From assembly GCA_976226885.1 (NCBI GenBank), contig OZ320319.1:26350001-26414000 (forward strand): a stretch of DNA of 64,000 bases, in the 5' to 3' direction. The DNA is from Iphione sp. A-MEVVRFRX5 (lineage: Eukaryota). The notes beneath the pieces are model-generated. The model was not told where the DNA came from. It saw nothing but the letters and a program-made list of their open reading frames with translations, and searched no databases. Positions 1 to 64,000 of the stretch are shown one piece after another. The number at the start of each line of letters is the position of its first letter. The stretch's first letter is position 1. A program made the translations under genes and the position numbers.

Positions 1-669
1 TACTTCATTGGTAATACATGTACCTGTATGAGTGAAACAACATTCCCCTTTTCCCTTCAGTGCTCATGACATATTCTAAGAAAAGAATTACCTCCTGTGA
101 ATAGGACAGGCCTAAGTATATTTGTTCCGCCTTCCTCAACAAAGCTCGCTCGAAATAACGGCAACAATCATATTGTCTGGCTGCCAACGGGAGGGAGGAG
201 ACATGCATCCTTGTTCGTTTGGCCGAGTCTAATTTGCTACAGCCACCGACCATAAATAATCCTCTAGCGGTAAATGGCCACTCTCCAGCTCGCCAGACTT
301 GCACACCGCTCTTTTATGGCAAGCTGCTCAACAGAGGTGAGCGCAGCAGAACGACGCCAACGGGTAGTATGGAGTTGCTCGGGGAGAGTTGGAACACGTA
401 GGAGTAGACACAGTATAGTGTAGGCGGTAAGTTGGGCGATTTGGTGGGTGAGTGTGGGGGAACGGATGTCTTCCATAGGCGGATATAGGCAAGTCTACTG
501 GTGGCGCAGGAGGTGGATTAGGACTTTGGATTTGTGGGCTGCAGGAGCTAGGAGGGTGAGATGGGTGGGGATGTCATGCAATGCTGTCTTTGTGTATGGA
601 ACAGGAAGCTAGGAGGTGGCGAACACCGATTCAGATGAGGATTAAGAGATATAGAAAATCTGAGAGACA

Positions 670-975
670 GGTAGACGGTTTGGCAGAGTTACGGATGGGC
701 AGAGTTCCAGACCGTCACACATAAACAGAGAGACGTACAGAAAAGCAGACATGCAAATTGACAGGCACACACATGGAACTACAGATAGCCTGATGCAAAT
801 AGATATATGTGGGGGGGGAGACATTAGGGTGTACATACACACAGACAGACAAATAGACAGATACATACCATCAGACAAAAAGGTATAGCTGCGGTCATGC
901 AGATATACATGGACAGATACAAAGCTTTGCACACACGGACATTCATATATACATATATAGAGAGAGAGGGAGAAA
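670..975. repeat. Degenerate (ACAG)n/(AT)n/(AG)n low-complexity tract
   Basis: Repeated acagac, atacat and agagag units. These explain the spurious ORFs 642..932 and 824..1078. Confidence 0.6.
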
Positions 976-2029
976 GGGAGAGAGACGAAAATTCGTTTAG
1001 GTGAAGATTCCTAGAAAGAGGCAAACGAACAGAAATTTCTGCAAGTTTCAATGGCGACAATATTCTTTCATTAAGCATATATGATAGATGTTATCAGAAT
1101 ACCGACAGGTTTAGAGTTCTTTGCATGATTATTTGCAGAAAAAAAAACGGAAAAAAGCCCTGGGCATGGGTTTTGGTTGAACTGGCAGGGCCGAGTGGAC
1201 GAGGAGCTGGCAAGACTCGGCTATGAGCCTCCAGTCAACAAAAGACCTGTCTCCGCCCGAACCTCGATGGAAATAATTGTCAACATTTGGATGTTCTCAG
1301 CTAACCCCCTTGAGAACTGCTCGGAAGAGCAGTGCGGCACAGTGGATTGCGGTTGGTAGGAGAGTGGGAAGGTGTATAGTATTGGCCAGGCATCTGCCTT
1401 CATGTCATCCCACTTTGAACCTAGACCCACCCGCCCATCGCAATGCCCTTCCTCCTCCTCCCCCAGACAACTACCAACCAGCCCTCTAACAACTGTGTCT
1501 CTAAGGACTCCTCGGGTCTGACTGCCTGGGTCAAGTCCCTTCGCTGGCTCAAACGTGTGCTGCCGCTCATTCAAACTTGAGGCTCCGTGGCTCGGCGTAA
1601 GCTTTCAGAAAAGACTGACCTTAACCCATTCTAAATACTTTGCCCTTGCTACTCGCGCCCCCCTCCTCTGCCTATACCATCCTTTGCCTTTCCCATTCTC
1701 CCTCCCACCTCCAACATCCTTTTTTTCGACGCCTATTCCTCAATTCCCTAAAAGCAAAGAACGCTTCGCCTAGATCACCCTAGCAGCTTAGAGGTCGGCA
1801 TGGCGACAGGAAAGAGGTTTAGGCAGTCGGTTTTTAGGTGTTGGACAAGCGTTTCGTGAAAGAAGGGGGGGGGGGTCGATCTCTAGCAAAATGTAACATG
1901 GACGAGCAGCAGGTGAATCGAACTAGCACACCTGGAAATCATCTGGGGTGCTCTGCTGATCTGGATATATCACTCTACGAACTCGCTGGATTAGTGAGTG
2001 TTTGTCAGCAAAAAAAAGACAGTACAATC

Positions 2030-2300
2030 TCGAGGTCATTTTTCCCCGTGAGACATCCTTCAGATGTAATGGTACGGAGTTAACTCATGAAACTCCTGAC
2101 ACTGTATGAACATTTTGAACATTTTGAACTGTATGAACGTTTTCTTCACATTTACTATTTTCCTCTTTCTATTGACATCATCAACTAGTGTATTGCTAAT
2201 TTATTTACTGTCATTCTTTCTACCATCACTGAAAGACCTCCTGTTATTCATATGTATAACGTGAGATGAGAATGAATAAACCAATACCAATACCAATACC
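2030..2300 (+). mobile_element. Probable 3' end of a LINE (3' UTR with AATAAA-(CCAATA)n tail)
   Basis: AATAAA at 2275-2280 is immediately followed by (CCAATA)3CC. A weak RSFFP motif lies upstream at ~2032-2046. Confidence 0.4.
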
Positions 2301-4240
2301 AAAAAGAATCACATTTTACGCACGAATTAGATGGTTGTCAATCTCTTAATAATAAAACTGCCGGTAGCTTACCTGATGGAAGAGTGATATATCATCCAAA
2401 GTATACTCACCTGTTCAATAAAAGAGAACTAGGTTAAGCATGTATTAAAGCAACAGACGCAGACAAGAATCAGTATGAAGTCTGATAAATCATAAATGTG
2501 CTGCCACGCTTAATCAAAGGATATTTCTCACAGTGATCAAAGTTCTCACAGCTGCAAGAGCTAAAAGTAGAAGGATACATTATTAATCTGCTCTTTGATA
2601 TTTCTGCAATTAAAATAAGATTTGATTTTGTACTGTGTGGTATTCTCTGTGAATTCCTACTGGTACAGTCTTGTGTATTAATCTATTCTAAAATGAAATT
2701 ACGTATGTATTATCAGGTGCTTTTGTTCTAATTTATTCGCCGGTCTCTCCGGCATATGTCTTTTTTATGTATTGCGTTTATAATTTATTCAATGAATACT
2801 GAGTTACCTATTACTCATTTAATTTATTTGATGATCTCTTAGACATGTATGTCTTTAAGCAATAAATGTTTAAATTGTTCAATGAGCTCTGAGTCCTTTA
2901 TTAATATTTTCATTTCTTCTTAAATCTCTTATTGCTAATTGCATGTAGGTTCTTTTTATATTTACTGGAAGTGCATCAGTGTATGCATATAAGAGAAGTG
3001 AATAAATTCTTTGCTATTTCCAATTACATTTTGTTTCAGCAATTAGCAACAAGTGAATTCCACATAGCTTTGTCCCAAAATGCAACATTGCTTAAGAATG
3101 CACAGAATCTCAGAAGAAAATACATGTAACTCCGTTGCTAATGACGCGATTCGCTCAGGTTTCGTCTAAGTAAAGTTAAGATAGTAAATCAATTCTTCCA
3201 TTATTCTAGGCAGCTGCCTTACAATCTCGCAGGTGGCCAATATCCCTTCCCATTAAAAATGAAAAGATATGATGTCTGCATGTTATTTCTCAGTCTATAG
3301 AAAAGGGCCGGTGCTCAACAAAACGGCTGTTGTCATGTCGAAATCTGGACAATTTAATTCAATACATTAACGTTTCATGACACTCACATTTCATATTTAT
3401 GATTTTTACATCCGATCATCTTTTTCTCCGCAAGGCAGAGCCAGATTTTTACCTATGAGGAAATGTACACTGGGTATCACAATATATATAAAAGAACATA
3501 TTGTGCATTTGCGTGTCGTTTATAAAAAAACCCGGAGCGCTGGTTTTGAAAAAAAAGGGCTAGTATTTCACAAAGGATGCTTTGTTATCACTTTCTTTAA
3601 GGTATGCAGTGTCACTATTTCCATTAAAAAAGACAGCCATAGGGAGACCAGAGAGACATGGCGTGATAGAAACTTTAACGTAGTATAGATGCAGTTATTT
3701 TACTTATAGTTTATTATATATGTATGTTACATACATAAATACATACATACATACGTTTGCAATTCAGTGGATGTGTCGTATTGAACACTGATGAAAGATA
3801 CCAATATTGCCGTCATTTTAGGATATCGCAAAGTAGTTCATTCCTGTAACTGGCATAACCAATGCGAAAACCACTACGAAATTTACGTTTGCAATTTCCC
3901 ATCAAAATGATTTCTATTTAAAAGGACTAAACATCAGGTATTATTTGCCTTTCCTTCATAGCCATCGATTAACAATTCATGACAATTTGAAACGCTCTTA
4001 AGAGGTTGCAAGACTTCTCATTTGGGAAATGGTTGGATTTTTTAAGGGAGAAAAAAGCCCTTGAGAACACGTTATGGCGGACAAGTTCTTCGTCATTTCG
4101 CATGAGTTCCTTGGGAAATAACGCCAGTCGCAGATATAAACACAACGGATGGAGTTAATTTGAGTCCTCATGAGACACAACTGCTTTTCGGTATATTCTG
4201 AGGTGAACAGGTAGCTTGAACATCGTTTTCCGATCTTCCC

Positions 4241-4558
4241 GAATACAAATACCTTGGACTAATAATTGATTGTGAGCTGACAATGAAAAACCATGTAACA
4301 TACCTAGTCAAAAAGCTATCGACTCAATCCTATGTTATATCCAAAGTACTACACTCCATAACAGAGGCAGCAACCCTGACAATTTTTAAGGCATTTATGA
4401 TACCACTCATAGACTATTGTAGTGCCTTCATCAGCTGCATACCAATATCATTTATGTCCAGACTACAGTCAATACAGGATCATCTATTGCATATTATTCA
4501 TGAGGAATTCAAAAATAACTCTCATAAATCGACAGATGAATTACATTCTTTCTATCAT
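4241..4558 (+). pseudogene. Decayed non-LTR retrotransposon (CR1/L2-group LINE) ORF2 C-terminal fragment, 5' part, interrupted by the Ngaro element
   Basis: Translates as EYKYLGLIIDCELTMKNHVTYLVKKLS...IFKAFMIPLIDYCS...RLQSIQ, matching the YLG...H...K...Y...P.L.Y...LQ..Q pattern downstream of LINE RT cores. Confidence 0.75.
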
Positions 4559-4674
4559 TGCTCATATACGTGCTAAGTAAATAATTGACTCAACCGCAGG
4601 ATGGAGTAAACACTTTTAATCTCACCCCGAACATGCAAGAATTGAGTATAAATGAAATACATGCAAAGAGAGCC
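4559..4674 (-). repeat. Split direct repeat B2 (116 bp), 3' terminus of the element
   Basis: Identical by eye to 4874-4989. Carries ATTAAA on the element strand (forward TTTAAT 4615-4620), a candidate poly(A) signal. Confidence 0.95.
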
Positions 4675-4740
4675 CAATACAATAAAAACGGGGGAAATAT
4701 AATTTGAATAAATCTGAAAATAGGTTGAGGGTGGGAGGGA

Positions 4741-4873
4741 AAACCAACACGAGTGAGAGAGAGGGCGAAACATGCGAAAGCATGGTATTTATAGTCCCTC
4801 AAGAGGGAGGGGGGGGTAACTAGGTGAGGCGCCCTCTCTCGCAATGACTCACCACCCCAGGTGCCGCCACCAT
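4741..4873 (-). repeat. Split direct repeat A2 (133 bp)
   Basis: Identical by eye to 8967-9099 and directly abuts B1. Confidence 0.95.
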
Positions 4874-4989
4874 TGCTCATATACGTGCTAAGTAAATAAT
4901 TGACTCAACCGCAGGATGGAGTAAACACTTTTAATCTCACCCCGAACATGCAAGAATTGAGTATAAATGAAATACATGCAAAGAGAGCC
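4874..4989 (-). repeat. Split direct repeat B1 (116 bp)
   Basis: Identical by eye to 4559-4674 (offset 315). Begins 16 nt after the recombinase stop codon. Confidence 0.95.
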
Positions 4990-5005
4990 AAGGTAAGGGG
5001 TGAGA

Positions 5006-6007
5006 TTACGCATCCTGCAGCGATTTGACAAGAATGTTAGCTACAGTTTGAGCTTGATTGACATGTATGTAGTCGCGGAAGGCATTCGAGGCCCAATTGC
5101 CGAAAGCCTGAATTTGTGGCGTATCGCAACCTTTCATAAAAGCAAGAGTGGCGCCAGAGCGCCTGAGACTATGCAGCGAGTAGGCATCTGGTGATAGACC
5201 GAGATATTGTATAATGTCTCTGAACTGGGCGTTTAACCACTGCGCGGTGACTGGAGATCCATCGCGTTGGTTGACCAGAAGCGGTTGCCCAGGGCGAGAG
5301 GTCGGAGTCGCCTCCAGCAGACGTCGGAAGGCGCGCACAACACACAGCATTGGATCGGGGGCTCCAGGAACTCGCAGGTGGCGCCCTTGATCGTAGGCTT
5401 GAAGGGTCTTGGACCATTTTTGTCGTACGATCAGCACCCCATGGTGGATGTGGACGTCCTCCCTCGTAGTGTGCCGCGAGGGGTCGAACTCTCGGACCGT
5501 ACGGGGGGCAACCTCTGATTGTCGGTAGCCTGTGTAAAATAAGAAGAGAAAAGAGAATTGAAGGACCACTCCAGCCGGCCTGGCGAGGGTCATCTCGATC
5601 ACACGGCGAAAGGTCGCAGGGTCCAGCGGAAGGCGTCGTTGTACCACGTGGAGCTTGGACCTGCGCAGGGCGTCAAGGGCCAGCCGTGCCGGCCTTCCCT
5701 GGAACGCAGACTCATCGATGCCCTTATCGCGGAGGAATTCCCTCACGGCCGATATCGCATTGCCCACGGAGCCTGGCGAAGACATGTAGCTGGCTAGGTA
5801 GCGGACATACATGGCAGCCTGCATCTCCGAGGGGCGAAAGGGATCGACGCCGAATCTGCAGCAAAAGGCGAGGTAGGCGACGGCAGCAGCTCGCCGATTG
5901 GCCCGCGTGCCAGGCGCCCGTGCAGTATGGACCAGCTGGACGGCATCCGCCATGAGTCGGCGCTCCACTGGATCTAGATGAAGAAAAACAACTAAATATC
6001 GGGCCAC
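5006..6007 (-). CDS. ORF3 tyrosine recombinase (lambda-integrase family) of the Ngaro element; first ATG at 5953
   Basis: Catalytic set: R in FYTGYRQSEV, K in QKWSKT, H-x-x-R in YSLHSLRRSGAT, W in FGNWAS and Y in FRDYI. An N-terminal helical region is present (TRANRRAAAVAYLAFC). The ORF-track start is GTG. Confidence 0.95.
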   Translation of the reverse strand: MARYLVVFLHLDPVERRLMADAVQLVHTARAPGTRANRRAAAVAYLAFCCRFGVDPFRPSEMQAAMYVRYLASYMSSPGSVGNAISAVREFLRDKGIDESAFQGRPARLALDALRRSKLHVVQRRLPLDPATFRRVIEMTLARPAGVVLQFSFLFLFYTGYRQSEVAPRTVREFDPSRHTTREDVHIHHGVLIVRQKWSKTLQAYDQGRHLRVPGAPDPMLCVVRAFRRLLEATPTSRPGQPLLVNQRDGSPVTAQWLNAQFRDIIQYLGLSPDAYSLHSLRRSGATLAFMKGCDTPQIQAFGNWASNAFRDYIHVNQAQTVANILVKSLQDA

Positions 6008-7833
6008 AGCTCACTGAGATCAGGCACGACCCGGTGGAGGGAGTCGGCAGCGATAAAATCCCTGGCCACAAAGCGATAGCGTGGGTGGGTGTACCAACGG
6101 GAGAGCGCGTCGGCCAGGACCATGTCGCGCCCTGGGACATGTTCGTACATCAAATGGATCCCCATGCGCGCTTGATGAAGCCACAGGGACCGAGCGCACG
6201 CCAGCAACACAGGATCCCGCCCCCGCCCGTTCTGATACACCTGTACCGCCGCCATATTGTCACAGTGGACGAGCACACACTCGCCTGGCTCCACATCCGT
6301 GGCAAAAGTGCGGACAGCTATCATGACATTCGCCGCCTCCAGCTGTGTGATGTGCAGCTGTGAGAGCTCCTCTGGAACCGGAAGGGCGTAGAACCGGCGC
6401 CCGTCGGTGGCGCCGATGCCATCCAGGCATGCATCGGCTAACACCGTGCGGGCCACCTTGCGCTGACCTAGGATGGCGACCCCGTTCCATTCTGCTAAGA
6501 AATCAAGCAGCCATCTTAAGTCTTTCTTCTGTTCTGTTCCCAGTCGCACATACCTGCCTTTAAGACCACGGAGAACATCTAGTAGGCGATTAACAAAGAG
6601 ACGCGCGGGCCAAACACACCTACCGACGTGGAGCACCCGGCCAATGATGCTCTGGAGCTCCTGCTTCGTGATCGACCTACGCTGGGATACCCTCTCGATC
6701 TCTCGGATGGTTTCGGCGAGCTTAGGCGCGGGGATCGATACCGTCATGTCCACCGTGTCGACCCGAATGCCCAACCACTCCACGCTCTGGGCCGGCGGCT
6801 GGGTTTTTTCCATGGCCTCCGGTAGCCCGAGCTGCGCCAGGAGATTCCTCGTCCACCTGAAAGCTCTGTCCGCCTCTCGCACGCCCTTGGCTGCAACAAC
6901 AAGGTCATCAAGGTACATATGTCCTATTATCCCCTCTCTTCCCAGTATACGGATGATAGCGTCAGCCAGCCTCTGCATATGGTTAGAGGAACATCTACTG
7001 CCGAAAGGAATGCTAGTATCGACATAGTAGGAGCCGTCCCATGCGAATACCAAGAGGGGCCAGTCTAGCGGGCAGGATGGGAAATTTTTATAGGCCCTAG
7101 CGATGTCAATGGTGAAGAGAAAGACATCGCTATCCAACCGGCGAATTTGGGCCAGAAGAGCATCGACGGTGGGTAGTGAGTGATCCCTGTTGACCCCCAG
7201 CACCATGTTCTTTGCGACAAAGGCGTTTACAGAGGCCTGGGGGGGGTACGACATATCGGTAATGATGCGGCGGGCATTCGACTCCCTTTTAGGACGCGAC
7301 ATCAGGGGAGAACAATGGGTCCATGGCGTGAAGGGTCTTTGTGGAAAAGGGCCCTTCAATGCACCCATCTGCAGCTCTTTATTGATGTATGCATACACAT
7401 GATCAGGGTAGCGAGTAGCGGACGGATGATTAGGTAGATCCGCGGTATCAGACGCGGGCCCCAAGTACCCGATAGGGAAGCCAAACCTGACCAGGTCCAG
7501 TAACTGGGGGTCCGCCGAATCGACTTGCAGGTAATGACGCCATGCTTCGAGCTGTAGGCCTGATTGGAGGGCCACCTTAGCGCCTATTACATTGGGGTAG
7601 CCATTACTACGGACCAAATCATATATGAGGATCATGTCTACCGGCAGCACGTTATTATCGGCAGTCGGCCAGTGGGACCTCCTGTGTGCAGCAAGAGAGT
7701 GTACATCACAAACCCCGGTGAAGTCAGGTTGCTCCTGTGAGCATTGAAGCCTTACCTCATCAAAGTCAATGATGTCCGTTGTGTGCGGTGTCTTGCTCCA
7801 TGCTCGAGTGGCCACCTCGGGCATGGACGTCAC
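5992..7833 (-). CDS. ORF2 reverse transcriptase + RNase H (pol) of the Ngaro element
   Basis: RT motifs LFTIDIARAYKNF, SIPFGSRCS, HMYLDDLVV and EWLGIRVD. RNase H motifs LADACLDGIG, ITQLEAAN, VHCDNMAAV and LADALSR. The ORF-track start is GTG and the frame is open from 7947, overlapping gag in the -1 frame. Confidence 0.95.
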   Translation of the reverse strand: MTSMPEVATRAWSKTPHTTDIIDFDEVRLQCSQEQPDFTGVCDVHSLAAHRRSHWPTADNNVLPVDMILIYDLVRSNGYPNVIGAKVALQSGLQLEAWRHYLQVDSADPQLLDLVRFGFPIGYLGPASDTADLPNHPSATRYPDHVYAYINKELQMGALKGPFPQRPFTPWTHCSPLMSRPKRESNARRIITDMSYPPQASVNAFVAKNMVLGVNRDHSLPTVDALLAQIRRLDSDVFLFTIDIARAYKNFPSCPLDWPLLVFAWDGSYYVDTSIPFGSRCSSNHMQRLADAIIRILGREGIIGHMYLDDLVVAAKGVREADRAFRWTRNLLAQLGLPEAMEKTQPPAQSVEWLGIRVDTVDMTVSIPAPKLAETIREIERVSQRRSITKQELQSIIGRVLHVGRCVWPARLFVNRLLDVLRGLKGRYVRLGTEQKKDLRWLLDFLAEWNGVAILGQRKVARTVLADACLDGIGATDGRRFYALPVPEELSQLHITQLEAANVMIAVRTFATDVEPGECVLVHCDNMAAVQVYQNGRGRDPVLLACARSLWLHQARMGIHLMYEHVPGRDMVLADALSRWYTHPRYRFVARDFIAADSLHRVVPDLSELWPDI

Positions 7834-7842
7834 TCGTTTTTT
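7797..7842 (-). promoter_or_regulatory. Putative -1 programmed ribosomal frameshift signal (A_AAA_AAC + 8-nt spacer + stem-loop)
   Basis: Gag frame reads tcA AAA AAC gag tga. The heptamer is at 7842-7836. A -1 slip enters the pol frame. Hairpin UCCAUGC-C-CGAG/CUCG-A-GCAUGGA at 7827-7797. Confidence 0.7.
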
Positions 7843-8951
7843 GAAGCAGCTTGCACAGTAGCTCGTGTGTTGGCGTCCCGCTGGGCAGCCGGAGGCTTCT
7901 GAAGCGTTGAAGGAAGCTGTTGCGTCTGCTTCTGGATTTGGTTGTACCTAGAACGCTTGGTGCATAGAGAATTAGCATGTGGGTGGCGGGCGCCATTGAT
8001 AGCATGACAGAAAGCGCACACGTGGATGAGGCGAATGCTACCTTCTTTGTGGAATTCTTGCTTGACCGGACAGTTGCCGGCACTGAATTTACTGCAGACT
8101 ACCTCCACCTGGGCGTCCATGTGATCAATCGGAGCCATGCTTACCAGTAACCGTTCATATGCAATTGCCTGATGGTCCCTCCATGACAGCTCATTTCGTT
8201 CGAGTTTATCGAATATATTATTAGACCATTTAAGGACGTTTTTCCATGGGCGACGCTGAGCGTCCTGGCAAACCTGGTGCAAATGCTCAAACAAGTAATG
8301 TCTATCATGGGGGGAGACAGAGTACTCATCCTTTAGCATAGCTAGGAAGGCTGTAACATACTCATGGAAGGTAATGTTCTCCCTGCACTCGCTACGCTGC
8401 CTTGCTGTGGCACACCCTTCTCTGTCTATGTACATAAAGGGTCTAGGGACAATAGACCTAATGCGAAAGTCGACATTACCTCGTGGTAGCTGGTTGGAGG
8501 TCCATGGCGCCGGAGTTTCCATATAGTTGTCAATGAACTGTTGGACGGCGTGGCCCTGCCTTAGCTGACTTGGGTGCGGAAAATGCCCTTGCTGAATCTG
8601 TGGCCTCCCCATATTGTCCGTCTGTGAGAGAGGTGGTGTACGTGGCTGGCTCCAGTCTACCCGTCCTGCGCTGAAAAGCACGTTCGGTGCGGGGTCCGGG
8701 GTAGTCGTGACCGGTGGTGTTTCTGGCCGCGCTGCATTCGCCTGCAAAACATTTGAAATATCAGCAATTTGAGTTTTGAGTCCAGACAACTCACTCACGA
8801 CCCTTTCCAGCCTGTCGAGCCTGTCAACCATCCTCGGCTTCTTGCTATTTGTAGTTGTATTCTCGACAGTTTCAATGTCACTCGCATGCGTAGTGCCCTC
8901 CTCGTTCGTATCGTCGTTGCCGCTACCGGCGGGGTTTTTCTTCGGGCCCAT
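7830..8951 (-). CDS. ORF1 gag-like protein of the Ngaro element (373 aa from MGPKK) with a C-terminal Cys/His zinc-binding region
   Basis: ORF track 7830..8999. The ATG at 8999 lies inside the A1 repeat only 20 nt from the TATA box, so the ATG at 8951 is the more likely start. Contains a short coiled-coil-like stretch (DRLDRLERVVSEL), the HLHQVCQDAQRRPWKNVLKWS helical block, and CSKFSAGNC...H...HVCAFC...H...C. Confidence 0.85.
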   Translation of the reverse strand: MGPKKNPAGSGNDDTNEEGTTHASDIETVENTTTNSKKPRMVDRLDRLERVVSELSGLKTQIADISNVLQANAARPETPPVTTTPDPAPNVLFSAGRVDWSQPRTPPLSQTDNMGRPQIQQGHFPHPSQLRQGHAVQQFIDNYMETPAPWTSNQLPRGNVDFRIRSIVPRPFMYIDREGCATARQRSECRENITFHEYVTAFLAMLKDEYSVSPHDRHYLFEHLHQVCQDAQRRPWKNVLKWSNNIFDKLERNELSWRDHQAIAYERLLVSMAPIDHMDAQVEVVCSKFSAGNCPVKQEFHKEGSIRLIHVCAFCHAINGARHPHANSLCTKRSRYNQIQKQTQQLPSTLQKPPAAQRDANTRATVQAASKNE

Positions 8952-8966
8952 TCTGCCGCTCCGAGG

Positions 8967-9099
8967 AAACCAACACGAGTGAGAGAGAGGGCGAAACATG
9001 CGAAAGCATGGTATTTATAGTCCCTCAAGAGGGAGGGGGGGGTAACTAGGTGAGGCGCCCTCTCTCGCAATGACTCACCACCCCAGGTGCCGCCACCAT
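8967..9099 (-). repeat. Split direct repeat A1 (133 bp)
   Basis: Identical by eye to 4741-4873, including the G8 run. Confidence 0.95.
9012..9019 (-). promoter_or_regulatory. TATA box (TATAAATA) in repeat A1, probable element promoter
   Basis: Forward TATTTATA at 9012-9019. Followed on the element strand by a pyrimidine-rich initiator-like stretch and the gag ATG 68 nt downstream. Confidence 0.6.
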
Positions 9100-9577
9100 A
9101 TCATGAAACTAAGAAAAAGCCAAAGAAATCTCAATACTTGACCTGATGTATAGATCTACCAGACATATGACAGTGGATATGATTAGTAAGGACACTAGTA
9201 CATGACTTGATGATGGTCTATCATTTAAGTTACTAATTCCTAAAATACAAAATGTCCTAAAATCAATAGCCTACAAATGACCAAGAGCATGGAATGAGTT
9301 AGATGCTGTGTTAAGAAAATCCCAGTAAGAAGTGATTTTATTTCAATATGTAAGATTGTAGTACATTTAATCACCATACTCCATCACTAACACCTTACAT
9401 CTTAACTCTCTTGTATATATGTAATTGTATTGTATTATGCCATCATTTTATTGATCATCCTCCCCATGCAATAAATATTAGCATGTGTAGTGTAAGTACC
9501 TGTTATCTGTTAACACCGCCATTATTATGGTGACTGAAGGAGAATAAATTGTTTTTGAATTTGAATTTGAATTGAAT
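9100..9577 (+). mobile_element. Continuation of the same decayed LINE: ORF2 C-terminus, 3' UTR and (TTGAAT)n tail
   Basis: LDLMYRS...T*LDDGLSFKLLIPK...SIAYK*PRAWNELDAVLRK resembles the LINE C-terminal MYK...TR...SF.Y.GP..WN.LP motif, with the TGA stops at the expected R and G positions. AATAAA at 9543 is followed by TTGAAT repeats at ~9555-9577. Confidence 0.7.
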
Positions 9578-11968
9578 CTTACATTTATACATGTTGGTAC
9601 GTGAGTTTAGTCCCATTGCGCGATATGTACATATCTAGACACATACAATATTTTTCCAAGCATACAACAAGCAGTGCCATGATGTTGCGTGGATCTAAAG
9701 CATGTGGCACAGTCAGACGTATCATCATGTAGCTCACAGACCTCTGATTGTCACATCTACATGTAAATGCAAATCATATTGCAAACATGCATCATCGAAA
9801 TACGCCGGTCTCCTAATACACCAGAGCTAAGTGCTGTGGGTTGTTGTTTTTTTCGGCCGCCGATGTGTTTGTTTCTCTATCCTCTCCATGCTGCGGTTAT
9901 TTCTTTCAAAGTATCGAGCACGAATCTTGATCAAATGCAGACGATAATGCGGTTGGCGCCATTTCTTTATGCAAATACCTTCTGGTACTGTTCAGCAGCT
10001 GAGGGTCTCTTAGGTGATTCGCCTTCGGCTCGGGTTATACTGTAGTCTTTTAAAAGCAACTCTTATCTAGCACGAGAAGGCGGAGGAGATGGAGACGGTA
10101 TTATGTGGGTTGCCAGGTGTTCAAGAACATAGAGTATCTTTCTACATACATACACATGCACATTCACATATATATGTGTCTGTGCGTGAGTTTGTGCACG
10201 GTCTCGCATCGAAAAATCAGAACGGACATATAAAGTATATATATACTTGTACGTATTTACGACTTGTTCATGAACCAACCAACCATTGTTGCAGTACCTG
10301 GCAACTACATTCCATTGGAAAGTATGACGTTTCATATGAACAGTTGCTCTGGCTGTAATAAAGGTCTTTACATAAAAATATATATACATGTATTCACCCC
10401 ACTATTCGTGTTGTGTCACTCTGTCACAATCATATACATGTATTGTCGTACACAAAGCTATTCCGATGCAAAAAGGTATACATATAGGAAACTGTACGTG
10501 GAAGCCAATAGTCAGTAGGTGTAAATTGGATGTAGTCCAGGTGTGGGCAAAGACTCGAGATGGCTCTCAAGGAGCTGCTGAGAAGGCAGGACGGTAAGCA
10601 TTAGGCCAATGTTATCTTAACATGTATTTATCTTGCCACATGTCACAACAAATTGACGAAAGGGTCTCGAAGAAGACTGCCTACATTCGTCTGTTTACTG
10701 TCGTATGATAACAGACACCTGGGGCAACCCGCTCGAGACATCTGAGCATGAAACAGTGAATTCCTACAGGGTAGAATATGATACCACTACATCCCTAGAT
10801 CTTTTACGAACATACATCTAAAGCAACTGTCCGAGATTCAACTGTTAAAGAAATATTTTCACCCGTGGAATGCGTAAGAGGACCCTTCACGAATATTGGG
10901 AATACTATACCCGTCGACGTTTCTGTATCGTCAAATACCTGTGTGGAACATAAAACTGTCTGTTCGTTTCGTGTCGAGATTGTTATTTCAAAAGTAAGCA
11001 GGGCGTTGATATAGGCAAAACATTGTTCATTCCTACCGGTGATCGACATATATAAGATACGTGAAATAGACGTGACTAAAGTAACCATGACCAGAAAACT
11101 AAACCACAAACCTTTTTCTCTCGGCTTCTTTGGAGTCGTTGCGGTTACAATCAGGATAAATAATGTCTCGAAATAAATGTTTCTAAATCTATTCCTGATA
11201 TGAAACATAAGTAGGCACCTGTTTAGTTCTCATAGTAAGTGTAAGTTTGATATATAATACTTTGCTTTCAGACTAATTGAATTTCTCGCATCAAAAGAGT
11301 TTGCTGATATGATTCTTAATTACTTTTTTTTTAGAATCTAATGGTTTCTTAGCGACTAGCGACAGATACACGAATGCTTTCGTCTGCTAATGATGGATTG
11401 CTGACACCAGGGTGAGGTTAACGGGCGATGTGGATTGGGATCCTGAGTAAAAAGCTGTGCCCTATCGTTCCATGAGACGAGCCCCTAGTAGTTGCTCCAC
11501 TACATCGTATAGAAGATGAATTTGCAGTTTGAGTAAAAATGGGGAAAGTTTTTTTTTTTCATGAGACAGTTGTTACACCCAAAAAATTAGAGATTTCAGT
11601 TTTGCAGCTTAATTAGCAAACCTTTCACTAAGGAAGTCCTCCGTGTGGACCGTTACTCCAACAAACCGCCTGAAAAAATCCTTAAATAACATATCTAAAG
11701 CGCGACTTCTGTATAAGTAAACAACATTGTTCACTTTGGGTAAAAGAGCGATCAGTATTCTTTGGATAGAGCTGAGCAGCATTAGAGGGGCTGTCTCACA
11801 TCTAGGAGGGTAATCTCCCTAAGAATTCTACGTGCATCCCATTAGGCTTAGCCTGCCAGTGTCTCGGGTGACCTTTATAAACCAGCTTCTCCGAGTAGCC
11901 TCCCGTGGAAGTCCCTGCTATCTGATCCCCGCTCGCCAAGGCTGCACACACATTTCCACTAAAGTGTG

Positions 11969-12185
11969 TGGGAGAGTTATCGTAGTTGGCAAGAGTGCTG
12001 GTATCCTAATCCAAAGGTCCCAGGTTCAACTCCCATCCTGAACTGATTACGTCCGGACACTGGTAGACACAGGCCCAGTCCACACACCTTCTGATACCAC
12101 AACCCCCAGTCTCGCAGTGCACGGCACGCCACATAGAGACAGGGGTATGCGGTCCTGTCAGCCAAGGGTATTCTGGCAAATAATC
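11969..12185 (+). mobile_element. Probable tRNA-derived SINE
   Basis: A-box-like TAGTTGGCAAGAG at ~11983 and B-box GGTTCAACTCC at 12023-12033, spaced as in a tRNA with an anticodon-loop-like TCCTAA between them. No complete cloverleaf. The 3' boundary is uncertain. Confidence 0.4.
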
Positions 12186-13079
12186 TTCAACACCATCTGC
12201 TAATTTACTGTTTCGGGACCACAGGAAGCTGTCACTTAATATTAATGTTGGTCCAAGTGGGCTGTACCTTTCTTATCGTATGAAGCTTCCACACCGTTTC
12301 ATATATATATATATATTATATGTATAATTACTAACTACATTCTGACTTGAATATAGGGTTCGTTTTCTTTTATTTCAAATTTGTGCTATCATTATATCCT
12401 CAATGAAATTTCCAACTAACTGTGGACACTTTTATTGTTACTCTCCTTACCACTCTTTCCAGATTTCCAGTAAGCCAATATCTTCGCCACGCTTGAATCT
12501 CTAATAATTCCTAAGAATTCTCCGATTTTCAAAGCCAAACATAGCAGCCATATCAACATGTATTCTATACGTAGGGAAAAAACGTTACTCCCTACTTGGA
12601 GCACACATCATGATTGATCGACTTCTTTACTTGTTCACTAATACAGCAGAACAACTGATGTAGGCTCGACTGACTGAAACGTTGACACACAATTTCTTCC
12701 ATACGGCCGTTGTTGCTGCGGATCGTTATTGGGCTTAATTTGGACCCATCGTTGGCTGCCCCAACGACTAGAACAAGCAGTCAGTTACATTTGCTTCTTT
12801 GCATCTGAACGTTTTAAATTTAGCCAGCTAGGAGTGGTTGACCACCAGCCGAGAACGGTCCCTTCTTCCCTCCATTCTTGAACGTCAATTGTTAATGGAA
12901 GGTACGACATAAAAGAAAGTCTTCCTAACTTGTTGTATCTTTTAAAAATATATATATATATCTTGATTACAGTCTGGATGACAGAATGATTGCCTCAGAA
13001 GTCCTTGACTCCGCGCTCCTCCACAGACCTGATGTTTTGTTTCCCCTCGCTCTTTTTTGCAATGGCAAGCATAAGTGAT

Positions 13080-13529
13080 TGACAGTTCTGGAAATGCTAG
13101 AAAGTAGGAGAAAATGGATTGACCAATTGACACATCACTGTACTGTCACATAGCCATGCCCACCTATCACACTGTGACAGTCATTCTTTCAATACGGTCA
13201 CATACAATTTTCAGAATTTTAAAATAAAGGTTTCTTGTCACAGTGTCAGTGTGCTGCATTTTCACATATACTTTGAAAATAAATACAGATATTTCACCAT
13301 GTTCTCAATGGATATATATCCATAAATTTACATAACCACATAATGACATGTGACAGTCATAATTCTAATACGGTCACACGTGAGCGACAGTGTTGCTCAA
13401 ATGTCAGCTGCATGGATTGGTTACACAAGTCATGTGACAAAATAGCATAACGTCATTGGCTGTGGAACACTTTGATTGACAGATATTATGACTGTAAAAG
13501 TTGTCATCCTGTCACACAGCGATGTGTCA
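13080..13529. repeat. TGACA-dense region with two 30-bp direct repeats
   Basis: 14 TGACA/TGTCA in 450 bp. TGTGACAGTCAT-N6-AATACGGTCACA occurs at 13173-13202 and 13349-13378. Confidence 0.7.
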
Positions 13530-16500
13530 ATTGGAAAATATTAAATGCCATTGTTTGATGCATAGGACAAGAGTAAAGCAAAATTCAAGATTGCTTTTCA
13601 TGGGTATCATTACTGGCCCCTTCTGTGGCCAGTAGTGTCTTTTTGTTATCTTTAGAAAGTACAAGGAAGAGACCACCCACAATGATAAAACAACTTCCAT
13701 ATTAGCCATCATGACATTTGTTGGTATTAAGGTTGTCATGCTTAAGATAATATTAATGTAATATTTCTAAGGTTAGGGTCACTATGCGGCCAAAGGAACA
13801 TGTCCAAATTAGAAATGTATAAGGCCAAAATAGAATAAAAGCATAAGGTATGGGAATAAACACTATAAAACTGCCCCCCTGGTTACTGGTACAAATCAGG
13901 GGAAACAGCTCTAGAAGATTATTTCTTTATCATTTGCACTTCATACAAAATGCGTTTAGAAAAAAGTCCATTGTTTCCATGTCATTGACATCATCATCAT
14001 TTATATTGACTGTAAAGTTGAATAGTGTCCATTGATACGGACTGGTGCAATTTTCTCTCAAAATATATACTATGTATTTAAGCATTAATTATAGATATTC
14101 TATCATTTCTTGAAAAGATGCAATGTTGTAATTTGTCATCCACATCATGTGTCATTGACATCATTTTGACATTCTCTCCTATAGAATAAGGAATTTGAAA
14201 AGAATAAGTTGACTCTATCTAACTTCTTCGTGATAACTTTCTTGGAGCTTCTTGTTTCATATAATGTATTTAATACTATATTCTGCGATTTTTCAACCCC
14301 AAAATAGCACACTTTATTGAGAATGAGCCTACTTAGGAAACAGTGTGTATTGCAGAAGAACTACTCTGTTGCACAGCCATGCCTCTTCAATTATCATTAA
14401 GGATGAGTGTGGACAGCCATCAGATAAATTATTCAAGTATACCAACTTGGGAATACTTGAATTCTTTATTGATGACATATATTATTTGGTCATGACTATA
14501 TTGAAGTATCAAAACCTGGCTAAAACAGTCGGGAATTTCTCTAAAATAAAAAACAGGAAGAAAGGCCTAGGTGGTTAAGAGACCGAAGTCTGTCGGAATA
14601 GTCCACAGTGGCAGAGGTATGGGAACACAGGAGGCCTGCTGGCGAATTTCTGGAACGGTGTGTAATCTATATGCTCCATATGTTTGTAATGTGTTTAGTT
14701 CTCTGTCATCTAATGACTACTGTCACACACGGCCTGCTCCGAGCAACTCTCCGTCTACAACGAGCCACAATGTTCAGCAGTATATATTCACCACAAATCA
14801 AGTACATTTAGTACTGTCTCTACCCGAGGTACACCCACATTTGTCCACTTGAAATATTACCACGTGACTGTAATGTACAAACACCTTGTGGTCGATGCAA
14901 TCTCGACTGCGGCAACATATGGTAACTAATGGCCTTCTAGTCTCCGAGCAATTTATGTATTTTTACCACGAATCAACAGAAAGGGACAGGCACAATCCTG
15001 TAGCGACAGCTTTGAGTGCTAAGTGTGCTGGTGTTAGGGAAAGCACATTCGTTTTCGGAGTGAAACTAGACAGTCCCTCTAATGGTTCCAGCACTTAGAA
15101 TAACGTACACACGTTACGATGCTTTCGTAGAGTGGTACGAGAAGGATACCGCTAGGGGGCACCTTACATACACGTGTCCAGTCAGGATACATGTCGAGTG
15201 GTCATACGTTGGGGGAAATCAAATTAATTACTATACTTTACACAAGTTTTGTCATAGGAACATGTCTAAGATAGCGGCAGTTTGAAAAAAAAAACAATTC
15301 AGTGATACATGTGTATCAATAATATATATCAGCTTCGATGTCTTCTTACTTAAGTAATTGGGGGGGGGGGGGGGTCATCCTCCTGTATAGCATGTATAAT
15401 TGTATAATGGTAACAATTTGCACTCTATGTGATACATATACATGATTCATGATTTTACTACCATTATCTATGGAATCGCTATTGAAATTCTTTCTTAAGG
15501 CATTATCTGGTGGTTAATACACCAAAACGTACACTTACACTGATTTCTTCGTGAATTGATTTAAGGTTTCTGTGTTCTTACGATTTGCTTGATGCCTACT
15601 CCTTGCAGGCTATTCTCTTCTTCCATAACGATCAAGGTCTTTGAACGTAAGAAACTAGCCAATAACATCGATATATCCTTTTCATAGACATCTTTATACC
15701 CCTTTTATGTGTTATCCTATCTCTGTGTATGTATTGTTTGAGAAGAACAAGAATACGTCTTATTGTTCGCACACATTGTCCGATTCACTGTCTGAGGTCG
15801 TTACTTTGGCCTTTGTGGGCTGCAAGCAACTCCATCTTGCCTACGAAATGCTGTCGCAGCACCTATCTCTGGCGTTAGAAGCCTTAACACTGTCTGTTAA
15901 GTAGAAGAGCGTTTGTTAAACAAAAAAAGATGGAAATCAGGGACTAATAACTACACAAGTGCATACAGATTGTATTGTGCTGGGTAAAATTCATGATTCA
16001 GTTTAGTTTCAATAAATGCCACCGATTCATTTGGTAGATGATTGACCCAATAGAAAGCCAAGGGTTTCTTTCAACCGAAGCCTAAGTGTTTATTCATTGT
16101 AAAGGTGCCGCAGGTGTTCGTGGTTGACATTGTGGTCCCACTGTCTCGGCAGATTGTGAGGACGGCAAGGAAAGCAAAGGAACAAGCAGGACAAGCGGGG
16201 AAGTTACCCACAGAAAAAAGTTGTTATGGAAATTGGCTTTGCAGTAAACCGTGTGTCATTGTTCGCAGCTTTCCATCTGTTCCCTTGTTATTCCACATAT
16301 TGCAGGACTCTTCATCATGCTTGACCCATGGCATGTCTGAGGTAAGATGCCTATTATACCTGCAGCTGGGGTACACATTCTGTGGCGTGTAGCATATATA
16401 AATGTATATAAGGAGTAGGTGTATTTAGATTGGGTTAATGAAAGGGGCATTCCATGTCTCCTATTGTTTTTACGCGGTTAGTATAACTGTCTTGATAACT

Positions 16501-16597
16501 ATCCATTAGGTAAACTGGTTATAAGAAGGTAAACCGAAGAGTATATGATGGTACCCTCTGGTCAGCATTTAATGTTGTATCGCTCAAGCATCCGAAA

Positions 16598-16624
16598 TAT
16601 AGAGTATAGAGTATAGAGTATAGA
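16598..16624 (+). repeat. (TATAGAG)n short tandem repeat, possibly a retroelement tail
   Basis: Three full units plus TATAGA. Confidence 0.7.
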
Positions 16625-19600
16625 AAAATCATATCGTGTGTATAATAGCCTCTTTCCTCGCGGATATATCTTTAAAATGAAGGAATATAACATCCGGATG
16701 ACCTCTGATGGCTGGCAATAGGTGGTCAACTCTATATTCTTGGAGCATTAAATAGTAATGATTTGCCTGAACTTGCTTATATAACACAAACTGAGACTTT
16801 AAACTAGTTAGCGGCTATTTACATATACATGATCGAAAGCAAAGAGTTTGAATTTACATGCACCATGTAGTACACTATTCCATAAACCTCTAAAAGATCA
16901 GCGAGGAGGTTTAGCTTTACAAGGAGTATGAACTTCGGGGAATTCGGCTGCCCAAAATCTTTGTCAAGGGAAATGTTCTTTACGAACATTATATTTGCCT
17001 TCATAAGAGAGCGGACAGATAATACATGAATTGTCCTTTAAAAACGAATATCCAAAGGGAGTGCATCTACATGAAACTATAGATAGCTAGTATGTCACCT
17101 CTTGGAAATGTTATGTCCACCCGCAGTTTGACCAGTAATCAACCCACAAAATCTACTAATAGTCAAATTTAAGGTAAGTACGAAGATGATGGCATCCCTG
17201 GACAGGAAACTCAAACAGACGTCGTGTGCATGAAACATTTTGTATATATGCAGGAGGATCCGCTACCTAAAGGGTTTTTCTTCGCATTTACTTTCTCGTG
17301 GAGCTAATTTTCCTGCATCGATAGTTTCCTTGTTTTCCCGAATGCTCATGTAGCATTCTGCATGACTATTTAGATGCAGCTCGAGTCTTCCCGTCGGTTG
17401 GGACATGAACAGCGTGGAAAGCAAAAGTATGGACTTCCCGACGCGAAATTTCCCCGAAGACAGCTGGTAAATGGGATCACAGCCTACGGAGTCGGAGGGG
17501 ATTTGTACTAACGTGATCTGGTGACACAGTGGTGGCTTCCAGGTCACGAAGGTTTTACGTAGCATATCAATGCCATTGATTAAACATCAATAAAGATAGA
17601 TGCAATAGCTTCCCTATAACATGATGGTAATTGTATTAAGTGTTGTTGTATCTAGCTGTTTAATTTCTGTCACAAATACAAATAAGATTTAGATCATATA
17701 AATCTCCTAAGATAACAGTATCAGAATAACAATGTCACAGTGGCATTATAATGGTTGCTGACCGGCCGGATTTGGTAGTCTGTATTCGGTCACCTTAAGT
17801 ATGCATATCTGTCTATAACATGGAAAGTATTTTTTGGTCATTTGAAAAAATATTAACAAGGCCATATACCCTTATCTAAAAATACAATTTCTCGACAGAT
17901 TATATAGTCACAAACCGGTTCTGAATTCTCGAAATATGGTTTAATTACTGACTTACTTCGGCTCTGAAATAAAATCTCATACAGTGGAGACCATTAGGAG
18001 ATTGAGGCTATTGTAGAAGGTCTAGTGTCCCCTTCTGTCAGTTTTTTCGGTCGACCATGTCTATGGTTAGCTATACGTATATCATGGTTCATTGTTTGCC
18101 TATAGTACTGTTCATTTATTACAATCTCAAAAGATCCAATTGATGTTCATGATTGCAAATTTATTTGCTGCCTCAAAGAGCCATCCATGATATTTAAGTT
18201 ACTGTTAATAAAATGTTATTTCCATTGACATGTTTGTTCATGTTGTTTATTTATATGTAACGTCAACCTATAACAATAGATACACGAGGTCGCTTAAAGA
18301 AGAGGCTCTTCCAGCAAGTGAATGTAGTTGGATGTTTAATGATCACAGATGTGGAGGTAAAACACCGGTGTCTTGTTTCACACACTGTTTTTTTTACATA
18401 TAGTTTCCTCTTAAAATTTTGTTTTTAAAACGTTGGATACAGGATTAAATCAGTTTATATGTGTAATTGATTCCTGAGCTAGGTTTATGTCTAGGGATAT
18501 TTTTCCGATTCAATTTTCTTTGTGGTTTGCGATAGACACATTAGTTTTGGATTGGATCCATTGCTCTTATTATATGCCGGATGTTAAGTTCAGGGCCATT
18601 CCGATTCTTTAGTGCCGCTGCCTTTAAATGAGAGCTATGTAGGCAGACAGAGTGATGTAGGCAGACAAAGATGAATTGCAACGACAATGATTGTCTTCAC
18701 ATGGAACTCTTATAATGGTGAAAGCTGGAACTTTCTCAGACGAGCTCAATTCCTTTTATACAACCAGTATAAGGTGGCAATCTCATCTTCCTCATGTTGT
18801 TCAGGAACAGAGAGAGAATCGTTTTCACAATCAATCCAGGTATCTCAGAACAGAGAGTTTACGTGATAGGCGATAGCCGTACCTGAATTCCTCATAATGT
18901 CATACCAGAGGTTAATGAACCCATGATGTAGACACAGCGTTGTCTCACCTATACATCGATGCCGCAATCTGTGCATGTAGTGATATAAATAGAGTTACTC
19001 CTGCGGCAGTTTACCTGCTAGTAAGTGGTTTTTTTCTGTAGTCTAGCATGCGATGGTTCTGGTAACACTGTTTCTTTATGGATAGTAGAGGATTACTACA
19101 AAGAATGTCATTGTAGACATTGATACTTTGTCTATCAAAATGTTAAGCGTTATTCGCTGGTCTGAGAGAGTGATAGTATATCATGTGTAGTTATGGTCAT
19201 CTATCAGGTCGTAGTGATACACGAAGTAAAACACATGTGCTTAGATACTACGTATTGTGTAAGTACGGGATGTCGTTTATATAGCTCTTTTATAATCATG
19301 CTGTTTGCTTCAACTGCACAGATCTGGAGGGTCGGTTTGATCGTGAGATTTTTCTGTTTGGTGAATACTGTCTGAAGCGTGTTATCACGTGTCCGCATAA
19401 TAGCCATTTCATTAACGTATCTCAACGATATGAGTAGTTCTGTTTGGGATGTGGTCAAGCAAGACCCATACTCTGAGCTACTTCCATGTGATCTAACGCC
19501 AGGTGATAGTTCTGGCCGCCAAAGGGGCTTCCAAGCTCGGTGATCCTTTCAATACAATGCAATCTCGGTCTGTATTATAGAATAATTGTGAACCCTGATC

Positions 19601-22600
19601 GATCAATAGTTGCGAGATTGTCATATCGCCGACCCGGCTTTGTATGAATAGGATCTGTTTGCCTGAACGTAATAATGTGTTCCTCCCATGACACTACACC
19701 TATGTAAACTTTTTTTTATCGATTACAGATTTGTCTACGCTAAGCAGAACTACATACAGTGATCCCTCTACAACTGACGATCCCATAAGCGACATTAAAA
19801 CAGCCTCTAGGTGTATTTTTGTACCTTTAGGAAGGTATTTATACTATGTTCTGTTTTACTAGCATACTGCAAGGAGCTCAGGTGCCTTGGATGCTTCGTA
19901 CAGTAGAATTATAGGCGTGGGAGAAAAGACTGTTTGGTAATTCGCTTTGCATATGACATAGGACATGCCTTCCTCATAAAACATCAAAATTGACACTGTA
20001 AAGGTGATGATTACGTCTGCCAATTGTGAGTTTTTTCAACGACGCTATGTTCTATGGAGACTAGAGGTCTTTTTGAAGATGGTTAAATTGTGCTTATGAT
20101 TTTCTGACCTGCGCAATGAATGTCGTGAACACTATCCACAAATTGCAACTTCCCTCTCGTGAGGGTCAGGGAATGTTTTGGCCCGACCGGCACTAATCCA
20201 TTGTAATGGAAGGACTCCAGGGCAAGGAGGCCGACTTGACGAGATGCTACCCGCCTTGAGAGCTTCTATCACGCATGTAAATGCATTCTATTGCCAGTGC
20301 AGAGAAAGACGTTTCACCAATGTCCAAGAGAAACGTGATGAGAATTGCTTCCTCCAGGAAATACGTACTACACCGATGCACATTGCTTTATTAGATTCCA
20401 GTTTGGACGAACAAACAATACCCGACCAAAGGCCGCTATGTCATCCACGTTCCTTTCAATGTAATATTAATATTTTTTGTTTCATTTCCTAAGCTTCCTA
20501 AGCTAGATATTCATTCATGTCTCGGGAATTGTAAAGCCGTGCTCATCTCTCATTCTCTTTTTCAAAATCCTTCAGTAGATCAGCCAGAGATAATCGATAA
20601 TCTCCTGCAGCCACCTCCGACGTTTTAGCTTCAACTTAAGCATTCGGATAAACGAACATGTATAGATATACATATATATAGCATACATGTAAAAAAGGAG
20701 TACTTGCCTAGGTCTTTCCTATATAATATATATACATTTTTTCATTCTCTTATTGTCGTATCCGCACAGTAAACTTGAGGTAAATGGAATCTTAATAAAC
20801 AGTGTCATCTGAATCAAGACGAAGTATATCAAAGCGAAAGAGTCTCTATTGGCAAATAGTTGTTATCCCTATTGATGAAATTCTGTATCAAAAGAAAAAG
20901 GTTGTAGATAGTGCAGGTCACAATTTACAGTGCACCAGTTCTACCCCAGGAAACCAATTAGATATAATGGAGAGCATTAATATTTGTAAGGGTCACTAGA
21001 ACTTAGTCACGGTCCCTTTCATAGCGTGGTCTAATAACCAGTGTCCGGGGTAGTCAGACTTGAGACAATATAAGGTAGCTGAATTCTAGATCTTTCATTA
21101 GTCCAGTTAGAGGGGTTCTACTATTCAATATCTTACCTATATGTCCATGCATCATTTAAGAGTTAATCAACTCTCCGACCAAACATACTTACACTATGGT
21201 TGACTAAAGGACATAATACGATTAACAGCTTGCACTCGTTGACGCACACCTACATGATGCGATCCTGTCGCACGGCAGTCCAATCCAATCTGACGTGCCA
21301 TAAATCCTCTAATAGAAACTGCCCCTCGTGCAAAAACACACCATTCCCAAAAGAAAGTGTTCAGTTAATTACCCATATACAAAAACAACAAGAAAACCAA
21401 GAGCTCAGGAGCAGCTCTTTGTGTATTTAGAGATGTGTACACAGCAGAGGATTTACGGTGGCATCCTTTGAGAATAATGCCCTTTGGGTGATTATATCAT
21501 GGTGGACGAGGTCACAAGTCGATTACTCTGGCCCCCGCCGCCTGGGGTGCCTTATTGTATACAAGCCACCGTCGCTTTGGAAAATCAATACCCCAGGCTT
21601 GGCGCGACGAAGGGAACTGAGGCAACGCAGGTGGGAAGAAGTTGATGTAAGGTTCATGTACCGGTATCGTCAGTTATCACTGAACTAACGCTTGACGCAG
21701 AGCAAATAGTAAACACGGGCTCGAAGCTGAAGTGAAAATATACTTGGTTCCGTAGAGAATATAATGTTGATAAGATAAGATCGGAATTCATGTATTCGTC
21801 CCAAGAGACGCCTCGCACAGGCGGTTTGGGGGTTCGGATGTAGATGGGTATGGGTGATATTTTCTATTTTAACTGAGCAGTCGACCTGTTTCAAAAAGCC
21901 GCCCCCACCCCCCTCGTACTGATGCCCTCCTGCATCAGCATCAGTCTTCCTTTTAACATGGCTTACCCAAGCAGGTGAAAGTGTGTTGCAAGTGTGCATG
22001 TCTGTGATGGGGAAGACCATGAACAGATTGTCTTTATCGGCGTGTATTTGGAAGACATGCAACAAGCAATCCTAGCCTAGGGTCATCGTGCTTTGTTCCC
22101 ATCTTCCATTCTTTGTGCCTGCCATAGCATGTTTCTACCAAGAGGCTATCAGAAAAATGTCACGTTACCAGATTGATCAAAGAAAAAAACACGCGTTTTA
22201 CGTGATATGAAAAAAAACAAATAGAATTCCTTAAGTTTCTGCAGTTCCGGTCTCCATTAGTGCCAACCTATTTTTATTCACAAGAGAACATGCAAGATAG
22301 GGAAAACCCGGAGCTGCATTATGTTGCCTTCTTATGCCACCATGCCAAGGTTTGTGTAACGTCATGATTCAGACATGTGACTCTCTGTCATGCTTGATGT
22401 TTTTTGTATATCGTTTGTGTACATCAAGCGAGATCTTCCAGTTCTTATGCAAAAATTCTGTTTGATCTATTTGAAAAAAATACATATATTACGCATTTTT
22501 AACGATACCAGTTTTAAGTCAGACACACAGATTATGACATCTACATTTATAGAAAACGTGTTTGTTTCAGCACATGTGGATTTGCATAAAAATGACAAAT

Positions 22601-23022
22601 TTGGCTTATGTTTCAAAAGCATCCACGTGTATTAATATATGTCTGTTATAAAAACAGAAACAGAAATGCAACTCTATCTGAGTACTGACACCTATATGCA
22701 TATAAGATGCTTGTACAGTTAAACAGTACTTTACGTTCGGACCACAGTGCTGACAAGAAAGTTTGAAATCAGAACCAAATTACTTTAAAATAATGATAAA
22801 ACCCAAAGCAGGTATTTATATTCCAAGTTGAGAGATAGAGAGTGACACACCGAGGAGGAAAGCTTTAGAAAGAGGACAAATGGAGAGAATGGATGGATGG
22901 ACGAAATCTAACTTATACTCATGTGAGTTCTCATTACAACCGTTTACATGCTTACGACCGGCAAAAACATTTTAATGAAGCTGAAAATGAAATATCATGA
23001 CATGTGCGTGACGGGCCTATGA

Positions 23023-23127
23023 AAGATGGCGCATGAGTAAAGCTCATTTTCAATCTACTACCGACGTCATTAACCGGCTGGTCCTCGTGAGACCGGAAAC
23101 GACCATACCCCCTTATATGCCATTTTT
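23023..23127. promoter_or_regulatory. Promoter-like motif cluster (YY1, CRE-like, ETS)
   Basis: AAGATGGCG at 23023-23031, GACGTCA at 23063-23069, ACCGGAAA at 23092-23099 and GCCATTTT at 23119-23126. Motif matches only. Confidence 0.3.
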
Positions 23128-25044
23128 TCCCCCAACAGCACCCGCCGCCGCTCAGGGATGATTCTTTTCATTACATGTCACCCTTCGATTTCTTCCTCGG
23201 GAATTCGCCATGGGTCAAAGTAACTCTGGTGATTCGTAAATGAATTTTCTCGAATCTTTGATGGTTCTCTATGTACAGCTATCCTTTAATGCCTGGTGGG
23301 TTCCCTTCTTTCACTTGCCGAAAGTGTGTTGGGATTCTTCATTTGAAGTGAGTGACTATTCCGTGATACTCCCGCCCTCTCCTCCACTAATGCACCCGTA
23401 GGATTGTGGGTAACTAGCTTGGAATATTTGATGGTCTTGGTCGAGAGATAATGCCTTCCAAGGTGTCCCAGCGGATGTGTTTGTTAATTAACCCTGGCGT
23501 CTGCATTTGCCGTCATAAAGAGAAATGTCAGCATGCTGCGGTGCGACAAATACATTAGAGATGGCAACGCCCATCGCTTTGATTGCGAGCGGTGCTGTAA
23601 TCCAAACTTGGTTATTAAGCTGGGTACGTTCTCTAACCTGACAATACAACTTTCTTTCCCGTCTGGAAATATCACGTCAGCGATGCTTCTTTTAACCAAG
23701 AAGTCAGTGAATCGTGCTTGACAGTGAATACTCCAATGCAATGAAAAGGCAGCTGTGAATAGCAGCACAACCAGGGGGAAATTATGACCTTATTAAATAA
23801 CACGATTCCATTGTCTGTCGATTATTGTGCGGAACAATAGAGGCTGGTCGATTATTGATTAAGGCAGGGAAAGTCTAATGCGCCTTAATAATAAACACAT
23901 TGATTCATGGTGGGAGGAACCTCTTCCAAGTTCCCTCGCCTGGTCCTATGCCATCCATCACCCCTCGGAAGGCCAGGAAGCTGAGGAGATCTATGGACAA
24001 AAGACTCTTGCAGGATTTATTGCCGCGCTAATCCCTCCTCCTCCCCCCTAACTCTCAGTCGCCTAGCTACATCCTAGCGCTGAAGCAATTAGGGCTTAAA
24101 TTAACTTTGAATTCTTGTGATCATCAGCCATAAAAAATAAGAGCTATGATAGGAATTGCATTGCCCTACGGGATGCGAAACCGAGATGCAGGACGGGCGT
24201 TTGTATACAGGCGAAGAAGACTGGCTTATCAAAATGTATCAGCAGGAGTCAATCTTAGATAATCTTCTATGAATAATCTGCGGTTGATTTTGTTTCTTTA
24301 GGTTTACTACAAAATGCAACTGTGATATTCCATATACCGTTTGGTCATGAATATGCTGATAAACAGATGATTAAATTTAAGCTCTCTATCCAAATATGTC
24401 AGCAGTCTCTGGCAGACAAGTACACTCTTCTCAGGGAAGCTATTTTTTTTTTCAAACAGCGGCAGCAAAGCCAATGTATCACAAAGCTTATAAAACAGGC
24501 GCGTGTAATAGCGCTTCGACAGAGAGATAAAAGACGACGCCAATATGCCGTGACAGGCGGCTGTTGGTGATCAAATGAACTCAAAATCCAATTGGTGTGA
24601 CCCGATTCCTGTAGGAAAATAGTGAGCACACACCATAAAGATCCGTGATGGAGATGTTTAGCCACTGTATTGATGCTATTTGAGTGGCCAGTGATATGAA
24701 GCCATGTGGAGTGTCTTCAATGTATACGAAGAATTAAGATGAAGGAGGGTTGCAAGAAAGTCCTCTGTTCCAGGGAGACAAACGTCTTACATGAGAAAAA
24801 CTGGTAAAGGCTTCATGCATTAAAGGTGAAACCTCTGACAATGCCATAGAAATTCCATGGAAAGCATATTCATAAGGATAATATATGGTTCAAACGAAGC
24901 ATTTCACTGTAAATGAATAGGGGATAATTTGTAAGAATTAAAAAGAATAAATTTGCAAATGTTCTCCATGCAAGTGAACACGGAGATATCCCCCATGGCC
25001 CCCGCTTTAATCATTCTAAAAAGACAACAGTATTAATTGATCTA

Positions 25045-25220
25045 CAGTGGAGTCTCTATTTACGACCACCACTTGGGACCAAGCTAAAATGGTCTTATTG
25101 TGAATTTGGTCGTAAATGGAGTATCAAATGTATAGAAATCAATATTTTGGTACCCCTCTCAGCTGGTCTGAAATTGAGAATGGTAATAAAGTGATGTGGT
25201 CGTAAATAGAGACTCTACTG
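25045..25220. mobile_element. Tc1/mariner (pogo/Tigger-like) MITE, 176 bp, TA target-site duplication
   Basis: TA|CAGTGGAGTCTCTATTTACGACCAC ... GTGGTCGTAAATAGAGACTCTACTG|TA: 25-bp TIR with one mismatch, TA at 25043-44 and 25221-22. Confidence 0.9.
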
Positions 25221-27356
25221 TATTTCCTTTTTAGTCATGTGATATCGAAGAGATCAAGATATTTTGGTGCAGAATATATTGCTGACAAGCAGAAAAATTA
25301 GAGAATGCTTGAAGTGGGTAAGTGCCAATTATGCTTTTAGATATGTGAAGATATAGAGAATGGAGAAAGAGACTGATGCAGAGCGATGACGAGAGAATGA
25401 GAGAAAGTGCAACAAAAGGTAAGACTGTTGGCTGGCAGAGTTAGAAGGAGAGAATGATACAGAGGTAAAGAGGGACGGAGCAACAGGGCTGCTTAAACGG
25501 TATAGAGCAAAATACGAATGGGTACATCTACCTGCAAGTAATACATCATGTGAGGACGTAATTGCAATTAGTGTGAGTTACACCAGGTAAGAGTTGTTTA
25601 GAATCGATATTGTCAGAATATTACTTAAAACTGTATTTATGTGTTTACTAAATCCATGTGTCATTCGAAATATCCAGGACTATTAACTGATAGGGTAGAG
25701 TTTTAAATCACCTTTAGATTTCGACGTATACATAGCAATTCATATACGTTATCTGCAGAAGTTTTGCAATTTGTCTAGTATCGTCCTTTATATTAGTATT
25801 TTTAATAACATATAGTTCAGTTAGGCCGTCTGTCATACTTGAGCCTACGTATAACCAGATATTGTAGTACGTTTGCTATTGGAATGACCATGAAGCCATG
25901 TTTTAGATAGTGACGCTACTGAAAATACTGTTGTATGTCAGGAGTAATTGAAAAATATCAGTTCCCTAAGTTTATGTGAAGAATTTACAATCCTTGAATA
26001 ACAAAAATGTAGTTGTGGAATGAGTTTGAGACGCTGGTGGTCCTGGCCACTAATTCAGACTTGCCAGCATTGGGATTTTCAATCTCAACCAGTGTAGTTC
26101 AAAACCTATCGGAGGTCATACGTTTTGCTCCATCCATTATACAAAAAAAAATGCCACATACTTGACCTTAAGTAAGATTAGTAACTACCATGGCTGATCT
26201 GGTATCATATCTTCCTTTACAGAATTCAGCAAGTGAGCCCAAGAACACAGGGGAGCCAGCCAAGGAAGCCTTCGGTATGAACATTCCTGATCTGATGCAA
26301 AATTCATCCATGAGTAAACATAATCTGATAAAGCCTTGATGCACTAACAAAACTTTAGAATATGCAAGTTTTATCTTTCTCTTTAGTTTTTTACTCTGAT
26401 ACAAAAACCTCGTCTTCACTTTGATAAGCTACCAGTGAAAGACAAGCGTCTATAGTGTAGCCTTAAAAGTCAAGTATAGTATCACCCCTTAAATGTCTCC
26501 GTAGAGTATAAAGTCTCAGATAGCATGGATTTTTACTTTGTGTGACAAGTTACAATGTACATTCTCTTCACATAATACATCATAACTGTATTTAGAACCT
26601 AGGTGAACTGCTCTCTGCGTTAACCAGCTCGGGAGTCAGGCCCATTTGTGTTAATCTTGACGGGGCCCAATGTAATTGATAATGTTTCCACACTCATACA
26701 TTCGGAACCAGTGGACCGATCTGACTAAAACACAGAGGTCAAACTTAACGTTGATTCTATAACTAACACCATTGCTTGTTTACGATTTTATTTGTTACCT
26801 GTTCAAATTAGCGTGCTGTTTGTTGGTGGGTTCCTGATTGGACAGTTTGCAGATGACATACATGTATCTGATCGGTGAACAGGATATCGGATTGGTACCA
26901 GGAAATTCATTTATGCAATAAATGTATATAGATGGTCCTATCTACACTCACTGAGTTGTTACCATTTGTTCTTTGGACATTCTCTGACTTCAAACAGTAT
27001 CTTCATTCTTCTTGGAGCTTTGGTGTATATATTAAGTGACCGATTAAGAAGCCTCATAGCAAGAGCTGCTGGTTGCCCACCAAAAGAAGGAGAAACTATA
27101 TATGTATTACGGAGACCATCCTAAGGTCCAGCACTCCGGACTGGGGAACTGAAAAGGGATTAAAAAATGTATAGACACAATGTTGAAGGTTTAAAAAAAT
27201 CTTAACCAGAAGCGTATATATTAAATATAAATAATTAGAATATCAAAAACCACATTTCCAGAAAACAATCACAAAATAGTCACATACAGAGGCAAGACTC
27301 GAAGTGACTAAATTTAGTTATTATAATTTGTAGCAGATCTCATCCTATGAATGACT

Positions 27357-27548
27357 AAAGTGGTATTTCCATGCATGTGGGTTAGGTGCAGATCCTCATG
27401 TGGATCCAGAGCAACCATATCCTTTTCCATTCTATCTGGATCAACATGCATGTCTGCACAAAATGTTTGTATGGAAACATTTCTATTAAAATACATGTGA
27501 TCGGACAAACCATGTCTGGAAGACCTCTGTGCATGGAAATACCACTTT
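27357..27548. mobile_element. MITE-like element with perfect 19-bp terminal inverted repeats
   Basis: AAAGTGGTATTTCCATGCA (27357-27375) pairs with TGCATGGAAATACCACTTT (27530-27548). An extra internal inverted pair GATCCAGA/TCTGGATC is present. TSD not resolved. Confidence 0.7.
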
Positions 27549-28274
27549 CGCCAGTGACAGCCACTTTTGAAATATTTCTTATGCATGTTCTCTGCGAAGT
27601 CCTCTTGAGCTCCACCGCCTTATGCCGCAGGCTATCAGGGGTATTGGAGTGAATTGCTGAAATTACTTTCTTACAGTAAAGATATAATTGGTCCTAAATT
27701 GAAGTGAGAACACAAAGTCATTGGAAGAATAATTTATTTAATTTATTCTAGCAGAAAATTATCAGTTAGACAGTCATTTAAGTACAACTTCACAAGATAA
27801 CCATGTATGAACCCCCGCTATTGTGCTAACTTCTTGTTGTCCAAATAGAGTTCATGTAGCCAAAGCTTTGGATTAGAAATAATGACTAGCTATAATACAT
27901 AGAATATATAGGTAACGGTGTACCGAAATGGATAGATTCAAGAGACCTGACACGTAGAGCTTTTCTCGTTTCAATACTTCGATGGTAGGCCATACCCAGT
28001 AAACAGAATGACAGTGAAACACGACTGCCCCTCAATCAAAACCGAAAGACCATTAGCAGTGAGGGAGCAGATCACAGAGATAAAGACGACCGCCCCTTGA
28101 TGTAAGCGACTGCACGATTGGCCAGCTACAAGGCGGGGATGGGGTTGGGGGGTGGGAGGGGACCTGGTGGCGCCGATATCCACCCTAGCGGCCATGCAGA
28201 AGACGTGTGACAGGGTCTCGAGTGGACGCATCCAAGCGTGCTGCGCCCCATGTATCCCAGGCTTGCTACTTACC

Positions 28275-28284
28275 GTCACGTGAC
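28275..28284. promoter_or_regulatory. Perfect GTCACGTGAC palindrome (USF/MiT-TFE-type E-box) in a GC-rich patch
   Basis: 10-bp palindrome; motif match only. Confidence 0.25.
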
Positions 28285-31200
28285 TCGAGCAGCTCAGCCC
28301 AACGTGACTTATAGCCGAGGTTCTCTTGAGCATGAAGCTTAATATTTCTCTAGTGCAGCACTTACTCAGAGGGCTAAAAATAAATGGGATTGCGCTTAGA
28401 TCGGCCGCCACCCACTGAACGCCCACTCTCCAACTCGCCCGAGCATTCAGAGACCTTGTGCCAACCTTGGCTTAAGTAGGGTAAAGATTAAGGGATTGAG
28501 AAAGGGATTTTAAGGCTGCTATCTTGGATCTTGCCTTGACAGTATGTCTAATGCATTGATGCTTTCCATACGTTGTTATCTCGAGCCCTTCCGTGCACAT
28601 TTTCCCATGTATTCTTCCTGTATCGCTAAGGCATTAATTTCCATAAAGAGTTTAGTCTATATTTACAGTGAAGTGCAAGTGGTCGTGACACCCAACAAAC
28701 CAATAAAGAAAAGTATGTTTTCAATGTCATATTAAGTTTCAACCTTTCCTTTACTCTATTACATCCCATGTGCTAATAAGGTAAAAAATATAAAAATGAA
28801 TAGCAGATTGCTATGGTGAATGTTCGCGCAGGGGTTAACGCAACCCAAGCTTTAGAGGTCCAAACATGACGCTGTGATCTCGAAAACCTGAAAGGTAGCC
28901 ACCCCACCTCTTGACACCAAGAAAGTACCAGTGAAGGCTCTAGCAATTTCATCAGAATCACTGAGAACAAGCCTTGGCAAGGAAAGATTTTCCAACCTTA
29001 AACGCTGACCGAATAAATGCTTTCTAATCACATTTTAAAAGTTGTTTAGGTATAACTAAAATGGGGATTGAAAGAAGATTCTAGGACAAAGGTAATTACA
29101 TGTAATTGAAGTACTCAACAATGGGGATGTCTATCAGGTTTCCTTGCCGATTTAATCCAATATAAAACAAAAAGTACAAATGTGCACTCACTGTGTCTGT
29201 TAATATGTGTGATAAAAAAAATAGACGCTGTCCAGAATGATGAGGATCATATATAGGCGAAGGAGAAACAATAGTTCTAAATGAACTGTGTGTTAAATGG
29301 TGTGTTTGAAGTACTTTCCCTTCAAGTTGTCTTCAAACATTTCCCGTTCTGCACTTAATAAGACCAGAGAGCAATGAATACGAGTACACACGTCTGCGGG
29401 ACGTTTTATGCTGAAAGGAAATGACACTCTTACTTCTTATCAAGGAGGCAGAGTGTAGGTTAATACAATAATGTTCGCCGGTCAGCGCCAGGCGCGGGAG
29501 ATCGATATTCTGAACACGGACCAATATTCATCATCACAAGGCGATGTCGGCCGCGCCACCATTTTATATTTATGGTCACATCCCGGCGCGATCTCCACGC
29601 GAGTCCCTTCAGGCAGTGGCTCTTGAAGTGTCACTCAAGTTCCCGGTGGGAGGTAGGAGGGGGAGGATGGGGCTGCCTGGAGCCCCGCCCCCACTTGGAC
29701 CCACCGAGACTGGTTATGGCAGTGAAGATGAAAACAGATCCCTACCCCCGTCACGCCCCTCTCTTCCTCATACATCACATGGAGGCGATCATCCTAGCTG
29801 CCCCCCCCCCCGCCCCCTTCATGCTCAAGGCTTCTCCATGGTCAGAGGTACTACATAGTTGGATCTCCTCGTTGGCAGAACCTATCGCTCTACGGATCGT
29901 CCATTGCCGCGTATTCCTGATTCCTGATTAAGTCTTCTAGCTTGAAATGCTTCCATCGTAAACAGCTCAATACCAGCTATCCCCCTCCCATTTCGCCATT
30001 TCCCGTTCTCTCCCATCTTTTTTCCATCCTCGATTGGTCCAATCTCTTCAATTTCCCTACCTATGACCATCCATGTCCCACGTCCCTTACTTCCCCCCCT
30101 TTTCTCCCTTTTATGCTATTTCCTCCCGTATTCCTTTTGTCTTGTATTCCTCTACGTTTCCCACCGTTTATCTGCCTAGCCACTTAGCTAAGGATAGCCG
30201 TTCGCTATGCATTTTTCTGCAAGGAGCAATCATGGGTTAATTGTTGGAGCAGTATGCATGGATGCTAATACAGGGAATCAACTCTCACGTAATCAGAATT
30301 CTTAAGCCATATTTCAAGGCTTGCAAACTAATGCCACATACAAAACACTTGATCCTCCTAGCTTGTTCTCTGCTTAAAGTTAGTTTGAAGATGTTTCACA
30401 CATCTGATAACCAGAGATAGGAATGTCACACTGACAGGAGAACCCTAGATTCGTATTGTTATTTTATTGAACACAATATAATCACATATACAGATGATAT
30501 TTGTTATACTGGTTTTTTCTGTAGCATAGTTTTGGTGAAAACAAGAGCAGTCATCGGAGTTTGATTTTGTGTGTTTTCTGTAGCCTTAAGCCAATAACCT
30601 CCCTTGCATGGATCTATTCCTCCGGTATATTATAAACTCATAACTCTAGAGACCAAAAAGGGAAACTTTCCCATCAAAAGCACTATCTTCGGGTAAGTTC
30701 CCCTAGTAAGGTTTACCTAGTTTAAGTGTGGCATAACTGGTTTACTAAACTTTGGATTTAATTAATTACAAGGTCAATAAAAGTCTATTTAATCAAATTC
30801 CACCTATCTGATCACCAACCACAACCCCCTGTCATCTCCGTCTTGTTCTATTGCCTCCTAATTCATCCCGGCCTATTGCTCCTTCTCCTTTTTGTGGAAG
30901 CTACAATTCCCCCTTGCATCAAGAGCCGCTGCCTCCTCCTCCTCTCGTCTCCTGGCAATTACGTCCTTACAGTATTAGCCATGGAGCTGAGAATGACACG
31001 GCCTCAGCACCGGTTTCCCTAATAGGACTACATAGCGCACGAGGTCTTTGCCTAAAATCTGGGTTACTTGGTCATGAAAATATAGCACATGTAGATATAA
31101 TAAATAATCATCTTCGATTATTCCGTAATGAAACCGTATCACTCGTGTGGTGCCTATTAGGGTGTTTTTTTTCTGTATGATATTCATGATGAAATTGTAT

Positions 31201-32124
31201 TTACATGGTGATTCTACTGGCAGTAGAAAGGTTGTCAAGTTGCTTTCGATGTGATATCATTAATTCACCTATGGCCGTCAGTTAGTTCTGACAAAGCACC
31301 AGGATGCACTCCGAAATCCCTTATACATTAACTACCGACTACCAATTCTCCAAGACGATGACAGAAGTCCTGCCACTGCCCTGCCATCCCATCCGTTGTT
31401 TGTACATGTACATGCATTTCCTCTCTTATACATCTAACCTCATTAGAATAGCACTGGGGCATCCCACCCCTTGCCTATCATTCTTATTCATTGTCGGCTG
31501 GTGATTAAAGGACTAGCGGCTTGGCGCTTGCTCTCTGCTCCAGCAATCTATAGTTGTCATCTATGTTGCCCAGCGTCTCATTATCTCCAAGTACCGGCCT
31601 CTGTTATACACGAGTGGCATCATGTCCTGTCCGCCTGTGTATGTATGGCAGTTACTCTAAACACAACAGAATATCATCTATTTTCTTTCAAGAACAATGC
31701 CTTTTTTCGGACGCAGTGTTATACCAGATATGAATGTACATCATTCTTGATGCCTACAAACAACATAGAAAATATCCTACGTCGACAAATTACTTTTCGG
31801 GAAACATGCCGTGTAGTAGAGAACGCAATCACTCCAGGAACAACACAGCCCCGGAACGATGAGTAGCCTATCACCGACTTTATCTCAACGATGTGCCCAC
31901 GACATGGGCCCCATAAGAACTCTTTTTTCCCTAAACAATAAACCTACAAGATCTTTAAAGCAACCATATACAGATGCCATCACAAGTGTATGTTAGTTAA
32001 AGTACCTATATGAAACATGGCTGGAAAATAGTCCCGGCCCAGTGTATTGCGGAAATATTGCCCCCTTCCTTCAGAGATACTAAATATGCGGGTCTAAAAT
32101 TAGTCCCATTGAGACCGGTAAAGT

Positions 32125-32372
32125 AGAATTTTGCCACAAACAATAGCTAACCCGGAGAGTGAGAGACATACAGAGAGACAGACTCCAAATGAAAGTGCAG
32201 AAGGCTTGTTTGTTTAAAACTCCAAGTTGCATGTTTGTCACTTAAAGCAGAATTTTGCCACAAACAATAGCTAACCCGGAGAGTGAGAGACATACAGAGA
32301 GACAGACTCCAAATGAAAGTGCAGAAGGCTTGTTTGTTTAAAACTCCAAGTTGTATGTTTGTTACTTAAAGC
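32125..32372 (+). repeat. Recent tandem duplication, two copies of a 124-bp unit
   Basis: 32125-32248 versus 32249-32372; two C/T differences seen. Confidence 0.95.
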
Positions 32373-34215
32373 ATTGTCACTCAAAGTATCTATCTTAAAA
32401 AAAATCAATGAAGACTAGCGACATAGAAATTCAACGATCATCATTATAAAATGTAATCCTTACATACAAAATCCACTGTTGTATCCAACTTCCTCGTAAT
32501 GTTCTTCATTGATAGGTCGCCATTATAACATGACATGTTTCCCACTACGGTTTAGTTGGGCGCTTCTACAGGCAATAAACATTCCTAAAAGAAATTTGCG
32601 AATATGTAGGGATCGAAAAATAACAACAGTAATTCATATTCAAATCGGTTCTTATTCTTAAGGGACACGCTCGTTTTTCTTTGCCTTTGATTTGATTTGA
32701 GCATTTCTCTCCATTCAGACGGAACCCGCCGCGTCCTACCATCTCCCCACGCGCTACTAGAGAATAGGGTTTGGCTGTGGCACCATGACCAGCCTCGGCC
32801 GATTGTGGCACCATGATCATAACTGGATTCTTGTTGATACATTGTCACATGAGTAATAGGTACTAGTAGTGGTGCCACGACTGGTCATATATGCTTGCTA
32901 CAACATTATGACATGAGTAGTGAGACTGTGATTGGTTTGAATCATTCCACTTACCTATCTAAGTTAATGGACTGATCGCCTTTTGTGTCATTATAATGCA
33001 AACTAGTCTGTTATATTTTTTCAGTGAGTCAGCGGCAAAACTTTCCATGGCTAAAACTTCCTTGTAAATTATGCTAGAAAGACAAGCTCGGTGTATTCCT
33101 TCGAACCTTATCTTTCATACGAACATTGTTGCATCAAGGTTGGACAAATAGAAGTGGGTGATTTGGGGTCGGGAAGACACAGTGTAACTTGATTATAAGA
33201 CGTGATCACCCAGCAGGATGTAAACTCAGTTGTAGGCTGTGATAGCCTCTCTACCTGATGCAACGATCGTTGTAGGGTCATTCCTTGCTCAAGGATGTAT
33301 TTTGGTGATCGGTCCATTGATGGTAATATTTTCATTCAGTGCCATATTTTCATTGGTTATATAACATTCTGATCACATGACCATCTATACCCAGTATCAA
33401 CATAGGCCATGTGTGACCAATAAATCAATCTTCACTTGGAACTTGTGTTGAAGGTGCCTTTATTCAAATCATGGCTGGAAGTACTCTACGGAGCAAGCGA
33501 CTGTTCCCAATTCTCGCACGCGATATCTTTGACCTATGCAGCTGACCTTATTCCCAGCTTCATCTGTGGACTCCTAACTGGTCATGGTGCCCCATCAGTC
33601 TCCCCTCCTTGATTCACCAAGTTCTAACCAGAGCACAAATCCGGGCACATCCTCCAATACTAAGTAGCAATCCAATTAATGTTACCGTATTGGTTCATTT
33701 GCATCATTTACCAAGCATTGTTTCCCCGACTGGGACTTTTTTCGTTTCCTCAGCTGTTTGCGAAGCATCTTTAGTTGCGGTTTCTTTTCATCTCTCAATC
33801 TCTCTGTCTCTCACCTGTCTCTCTTTCTTTCTTTCTCTCTCTGTCTCTTCTCTTTACTCTCTGTCTCCTCTCTTCTCCTTTCGACCGGCCTTAATAAATC
33901 TGACTTCATTGTTTCTAAAAATCCTATCCTACGTTTGTGCCCGCTGACTTACTGATATGAATAGTCTATATGCTCACTTATTGGTCTGAATTCCTCCTTG
34001 TATGCCCCTGTTAAAAAAAATACGTATAAGTCTCACCCGGCTCGCCTTTATGTATATGTATGTCTGTGAAATGCAGAATCACAAGAAAAAGTAATAAACA
34101 CAAACATGCTTTTTTTCAATGCCAAGCCTTGCTGCGTAAATATTTACAGTGTTGTAGGGTGGCTGAAATCCGATTTCCCTCCCACTCAATGTTTTTAGCC
34201 AACTCTTCCTTATGA

Positions 34216-34218
<3 letters not shown>

Positions 34219-34284
<66 letters not shown>
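34219..34284. repeat. (CT)33 microsatellite
   Basis: Perfect dinucleotide run. It explains the ER-repeat and LS-repeat ORFs around 34079-34484. Confidence 0.98.
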
Positions 34285-34286
<2 letters not shown>

Positions 34287-35605
34287 GCTCGTTGCATGGT
34301 TCGTCCTGATTTGCTGCATCTGTGTAGTCAACCTGTCCAACCTGCCCTGCCCATCTCCCACATCCGACGCCATCTTGAACAGCCCTCCTTATCATTCACC
34401 TATAACGATGCGGCCGCCACAACCGCCCCTCTCGTTCGCTGTTTGTCCTCTGTCAATCCTCCTTCCTTCCGTAAACCCTTTTAGCTCCCTGCAGGTTCAT
34501 CCCAACCCACACATCTCCATCTCTATTCCCAGGTCACTACTGGCCTAGCCACAGACCCACTCCCCCCCATGGACCTTCCCGCCCACCGCCCAGACCTGCC
34601 AACTGATCTGCCTACCTACTGTCCTAACAGCACGGCAGGGGTGATTAATATTTATCAATAAAAGTGCTATTGGTCGCCACTTGATTTAATTTCCGTCCGA
34701 TCACTCCGCTACTAATTCAGTTTGACGCGCCTGGCTCCGGCCAGATAGTGCCGATCTGATTTACGCGTGAATCGCTTCTTTTTCCGTCCCTTAACCCTTT
34801 CCATGGCGTCGCTGTCACTTAGGGAGAACATCCAGTGTCTAATTTAATTGTAAATTCCGGTTGTATATTCAACCTCAAACAGATTAAATAATTTATATAT
34901 CCAGGAAGGAGAGTATCTTTATCCAAGTCTCGCAATGGTTTATTACCTCCCCCCCCCGAGGTTCGAGGTATATTCGCTCTCATTTATTCGAATTATCATG
35001 AAATCGATAGTAATTTCCACCGGTGGGAATAACGTTGTCTGCCAATGCATACTGAAAGATGTCAGGCGCATGCTCTTATGTGCGTTTGAAACCAGTTTCG
35101 AAGCAATATCAATTACAGAACGTAAAAAACACCGATATCTTGCAAAGAAAATATCGTCTGCCATTGATGCAACGGTGTCATCTTTGTGCGGGAAATCTAC
35201 TGAACCCGGGCACGGCAGTGACTAGGTGACATCGATTATTTGTGGGACGATGCGACGAGGTAAGGTGCAGATGGGGTACAAGGGTAGAGGTGAGATTGGC
35301 CGCTGTGCTTGGGGTAAAACGGAAAGGAGACTGCTTGGTCGGACAGCCCATTCAGATTTGGTAGACAGGTTGGTTGTAGAAAGAACTCAATCTTTCCTTT
35401 CAGAGGCAGTGAGGAAAGAGCAGAGCATTGAAGAAATGTAATCCAACCTGTCAGAAGAACAATTTATTATCACTGAACGTTTCATGCTTTTATCATGACC
35501 CATAAAGATGATTGCCAAACCACATACTTAACGTTACTTTTCGATATTACATTAAGATATCCATGGATTCAGCACTTACAGCTGCAGTGCAACCAGGATA
35601 TCATT

Positions 35606-36091
35606 GGCCTGGTTTCCTTACATGCGACGCTGTCCATGTGCAATTCTCTGTTTGTCTGCATTTTTATCAATCACACTGATTTCAATGGGATGGTTTCCTT
35701 ACATGCGGTAGTTGTCCGTGTGCATTGCTATGCATTGACGTGCATTGCCTATTTTTTAACCGGGACTGATAATTTGCCGCACATGGATGGCAACGAACAG
35801 CAACGCACAGGTATTTCTTCACATTTCTTCACCTTTGACTAAGATTACCACACATAAGATTTTCCACACTTTTTCTCTTCATTTTTGCTGTTTTTTGTGG
35901 CTTATAGCATCATTTCTGTCCTTTTTTTTCATTTTTCCTGTCATTTCACGCACAACAACCCATGCACATTGAAGGACACCCCTGTGCGTTAATGTGCGGT
36001 AAAAAAGTACAATGCAAACAGACACACTGCAAATGCACACAGACCTCTGCCACAGCTTGCCGCACACCAACACATGTAAGGAAATCAGGCC
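35606..36091. mobile_element. MITE-like element (486 bp) with 21-bp imperfect TIRs, possibly PIF/Harbinger-derived
   Basis: GGCCTGGTTTCCTTACATGCG (35606-35626) versus CACATGTAAGGAAATCAGGCC (36071-36091), two mismatches. An internal copy of TGGTTTCCTTACATGCG lies at ~35691. Superfamily inferred only from TIR style; TSD not resolved. Confidence 0.6.
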
Positions 36092-37371
36092 TTTCCCCTG
36101 TCCCCACGCATTACCTGCCCTTCATTACCTACCCCCTTCAACAGTGCAACACATGCCTGCGCTATTTAAACAAGGCTTTGTTTTTGTGTTTGACCAGGCT
36201 ATGCTCCTGGGCATTCGGTTCAAGTTTGGAAATGGATCGCAGCACAACTAATCCTCCCAGGTGGCATGGTTTTTAGATAATACTTTCAATTACACAGGGA
36301 TAGCCACCGATTTCTTTAGGAAATGGTTCTCCAAGTTTCTGCCTTCTAAATTTGAATTACGGGCGTTGTATGAAATAGAACCACTTTATCTCCCACGTAA
36401 TTCACCGATCACTTTTTTTGAGTGGCAATCGAGTGTAGCCAACAAGAGGCGCCCTGCCAAAAAGCATGTAAGTTGAATCATGGACAAAGCTGCTTAGTAC
36501 TAGAGTCTGTGGGAAGGTTAAATTCATGTCTTCATATTACAGATAGAATTATTTCTGTTCGTATGCATAAAGAGGATATATAAACAATGATTCACAGTCA
36601 GTTTTTATTTTTTAATTCAAATATTTTTAAGTTACAAGGGCTCAATGTTGAGTCTTTTAGCAGTGAAGAGGCCTATTTAGACAGCAGAATGTCCAAGCCA
36701 GAAGTATGTGTCTGTGACCTTTTGGGCAGTGGGCAGAGTTAAGACTCCAAAAGTGATCGGTAAATAGTATCAAAAGCTAGTAGCAGTAGTAGTAGTAGTA
36801 GTCTTAGTATCAATTTCTGTTGCTACGAATAATGGTACATAATGCCGTATTACAGCAATGTGGTTGCACAGAGGGTTTGTTGCAACAACATAGACATTAT
36901 GAGTTTTCCTTATTTTACTACAATGTTGCATAACATTATCCTAAAACCTCCCGGTACTTAACAACTTAAGAATCCTAACATGCGAAACGTCTAGAGATTT
37001 CTTTCCAAAAATTTTCAGTCAAAATGTTCACATAATCTCCCCTGGAATCTGTATTAGTAATCGATTTACCTTTTGCAGCGTATTTGTTCATGATTTCACT
37101 AAAATCCTCACACCCTAACTTCCTCTGATGCTGTTATTGTGAACGTGGCAAATAAACTACAAAACTTCCACAAGGGTGTGTACTAGCATCGCAAAATAAC
37201 AAGAATTTAATGTTTTAAGAATATATTATCTAGGGATTCCATGACAAATTATTTCACGGTGTGATAATGTTGTTTCTATAACATTACCGCAAAACTGCAT
37301 TATATTTTATATAACATTATATCTAAAATGACCAACATAATATTGGCATAACTTTAAAGAAACATTATGTG

Positions 37372-38400
37372 CTACCGGGGAAGTCTGTGAATGAAAAACA
37401 TGTTAGAATCTCCAGTATTGCAAAAGGTCTCTGTAGAGGAAAGGTATATTCGATATTGTCCTTTGAGCATCATTTCAATGTATAGTAAACGGGCCACGCT
37501 CTCAGGCAGCTGATACGGTGATACGTAAGTCCTCGTTACCTGACGGTGTGATACTTTGTTAAACCTATTTTGGTAGCATACAAAATTTTGGTATTCTCCT
37601 GTTAAGAAGTCTAATAATGAGGACTGATTGCTTTGTTTTAGCAAAGTTCTGATGTTCTCCTGTTAAGAAGTCGGATAAAGAGGACTGACCGTAATTTAAA
37701 TTGTAACTTTCTACGGCGAGGTCTGATTCACCAAAGGCTTCGCCATCAAAAGAACTACACATGGACCTCCTTGGATTGTTATTCCGATCTGCATTCGTTG
37801 TTACAATGTTCAATTTGGCTTGAAACGACTCAGAATACTAATAATCCTCATACATTTACGTTTACTCATTAAAAAGGATTTCTGCTTGATTAGTTCGGTC
37901 TATTAGGAGTAGGAAATATTAATTGTCCATTCAGAAACGATCGTGATAAAGTTACGTTGAATCACATAGACATCTTAAGGAAAAATCTATCAGCTTTGAA
38001 AAAGAGAGAGCTGCTTTTATGCACCGGTTCTGTCTTGCATTCGACCTCGAAATGGGTCACTTCAGAAGAAGTTTCACATAAAACACTCTTCAGTGGAGAT
38101 AATTGTTCAGTGCTGCTTAATTGGTTGACGGTTTCTTTTGTCTCTGTTAAAGTTCTATCGTCTCACTCGATGAAGTGGCAAGATTATTAAAGGGTCAATG
38201 ACGGCCGTGATAGGAGAAAGAAGATTATGTGCCAGCACTAAGCTTTCAATTCCATCTGCTCGCAACATAGTTCCTTTTTTTGCTCAATACTTTTACGTGC
38301 ATCAGCAGTCCTTTCAAACTTTTAAATGTTTGAATAATGGCATCAAACGGTTTCTCTTGCAAATTCAGATTGTGTTGAATTTCCCGATGGAAATATTATT
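37372..38400 (-). pseudogene. Possible decayed coding segment of unknown identity with an internal peptide repeat QSSLxDFLTGExQNF
   Basis: Overlapping minus-strand ORFs 37565..37813 and 37372..37644 carry the two repeat copies 61 nt apart (frameshifted), with several synonymous differences. Further S/T/E-rich and coiled-coil-like stretches interrupted by stops lie upstream. Confidence 0.3.
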
Positions 38401-40061
38401 CTGCAGGAAACTCACTCTAATCAATCGCTCCTTTTTTCATAGTGTGCCAGCACTCTGCCACCTGGTGGTGATGCATCACTCCCTTTGCCTACCGGGTGGG
38501 TGTAAAGCCCTTTTTTTCCTTACTAACGGAATCTCACCGTTCAAGTTAGAACAAATGATGTGCTTTCATTCCTGAGGTGCACTGGGCTCGAAGTGTCCGA
38601 CACAGGCTCTACAGATGTTGTTTGGCTGCCACCCGTACACAAACCGGTCCATCATATACTCAGGGACTACAAAGGCTCTGATTGAAAGACATAAAAAACA
38701 CATACAGAGACATCTTGCACACGTGGATGGGCGCCGTTGCCATCTACCTTGAAATTTCGATATCATCTCGGGTAAGAACTGGGTCGAGCTAAACGGGGAG
38801 TGACAAGGATAGATAATGGAAAGACATAAAACGACGCAAGAAATGGAGGTAAGGAGCCGACTGCCCAACTAACCCCGCTGAGACTAAATACAAACCTTGA
38901 CCCTGGGATGCCTAGTTTAGCGACTAAAAAATAGAAAGGTACAGGATTTGGAGCAGACCGCTTATGAAAATATATAGAGTATGCTCTGGCAAAGAATCGA
39001 AGGAGACAATGAGCTTCTCTGAAAGAACCACTCTGTTGGTCAGAATGCACAGGGGACACGACTGGCGGTAAAATATTACACTGGCTGTATGCTGAATGTT
39101 ACTGTTTAAAGGAGGAGAAAAGAAATATAAGAAAAGAAAGGACGATTAAGATTAACGATGATTAATAGTTATGATTAATGCTGGTGGTGGTGCGGCGTTA
39201 GTGGTGGTGGAGGTTGTGGTGGTTATGATTGATGGTGGCGATCGAAATGGGGAAAGATACGAGACACGATAACCATGATAATCATGTTAAAGTAAGTGGT
39301 GTGAACATAATGAATAGAGAAAAGGATTTTTTTTAAAGCAGCATTGGTAATTTTTTTCCGGACGAAATATTGCAAGATAAAGAAAAGAGAAGCAGTGGAA
39401 TGTAAGGCTCACATTTGTGTGTGGTCTTCCAAGAGACCTGGGAGTATTACTTCTTAATGCCTGCGCTAGCTATGCCTACCCCACCGCAAAGTTATATTCC
39501 TGACCTGCGACCTGCTCGGGTCGCGCCCGTGAAATATGACCTAAAGACGGAGTAGGCGCCTGAAATAGGTGAGGACATGAGAGAGAGGTAATGGCTTCCG
39601 AAAGTGTCATGTGTACATAGCGATATCTGCACATAGGGACATAATTCTTGAGAGAATCATAAAGAGGCCCGAAGAAGGAGTAGATGAGACAGAAAGAAGT
39701 GAGAGGAATGGAGAAAAACTGCTAAAGAAAACGCGAAGGACAAAGAGGGAATTGGGAAAGTATGGTGAAACAGGCCGTAGCCAGACCAGAGGCAGACATA
39801 CTGGACAGAACCACAAGAACCTAAGGACAATGAGGGACAGATAAAGTCATTTCAACTGTTTAGTACATTTTATTTTGTGGATCGGAAAGGAAATGGCCGG
39901 TTGACAGGCAGTGCTAGATCGAAGTCGATCAGGAAAAGAATAATGGAGGAACCTAGAATCGTGGCCGAGAAGACAATGCGGACATAGAAATACAAGAGAT
40001 TAAGAGGTTGAGGCTTTTACCACTATACGCTATGGTTTACGTAACAAGAGACCAACCGACC

Positions 40062-40100
40062 GACAGACAGGCACACAGACAGGCACACAGACAGACACAC
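40062..40100. repeat. Degenerate (ACAG)n/(ACAGACAGGCAC)n microsatellite
   Basis: Repeated acagac units. Confidence 0.8.
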
Positions 40101-43100
40101 AGACAGACAGGTACGACGTGGGTAATAAAATACATATGTAGAAAGCGGACAACGACTCATCCACAGAGCAGCTCAGCTGGCCTGTTGGAAAGTCCATCTC
40201 ACTGTCAATATTAACCACAGCTTGAGCTCCATCTATCTGACCATTAGTGCCTTTAATGATTCGGGCGGTTGACCTCAGGGGCTGCTGGTGCAGACCGCTG
40301 GACCCAAGTACAATCAATGCCCTCACCTGAGGCTAACGTTGGTACAATAACACCAACCAAGGTGGCCACAATCTACCACGCCTTGCCGGTAGGATAAACA
40401 AGCGTCTTTTAGCAAACGCGTTTTATTTTATTATCTTTTACCTCTCCTGGTTCGATTTTTCACTTTCGCAAACCCTTGGGTATCGTTTTTCGGGGTTTTG
40501 CTCATACTTTTTTTAAATCGATCTGGAATATAAGCGGGAGTCTACTTAAGATTGGATAGAGGAGACACCTATAATTCTAAATCGTGATTCTTTTCTCGGT
40601 GAAAAATAACAAGATGACTTTGCTTTGACAGCTACATAAGACCTATAAAAATATCTGTGTTTCTTGTAACCAAACCAACCCAATTTTTTGTCCAAATGGC
40701 ACTTTTTATTTGTACTGTTTTGTGAATATCTTTGGGTCTAAAAGGAGCCACATTCTTATACAGTACACCTTTTCATGCTTCTGTCATCAGTTTATGTGTA
40801 ATATAAGTTACAGATTATTAAGATCCAAGCAGCTAAAGCAGAGGTTGACAACATGGCAGGGCATGTAATTGCTTCTTGTGGTAGCTTCAGCATTGTACCA
40901 TGTTACTAGTGTAAATGGCATTTTATTACATTTTCATATGAGACTTCCATACCTTAAAGAGTCCCCCTTAAACGTACCATCCATCTCGACTTCACTACCA
41001 CACCAGGGCGATTTCTGAAGACTTATCTAAACTCACACACCAAACCCAAACCGTGAAGAGCGGTGACGATGATTATAACCATCATTAAGCAAAATTCCTA
41101 TTTTGAACTGTCGATCTAATCCTCTACTGTGCATGTACAAATTGTGTAGTCCGATAGAACATATTTAGCCTATCCGCTGTGTGAGGGAAAAAACATGGTA
41201 GGTCGAATGCAAAATGAGAAAATCTTTTCTCCACTGGAGAGAATTGGCATATGCAGATGTATGTCTTGGCCTCTGCATTACACCACCATCTCTCAATGAT
41301 AACATAGATACAAGTCTCCCAGTGATGAGGGATAAATACTCTTGGATCTATGGCCCGAACATTCTCTTATTCATACCAGCAAAATAAATGGCAACAAGGA
41401 TCCTCAAAACATTCAAATGTTTTATGGAAGGTCCGAAATATTCAGGTTTCGAGGCCGATGTTCTGGCATCACCGAAACCTTACTATGCTTTGTGTATTCG
41501 TCTGACAGCTCATTGTGGAGTGGAAGTTTATTCGGTCGCACTTGTATATTGAAGAACAACCGATCGCAAGAAAACCGTTCTTGTTGCAAATTTTCTATTT
41601 ATAACTGCACTGTCTCGACGGACCCTCTTCATATGGAAAGAAGGAGACCTTCAGGTGACGAATCATGAACGCACATGTACAGGTTGAGGGGAAGAGCGAA
41701 GGAGATGAGTCAGGAAGGATTTATGTGTCTGTAGGGGATGAGGGACGATGCCGGCGGTAGGCGGGTGATTGCTTTAAACCCTGCAGGAAGCTCACCTTCA
41801 AAGTGTACCTCTGATTATTGGTAAGGAGTGCCCCCGGTCATAGTCGACACCCACCCCCGCGCACCTCTCGGCCCTACTGACAGACACCATCTGACTTCAC
41901 CTGCCCACCACGCCACTAAATCACGCCCGTCCCACATGGCGGCGCTGAGGTCGTAAATCGCCTGCCCCGCTCGCTATCTGCTCTGTCCTGGCTGCGCTTG
42001 TCCTGGGCGTAAAGGGGAGGTAGATTTATAGGCTACGGACGGTTGCAGTGTTGCAGGCAACTCCCCAACAGTCATCGACTCCACCTTCTGTTCGCCGCCG
42101 TCATGTTGCAGAGCAAAACGATACCTGAGACAACTGGTTGACATCTGGAGGAATGATATAATGGGTGTGGGTGATGTTTTGTTCCAGCTCGTCCAAGTTG
42201 ATTAATGTTGTGAGCAAGAACCCACTGTGTTAGCACAAAAAAGCAAATGCTGTTCGGTATTCTGAGTATTAGGCCTGTACCTTGCATTGACTGACTGTGT
42301 AGAAATATTTCAGCCCCATTCTCTTTATGTCTCAACCAAAAAAAAACATCACCCCTTAATCTCCCGTGCTTCTTGAGATGGTGTTATTCTCAAGATCTAC
42401 ACAAAGTAACGTAACGATTTTCACTGGATGGAGGCTTGTCCCCGTACTCAAATATCACGCAGGACGCCGAGCAGTGGAAAATTATAGTGATGAACAGCCA
42501 TGAGCCTTTTGGTCGCCAGGCTAATGTAAACACTTTATCTAAACACCTGTCGACCTGGGAAACCTATGGCAGTCATGCCGCATGTCATAAGATCCTCGAA
42601 ATGGGAGCCACGAGGTGCACCTCATGGGGTGAAAACATGGTGTCAAAGTATCTTAAGCCAAAGTACGGGAGAGCGACTGAAGAGAAGCATCTACAACCAA
42701 GTGCGAACCCGCGGAATTCGCAAAAAAAGCAAGTTGGGTGACATTCGATGACGGAACAAACATATCACGTGTATTTCATGAAAATCGTCCGCTCCTCAAG
42801 TTTGTCATTTTCATCTTTTCATCTACGGATATCCAACTATTGGGGAAAACGAATTCAAAACGACAAGACCTTTCAAGACCAGGCACCAGGTACAATCTCC
42901 TCGGTATTACAGCATATCTACGCATTGGTAAGAAACAACCTCGGCGTGCTGTATGGGTACTTAGGAACTATCATGTTTACCGAGGTGATACCTATAAACC
43001 GTCTCCCCATACATGCGCAACTCATTGCCTGACAGTCAACTTGTCAAGTCGTTTTTCCTTTAGTTCACAGCGTGGTAGTTGAGATTGCACAAGGGCAAAA

Positions 43101-46100
43101 GACCCCTCCTTATCAACGAGTATAACACAACCGTAGTTAGAAACACGCCATGAGGTATGGGGAAACTTCCCACCTTGGCACTAACCTCGCCTGTGGTGCC
43201 GCCTCCCGCAGTGGACACCTGAAGGACGCCCACTGACAGTCAATCAGACTCGCTATTATAAATATGTCAAGTTGGCGTTGAGCACGACGGCTGACGAGAA
43301 GGATGTCGCCATAGGTCAATGGTCACCAGGTATCTCTACATACATGCACATGTATTTGAAAATTCAGCCTGATGCGCAGGTAGAGAAAACGGATGTTATT
43401 TCTTCCCTGGCGCCGCACTGGGTGAAGGCTTACTGTAACATGGAGTGGACATCATATTAACTTAGTTTGCTTGAAAAGCCAGGTGATTTATTTTTCGAAA
43501 TACCCCCTGTGAAGATCTGTAGCATTTACGAGAATAAAAGACGGATAAATTACTAGTCACTTGGCGGCCACAGGTGAAACTTCAGAGGACGATTCTTGCT
43601 TTACAAGCTGTTTGCTGCCTCCAGGCATCGTTCTCTACATGAATCTTCCAGTGCCATATGCCCCATACTTCTCCCCTTCCGCGGCCAAGTTTTCCCCGTT
43701 TGTCTGAGTCACTCTCTTTCAACTTTTGTCCCCTGTCTACCTATCCCTCTTTCATTCTACACTCTCGCCGGATCGTTCCCCCCCCCCGCACCTTTCTCTC
43801 TTTCGCCCCTCTCAGGAACAGTTGCAAACACTTGTCTCTTCTATAGCTGGGCGGTCTAGGCACACAGTACAACTCTGTTAACCGTTGAATGATTCGCCAG
43901 ACGTTGCGAATGAAAGCTGCCGCTCAGGTTTTGCCGCTAACACTCTCAAGGACTATACTGGAGGTCGCCAGATGAAGAGCTACGATGCTTTAGCCCTCCG
44001 CAATTTCACAGATCATGATGGAGTGGCGATGGAAAATGAGTTGCTGCTTGTAAACATTCCTTTGGATATTTTTTTATCTGGTAATGAATTTAAGTACATG
44101 TATACTAGCAAAAAATGTTGATAGTCTACCGTCATAGTCGCAATTTCCTAGGGTCTTTCAGCTATGCTGATGTAAACGTCAGGATATGAGATGAATTCTC
44201 ATGTTTTATGGAATAATCACTGGTTGTTTGATTTGGTGGAGTTGATTATATATACCAACCAAAGCCAGTTTCTCTACGCCTTGATTTGGGGACTGTTTTC
44301 GTTTCAGGCCAAGAGGAGCTCTTTGGGTTATATAGGTTGAATTCTTTTCACTGTCAGGCCAAGTGGAACATCAATCTACATGAATAAATTAATGGGACTG
44401 ACATGCTCGATAGGATTTTATCCAAACCGAATCCATCCCTCTCCAGACAACTACATACATGCCCGTCTGTGCTCTGTTTCACGTGGAAAAACGACCACGA
44501 GTATTGAGTACCCGCAAACAAGACTCCTCCAATATCCCTGAACTAAACAAACAATGGTGATATTTTTGCAGGTCAAAAATGGCAAAGAAGTAGATATTGA
44601 TGTGAATAGATTACATTTGGCTATGTAAAGAGAGTTATATTAGGCCCTGACGCTCGCAGTGTGGAGTATCCTGTAGCCTTTCTTTGAGGATGAAACGAGC
44701 TAATGCCCTGCAGCCATTCTTACGCCATGAAGTGTAGTGTTTCAGATCAAGACTACAGGCTGGACGCTTGCTTTTAGAGATGAATGTGTCTTGTCACAAC
44801 AAATACAATTACAGATTGTCAACGCAAACCTGGAGGGGGTACGTTCCCAAATAATCCTGCGGTACAATAGGCGCACAGGCTCGGACTATATTCCATCTTG
44901 GTAGTAGGCTTATTCATAGGAACAGTTTTCCAACATCAGTCAAATGTCTTTTAGGATATATCATCACACACAACCTCCTTCTCCAACGACTGTATTCACA
45001 AGGATGAGATAATACCAAATCCCTCCAGGTATACTCAGCAAAGTCCATAGGTCAAGTGAATATGTCTCCCGTGCTCAGAGGGAACTGGATACGTTGCTTT
45101 GAACTTATTAGAAGGCAGAAGCACAGACTACACCGAATCAACAATGAGATTACAATGAGAGCATTAGGTACGCGCTGGCAGCAGGGGGAAAATAATATAT
45201 GGTTATCCCGCCCTTTCCATAATTATGTATCTGTCATTCACATATTTACTGAAGGTTTACGTTAACACAGGCACGGTATTCATAACGTTTTTAACACGCC
45301 ATATATACGTATTTAAATGGAGAGAGATAGTTCTTCTCACTGAGACTTTAGGGTTATATCCTATATGTCCTCTATTAAAACTGCATGTTGTTCATAACGT
45401 TTCCTCTACTGAAATATGCATTTCCACTCCCAGAGAGTTGACTGTGAGTCGGTATGGTGCGGGACTAACTGCCTTCGATGCAATCGGTTAAGCAATGTTT
45501 GCCTGCTAGCCAGAGGTAGTTTTAATCTAAACTGTTCGGTGGCTCTTATGGATTGTAATGGACCATACATACATGTGGTTCTGTGACCTGGCTTTCGACT
45601 GCATGTATACTTTAAACCTGCACCGGTAACACTTGGCTTCGAACCAGGCTACCTTGGCACGGGCGACCAAGGAGGGATGTACACCGCACCTCTTTGCTAC
45701 AGCGGATGTAGACTTGAACTGCTGGCATTTGGCCGCACCGTGCCCGAAACATTCATTTACACACTGAAGCAAGTCACGTGCCAGACACGGCGTGAAGCCA
45801 ATGGTCACGTCCAGGAAAAACGCCTAAGTCTGACAGGCCGGACAAGAGCCGATACAACGGAAATAACCCGGAGTGAATGTAAGGCAGTGGTTGTCTCTCC
45901 ATGACTATTGCAAGAACGCCTCGTAAAGTAATTGTCTACTTAAGCTTGAGAGAGTAGATGGGTAGTGAAAAGACAACTACTCTAAAATTATCACAGTCAT
46001 GTCAATCAAAATCAATTGGAGACTCTTACAGGCTGATTGTCCATACATGTTTGAAGTAAGTAAGCATCGAATTTATGGTCACCGACTTAAAGGACAATAA

Positions 46101-48001
46101 ATAGTAACATTTCAGAAGGGCTACCAAAGCTACTCAGTAATGTGTTTTCATTCAGCTTAAAAGTAGTGGCACACAAATCGACAAAGGAGAATTTAGTTTT
46201 TTTGGCTGTCAAAACAGCCGACCGACACCTTGGACTACGCCAACCAGATTGAAGGCAACCCCAATTGATGCAAGAAACTCAACTATTCGACAATGCAGAG
46301 TGATACTGTGTGCTTAAATAGTGATAATTATTCTAGTATTAACGTAATGCATGTAAGCGATGAACACAATAAACACTATTTGACATAAGGATCTTCCATC
46401 TGTCTTACAAAATATACTGAGAAGCAAGGTAACAAAACCCTTGTTCGCAGGAGGATATGGATACGACTGAAATATTTTATCAGGAGTATCACATCAGTGA
46501 TTCTGCACGCAGAAAGATAAATTACCCTTCGTTTTCGCACCACTCTGGAATTTCATTGCCGGCATGTTAAACCTTTGCAGTTCACAAATTCAGCTCACGT
46601 ACCTGGTCCCATTACGACTATTAATTCAGTGGCTGGATTAAACCGACTCTCGTTCATCTCGAAAATATCCCTTACAATTCCTGTGCTGCTGTTGCAGCGG
46701 AACCCAACAGAACGAAGCCAAATCCATCCGCGAGATACTTGAATGTAAAATTGGAGCGAAGATTCAGATTGTGGGTCGTAGGACTCAGACGTATGACAAG
46801 GGCGAATCGGTTAACATGTAAATCTATACAAAAGCTACATCGGTTCACGCACACTGACGAGAAAATTGTGTCCAACGTAATTCACACCAGCTACCTAAGT
46901 ACATCTTCAAAGGAAATAATCGATATAGAGCTGCGAGGAATACACATTAAAAGACAGGACAGGACTTCTTGGGTGCGTGTAAACTGATCTTGATAAAGAG
47001 AGCGAGAAAGGATCACGAACGGAGACACAGCGAGGGAAAAGTTGGTGAGATAGTGTGCGATAGTGAGTGAATGAGATAGAGTGTGTGTGTGGGGGGGGGC
47101 GGTATCAGAGACAGGGCCTGTCGGATGTAGTTGCTAGGTCTTGCAGACTACACCTCCGTTATCTCTACGGCTGGTATAACCAGACCCTCCTCCGGCCTGT
47201 GTAGTAGCTACGGAGCACAGGTGCCGCGTACCCAACGCAATCTATCCCCATGAATCCTTCGTGAGGAGCCGTGTGCTCAACACTGCAGAACAAAACGGCT
47301 GCGTAAAGGAATGGCTTCTGGGATCCGGACCCTGCGTAGGAAGTAATGCAGCCACTGACGGAGGGGAATGTACTGAGTCATCCGACACACTCGCTGTGGA
47401 GAGGACTTTGGTACCTGATCAGCTTATCTAATCCATTCATCGTCCATTCACTGTCACCCGGAGAAGCACTGAAATTGAATAGGAAACCCCACGTCTGATA
47501 ATGTAGCCTTAGTTCACCAATGTTATTAGGTTTGGTGTGCCCATGTCCGGGTCGCATGGACTCCACTTCTGCAGGACCAAGTACATGTATATGCCTATTT
47601 TCTTCAAGACACCTTGCTATCGATTTTGAGATAGGTTCATGAAATACCTCAATCAGACAGGTACTTTGCTTAACTCTTTATTACTTTTATTGACTGTGTC
47701 GGCAAAAAAGTATCCACTTGCATGTGTATATGAATGCCTACGTCCAAATTTTGAAACGTGAAACCGGATACATCTATATATACGGGCCACTCCTAGAATA
47801 ACAGGTAGAGTACCCGGATAGCGCAAGAGCATCCGCCATATCATAAGCCATCGAATAAATCAGAAAGAAGACCAGCTCAGGGAAGTGAATTACATGGGAA
47901 GCTCCCTTGAGTATGTGAGGCAGGGGAGGCTAGGAGGCGGCTGCCAGCAGCTGTATCCCAAGACCCCACGGGGACGCCACCTTCTGAAGCACGGGAATGG
48001 A

Positions 48002-48061
48002 AGCGGAAGTGATGTTTGGCAATGAAGCATGCACACGACGTGTCTCGCGAGACATCTCGTG
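48002..48061. promoter_or_regulatory. Promoter-like cluster: ETS/GABP-like AGCGGAAGTG plus TCTCGCGAGA palindrome
   Basis: AGCGGAAGTG at 48002-48011; perfect 14-bp palindrome TGTCTCGCGAGACA at 48041-48054; TCTCGTGA immediately after. Confidence 0.35.
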
Positions 48062-51000
48062 ATTTCTCGAACAGCAAGGGACCAGTTGGGGTCCCACCCA
48101 CCCATCTACCCGCCTACTCCCCTTCGCCTCCACAAGCTCAGGTTCCATGGGGAATGTATGACGATTACATGTGTAATGGAAGCCAAATAAATTCGTAAAA
48201 GACATCGCTCTCCTAAAACAAAGAACTGGCAAAAAAAGAAGATGAATTGGATTCACGTCGAGATCATGATACCTGAACCTTGGTATTAAACACCAGGTTG
48301 AATTTCTTGCTTTGCCTCTTTAAGACGGATTAATCATGTATCAACTTGAACGTGAAGGGTGATTAGCTCTTAATCCAACTCGCCTCCTTATTAATCCTTC
48401 AACAAAAAGTGACCGCAGACTTTTGACAAATTGGCCGTCCAATGCCACGCGATTACTAACGGTTCTCTGGGGATGTCTCTTTTTGTAGAGGGAACAAACG
48501 GCATTCAACAGAATTCTACAACTGCCGGCAGTGAAGGAGATTAATCATGGCTTCAATGGCTTGGCATTTCAAGATGGATGTGCGTTGAGGCGATTCTGTG
48601 CCAGACCATATGCCTAGAAGCAAAGTGAGTGCACCTGAAATCCTATGTAGTAAACATAATGCAGGGCTATAGGGAAAATAGGGCCGTGAGACAAGGTTCG
48701 TACTCTAGAATAGGGTCTGAATTACATTTCTGCCACCTCTCACACTGATGGAATCCCATTACCTGTAAAGTCCTAAATCACTCTGGACACCTAAATCATT
48801 CTGGAAGTACCGTCATTTTCTTAACGAATGAACACCTAAGAACATTCCAAACATGTTTATTTCACGATGAAAACCAAAGGATAAATTATTGTTTCCACAC
48901 AGGTGTAAGTCTATGTCTCATCCTTACTGCACGAAATTTCAGATACACTATGTACATGTACTTTCCTCCTGAACAAAATGGTGTGCCTCAGGAAAGGCCA
49001 CAATTCACATCCACCTTGAAATGTTTTCTGTCATACCATATGCTTACACAGAATGGGTGCATCTTGATACCATCTGTAACGAGGGAAATAATGGGGGCCT
49101 AAGGAAAGAGCGGTAGGGGCCATATTTCAGACAAGTGATTAATTTTTCATGCAACCGTCCAAATTTTTCACAGTGATGGAAACCTGTTACCAACATAGTG
49201 CCGCCTGCGTTTGCAGTCATTTAAGTTAAGCACTCATTTCATTCATGCTGGTACATACATGGAAATCTGACCAATTTTGGTTTTACATCATAAGTCTCAT
49301 AATACAAAAGGTATTTCAATACAAATTTAATGCAAGAGCAGTTAACCCCGCCCATCAGGCTCAGCCAAAGACCACCTTATGCTCTCCTGTGATGAAGACT
49401 CTGGAAACCGCTATCTGCATCTCTCAAAGTGCTCTCGGAAAAGCACCCATTGATGACGATGGGCGTGTCAGCATATACACTCTTTTAGATAGAACTGAAG
49501 CAGATCAACATTAAAAGAATGTTATAGATTAGTCCTGCCTTTTATCAATTGTTTGCGAGTTGCAAACACCTGCTGAAAGATTATAACAATCGCGTTATCG
49601 AAGCCATGATACACGAAAGCTTTACCAAAACATTATGACATCACAGAGAGTATTGATTGCGCTGGGCTCAGTCTATTACTCCAATAACAAAGGGAATGGT
49701 GTACTATTCATAGAACGACATGAATCAGACAATAGAAGACAGATTGGATGAATAAGTTAATAATAACTATTTGATAACTGTCAGGCCAAATGTGCTGAGC
49801 GACAGGGCATACACGAAAATATTGATCTTCTCAAATTCTTTTTTCCTCCGTTCAATAGTTAATGAAATCGCTAATAATAGATGCCCAAATCGCCAAATGG
49901 CCAAACAGCAGGTTATCTTTGGAATTCTCTAAACTTTGCCTGTTCATTGAAAATACTCTCTCCTGTAATCAATCTGCCTATTCGTGGGCAACGTACGCAC
50001 CGCCCATATCATATTGTGTTCTTTCTTTTTACACCGCTACTGTGACATCTTTTGATGTATTTGAGCCCAAGATATACGAATTATACATCAGCCTCTAGAA
50101 CATCTAATTGCATACAGCAAAAGACAGAAAATTTGCGATTTCTGGTATAAAGCTCCCTGTAAGTCAATATTGTGAGGAGCGTAATTCTGGCACGTGCTTG
50201 AATGTGTGCATCGCGGTGTTTCAGTTCCATTCCTTTCCTCATCTGTGGTCTCTCTATACGTACAACTCTGCGTGCACGCGCCTCATATTTGTGGCTTTAT
50301 TTTACTATCAGTTTAACAAAACAATACTACCTGAAGTGTTCTGTTGGTGGACTGACTCTCGATTGATGCATATTTTTGCCGACTGAAAATAAACCTTTCT
50401 GAATGCGCACTCAGTCACCAATTAAATAAAAAGAAATAGCTGCGCAGGCAGAGGTATTTGAATTGTGTTTCAGGCAAAAACGTTTTTCATTGAAGCCAGA
50501 TAAGGCATCCTCATGATACATTCCTAACCAGTGTTGTCTATTCAAACAGGGTACTAGGGCCGTGGCGCTCCAGACTTCGAGGGAAAGTACAATGGGACTT
50601 GTCCGCCTAACACTGTTGTCTGAAGTTTATTCTTGTTCATTTCTAGGGAAAAAGGGATCATGATATTTGGTTATAAGTAATTTAAATCCGTACAGATAGC
50701 TGAGGTAGCAAGGGGCAGTTTAAATTGAGCTCGATTACCGTGAAGAAGCTCCATCCTATACGCCGGAGAATTACTAAAGCTTTGTCCACGTTCGGTCCCT
50801 ATTAACAGGAAGTACAATACAGATGATGTGAGATTACTGCTGATTTTGTAATTTTCCTGATCATGATAACTTCGTTTATAATGGCATCGGTTCTAGGTCT
50901 TCTTTGGCTGTCATGGTTTTCATCCTTCATAGATGTTTAGTCTTCAGCTGGTAGTACAGTAAAACGATAGTAAATCATCAACCGCCATTCACTGCTGTGA

Positions 51001-51557
51001 CTATTGATAGCCCTAGATAATCTAAATGATGTTTTATTCCCGTTTCAATGTGCTTTATGTCACTGCAGGAGGTTCGTAGTAATTGATTTCAAAGGGAAGG
51101 TCATGTTTTTTGAAACAGCAGTGAGAATTCTCATGGGGAAGAGGATGACATGCTGCTGTCGACGACAAAATCTAGAGACTTTCATTCATAGTTCCTTGTA
51201 AAATATGTATACAAGTGTACATGAATAACTAAAACCATGAGATGACAGTGATATGGCTTCATGACATTTGTCGAACAATCGTGCGTGGAAGTCTCATTTG
51301 CAAACCAGCTTGAAAAAGTCACGCAGTGTCAGCGGTCAGGTAGAAGTCAGAGGTAGGGGTGGGAAAGGGCTACTTTGGACATGTCTTGTGGTGGCTGAGA
51401 TCAGGTGAAAGTGAGGGCTTGGGTTGGAGAGGGACATGTAAAACCAAAGAGAATGTCAGAGGTAATATTCCCTTCACATCCTCTTCCTCTTCACGCCGTG
51501 GTCCTATCTCTATCCTTAACACAATCTCATATATGTGTATGTATATAAACATACATT

Positions 51558-51632
51558 AAAAAATGTGGGTTCGAGTTAAGGTATATATATACGAGTTATA
51601 TATATATACCTTAACTCGAAGCCACATTTTTT
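51558..51632. repeat. Near-perfect inverted repeat, 34-bp arms with a 7-nt loop
   Basis: AAAAAATGTGGGTTCGAGTTAAGGTATATATATA-CGAGTTA-TATATATATACCTTAACTCGAAGCCACATTTTTT; one mismatch. Confidence 0.95.
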
Positions 51633-54486
51633 TTCAATTTCCATCTCTATCTCAAGCCTCACTTATCTATGCGGAGAAAATGTATTTTCCAATCTATATC
51701 CATTGATAACTTCTCCCTTTATTGCCAGTCGAATTGTCTGTCGACAATGTATCGTGTCTATAATGTGACAGGTTTTCGTGGGTACCCAGTGTGTGCGATA
51801 AGAGTCAGCTTCACTTAAAATAATATTCTACTCAATATGGCAAAATAAAAAGACGTCAACATATCGGCGTCTAAATATTTATTCTGTAAATACGTTGTAT
51901 AGACAATTTTACAATTCGCAAGAAGCGGTTTGATTTAATTCAAGGTAATATTGACGGAGTGGACATCATCTGTCATCGCGCTACCTATCGGGACGCCTGC
52001 ACTAAATGGTAAAACATACGCCCGGATACTTTACAAATTACACAGCACGGGTGGACCGGAAGGGGATGTACTGGCTGCAGCCATAAAGAACAATCAATGC
52101 CACTTAGGACGCTGATGAATGTTAACCTGGCGCTGTGCAACTCCAACTATCTGCCTGGTGCCCGGGTGCACTTTCAACTCCTTTTAGGCAAGGCTAGTTT
52201 TGTGTGTGTGTGTGTGTCTGTGTATATGTGTGTCTATTAGTGCATGCGTGGGGGTGGGGGGGGGAGAAAAGGATCGTGCTTCAAGATAGAAAACAAATAC
52301 ACTATGGAGTCTGCAGGACATTGGGTACATAGTGAGCGGGTAAGGAGAAAGGTTTTTTTACTGTCCCGGTCTCTTGGGTACAATTTCCAGCACAAAGTAG
52401 AATGGCTGGCGGTGTACTTCAAAGAGGTCTAAAGCAGGTAGAAAAAGCACCTCGAAGGGTTAATCTGGTTTCAATGACAATATAGGGTAGAGCCTGTAGC
52501 AAAGGTATAACATCTCAAATTCGCCTATGATTTTAGTCAGTAATTCAATATAACATTTAATATTGTTAATGTATGAATCGATCTTACAGTAGCAAATAGT
52601 TTTTTAGCAGCATCAGTAAACCTGCAAAGCAGTGTTTACGACACATCAGCTGAGGTGAGGGAATAGTGTTGCTTAGTGTAATTACTATTCGCATCAAGAC
52701 TACTGCACCATGAGTTTTCATTACAAGTGAATAAAATGACGAAAAGAGTCTAGAATACCAGCCAAATCATTCAAAAGTTCCATATTGTATTCCCCCACCA
52801 CAAAAATACAGAGGAGGTTTCTTCCTTTTTTGTCAGTTTAGACATTTCCTTCTGTTGCCAGAAAAGGGCAGGGGAAAATGGTTTTAGATGAGGCATCTGA
52901 CCTGCGAACTTTGGCCTAAGAAGCTTTGCTTACGGGCACTTACTGGGAAGACCAGCACTGTGCAAACCGGATGGTATACCCAATTAGAAGGAAGCCCCAA
53001 ACGATGGCATCAAAACGAGCATGCATAGAACTGTTTAAAGCCAGTGATGGTTGTCTCTATGTTGAAAAGGTGGCTTCCTAGACAAGCCACTGGGGAGTAA
53101 AGTCATTTAAAGCCTAAAACAATCTCCCGAACCAAACCTCGCTGGCATCCATTGTCTTTTCCAATAAACGAGGTGAAATACAGTGTCCCCTGAGGTTTTT
53201 ACATATTAAAGTTATGCTACAACATCATTTGAACCTTAATTGGTGCACTAAACACGATTCTGAAGTCATCTCCGTTCGTTGGTATGCGTTACATAGCCAG
53301 ATGAATCCGGCGACTTCTAGTTACGCATATTAACTACTCCTCGAGGCATACCGTAGCGCACGAATCACTCGCTGTGCCCTATTCACTTGCTCTTTTGATG
53401 AATAAAAGGGACCTTTCGAACAGTGCACATGTCGTGATTTGATAAACACCCTCCGCACGATACTATCCCTCTCGATAAGAAAACTATGCCAAATATCGTT
53501 TTCTACCGGCTACGAAACACATCACGCTTCCAAACAATATATTCCAGTCAGCAGCCAGGCAGTCCATTTCCCCAGGGTTCACTGATGACCTTCTCCCAAC
53601 CTTGGCCGGTGAAGGTCATGGAGAGGGGTCCAAGGTCGGTTCTAATAGCCCACTTGACAGCGGTAGCTCATTACTTTCTCCTGCTCCTGCCTATCATTCT
53701 CTCCGCTCTCCCCATCACCTGCTGCTGTAGCTTGGCAGAGCGGACCTGACTCCGATTACAAACATACATCGATAGGTGTTATCGGGCGGCCCTACAAAAT
53801 ACAGGAATTTCTACTGCTCCACCCTAAGTATACATTGTATCGCCTCGGTTGGATTTTTTGTTTGAAAAATCGTTTTGTTTCGGTCCATCCACATGCAACG
53901 GATTGATTGAGGGTAACCATGACTCATCAATTCCCCCCTCCGATCTCTTTTAATAATTCCTTTTTTCCCGACATTTTCTGAATTAACGAGTTGCACTATG
54001 ACGTTAAATTAGAACATTTCTTCAAAGTAGTTATCATTGGATGGCCTCGAAAGTGACCATCTTATGATGCAATATGTGAAAATACAGGGTTTTTTTTGCA
54101 GCTTACTTATTTCGCCAGCTCACCGTTGCCGCCTCAGTGGTGTCTTTGCCATAGAAGCACCGCCGCCCACGCCACCTGCCTCTTCTCTACGCCCTATCCA
54201 AACCACACCTCCCTCCTCCAGCGCAGAAGCCAGGTACGCAGACCACTTGATATACGTGGCGGCCTCTACCACTGGGGAGTAAAGCCGCAGGAGTGCTGCT
54301 TTAATCTGCCGCCTATACATCTTCATCAAGATCGCTTTACAAACAGAAGCTGCTAACGCCATTTCTTTCGGAGGGTGTGGGGGGGTAGCGAAGGTACCTG
54401 CTCCCACACTTACATATTCGTGATGGCGACAGGGTTGTTGGCTGCAGAGCTCATCCCCGTGTCGCACACCGTGCTGTGTATGTATG

Positions 54487-54525
54487 TGTGCGCGTGCGTG
54501 CGTGCGTGCGTGCGTGCGAGTGTGT
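54487..54525. repeat. (CGTG)n microsatellite
   Basis: About six CGTG units flanked by (TG)n. Confidence 0.9.
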
Positions 54526-57500
54526 GCTTACGGTGAGGGAGCACAGGTGGGTCTCTAATGCAGGTATAAACCCATATCATTCCCAGACAAGCCCACAGTA
54601 TTATATTTCACATCATGCCTTCTTATCACAGGAAACAATAGGTTGAAACCCTGCCTTTTATAGGCAAAGCACTTAGAGCACCGCCTCATGTCTGCCATTC
54701 TCCCTGAGACGGTATCGCTGATGCCTCATGGCAGTCCTCAGCACGCAGTTTCCTAATATTCCCTCAAGTATCATGTATATTTTCATGCTTGTCGTTATCG
54801 ATGCCCCTGCCTTTTTTAGCGCGCACACTGATTAGAGCTTAAGTACTTAACATATTGTAAGGAGGTGTGGATGGTTTGCCCCCCCCCCACCTCGTGTGTT
54901 TTGTAGGAAATAGATTTCTCCTTGGGATTACCCCAACATTTGACACCAAGCGAAACCATCGCATGTTTCCATGGCATGCTACCCGAGCGCAAGGGTCGCT
55001 CTGGTTTACACGCATTTTTCTTTTGGATCCATGTTTACAAGTAGCGGTTGAAGGAGTCCCTGGCGGGAGAGAGGAAGACTCACGGGGTTTGGGAAAGGGC
55101 CGCTTTGGTGTTGAGAATTGGCTGAATCAGATAATGAGAAACACACAAACGAGCTGTTTATTTGCTCTTGGGCAGGTATGTTTATTCTAGAATGAAAAAA
55201 AGACTGCAGACAAGCAAACTCATAAATCTAAATGTTATAGCTCAGCGCTTGGGGCTGCGGCAAAACAGGCCATGGAGGGATCGTGTACGCGTAGTGCGTA
55301 GTCCGCAGTCCGGTACGTATATTTTTATATTTGTTCAGTCTTGTCGGTGCCCGGTACATCTAATTGTGAGGATGATGTGATACATGGTGAAAGGCGCGTG
55401 AACCAAGGCAAAGAAATACCTCGTATCCATTCTTGCAGGAGCGTAGTAAAGAATGTTTGGGAATGGAATCAGTCGGTGAAAGAAATAACGTTTGCATATT
55501 TCTGCATATATGATATACATATACAACTTTTGGTTCCTATACGTGGATATATTTACACACAGCGAGTTATCAGAGATCCTATGTATGTACATTTGTGTGC
55601 CTCTAACAGCGTAGTGATGATGTCGGGGAATTCAGCCACAACTCTTACTACTTTTATAACTGACGGGGGTAAACTACCCTTGGAATCTGTGCTACTTATG
55701 GCTTATTTTCTTCCTGTCCTGTGTCGCTTTCCATGTACATGTAAATATACTTCTCTGCTATCTACAAATCGTAGAGCACGTTCCCAAGATCAAGTTTATG
55801 TATGTTTTTTTATACCCTATGTAACTATACATACAGACCTAACAATATGAATACACTACCTTCAGTGAAAAGAGGTTATTTCAGATAAGGACACCATGGA
55901 CATGGGCACCTACATGGTACCTGGCTACTTCTTCCTTTGAGTGGATAATATAGTCTCACCATGAATAAGGGCGCAGATAAAGAAATAACCTCTAACCCCA
56001 TAGAGCACTCTATGAGTCATTGAGAGGATGTCTTAGAAATAATATTTTATGACCTATAAATGAATGAAGTCAGAAAATGGACCCTTAAGGAAGGCAAACA
56101 ATACCTAAGTATACTCCTTCCCTTCTATCTCAGACCGAGATGCTCAGAGGGTATGATGTGCTCTTTGACCCAGAGGTAGAGTACCATTCGATACACTAGG
56201 GATGAAATCCTCGAGAATCTAAGCCCCCTAATAATACATCAGGACACCTCCCAGTATCTTGAAATAGAATGAGAAGTATCTATCTTGACATTATTCAATC
56301 CCCAGGGACTATATCTGTTAGGGGGCTTGTAGCTTTATATAAGACACATGTAGAAGGGCACAAAACATAAACATAGAAAGTTATCATTGAATGACCTTTT
56401 AACTATTCCTTAAGTGATGTCTATCACCTCTTTTTAGGTACATGCACTATATTTTATCTTCAAAACGATCCTTAAAACCTCAAAATGCATCCAACTTAAT
56501 GCATTTGTCCCTCCAATCATGCATAAAATTGGACACTTTGGCCTTTTCATGATGTATTTAACCAGAGACAATTAGCCTCACAGGGTAAAGGAGCCATGCT
56601 TTAATGTTGAGAGATGCGTGGGGGGGAAGGCTAGTCGCTATTTGCACTTCCTGCAACTGTTTGAACTATGCGTGCATCCTCTAATACACCTGGATTTTAC
56701 CTTTAGCGAGTCTGGATCCACCCAGGCTCAAGGCTATGCGGAGTATCATTCGCCCATTAGTCCTAAAAGTCCGCTAAATACAGGGACGTGTCAGAACACA
56801 GAAAAAGAGCTGAAATCAATAGTCCTGATATTATTTTTACCTGGAGGTCTTACCTCTATAAAGATGTAATTATCAATGTTCGTTTTTTTCCCTTTCGAAA
56901 CAATTTCCTGCACACTGAGTGATGTTGAGTAGTTGTTTGTTGCTTTTATATTACTGTATTCAAAGTGCGATGGTTCTCCGTGCCATATGGCGTTTTTACG
57001 CGCTCCTTTTCACTTAACCGAATCTGCCAATATTCGCGATCCAAAATTTAAATAACCACACCTCACTAAGTTTTTTCCGGACGATATAGACGTAGAGGGA
57101 ACAATGATGCTGTACATAATGTCCTATCAAACGTCAAGTTGTGCTTTTCTGGCGGTCGATGCTCTACCGGGCGATGACAAAACGTGTAACCCACGTCGAT
57201 AGATCTTTCATCACAGTCTGTACCACCGTATCGGAATCTTTCAGCCATGCAGCCTCGATAACATCGAGAGGTTTGTTACTGGTGGCCAACAAAATGTTTC
57301 GTTGATTACCATCTTGATTTATTTCAGCGTGTATGCAGAACTAAAGGACATTTTTCCTCATGTTGGTGTCGTTATTGTACCTGTCAAAGTTCTGAAGAAT
57401 CTGAGATTACAGATACGTACTTGTATGCACAACCATTCATTCTCAAAATCCAAATGCGCACATTTCACTACTGTGTTATACTAGGCAACCCAAACTCTAC

Positions 57501-60500
57501 ATGTATGAAGTTTCCCAATAGGAACCACTCTCCTTCGATATTTAATATCACCCTGAGGCTTTGAAAGGAGGCTATTGAACGCATTCTAAGCAGTTTGGTT
57601 CAGAGGACATACCAAAAAGACATTTGACTAATTTGAGCTACAAGGGGGTCAAGAGGTCTGGCCGAACATACAGGGGTGTTCAGCATCAGAAAAAGTGTCA
57701 TCTCAGCGAAATATCACAAATTGCAATGGCTCAGGCGATAATATTTAACAACATCTTCATCGTAAACATGCACACATACAAGTACAATTGAATTTAACAG
57801 TTGTACGGAAGTACCTTGGGAGGAGTGCGGGAGTCCCAGGCAATTAGTTCATTTTAACACAATGACCACTCCCGTTTCTGAGAAGGGATAATTCCATTAT
57901 AATTCCCAATACTTGCTATGTAGTCACCAGTGAATGATAGGTAAAGCATTTAGAAGACCGTATAGTCATGGTTTCTGGGAAACTGTGAGGAAACGCCCCA
58001 TCCTCCTTATGTCTTTATTGGTCTAGTGCAGTGAAAGCGATCTTCCTGGAGGCACGTTATGAATAGAGATTACTTTGGGGACTTATTACTTAGGAAATGA
58101 AAATAAATATGGACAGCCGCAAGGCAAATGGGATGGTACGCCTGTCAAAAGCCAAGGAATATATTTGTCAGGCCGTCAGCGTTTAGTATATACATGTGTG
58201 TAATTTTAGGTCATGATCCTTTAATATTTAAGGAAATACCTCTATGAATTTCCATCATTTACGACCCTTTACAAGTACCTGATTATTCTCTAAAGATATT
58301 TACTTCCGCATAGAAGGTTTTCGCTGCTTTTCTTCAATAAATGATGCAAATTGCCGGAACGGAGGACACGTAAATAAGAGGTAATGAATGTTTGCATTAG
58401 CTGAAGTATAAAAATGTGAATGGGCGTACATGTACATCGTTATCATAATGTTCTCCGTGGAGGGTGAACTGATACATTCAGTCTCTGCTGTTGGTAAAGC
58501 AATTCAATGAAATATCATTACACTGGTCGGTGTATTACCTAAAGACAACAGAGTACGACGTATATAGGATTGCAATACGGGAGACTGATAATATGGCCAT
58601 AGACATAGCCTCTTTTATAACTCCACCGACGCCGTCAGCATTACATAACCAACGTAATACTGTATTATAAAAACACTTGCAATGAGTCACATCAAATGAG
58701 GGGAAAATCTAAGCTGTGTGCTGCAGACGGAGGACAGTTATACAGTGTGGTTTTGCTGACCACATCAATGGGTTTCATCGAGCAGCCCATACCTACGAAC
58801 ACACGGACTTTGACGACCCACAAGCCAGTATGCTATGGCATTCTATGTAGATGATACAAAACATCAGTTTCTAAAATCCCAGGCTTTGACAGATCGAAGA
58901 ATACTAGGTGAAGCTTTCTAAGAAACATTCACCTGAACAAGGGATCCAGCAGCTGCTCCGGTTCAAGATACGAGTGTCACCAAACTTGTAGGACTACCCA
59001 TTGATTTCAGTCACCCCGACCTATGCGAGGCGACCTGCAGATTTGAAATTTGAAAATCGAAACTTATTTAAGTACATCTCCCTGCAATATTATTGCACAG
59101 TGTTCTTGTTGTATTGTTGATGAAAAAACCCTCCTATACTCGATGACTGGGAACAACAAGGGAAAAAAATTACATTTTGCCAAGTGTCATCGCATTCAAC
59201 ATGGAAGCAATATAATTTCACTATAGATCCAGTAGGCTTAAAAATGGCAAAATAAACCTCCAAACAGTTCATACACTGTGCCATTGCCGAGGGAGGACTG
59301 CAATGTTTTAGAAACCCCAATGTGCAGCTAGAGCGGTGGTTTTCAGGATATTTGTTGAGCACATTAATGAAAAGGCTGTGTCCGTCTTGCAGTAATCTGA
59401 TATTTGCACCATGCGAAGCTATTACTATGTGACATTATGTGTCATAATTCGTGTAGGATTACCAAACCAAGACCTTCTCAGTTTTCCTGTTAATAAACAT
59501 TGACACTCCGCTAAAAATAGCCAATGTATGGATGGCATATGGGCACTCCCACTGGTTGGTCCATTTAAGAAATGATCTAGTCATTAGTAACATTAAATGA
59601 ATCTTGTGCGAGTCTGCTTCATGCATGGTAAATTCACTTATATCACCAGAAATTATAGGAATTTTATTTTACATATCCCTAGAATATATATGATTTCCCT
59701 TTTAATATATTTATGTTTTTCTGAACGTTGTGCGAAAACATATCACTGGAATGAGTCGCATATGTCATCTGGAGGACCTAATGGAATAAATTTGGCTGTG
59801 TAGCTTCATGACATCGATCTGACCTGTGGTACAGGACTGTAAACTAATAGGTTATCACAAAGACTGCAAGTTTAAAAAAACTGACTTATGCCGCAGAAGA
59901 CGCAGTTGCCGGCGTATCAGATTGACAAGAAAAGGAGCATTGCTTTTAAATAATGTCAAGATGTATGCATCTTCTTAAAACCTTCCTGTACTCTCACTGA
60001 GACTAACTGCTTTGTGGTAGCAATTGAGGAATTTGAGCTCTAAATATTTTGTGCATCATGCAAATGGGTCTAACGATAACTTATTACTGACTACCTTGAA
60101 TAAATGCAATCAAGCTACCCAAATTCATATTGCATATTATCGTTTCCCTACATCACATGAACCCCATGTTTTATTTCATTTCATACCTGCTTGCTGTACA
60201 GATTTTGTGTGTTACTTGTTAGTAAAAGTTCGTTTTACTTCCAGGGAAAACTTAACGTTATTTTGGAAAATATTTCGGCAAGATGTCCTTGTCCTCATCG
60301 ATACTATCGCCAGCCAAAGTGGCTCATTGCTAATATAGACTTGACAATTTAGATGTACAGAAACCGTTACTCCCACGTTTTAAACATTTTTATTTTAAGT
60401 TTGTTAAGGTGTTGATTCTGCATACAAATATTAAATTATTAACATAATTTATTAGCTGATTTTAATTATAGCAGCTAGATGAATATAGACGATTTTCCTA

Positions 60501-60581
60501 AACCGAACACTCCAAATCTAAAACACCCAAATCTGAGCATATATCACTGGAACCAATGTTTTCTACTATAAAAAGTAACAT

Positions 60582-60635
60582 ATAACTGATTTTAAAAGTA
60601 TCCTATAACTGATTTATATCCTAAAACTGATTTTG
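60582..60635 (+). repeat. Three imperfect tandem copies of a ~17-23 bp TATCCTATAACTGATTT unit
   Basis: tataactgatttt-aaaag-tatcctataactgattta-tatcctaaaactgatttt. Confidence 0.65.
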
Positions 60636-63600
60636 TTTCAGCCGAAAATGCCTGAATTTCACCGTTCTTCATCTAATTTTTGCTGTTTTTCGGATAGAAA
60701 TACAGTGAAAAGGTGAGAGACACTGCAGTGACACCTTTGGTCACACTTTGGACAACAAAGAGTGGGTAAAAAAAGTGGCCTTAGGCCACAATGTAAATTC
60801 CAAAAACTCCAAGAACCGAACGAAATGGGCGTAAACGGCTGGTTCCGTTTTCGAGTATTGACCGTATGTACACACTGTAATCCCAATTATCAAAACCATT
60901 CATAATTTCATGAAAACATCATTACAGTGTTGAAAGGTGTGAGAAGCCTTTTGATATGCTGATCCTAATATTTCTTTAAATACATGTATATGGTTGTCAA
61001 TCTTTATAAACACATTAACATGTGTGACAAGTGTTAGTCAATGACTGCTGAAAACTTGTTTTTACAATGCATGAAGGCTATCAGATGTGGCAAAGTCAGT
61101 CGACAGAAATACGTGTCTGTCGCCTAAAAGAGAAGTGTTCCCTCATATTAAGAGTGAAATTCATTACTGGCAATTACAGGGCTTAGGGGACAGCTTAATC
61201 CAGCGAGACAGGCCTTAACGAGGAAAACAATAAGCAGATTACGTAGAATTCGGATGACACGGACTATAAAATTCATTACTTGTTATTATCCTTTTGTGAG
61301 CAATCATGTTTGGAAATTTTAACTTTAGTATATGAAATGTTATTCGATTAGTGGAGCTCTCAATCTAGCTCAGGACACTGTTTACTGGTCAAGAGATAAA
61401 TATAAACGTAGCTCAACTTTAAATCCACAGACTTGGATGCTCATCATAAATGAAAAGTGTAATTATGGCATTCATGCTGTGATAATATCATGTTGCATGC
61501 TAGTTACTGCAAACTGGCAAACTGAGTAACGGACAATTAATTAATAGAGGTTATTAGGGTAGATATGATAAGAAAAGTGTTATTGTCCGTATAGCTTTCA
61601 AGTCCAGTAGCAACTCACGTTGAGTGCAACTCGAGGGGAGCAACTTAATGCAATTTAGGCTGTTCCAAAGGTTTATTTTCTGAGAGGTAACTAGCTCAGG
61701 TAGCACGGCCACTCACAGTTAAGGACAAGATTGTATAGTCTTATAGCTCGTCTTAATTCTAGGATTCAGCTTTATAGCATTGAGGGCTACTGACATTAAG
61801 GAGACTTTAATTCTTTGGTTTTGGTACATAACATGTTGAAAACTGGAAAGTGAGGTCCATATCCCCATGCATGATACCTTTGTACATGCCTGCTAGTACA
61901 ATCCTCGTTGAGGTGGCGATGATCCGAAATCCACCATGAAGTCCTCGGATTTTCTCAATGTTGTAGAGTGTTACACAACAATTCCATCAGACAAGTACAT
62001 GAGAAACCCACCTCAGTAAAAACTAACCATGTCACAAACTACTCTACATCCCCTGTTTAAAAAGAATACACTCTTCTGGGTGGCCTGGAACTATACGTTG
62101 CCAATCGTCTATCCCCGTGTAACCGATTTTGCAGGCATGTGTTCAGAGACACAGGTGTTCCTTGTTGAAAATAAGAATCCTATAGCCTTCCCCTTTGGCT
62201 GGCTACACCTTGTGTTTTATCAGAAAGGTAGCTGCTATATAAACATTATAATGGCCTTCCCTCGCAGTCTCCTTCGACTGCTTGCAACGATGAACAGAAG
62301 CAAATTGTGCAATACCAGAAAGAATTGTAAAAGGCAGTTCGGGGTATGCTTAGTCCAGCACTAGGCAGGTTTTCAGGAAGCCTCGGAAACCCCGAGGCTG
62401 TTACCGAGTCCTAGGTGCTGGCAAGGGTTGCCACGTGCCTTCGCAGACTGAGGCCGACAGACATTTTTTGGTGGTTTCTCACCGATCTGCAGGAGTAGAT
62501 TGGCGCCTACCTTGTCGGCGAGAATCGCATTGACTTGTGTAGGTACTGGCGGGCACATGTCACCAGGGAGTTGGAACAGCTCGGAGTAAACGTTCTATAC
62601 TGAGCCACGCCCCCTTCCCTTTCCCCCCTCTCCCCTCCCCCCCTCCCCATACAGCTATGGATGGCATTGAATGGCAAATGTAGAGGCGGCAGCCACAATA
62701 ATGGCGCTCGGGACCTTCATTAAGAGACAGGGTAACCACGTCAAGGCCTGCTCCGACTACATGGCTGTAGTCACTAGATGGATGAGCGATTCCATCATCC
62801 TCTGTAGCGCCCACAACATTTGAATATCACTAGCCTGCTCCTGCGAACACTGCACAGCTGTCGGAAAAACTTTTGGCAGATGCAAAGTCACAAATTCCGC
62901 CTATATTTCTACAAGCATCGTTGAGGCTTTCATTCCTATTAGGATGTAATTTCCGGAACTTCTCACTGAATTTGGTCAACGACCTCTTTATCACACCTGT
63001 TGCATGCTTGATGACTGATGGAAGCAAGACATTGCATATCAATGTCAAGGGTCCTGCATGGGATCCATGTGCTGCACCACTTCCACAAACCGCCGCCTTC
63101 TGATGACGTGTAGAGACACAATTGCTCATCCCGAATGTCCAGCAGGTTGGTAGGTAAACTCCGTGTACCTCACTTCCTTCAACCACGTATCCACGGACTA
63201 AGAGGCCTCTCCTGTCACATTTTGATGTCATGTTAAATACATACTCTGATACAGTGTCATGCCCCATCCGGCACTGGGTGCTCTAGCCAAGATTTAGTGT
63301 AATCCAGTCATTCTGTGATGTATTACGCTGGTAAGTGTTGCTGCTGCACCACACCAGCTTCCGGCAGCAGTTACCGATCATCTTTGCCCAGTCTTAGCTG
63401 GATTGCTCAATGTTTGTGAAATATCATGTTCCTGTCATGAAAGCCATCATGGCATTGTATGGATATAAAGGAGTATTTTACGCTAGATATACAGACACCC
63501 TACAGACTGTTTACTTGGAGTGAACCAGATGGTTCCCTGTGGACATTCATTACCTTTTAAAATAGACGTTCCTCTGGCATTCTCAACCAGGCTGACGCTA

Positions 63601-64000
63601 CCGTGCATTGGTCCTCTACTTGAAAAACGTGACCCTCCAGTAGCCACTAGGGATGAGGCATAATTCCAGTTTAAGTCAGGCTGATCTGTTTATGCTGTCG
63701 AGTGATATACTACGCCGAGACCTGCCAGTCTGATGTCGCCATGTTGCTTTCCTCGCTCACAATTAGTATGGCACAGGCAGCATTTTGAGAATTTAATAAT
63801 CAATTCGCAGCCGACAATTTAGAAATAACAAAGCCTTTCAGTAAGCGGAGTCACCGTCGAAATAAAGATCCCTTAGAGCCAGCGTCGATAATTGTTTGAC
63901 GGATGCATCAGGCGTCGAAAGTTGAGACGACAGCTTAAGTACTCGGTAATATGCAGGTGTGCGTTTGTATTTTTACATTGACAGATCTGACAATGATATG

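Follow-up and report, generated by a model that had tools for sequence, protein, structure and literature searches.

Elements of the DIRS order encode their reverse transcriptase (RT) and recombinase in open reading frames (ORFs) that lack good start codons. How the two enzymes are made, still a matter of debate, is a question posed again by an element on the reverse strand of the window, a 64,000-nt stretch of contig OZ320319.1 from Iphione sp. A-MEVVRFRX5 (positions 26,350,001 to 26,414,000; all coordinates below are those of the window, and all features lie on its reverse strand). On the reading developed here, one promoter would serve three proteins (Gag, Gag-Pol made by frameshifting and a recombinase fusion made by splicing), a scheme that we consider likely from the pattern of sequence conservation.

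We identify the element as a young tyrosine-recombinase retrotransposon of the Ngaro type (DIRS order); its family is single-copy in the genome. It carries split direct repeats, and both pairs are 100% identical: A1 (133 nt, 8967..9099, the 5′ end, with a TATAAAT box read off the sequence at 9019-9013) matches A2 (4741..4873), and B1 (119 nt, 4871..4989) matches B2 (4556..4674, the 3′ end). B1 and A2 have three bases, ATG, in common; ATG is contained in the overlap in 41 of the 44 families in which the two repeats overlap by 1–8 nt, and both repeats were detected in 62 of 76 families. A gag-like ORF, RT/RNase H and the tyrosine recombinase follow one another on one strand, completing the layout A1-[ORFs]-B1A2B2. 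The RVT_1 and Phage_integrase domains, together with the split repeats, agree with the original placing of the cassette in a tyrosine-recombinase retrotransposon. A Pfam search of the element gave no match to a methyltransferase domain, the feature that sets DIRS1 and PAT apart. In layout and in missing domains the element resembles Ngaro as defined in sections of three articles (A1-gag-RT/RNase H-recombinase-B1A2B2, with no methyltransferase, protease or DDE integrase; PMC8547959, PMC3783388, PMC4157794), sections that give no mechanism for the expression of Pol.

ORF1 (7830..8951; 373 aa, from ATG 8951 to TGA 7832-7830) has a Cys/His-rich C-terminal part and is a putative gag by position only. 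A Pfam search found no family for it and none common to more than 2 of 46 members, and a database search returned no Gag homologue. Its identity to 45 relatives is 28–52%, with invariant Cys/His columns, and the N terminus reads MGPKK or MPPKK in several of them. The pol frame (5992..7947) matches RVT_1 (E = 3e-12) and contains D/E/D/D residues of RNase H type, each kept by 90% or more of 51 families; a Pfam search gave no RNase H match, and the assignment to RNase H follows the motif typical of that enzyme. Pol terminates about 40 residues past the last RNase H Asp, and the length from the IDF motif to the end is 586–595 in 49 of 51 families.

The end of gag reads TCA AAA AAC GAG TGA, which puts the slippery heptamer A_AAA_AAC (7836..7842) in the zero frame. 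An 8-nt spacer containing GAG and the gag stop TGA (7828..7835) follows, and then a hairpin (7797..7827; −17.2 kcal/mol), the predicted frameshift stimulator, in which 11 Watson–Crick pairs and a single C-A mismatch enclose a loop of 7 nt. Heptamer, spacer and hairpin are base for base as originally described, and so is the pol frame, which is exactly −1 to gag, is open from 7947 and offers only a GTG start (7833), its first ATG (7824) lying within the stem. Entry into pol is predicted at 7836 and would give a Gag-Pol fusion of 372 + 614 = 986 aa. Taken by itself, the window copy provides moderate evidence: the chance of a slippery heptamer anywhere in the 39-codon gag/pol overlap is about 6%, and the z-score of the hairpin varies with the cut (−3.3 at 33 nt, −2.6 at 56 nt, −1.1 at 131 nt). 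Only the single-copy family of the window has this hairpin sequence, and an Rfam search gave 0 matches.

The signal rises far beyond chance only through comparison. We compared 109 loci picked by pol from the same genome (91 families), basing most cassette counts on the intact families (n = 76), and used as a hold-out set 53 loci picked by recombinase instead of pol; the comparative data and the family tree consist of the families of this one genome, and metagenome scans (protein, alignment) and one viral scan found no DNA of relatives in other species. In 103 of the 109 loci the motif A6C/T stands 40–200 nt ahead of the first conserved pol motif, where the background rate would be 0.02 per 160 nt; 99 of these 103 heptamers are in the phase that places pol in −1, and 101 end in C. 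The hold-out loci gave the heptamer in 35 of 38 cases, 34 of them in phase. Where gag-frame K-N-(D/E/stop) was sought irrespective of codon, 97 of 100 instances were spelt A_AAA_AAY, and elsewhere in gag Lys is AAG half the time. Four-fold sites are saturated (median identity 0.27 among 61 families), so shared ancestry does not explain the fixed codons; motifs, frames, phases and conservation at the nucleotide level extend across about 90 such families. The 5′ extent of the open pol frame ranges from 9 to 291 nt (with a single outlier of 1101), and therefore the frame need be open only from the heptamer.

Could Pol be made without a ribosomal slip, the gag donor being spliced to an acceptor before pol or translation restarting at ATG 7824, the route that the original prediction had itself set against frameshifting? 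In the window this ATG lies 5 nt past the gag stop and the overlap holds one acceptor-like site, and gag ends in TAG in approximately 41 of 76 families, a stop that in formal terms counts as a YAG in phase 1 of pol. However, 49 of 76 families lack any pol-frame ATG between 60 nt upstream of the heptamer and the first pol motif to be conserved, which excludes initiation at ATG 7824 as a general explanation; in 39 of 76 the first pol-frame ATG lies beyond that motif. Just 18 of 76 families have an acceptor-like site in pol phase 1, at scattered positions (the same rule recovers the recombinase acceptor in 68 of 75), the TAG is preceded by an A-rich rather than a pyrimidine tract, and other families, including that of the window, have TGA or TAA instead. 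Neither splicing nor re-initiation explains a fixed heptamer, and we regard Pol without a slip as very unlikely. Slippage of the A6 type by the polymerase occurs in some RNA viruses, and RNA polymerase II slipping on the six A's would, by adding one A, yield minority transcripts that encode Gag-Pol in frame; the A6 run is invariant and the resulting frame is the same, but this mechanism needs neither the X_XXY_YYZ phase nor the final C nor a stem at ribosome distance, and we give it very little credence. A −1 ribosomal frameshift to the predicted 986-aa Gag-Pol, as first proposed, is highly probable, favoured by the heptamer, the frame and the stem at 7–9 nt that are conserved across saturated families.

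A helix scan (−8 kcal/mol or better, starting 7–12 nt past the heptamer) detected a helix in 54 of 76 families, compared with 0–14 in 31 other bins, and in 30 of 35 hold-out cases compared with 3 and 1. Among the 68 families with a helix, the spacer is 7–9 nt in 41 and 6–10 nt in 52. The sequence of the stem differs between families and its arms are matched to each other, as exchanging arms between families weakened the pairing (own arm −15.7, swapped −10.9, controls flat), the window hairpin's own 3′ arm ranking first of 76 partners. Folding in a fixed 45-nt window gave a modest signal (z < −2 in 20 of 76 families, 0–6 in controls) because loop sizes vary, and the helix scan is more telling. 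The alignment of relatives that had been suggested as a check thus upheld the heptamer, the frame and the spacer, but stem covariation is weak at the level of pairs (2 of 8 pairs, and 0 of 7 in three clade alignments, the stems being too divergent between clades to align) and the stem is not universal: it is weaker than −10 in 13 of 76 families and, within the clade of the window element, no better than swapped partners in 9 of 15. Family alignments gave no consensus stem structure. A pseudoknot was also considered and is not supported (proxy −3.3 for own and −3.2 for swapped partners, 65 families).

Those weak stems would suit an alternative in which the slip is real and the hairpin is not its stimulator, or not the sole one; the flanking C and a GA(N)-stop would cause the pause, and the stem would do another job, for example masking a second donor-like site. 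The flanks are indeed nearly fixed (C at −1 in 71, G at +1 in 74 and A at +2 in all of 76 families, with the gag stop one codon, or 3 nt, past the heptamer in 58 of 76). A donor-like site, GAG|GTAAGG (7750..7758, first GT base 7755), lies downstream of the gag stop in the window, and 69 of 105 families have a strict motif of this kind 20–100 nt past the heptamer, as against 6 on the antisense strand; it falls within a 3′ arm in 31 of the 69, and in one clade it makes up the 3′ arm of the stem. In the window, however, this site is outside the stem, and the narrow range of stem starts and the partner-specific pairing also speak against the alternative. We judge the alternative improbable and retain the stem as the predicted stimulator of the shift.

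The −1 signals of MMTV and HTLV gag-pro combine A_AAA_AAC with a short spacer and a downstream structure, and the window site shares all three along with a next ORF in −1. It differs in that it enters RT/RNase H directly, with no protease, so the fusion would likely stay uncleaved, and in that a simple stem, its sequence specific to each family, is the predicted stimulator. The predicted route to Gag-Pol, with tandem slippage where gag ends, also recalls LTR retrotransposons, 28 of 51 surveyed animal members of which have pol in −1 (PMC5009743, in a section where DIRS, Ngaro and tyrosine recombinases go unmentioned); these elements, by contrast, carry their integrase in Pol, whereas the recombinase of the window element is predicted to come from a spliced RNA. 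The −1 mechanism is itself textbook, which limits the surprise, and the lineage adds about 100 natural variants with one heptamer and differing stems.

The original prediction stopped at the frameshift; it was incomplete in overlooking a conserved splice that would probably make the recombinase. A phase-1 donor, GAG|GTAATG (8474..8482, first intron base 8479), is predicted within gag, and a 3′ acceptor with pyrimidine tract and TAG (5974..5991, last intron base 5974) is predicted ahead of the tyrosine recombinase exon (5006..5973; 321 codons past the bridging codon; Phage_integrase E = 1e-7). Its presumed catalytic residues are R150, H267, R270 and Y301. The donor motif is found in 97 of 103 loci (AG|GT in 36 of 37 in the hold-out), its Gly codon is always GGT (50 of 50 intact gags, against a background of 30%), and the preceding codon ends in A in all 50, across R, K, T and S. 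All other conserved gag columns bar the heptamer vary in codon, and of 144 conserved columns in pol none is fixed. On a simple consensus scale the window donor scores just 4 of 7, and the AA after its GT is also accounted for by a conserved Asn. Of 106 loci, 102 have the acceptor AG at exactly this position, as do 73 of 75 families (hold-out 48 of 53), and donor and acceptor match in phase, both being phase 1. Removal of the resulting 2506-nt GT-AG intron (8479-5974), with formation of a 479-aa Gag-N/recombinase fusion, is very likely on these signals. None of the 53 recombinase-picked loci is a genomic copy from which the intron is missing, and database searches, a weak test, found no fused Gag-N/recombinase protein among 8000 candidates scored.

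A review (Poulter and Butler 2015), as quoted in a passage of PMC13003380, instead has the recombinase arise by 'probable' frameshift from RT/RNase H, and one could equally imagine a start of its own, the splice-like signals then being incidental. In the window the recombinase frame, here −1 to pol, shares 19 nt with the end of pol, and a recombinase ATG lies six codons past the conserved start. Such a frameshift would call for a constant −1 overlap and a slippery site; yet among 51 families the recombinase frame is −1, 0 or +1 to pol in 22, 18 and 11, and 0 of 21 −1 overlaps contain an in-phase slippery heptamer, which is not the pattern called for. A stop in the recombinase frame lies at most 30 nt upstream of the acceptor in 33 of 75 families, the fixed, phase-matched donor and acceptor would be left as accidents, and the first recombinase ATG is beyond codon 10 in 39 of 75; the exon is open for at least 300 codons in 40 of 49. 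A second frameshift or an independent start is quite improbable, and splicing from gag fits better than the quoted view. If true, the three-way plan overturns the recombinase-by-frameshift view for these elements and would change Ngaro annotation, the recombinase becoming a second exon and not a free ORF. In the open papers searched, neither a frameshift nor a splice mechanism was demonstrated for Ngaro; Goodwin and Poulter 2004 or Poulter and Butler 2015 may mention one or the other earlier.

From these features we infer the ribosomal shift, the stimulation by the stem and the splicing of the intron as follows. Gag would be translated from unspliced RNA; some ribosomes would slip one base back on A_AAA_AAC before the hairpin, giving the 986-aa Gag-Pol; and RNA lacking the 2506-nt intron would encode the 479-aa fusion. 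Frameshifting may serve to keep RT/RNase H scarce and tethered to Gag, the modest donor may leave most RNA unspliced as genome, and the common N-terminal 157 residues of Gag may bring the recombinase to the same particle. For both enzymes the lineage offers exact predictions, naming the bases at which the shift and the splice should fall. More tentatively, and with considerable doubt, the three-way plan may hold across a large Ngaro lineage, with the frameshift stem in some clades also hiding the second donor and thereby coupling the choice between splicing and frameshifting. Use of that donor for a Gag-shift-recombinase fusion was rejected as a general route, the phases being mixed (37:32).

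Spliced subgenomic RNAs are familiar from the gag RNA of Drosophila copia, foamy virus pol and retroviral env. The predicted scheme resembles these in that an incompletely spliced internal intron would set protein ratios while unspliced RNA serves as genome, and it differs from them in that the splice would fuse the first 157 residues of Gag, in frame, to the integration enzyme, dropping RT/RNase H.

One Ngaro-type tyrosine-recombinase retrotransposon lies in the window, on the minus strand from 9099 to 4556. Two identical 133-nt copies of repeat A (A1, 8967–9099 (−); A2, 4741–4873 (−)) and two identical 119-nt copies of repeat B (B1, 4871–4989 (−); B2, 4556–4674 (−)) give the order A1–ORFs–B1A2B2, the same order of parts as in the Ngaro plan in the available part of PMC8547959. 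The internal minus-strand frames comprise a long gag-like ORF (8951–7830), an open pol frame (7947–5992) matching RVT_1 and a recombinase frame (6010–5006) matching Phage_integrase. The gag/pol junction DNA was single-copy in a search of the 1.18-Gb genome.

At the end of gag, the heptamer A_AAA_AAC (7842–7836 (−)) is followed by an 8-nt spacer (7835–7828) and a hairpin (7827–7797). The original prediction took these for a −1 frameshift cassette producing a 986-aa Gag-Pol fusion, and its heptamer, spacer, hairpin, frames and product length were all correct when rechecked on the sequence. The chance of any slippery heptamer falling within the gag/pol overlap of this copy is about 6%, and the window copy, taken alone, makes a moderate case for frameshifting.

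A pol query of the genome yielded a first set of at least 109 loci, namely the window copy and 108 relatives (48–64% identity), which formed 91 families at a cut-off of 80% pol identity. Pol identity between families had a median of 53%, and four-fold sites were saturated (median identity 0.27; 61 stop-free family representatives). Family-level counts were based on 76 representatives in which the site is in phase and the pol frame stays open from there; in the other 15 families the site was missing or out of phase, or a stop intervened. Heptamer columns in the 76-family set are therefore selected, because families lacking the site or carrying it out of phase were dropped, and the unbiased heptamer counts are those over the 109 loci. 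A hold-out set of 53 loci was chosen by recombinase rather than pol (pol N terminus available as an anchor in 38); it included two near-duplicate pairs and three loci at least 84% identical to the first set.

Of the 109 loci, 103 carry A6C or A6T 40–200 nt ahead of the first conserved pol motif (background expectation, 0.02 per 160 nt), and in 99 of these 103 the run is in phase, placing pol in the −1 frame. The six remaining loci had unrelated junction sequence (two), A_AAA_AAG (one) or an altered run (three). In the hold-out set the heptamer was present in 35 of 38 loci and in phase in 34. When gag-frame K-N-(D/E/stop) was counted blind to codon, 97 of 100 cases were A_AAA_AAY; AAG is the Lys codon in gag 51% of the time. 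The base before the run is C in 71 of 76 families, and the run is followed by G in 74 and then by A in all 76, with the gag stop one codon beyond the heptamer in 58. Families differ in the distance between heptamer and conserved pol motif (57–174 nt) but keep the frame. The first pol-frame ATG lies past this motif in 39 of 76 families, and 49 lack one anywhere between a point 60 nt ahead of the heptamer and the motif. These comparisons support the gag-end signal as a real feature and bear out the first reading, which the splice-like signals described below extend. Natural variants among related loci—A_AAA_AAG in L132, L177 and L179, T_AAA_AAC in L139 and a stop immediately after the heptamer in L131—would be useful as reporter controls.

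The z-score of the window hairpin ranged from −3.3 to −1.1 with the sequence cut chosen. Across families, mean predicted pairing as a 5′ arm reached its maximum (0.74–0.83) at 9–14 nt past the heptamer, and 54 of 76 families had a helix (−8 kcal/mol or stronger) starting 7–12 nt past it, against 0–14 in 31 other bins; the hold-out set had a helix at this distance in 30 of 35 loci versus 3 and 1. In a swap test, the arm scored −15.7 with its own downstream segment and −10.9 with those of other families (hold-out, −15.8 versus −11.1; n=29, five near-duplicates removed), whereas own and swapped values did not differ at upstream and downstream control positions. The window's own partner ranked first of 76. 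Several results count against the stem: its sequence differed between clades (quick tree, 89 rows), compensatory pairs were few in clade alignments, and it was weaker than −10 in 13 of 76 families, with a strong stem in only 6 of the 15 families of the window's clade. A pseudoknot proxy was negative across families.

Missed by the original prediction was a putative splice layer joining gag to recombinase, suggested by conserved sequence signals. An acceptor-like pyrimidine tract and YAG lie in one fixed place just past the pol stop, in phase 1 and two bases ahead of the first conserved recombinase residue; 102 of 106 loci that match the recombinase (73 of 75 families) have the AG, as do 48 of 53 hold-out loci. 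A donor-like AG/GTAA, also in phase 1, occupies one gag column in each of the 50 families whose gag is open for at least 300 aa. The Gly at this donor is always encoded by GGT (30% elsewhere), and the preceding codon always ends in A, for R, K, T and S alike, whereas all other conserved gag columns, heptamer aside, and all 144 conserved degenerate pol columns vary synonymously. The donor motif occurs in 97 of 103 heptamer-bearing loci, and AG/GT in 36 of 37 hold-out loci. In the window, where the donor score is modest, the predicted intron (8479–5974 (−), 2,506 nt) would give a product of 479 residues (157+1+321). Speaking against splicing, besides the modest donor score, no intronless genomic copy was found among the 53 hold-out loci, and no fused Gag-N/recombinase protein in two limited database searches.

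Frameshifting out of RT/RNase H is the probable route to the Ngaro recombinase according to Poulter and Butler (2015), as quoted in an excerpt of PMC13003380, and the recombinase frame of fungal Ngaro elements can be either the same or shifted (PMC3783388, in part). Here the recombinase frame relative to pol was −1, 0 and +1 in 22, 18 and 11 of 51 families, respectively, and none of 21 pol/recombinase −1 overlaps contained an in-phase slippery site. The first recombinase ATG lay beyond codon 10 in 39 of 75.

A second donor-like motif lies past the gag stop (7750–7758 (−)) and recurs in related loci such as L033, L063 and L073. Of 105 families, 69 have it 20–100 nt past the heptamer (antisense control, 6), in mixed phases; in 31 of the 69 it falls inside the 3′ arm of a stem, and one clade uses it as the 3′ arm of its frameshift stem. 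One guess is that it makes a gag-only spliced RNA. One clade (L033, L043, L056, L057, L060, L063 and others) carries a pyrimidine tract that runs into TTTCAG some 30–70 nt ahead of the gag ATG, which may act as an acceptor or signal the start of transcription.

In the expression scheme that we propose, a TATA box in repeat A (9019–9013 (−)) would start a single RNA just upstream of the ATG at 8951. Unspliced, this RNA would serve as genome and yield Gag and, through tandem slippage of ribosomes paused by the stem, Gag-Pol; spliced, it would encode the Gag-N/recombinase fusion. Both fusions would probably remain uncleaved, because no protease domain was found in the element with Pfam. MMTV/HTLV, copia and foamy virus are the systems with which the element is compared. 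Neither a gag-pol shift site nor a gag-recombinase splice in DIRS/Ngaro elements is shown in the available parts of PMC8547959, PMC3783388, PMC6681497, PMC5009743 and PMC7192593, or in those of PMC3266345, PMC4157794, PMC13003380, PMC4495291, PMC9210276 and bioRxiv 10.1101/2021.01.25.428050.

ATG stands at both the start and the end of the element, and one ATG is common to B1 and A2; among families, an ATG lies inside the short B1/A2 overlap in 41 of 44 cases. The terminal and shared ATGs are compatible with the model in which DIRS1-like elements integrate by way of a circle junction (PMC3266345, in part). Both element ends share a CAT trinucleotide, and a longer target duplication is absent. 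The element interrupts a short ORF (4220–4576 (+) and from 9100) that by eye resembles the terminal part of a pol from a non-LTR retrotransposon and had no Pfam match. The lineage comprises at least 91 distinct families in the genome, mostly with one or two copies among the scored loci, and many have terminal repeats that are 98–100% identical; many young, low-copy families coexist there.

Elsewhere in the window, a stretch at about 11980–12050 (+) looks tRNA-like by eye and may be the head of a SINE; no tRNA was called in the window by ARAGORN. Inverted-repeat pairs of 27–34 nt (25043–25222, 27345–27560, 35606–36091 and 51558–51632) resemble small non-autonomous DNA transposons or hairpins, and a 124-nt tandem duplication (98% identical) occupies 32119–32366.
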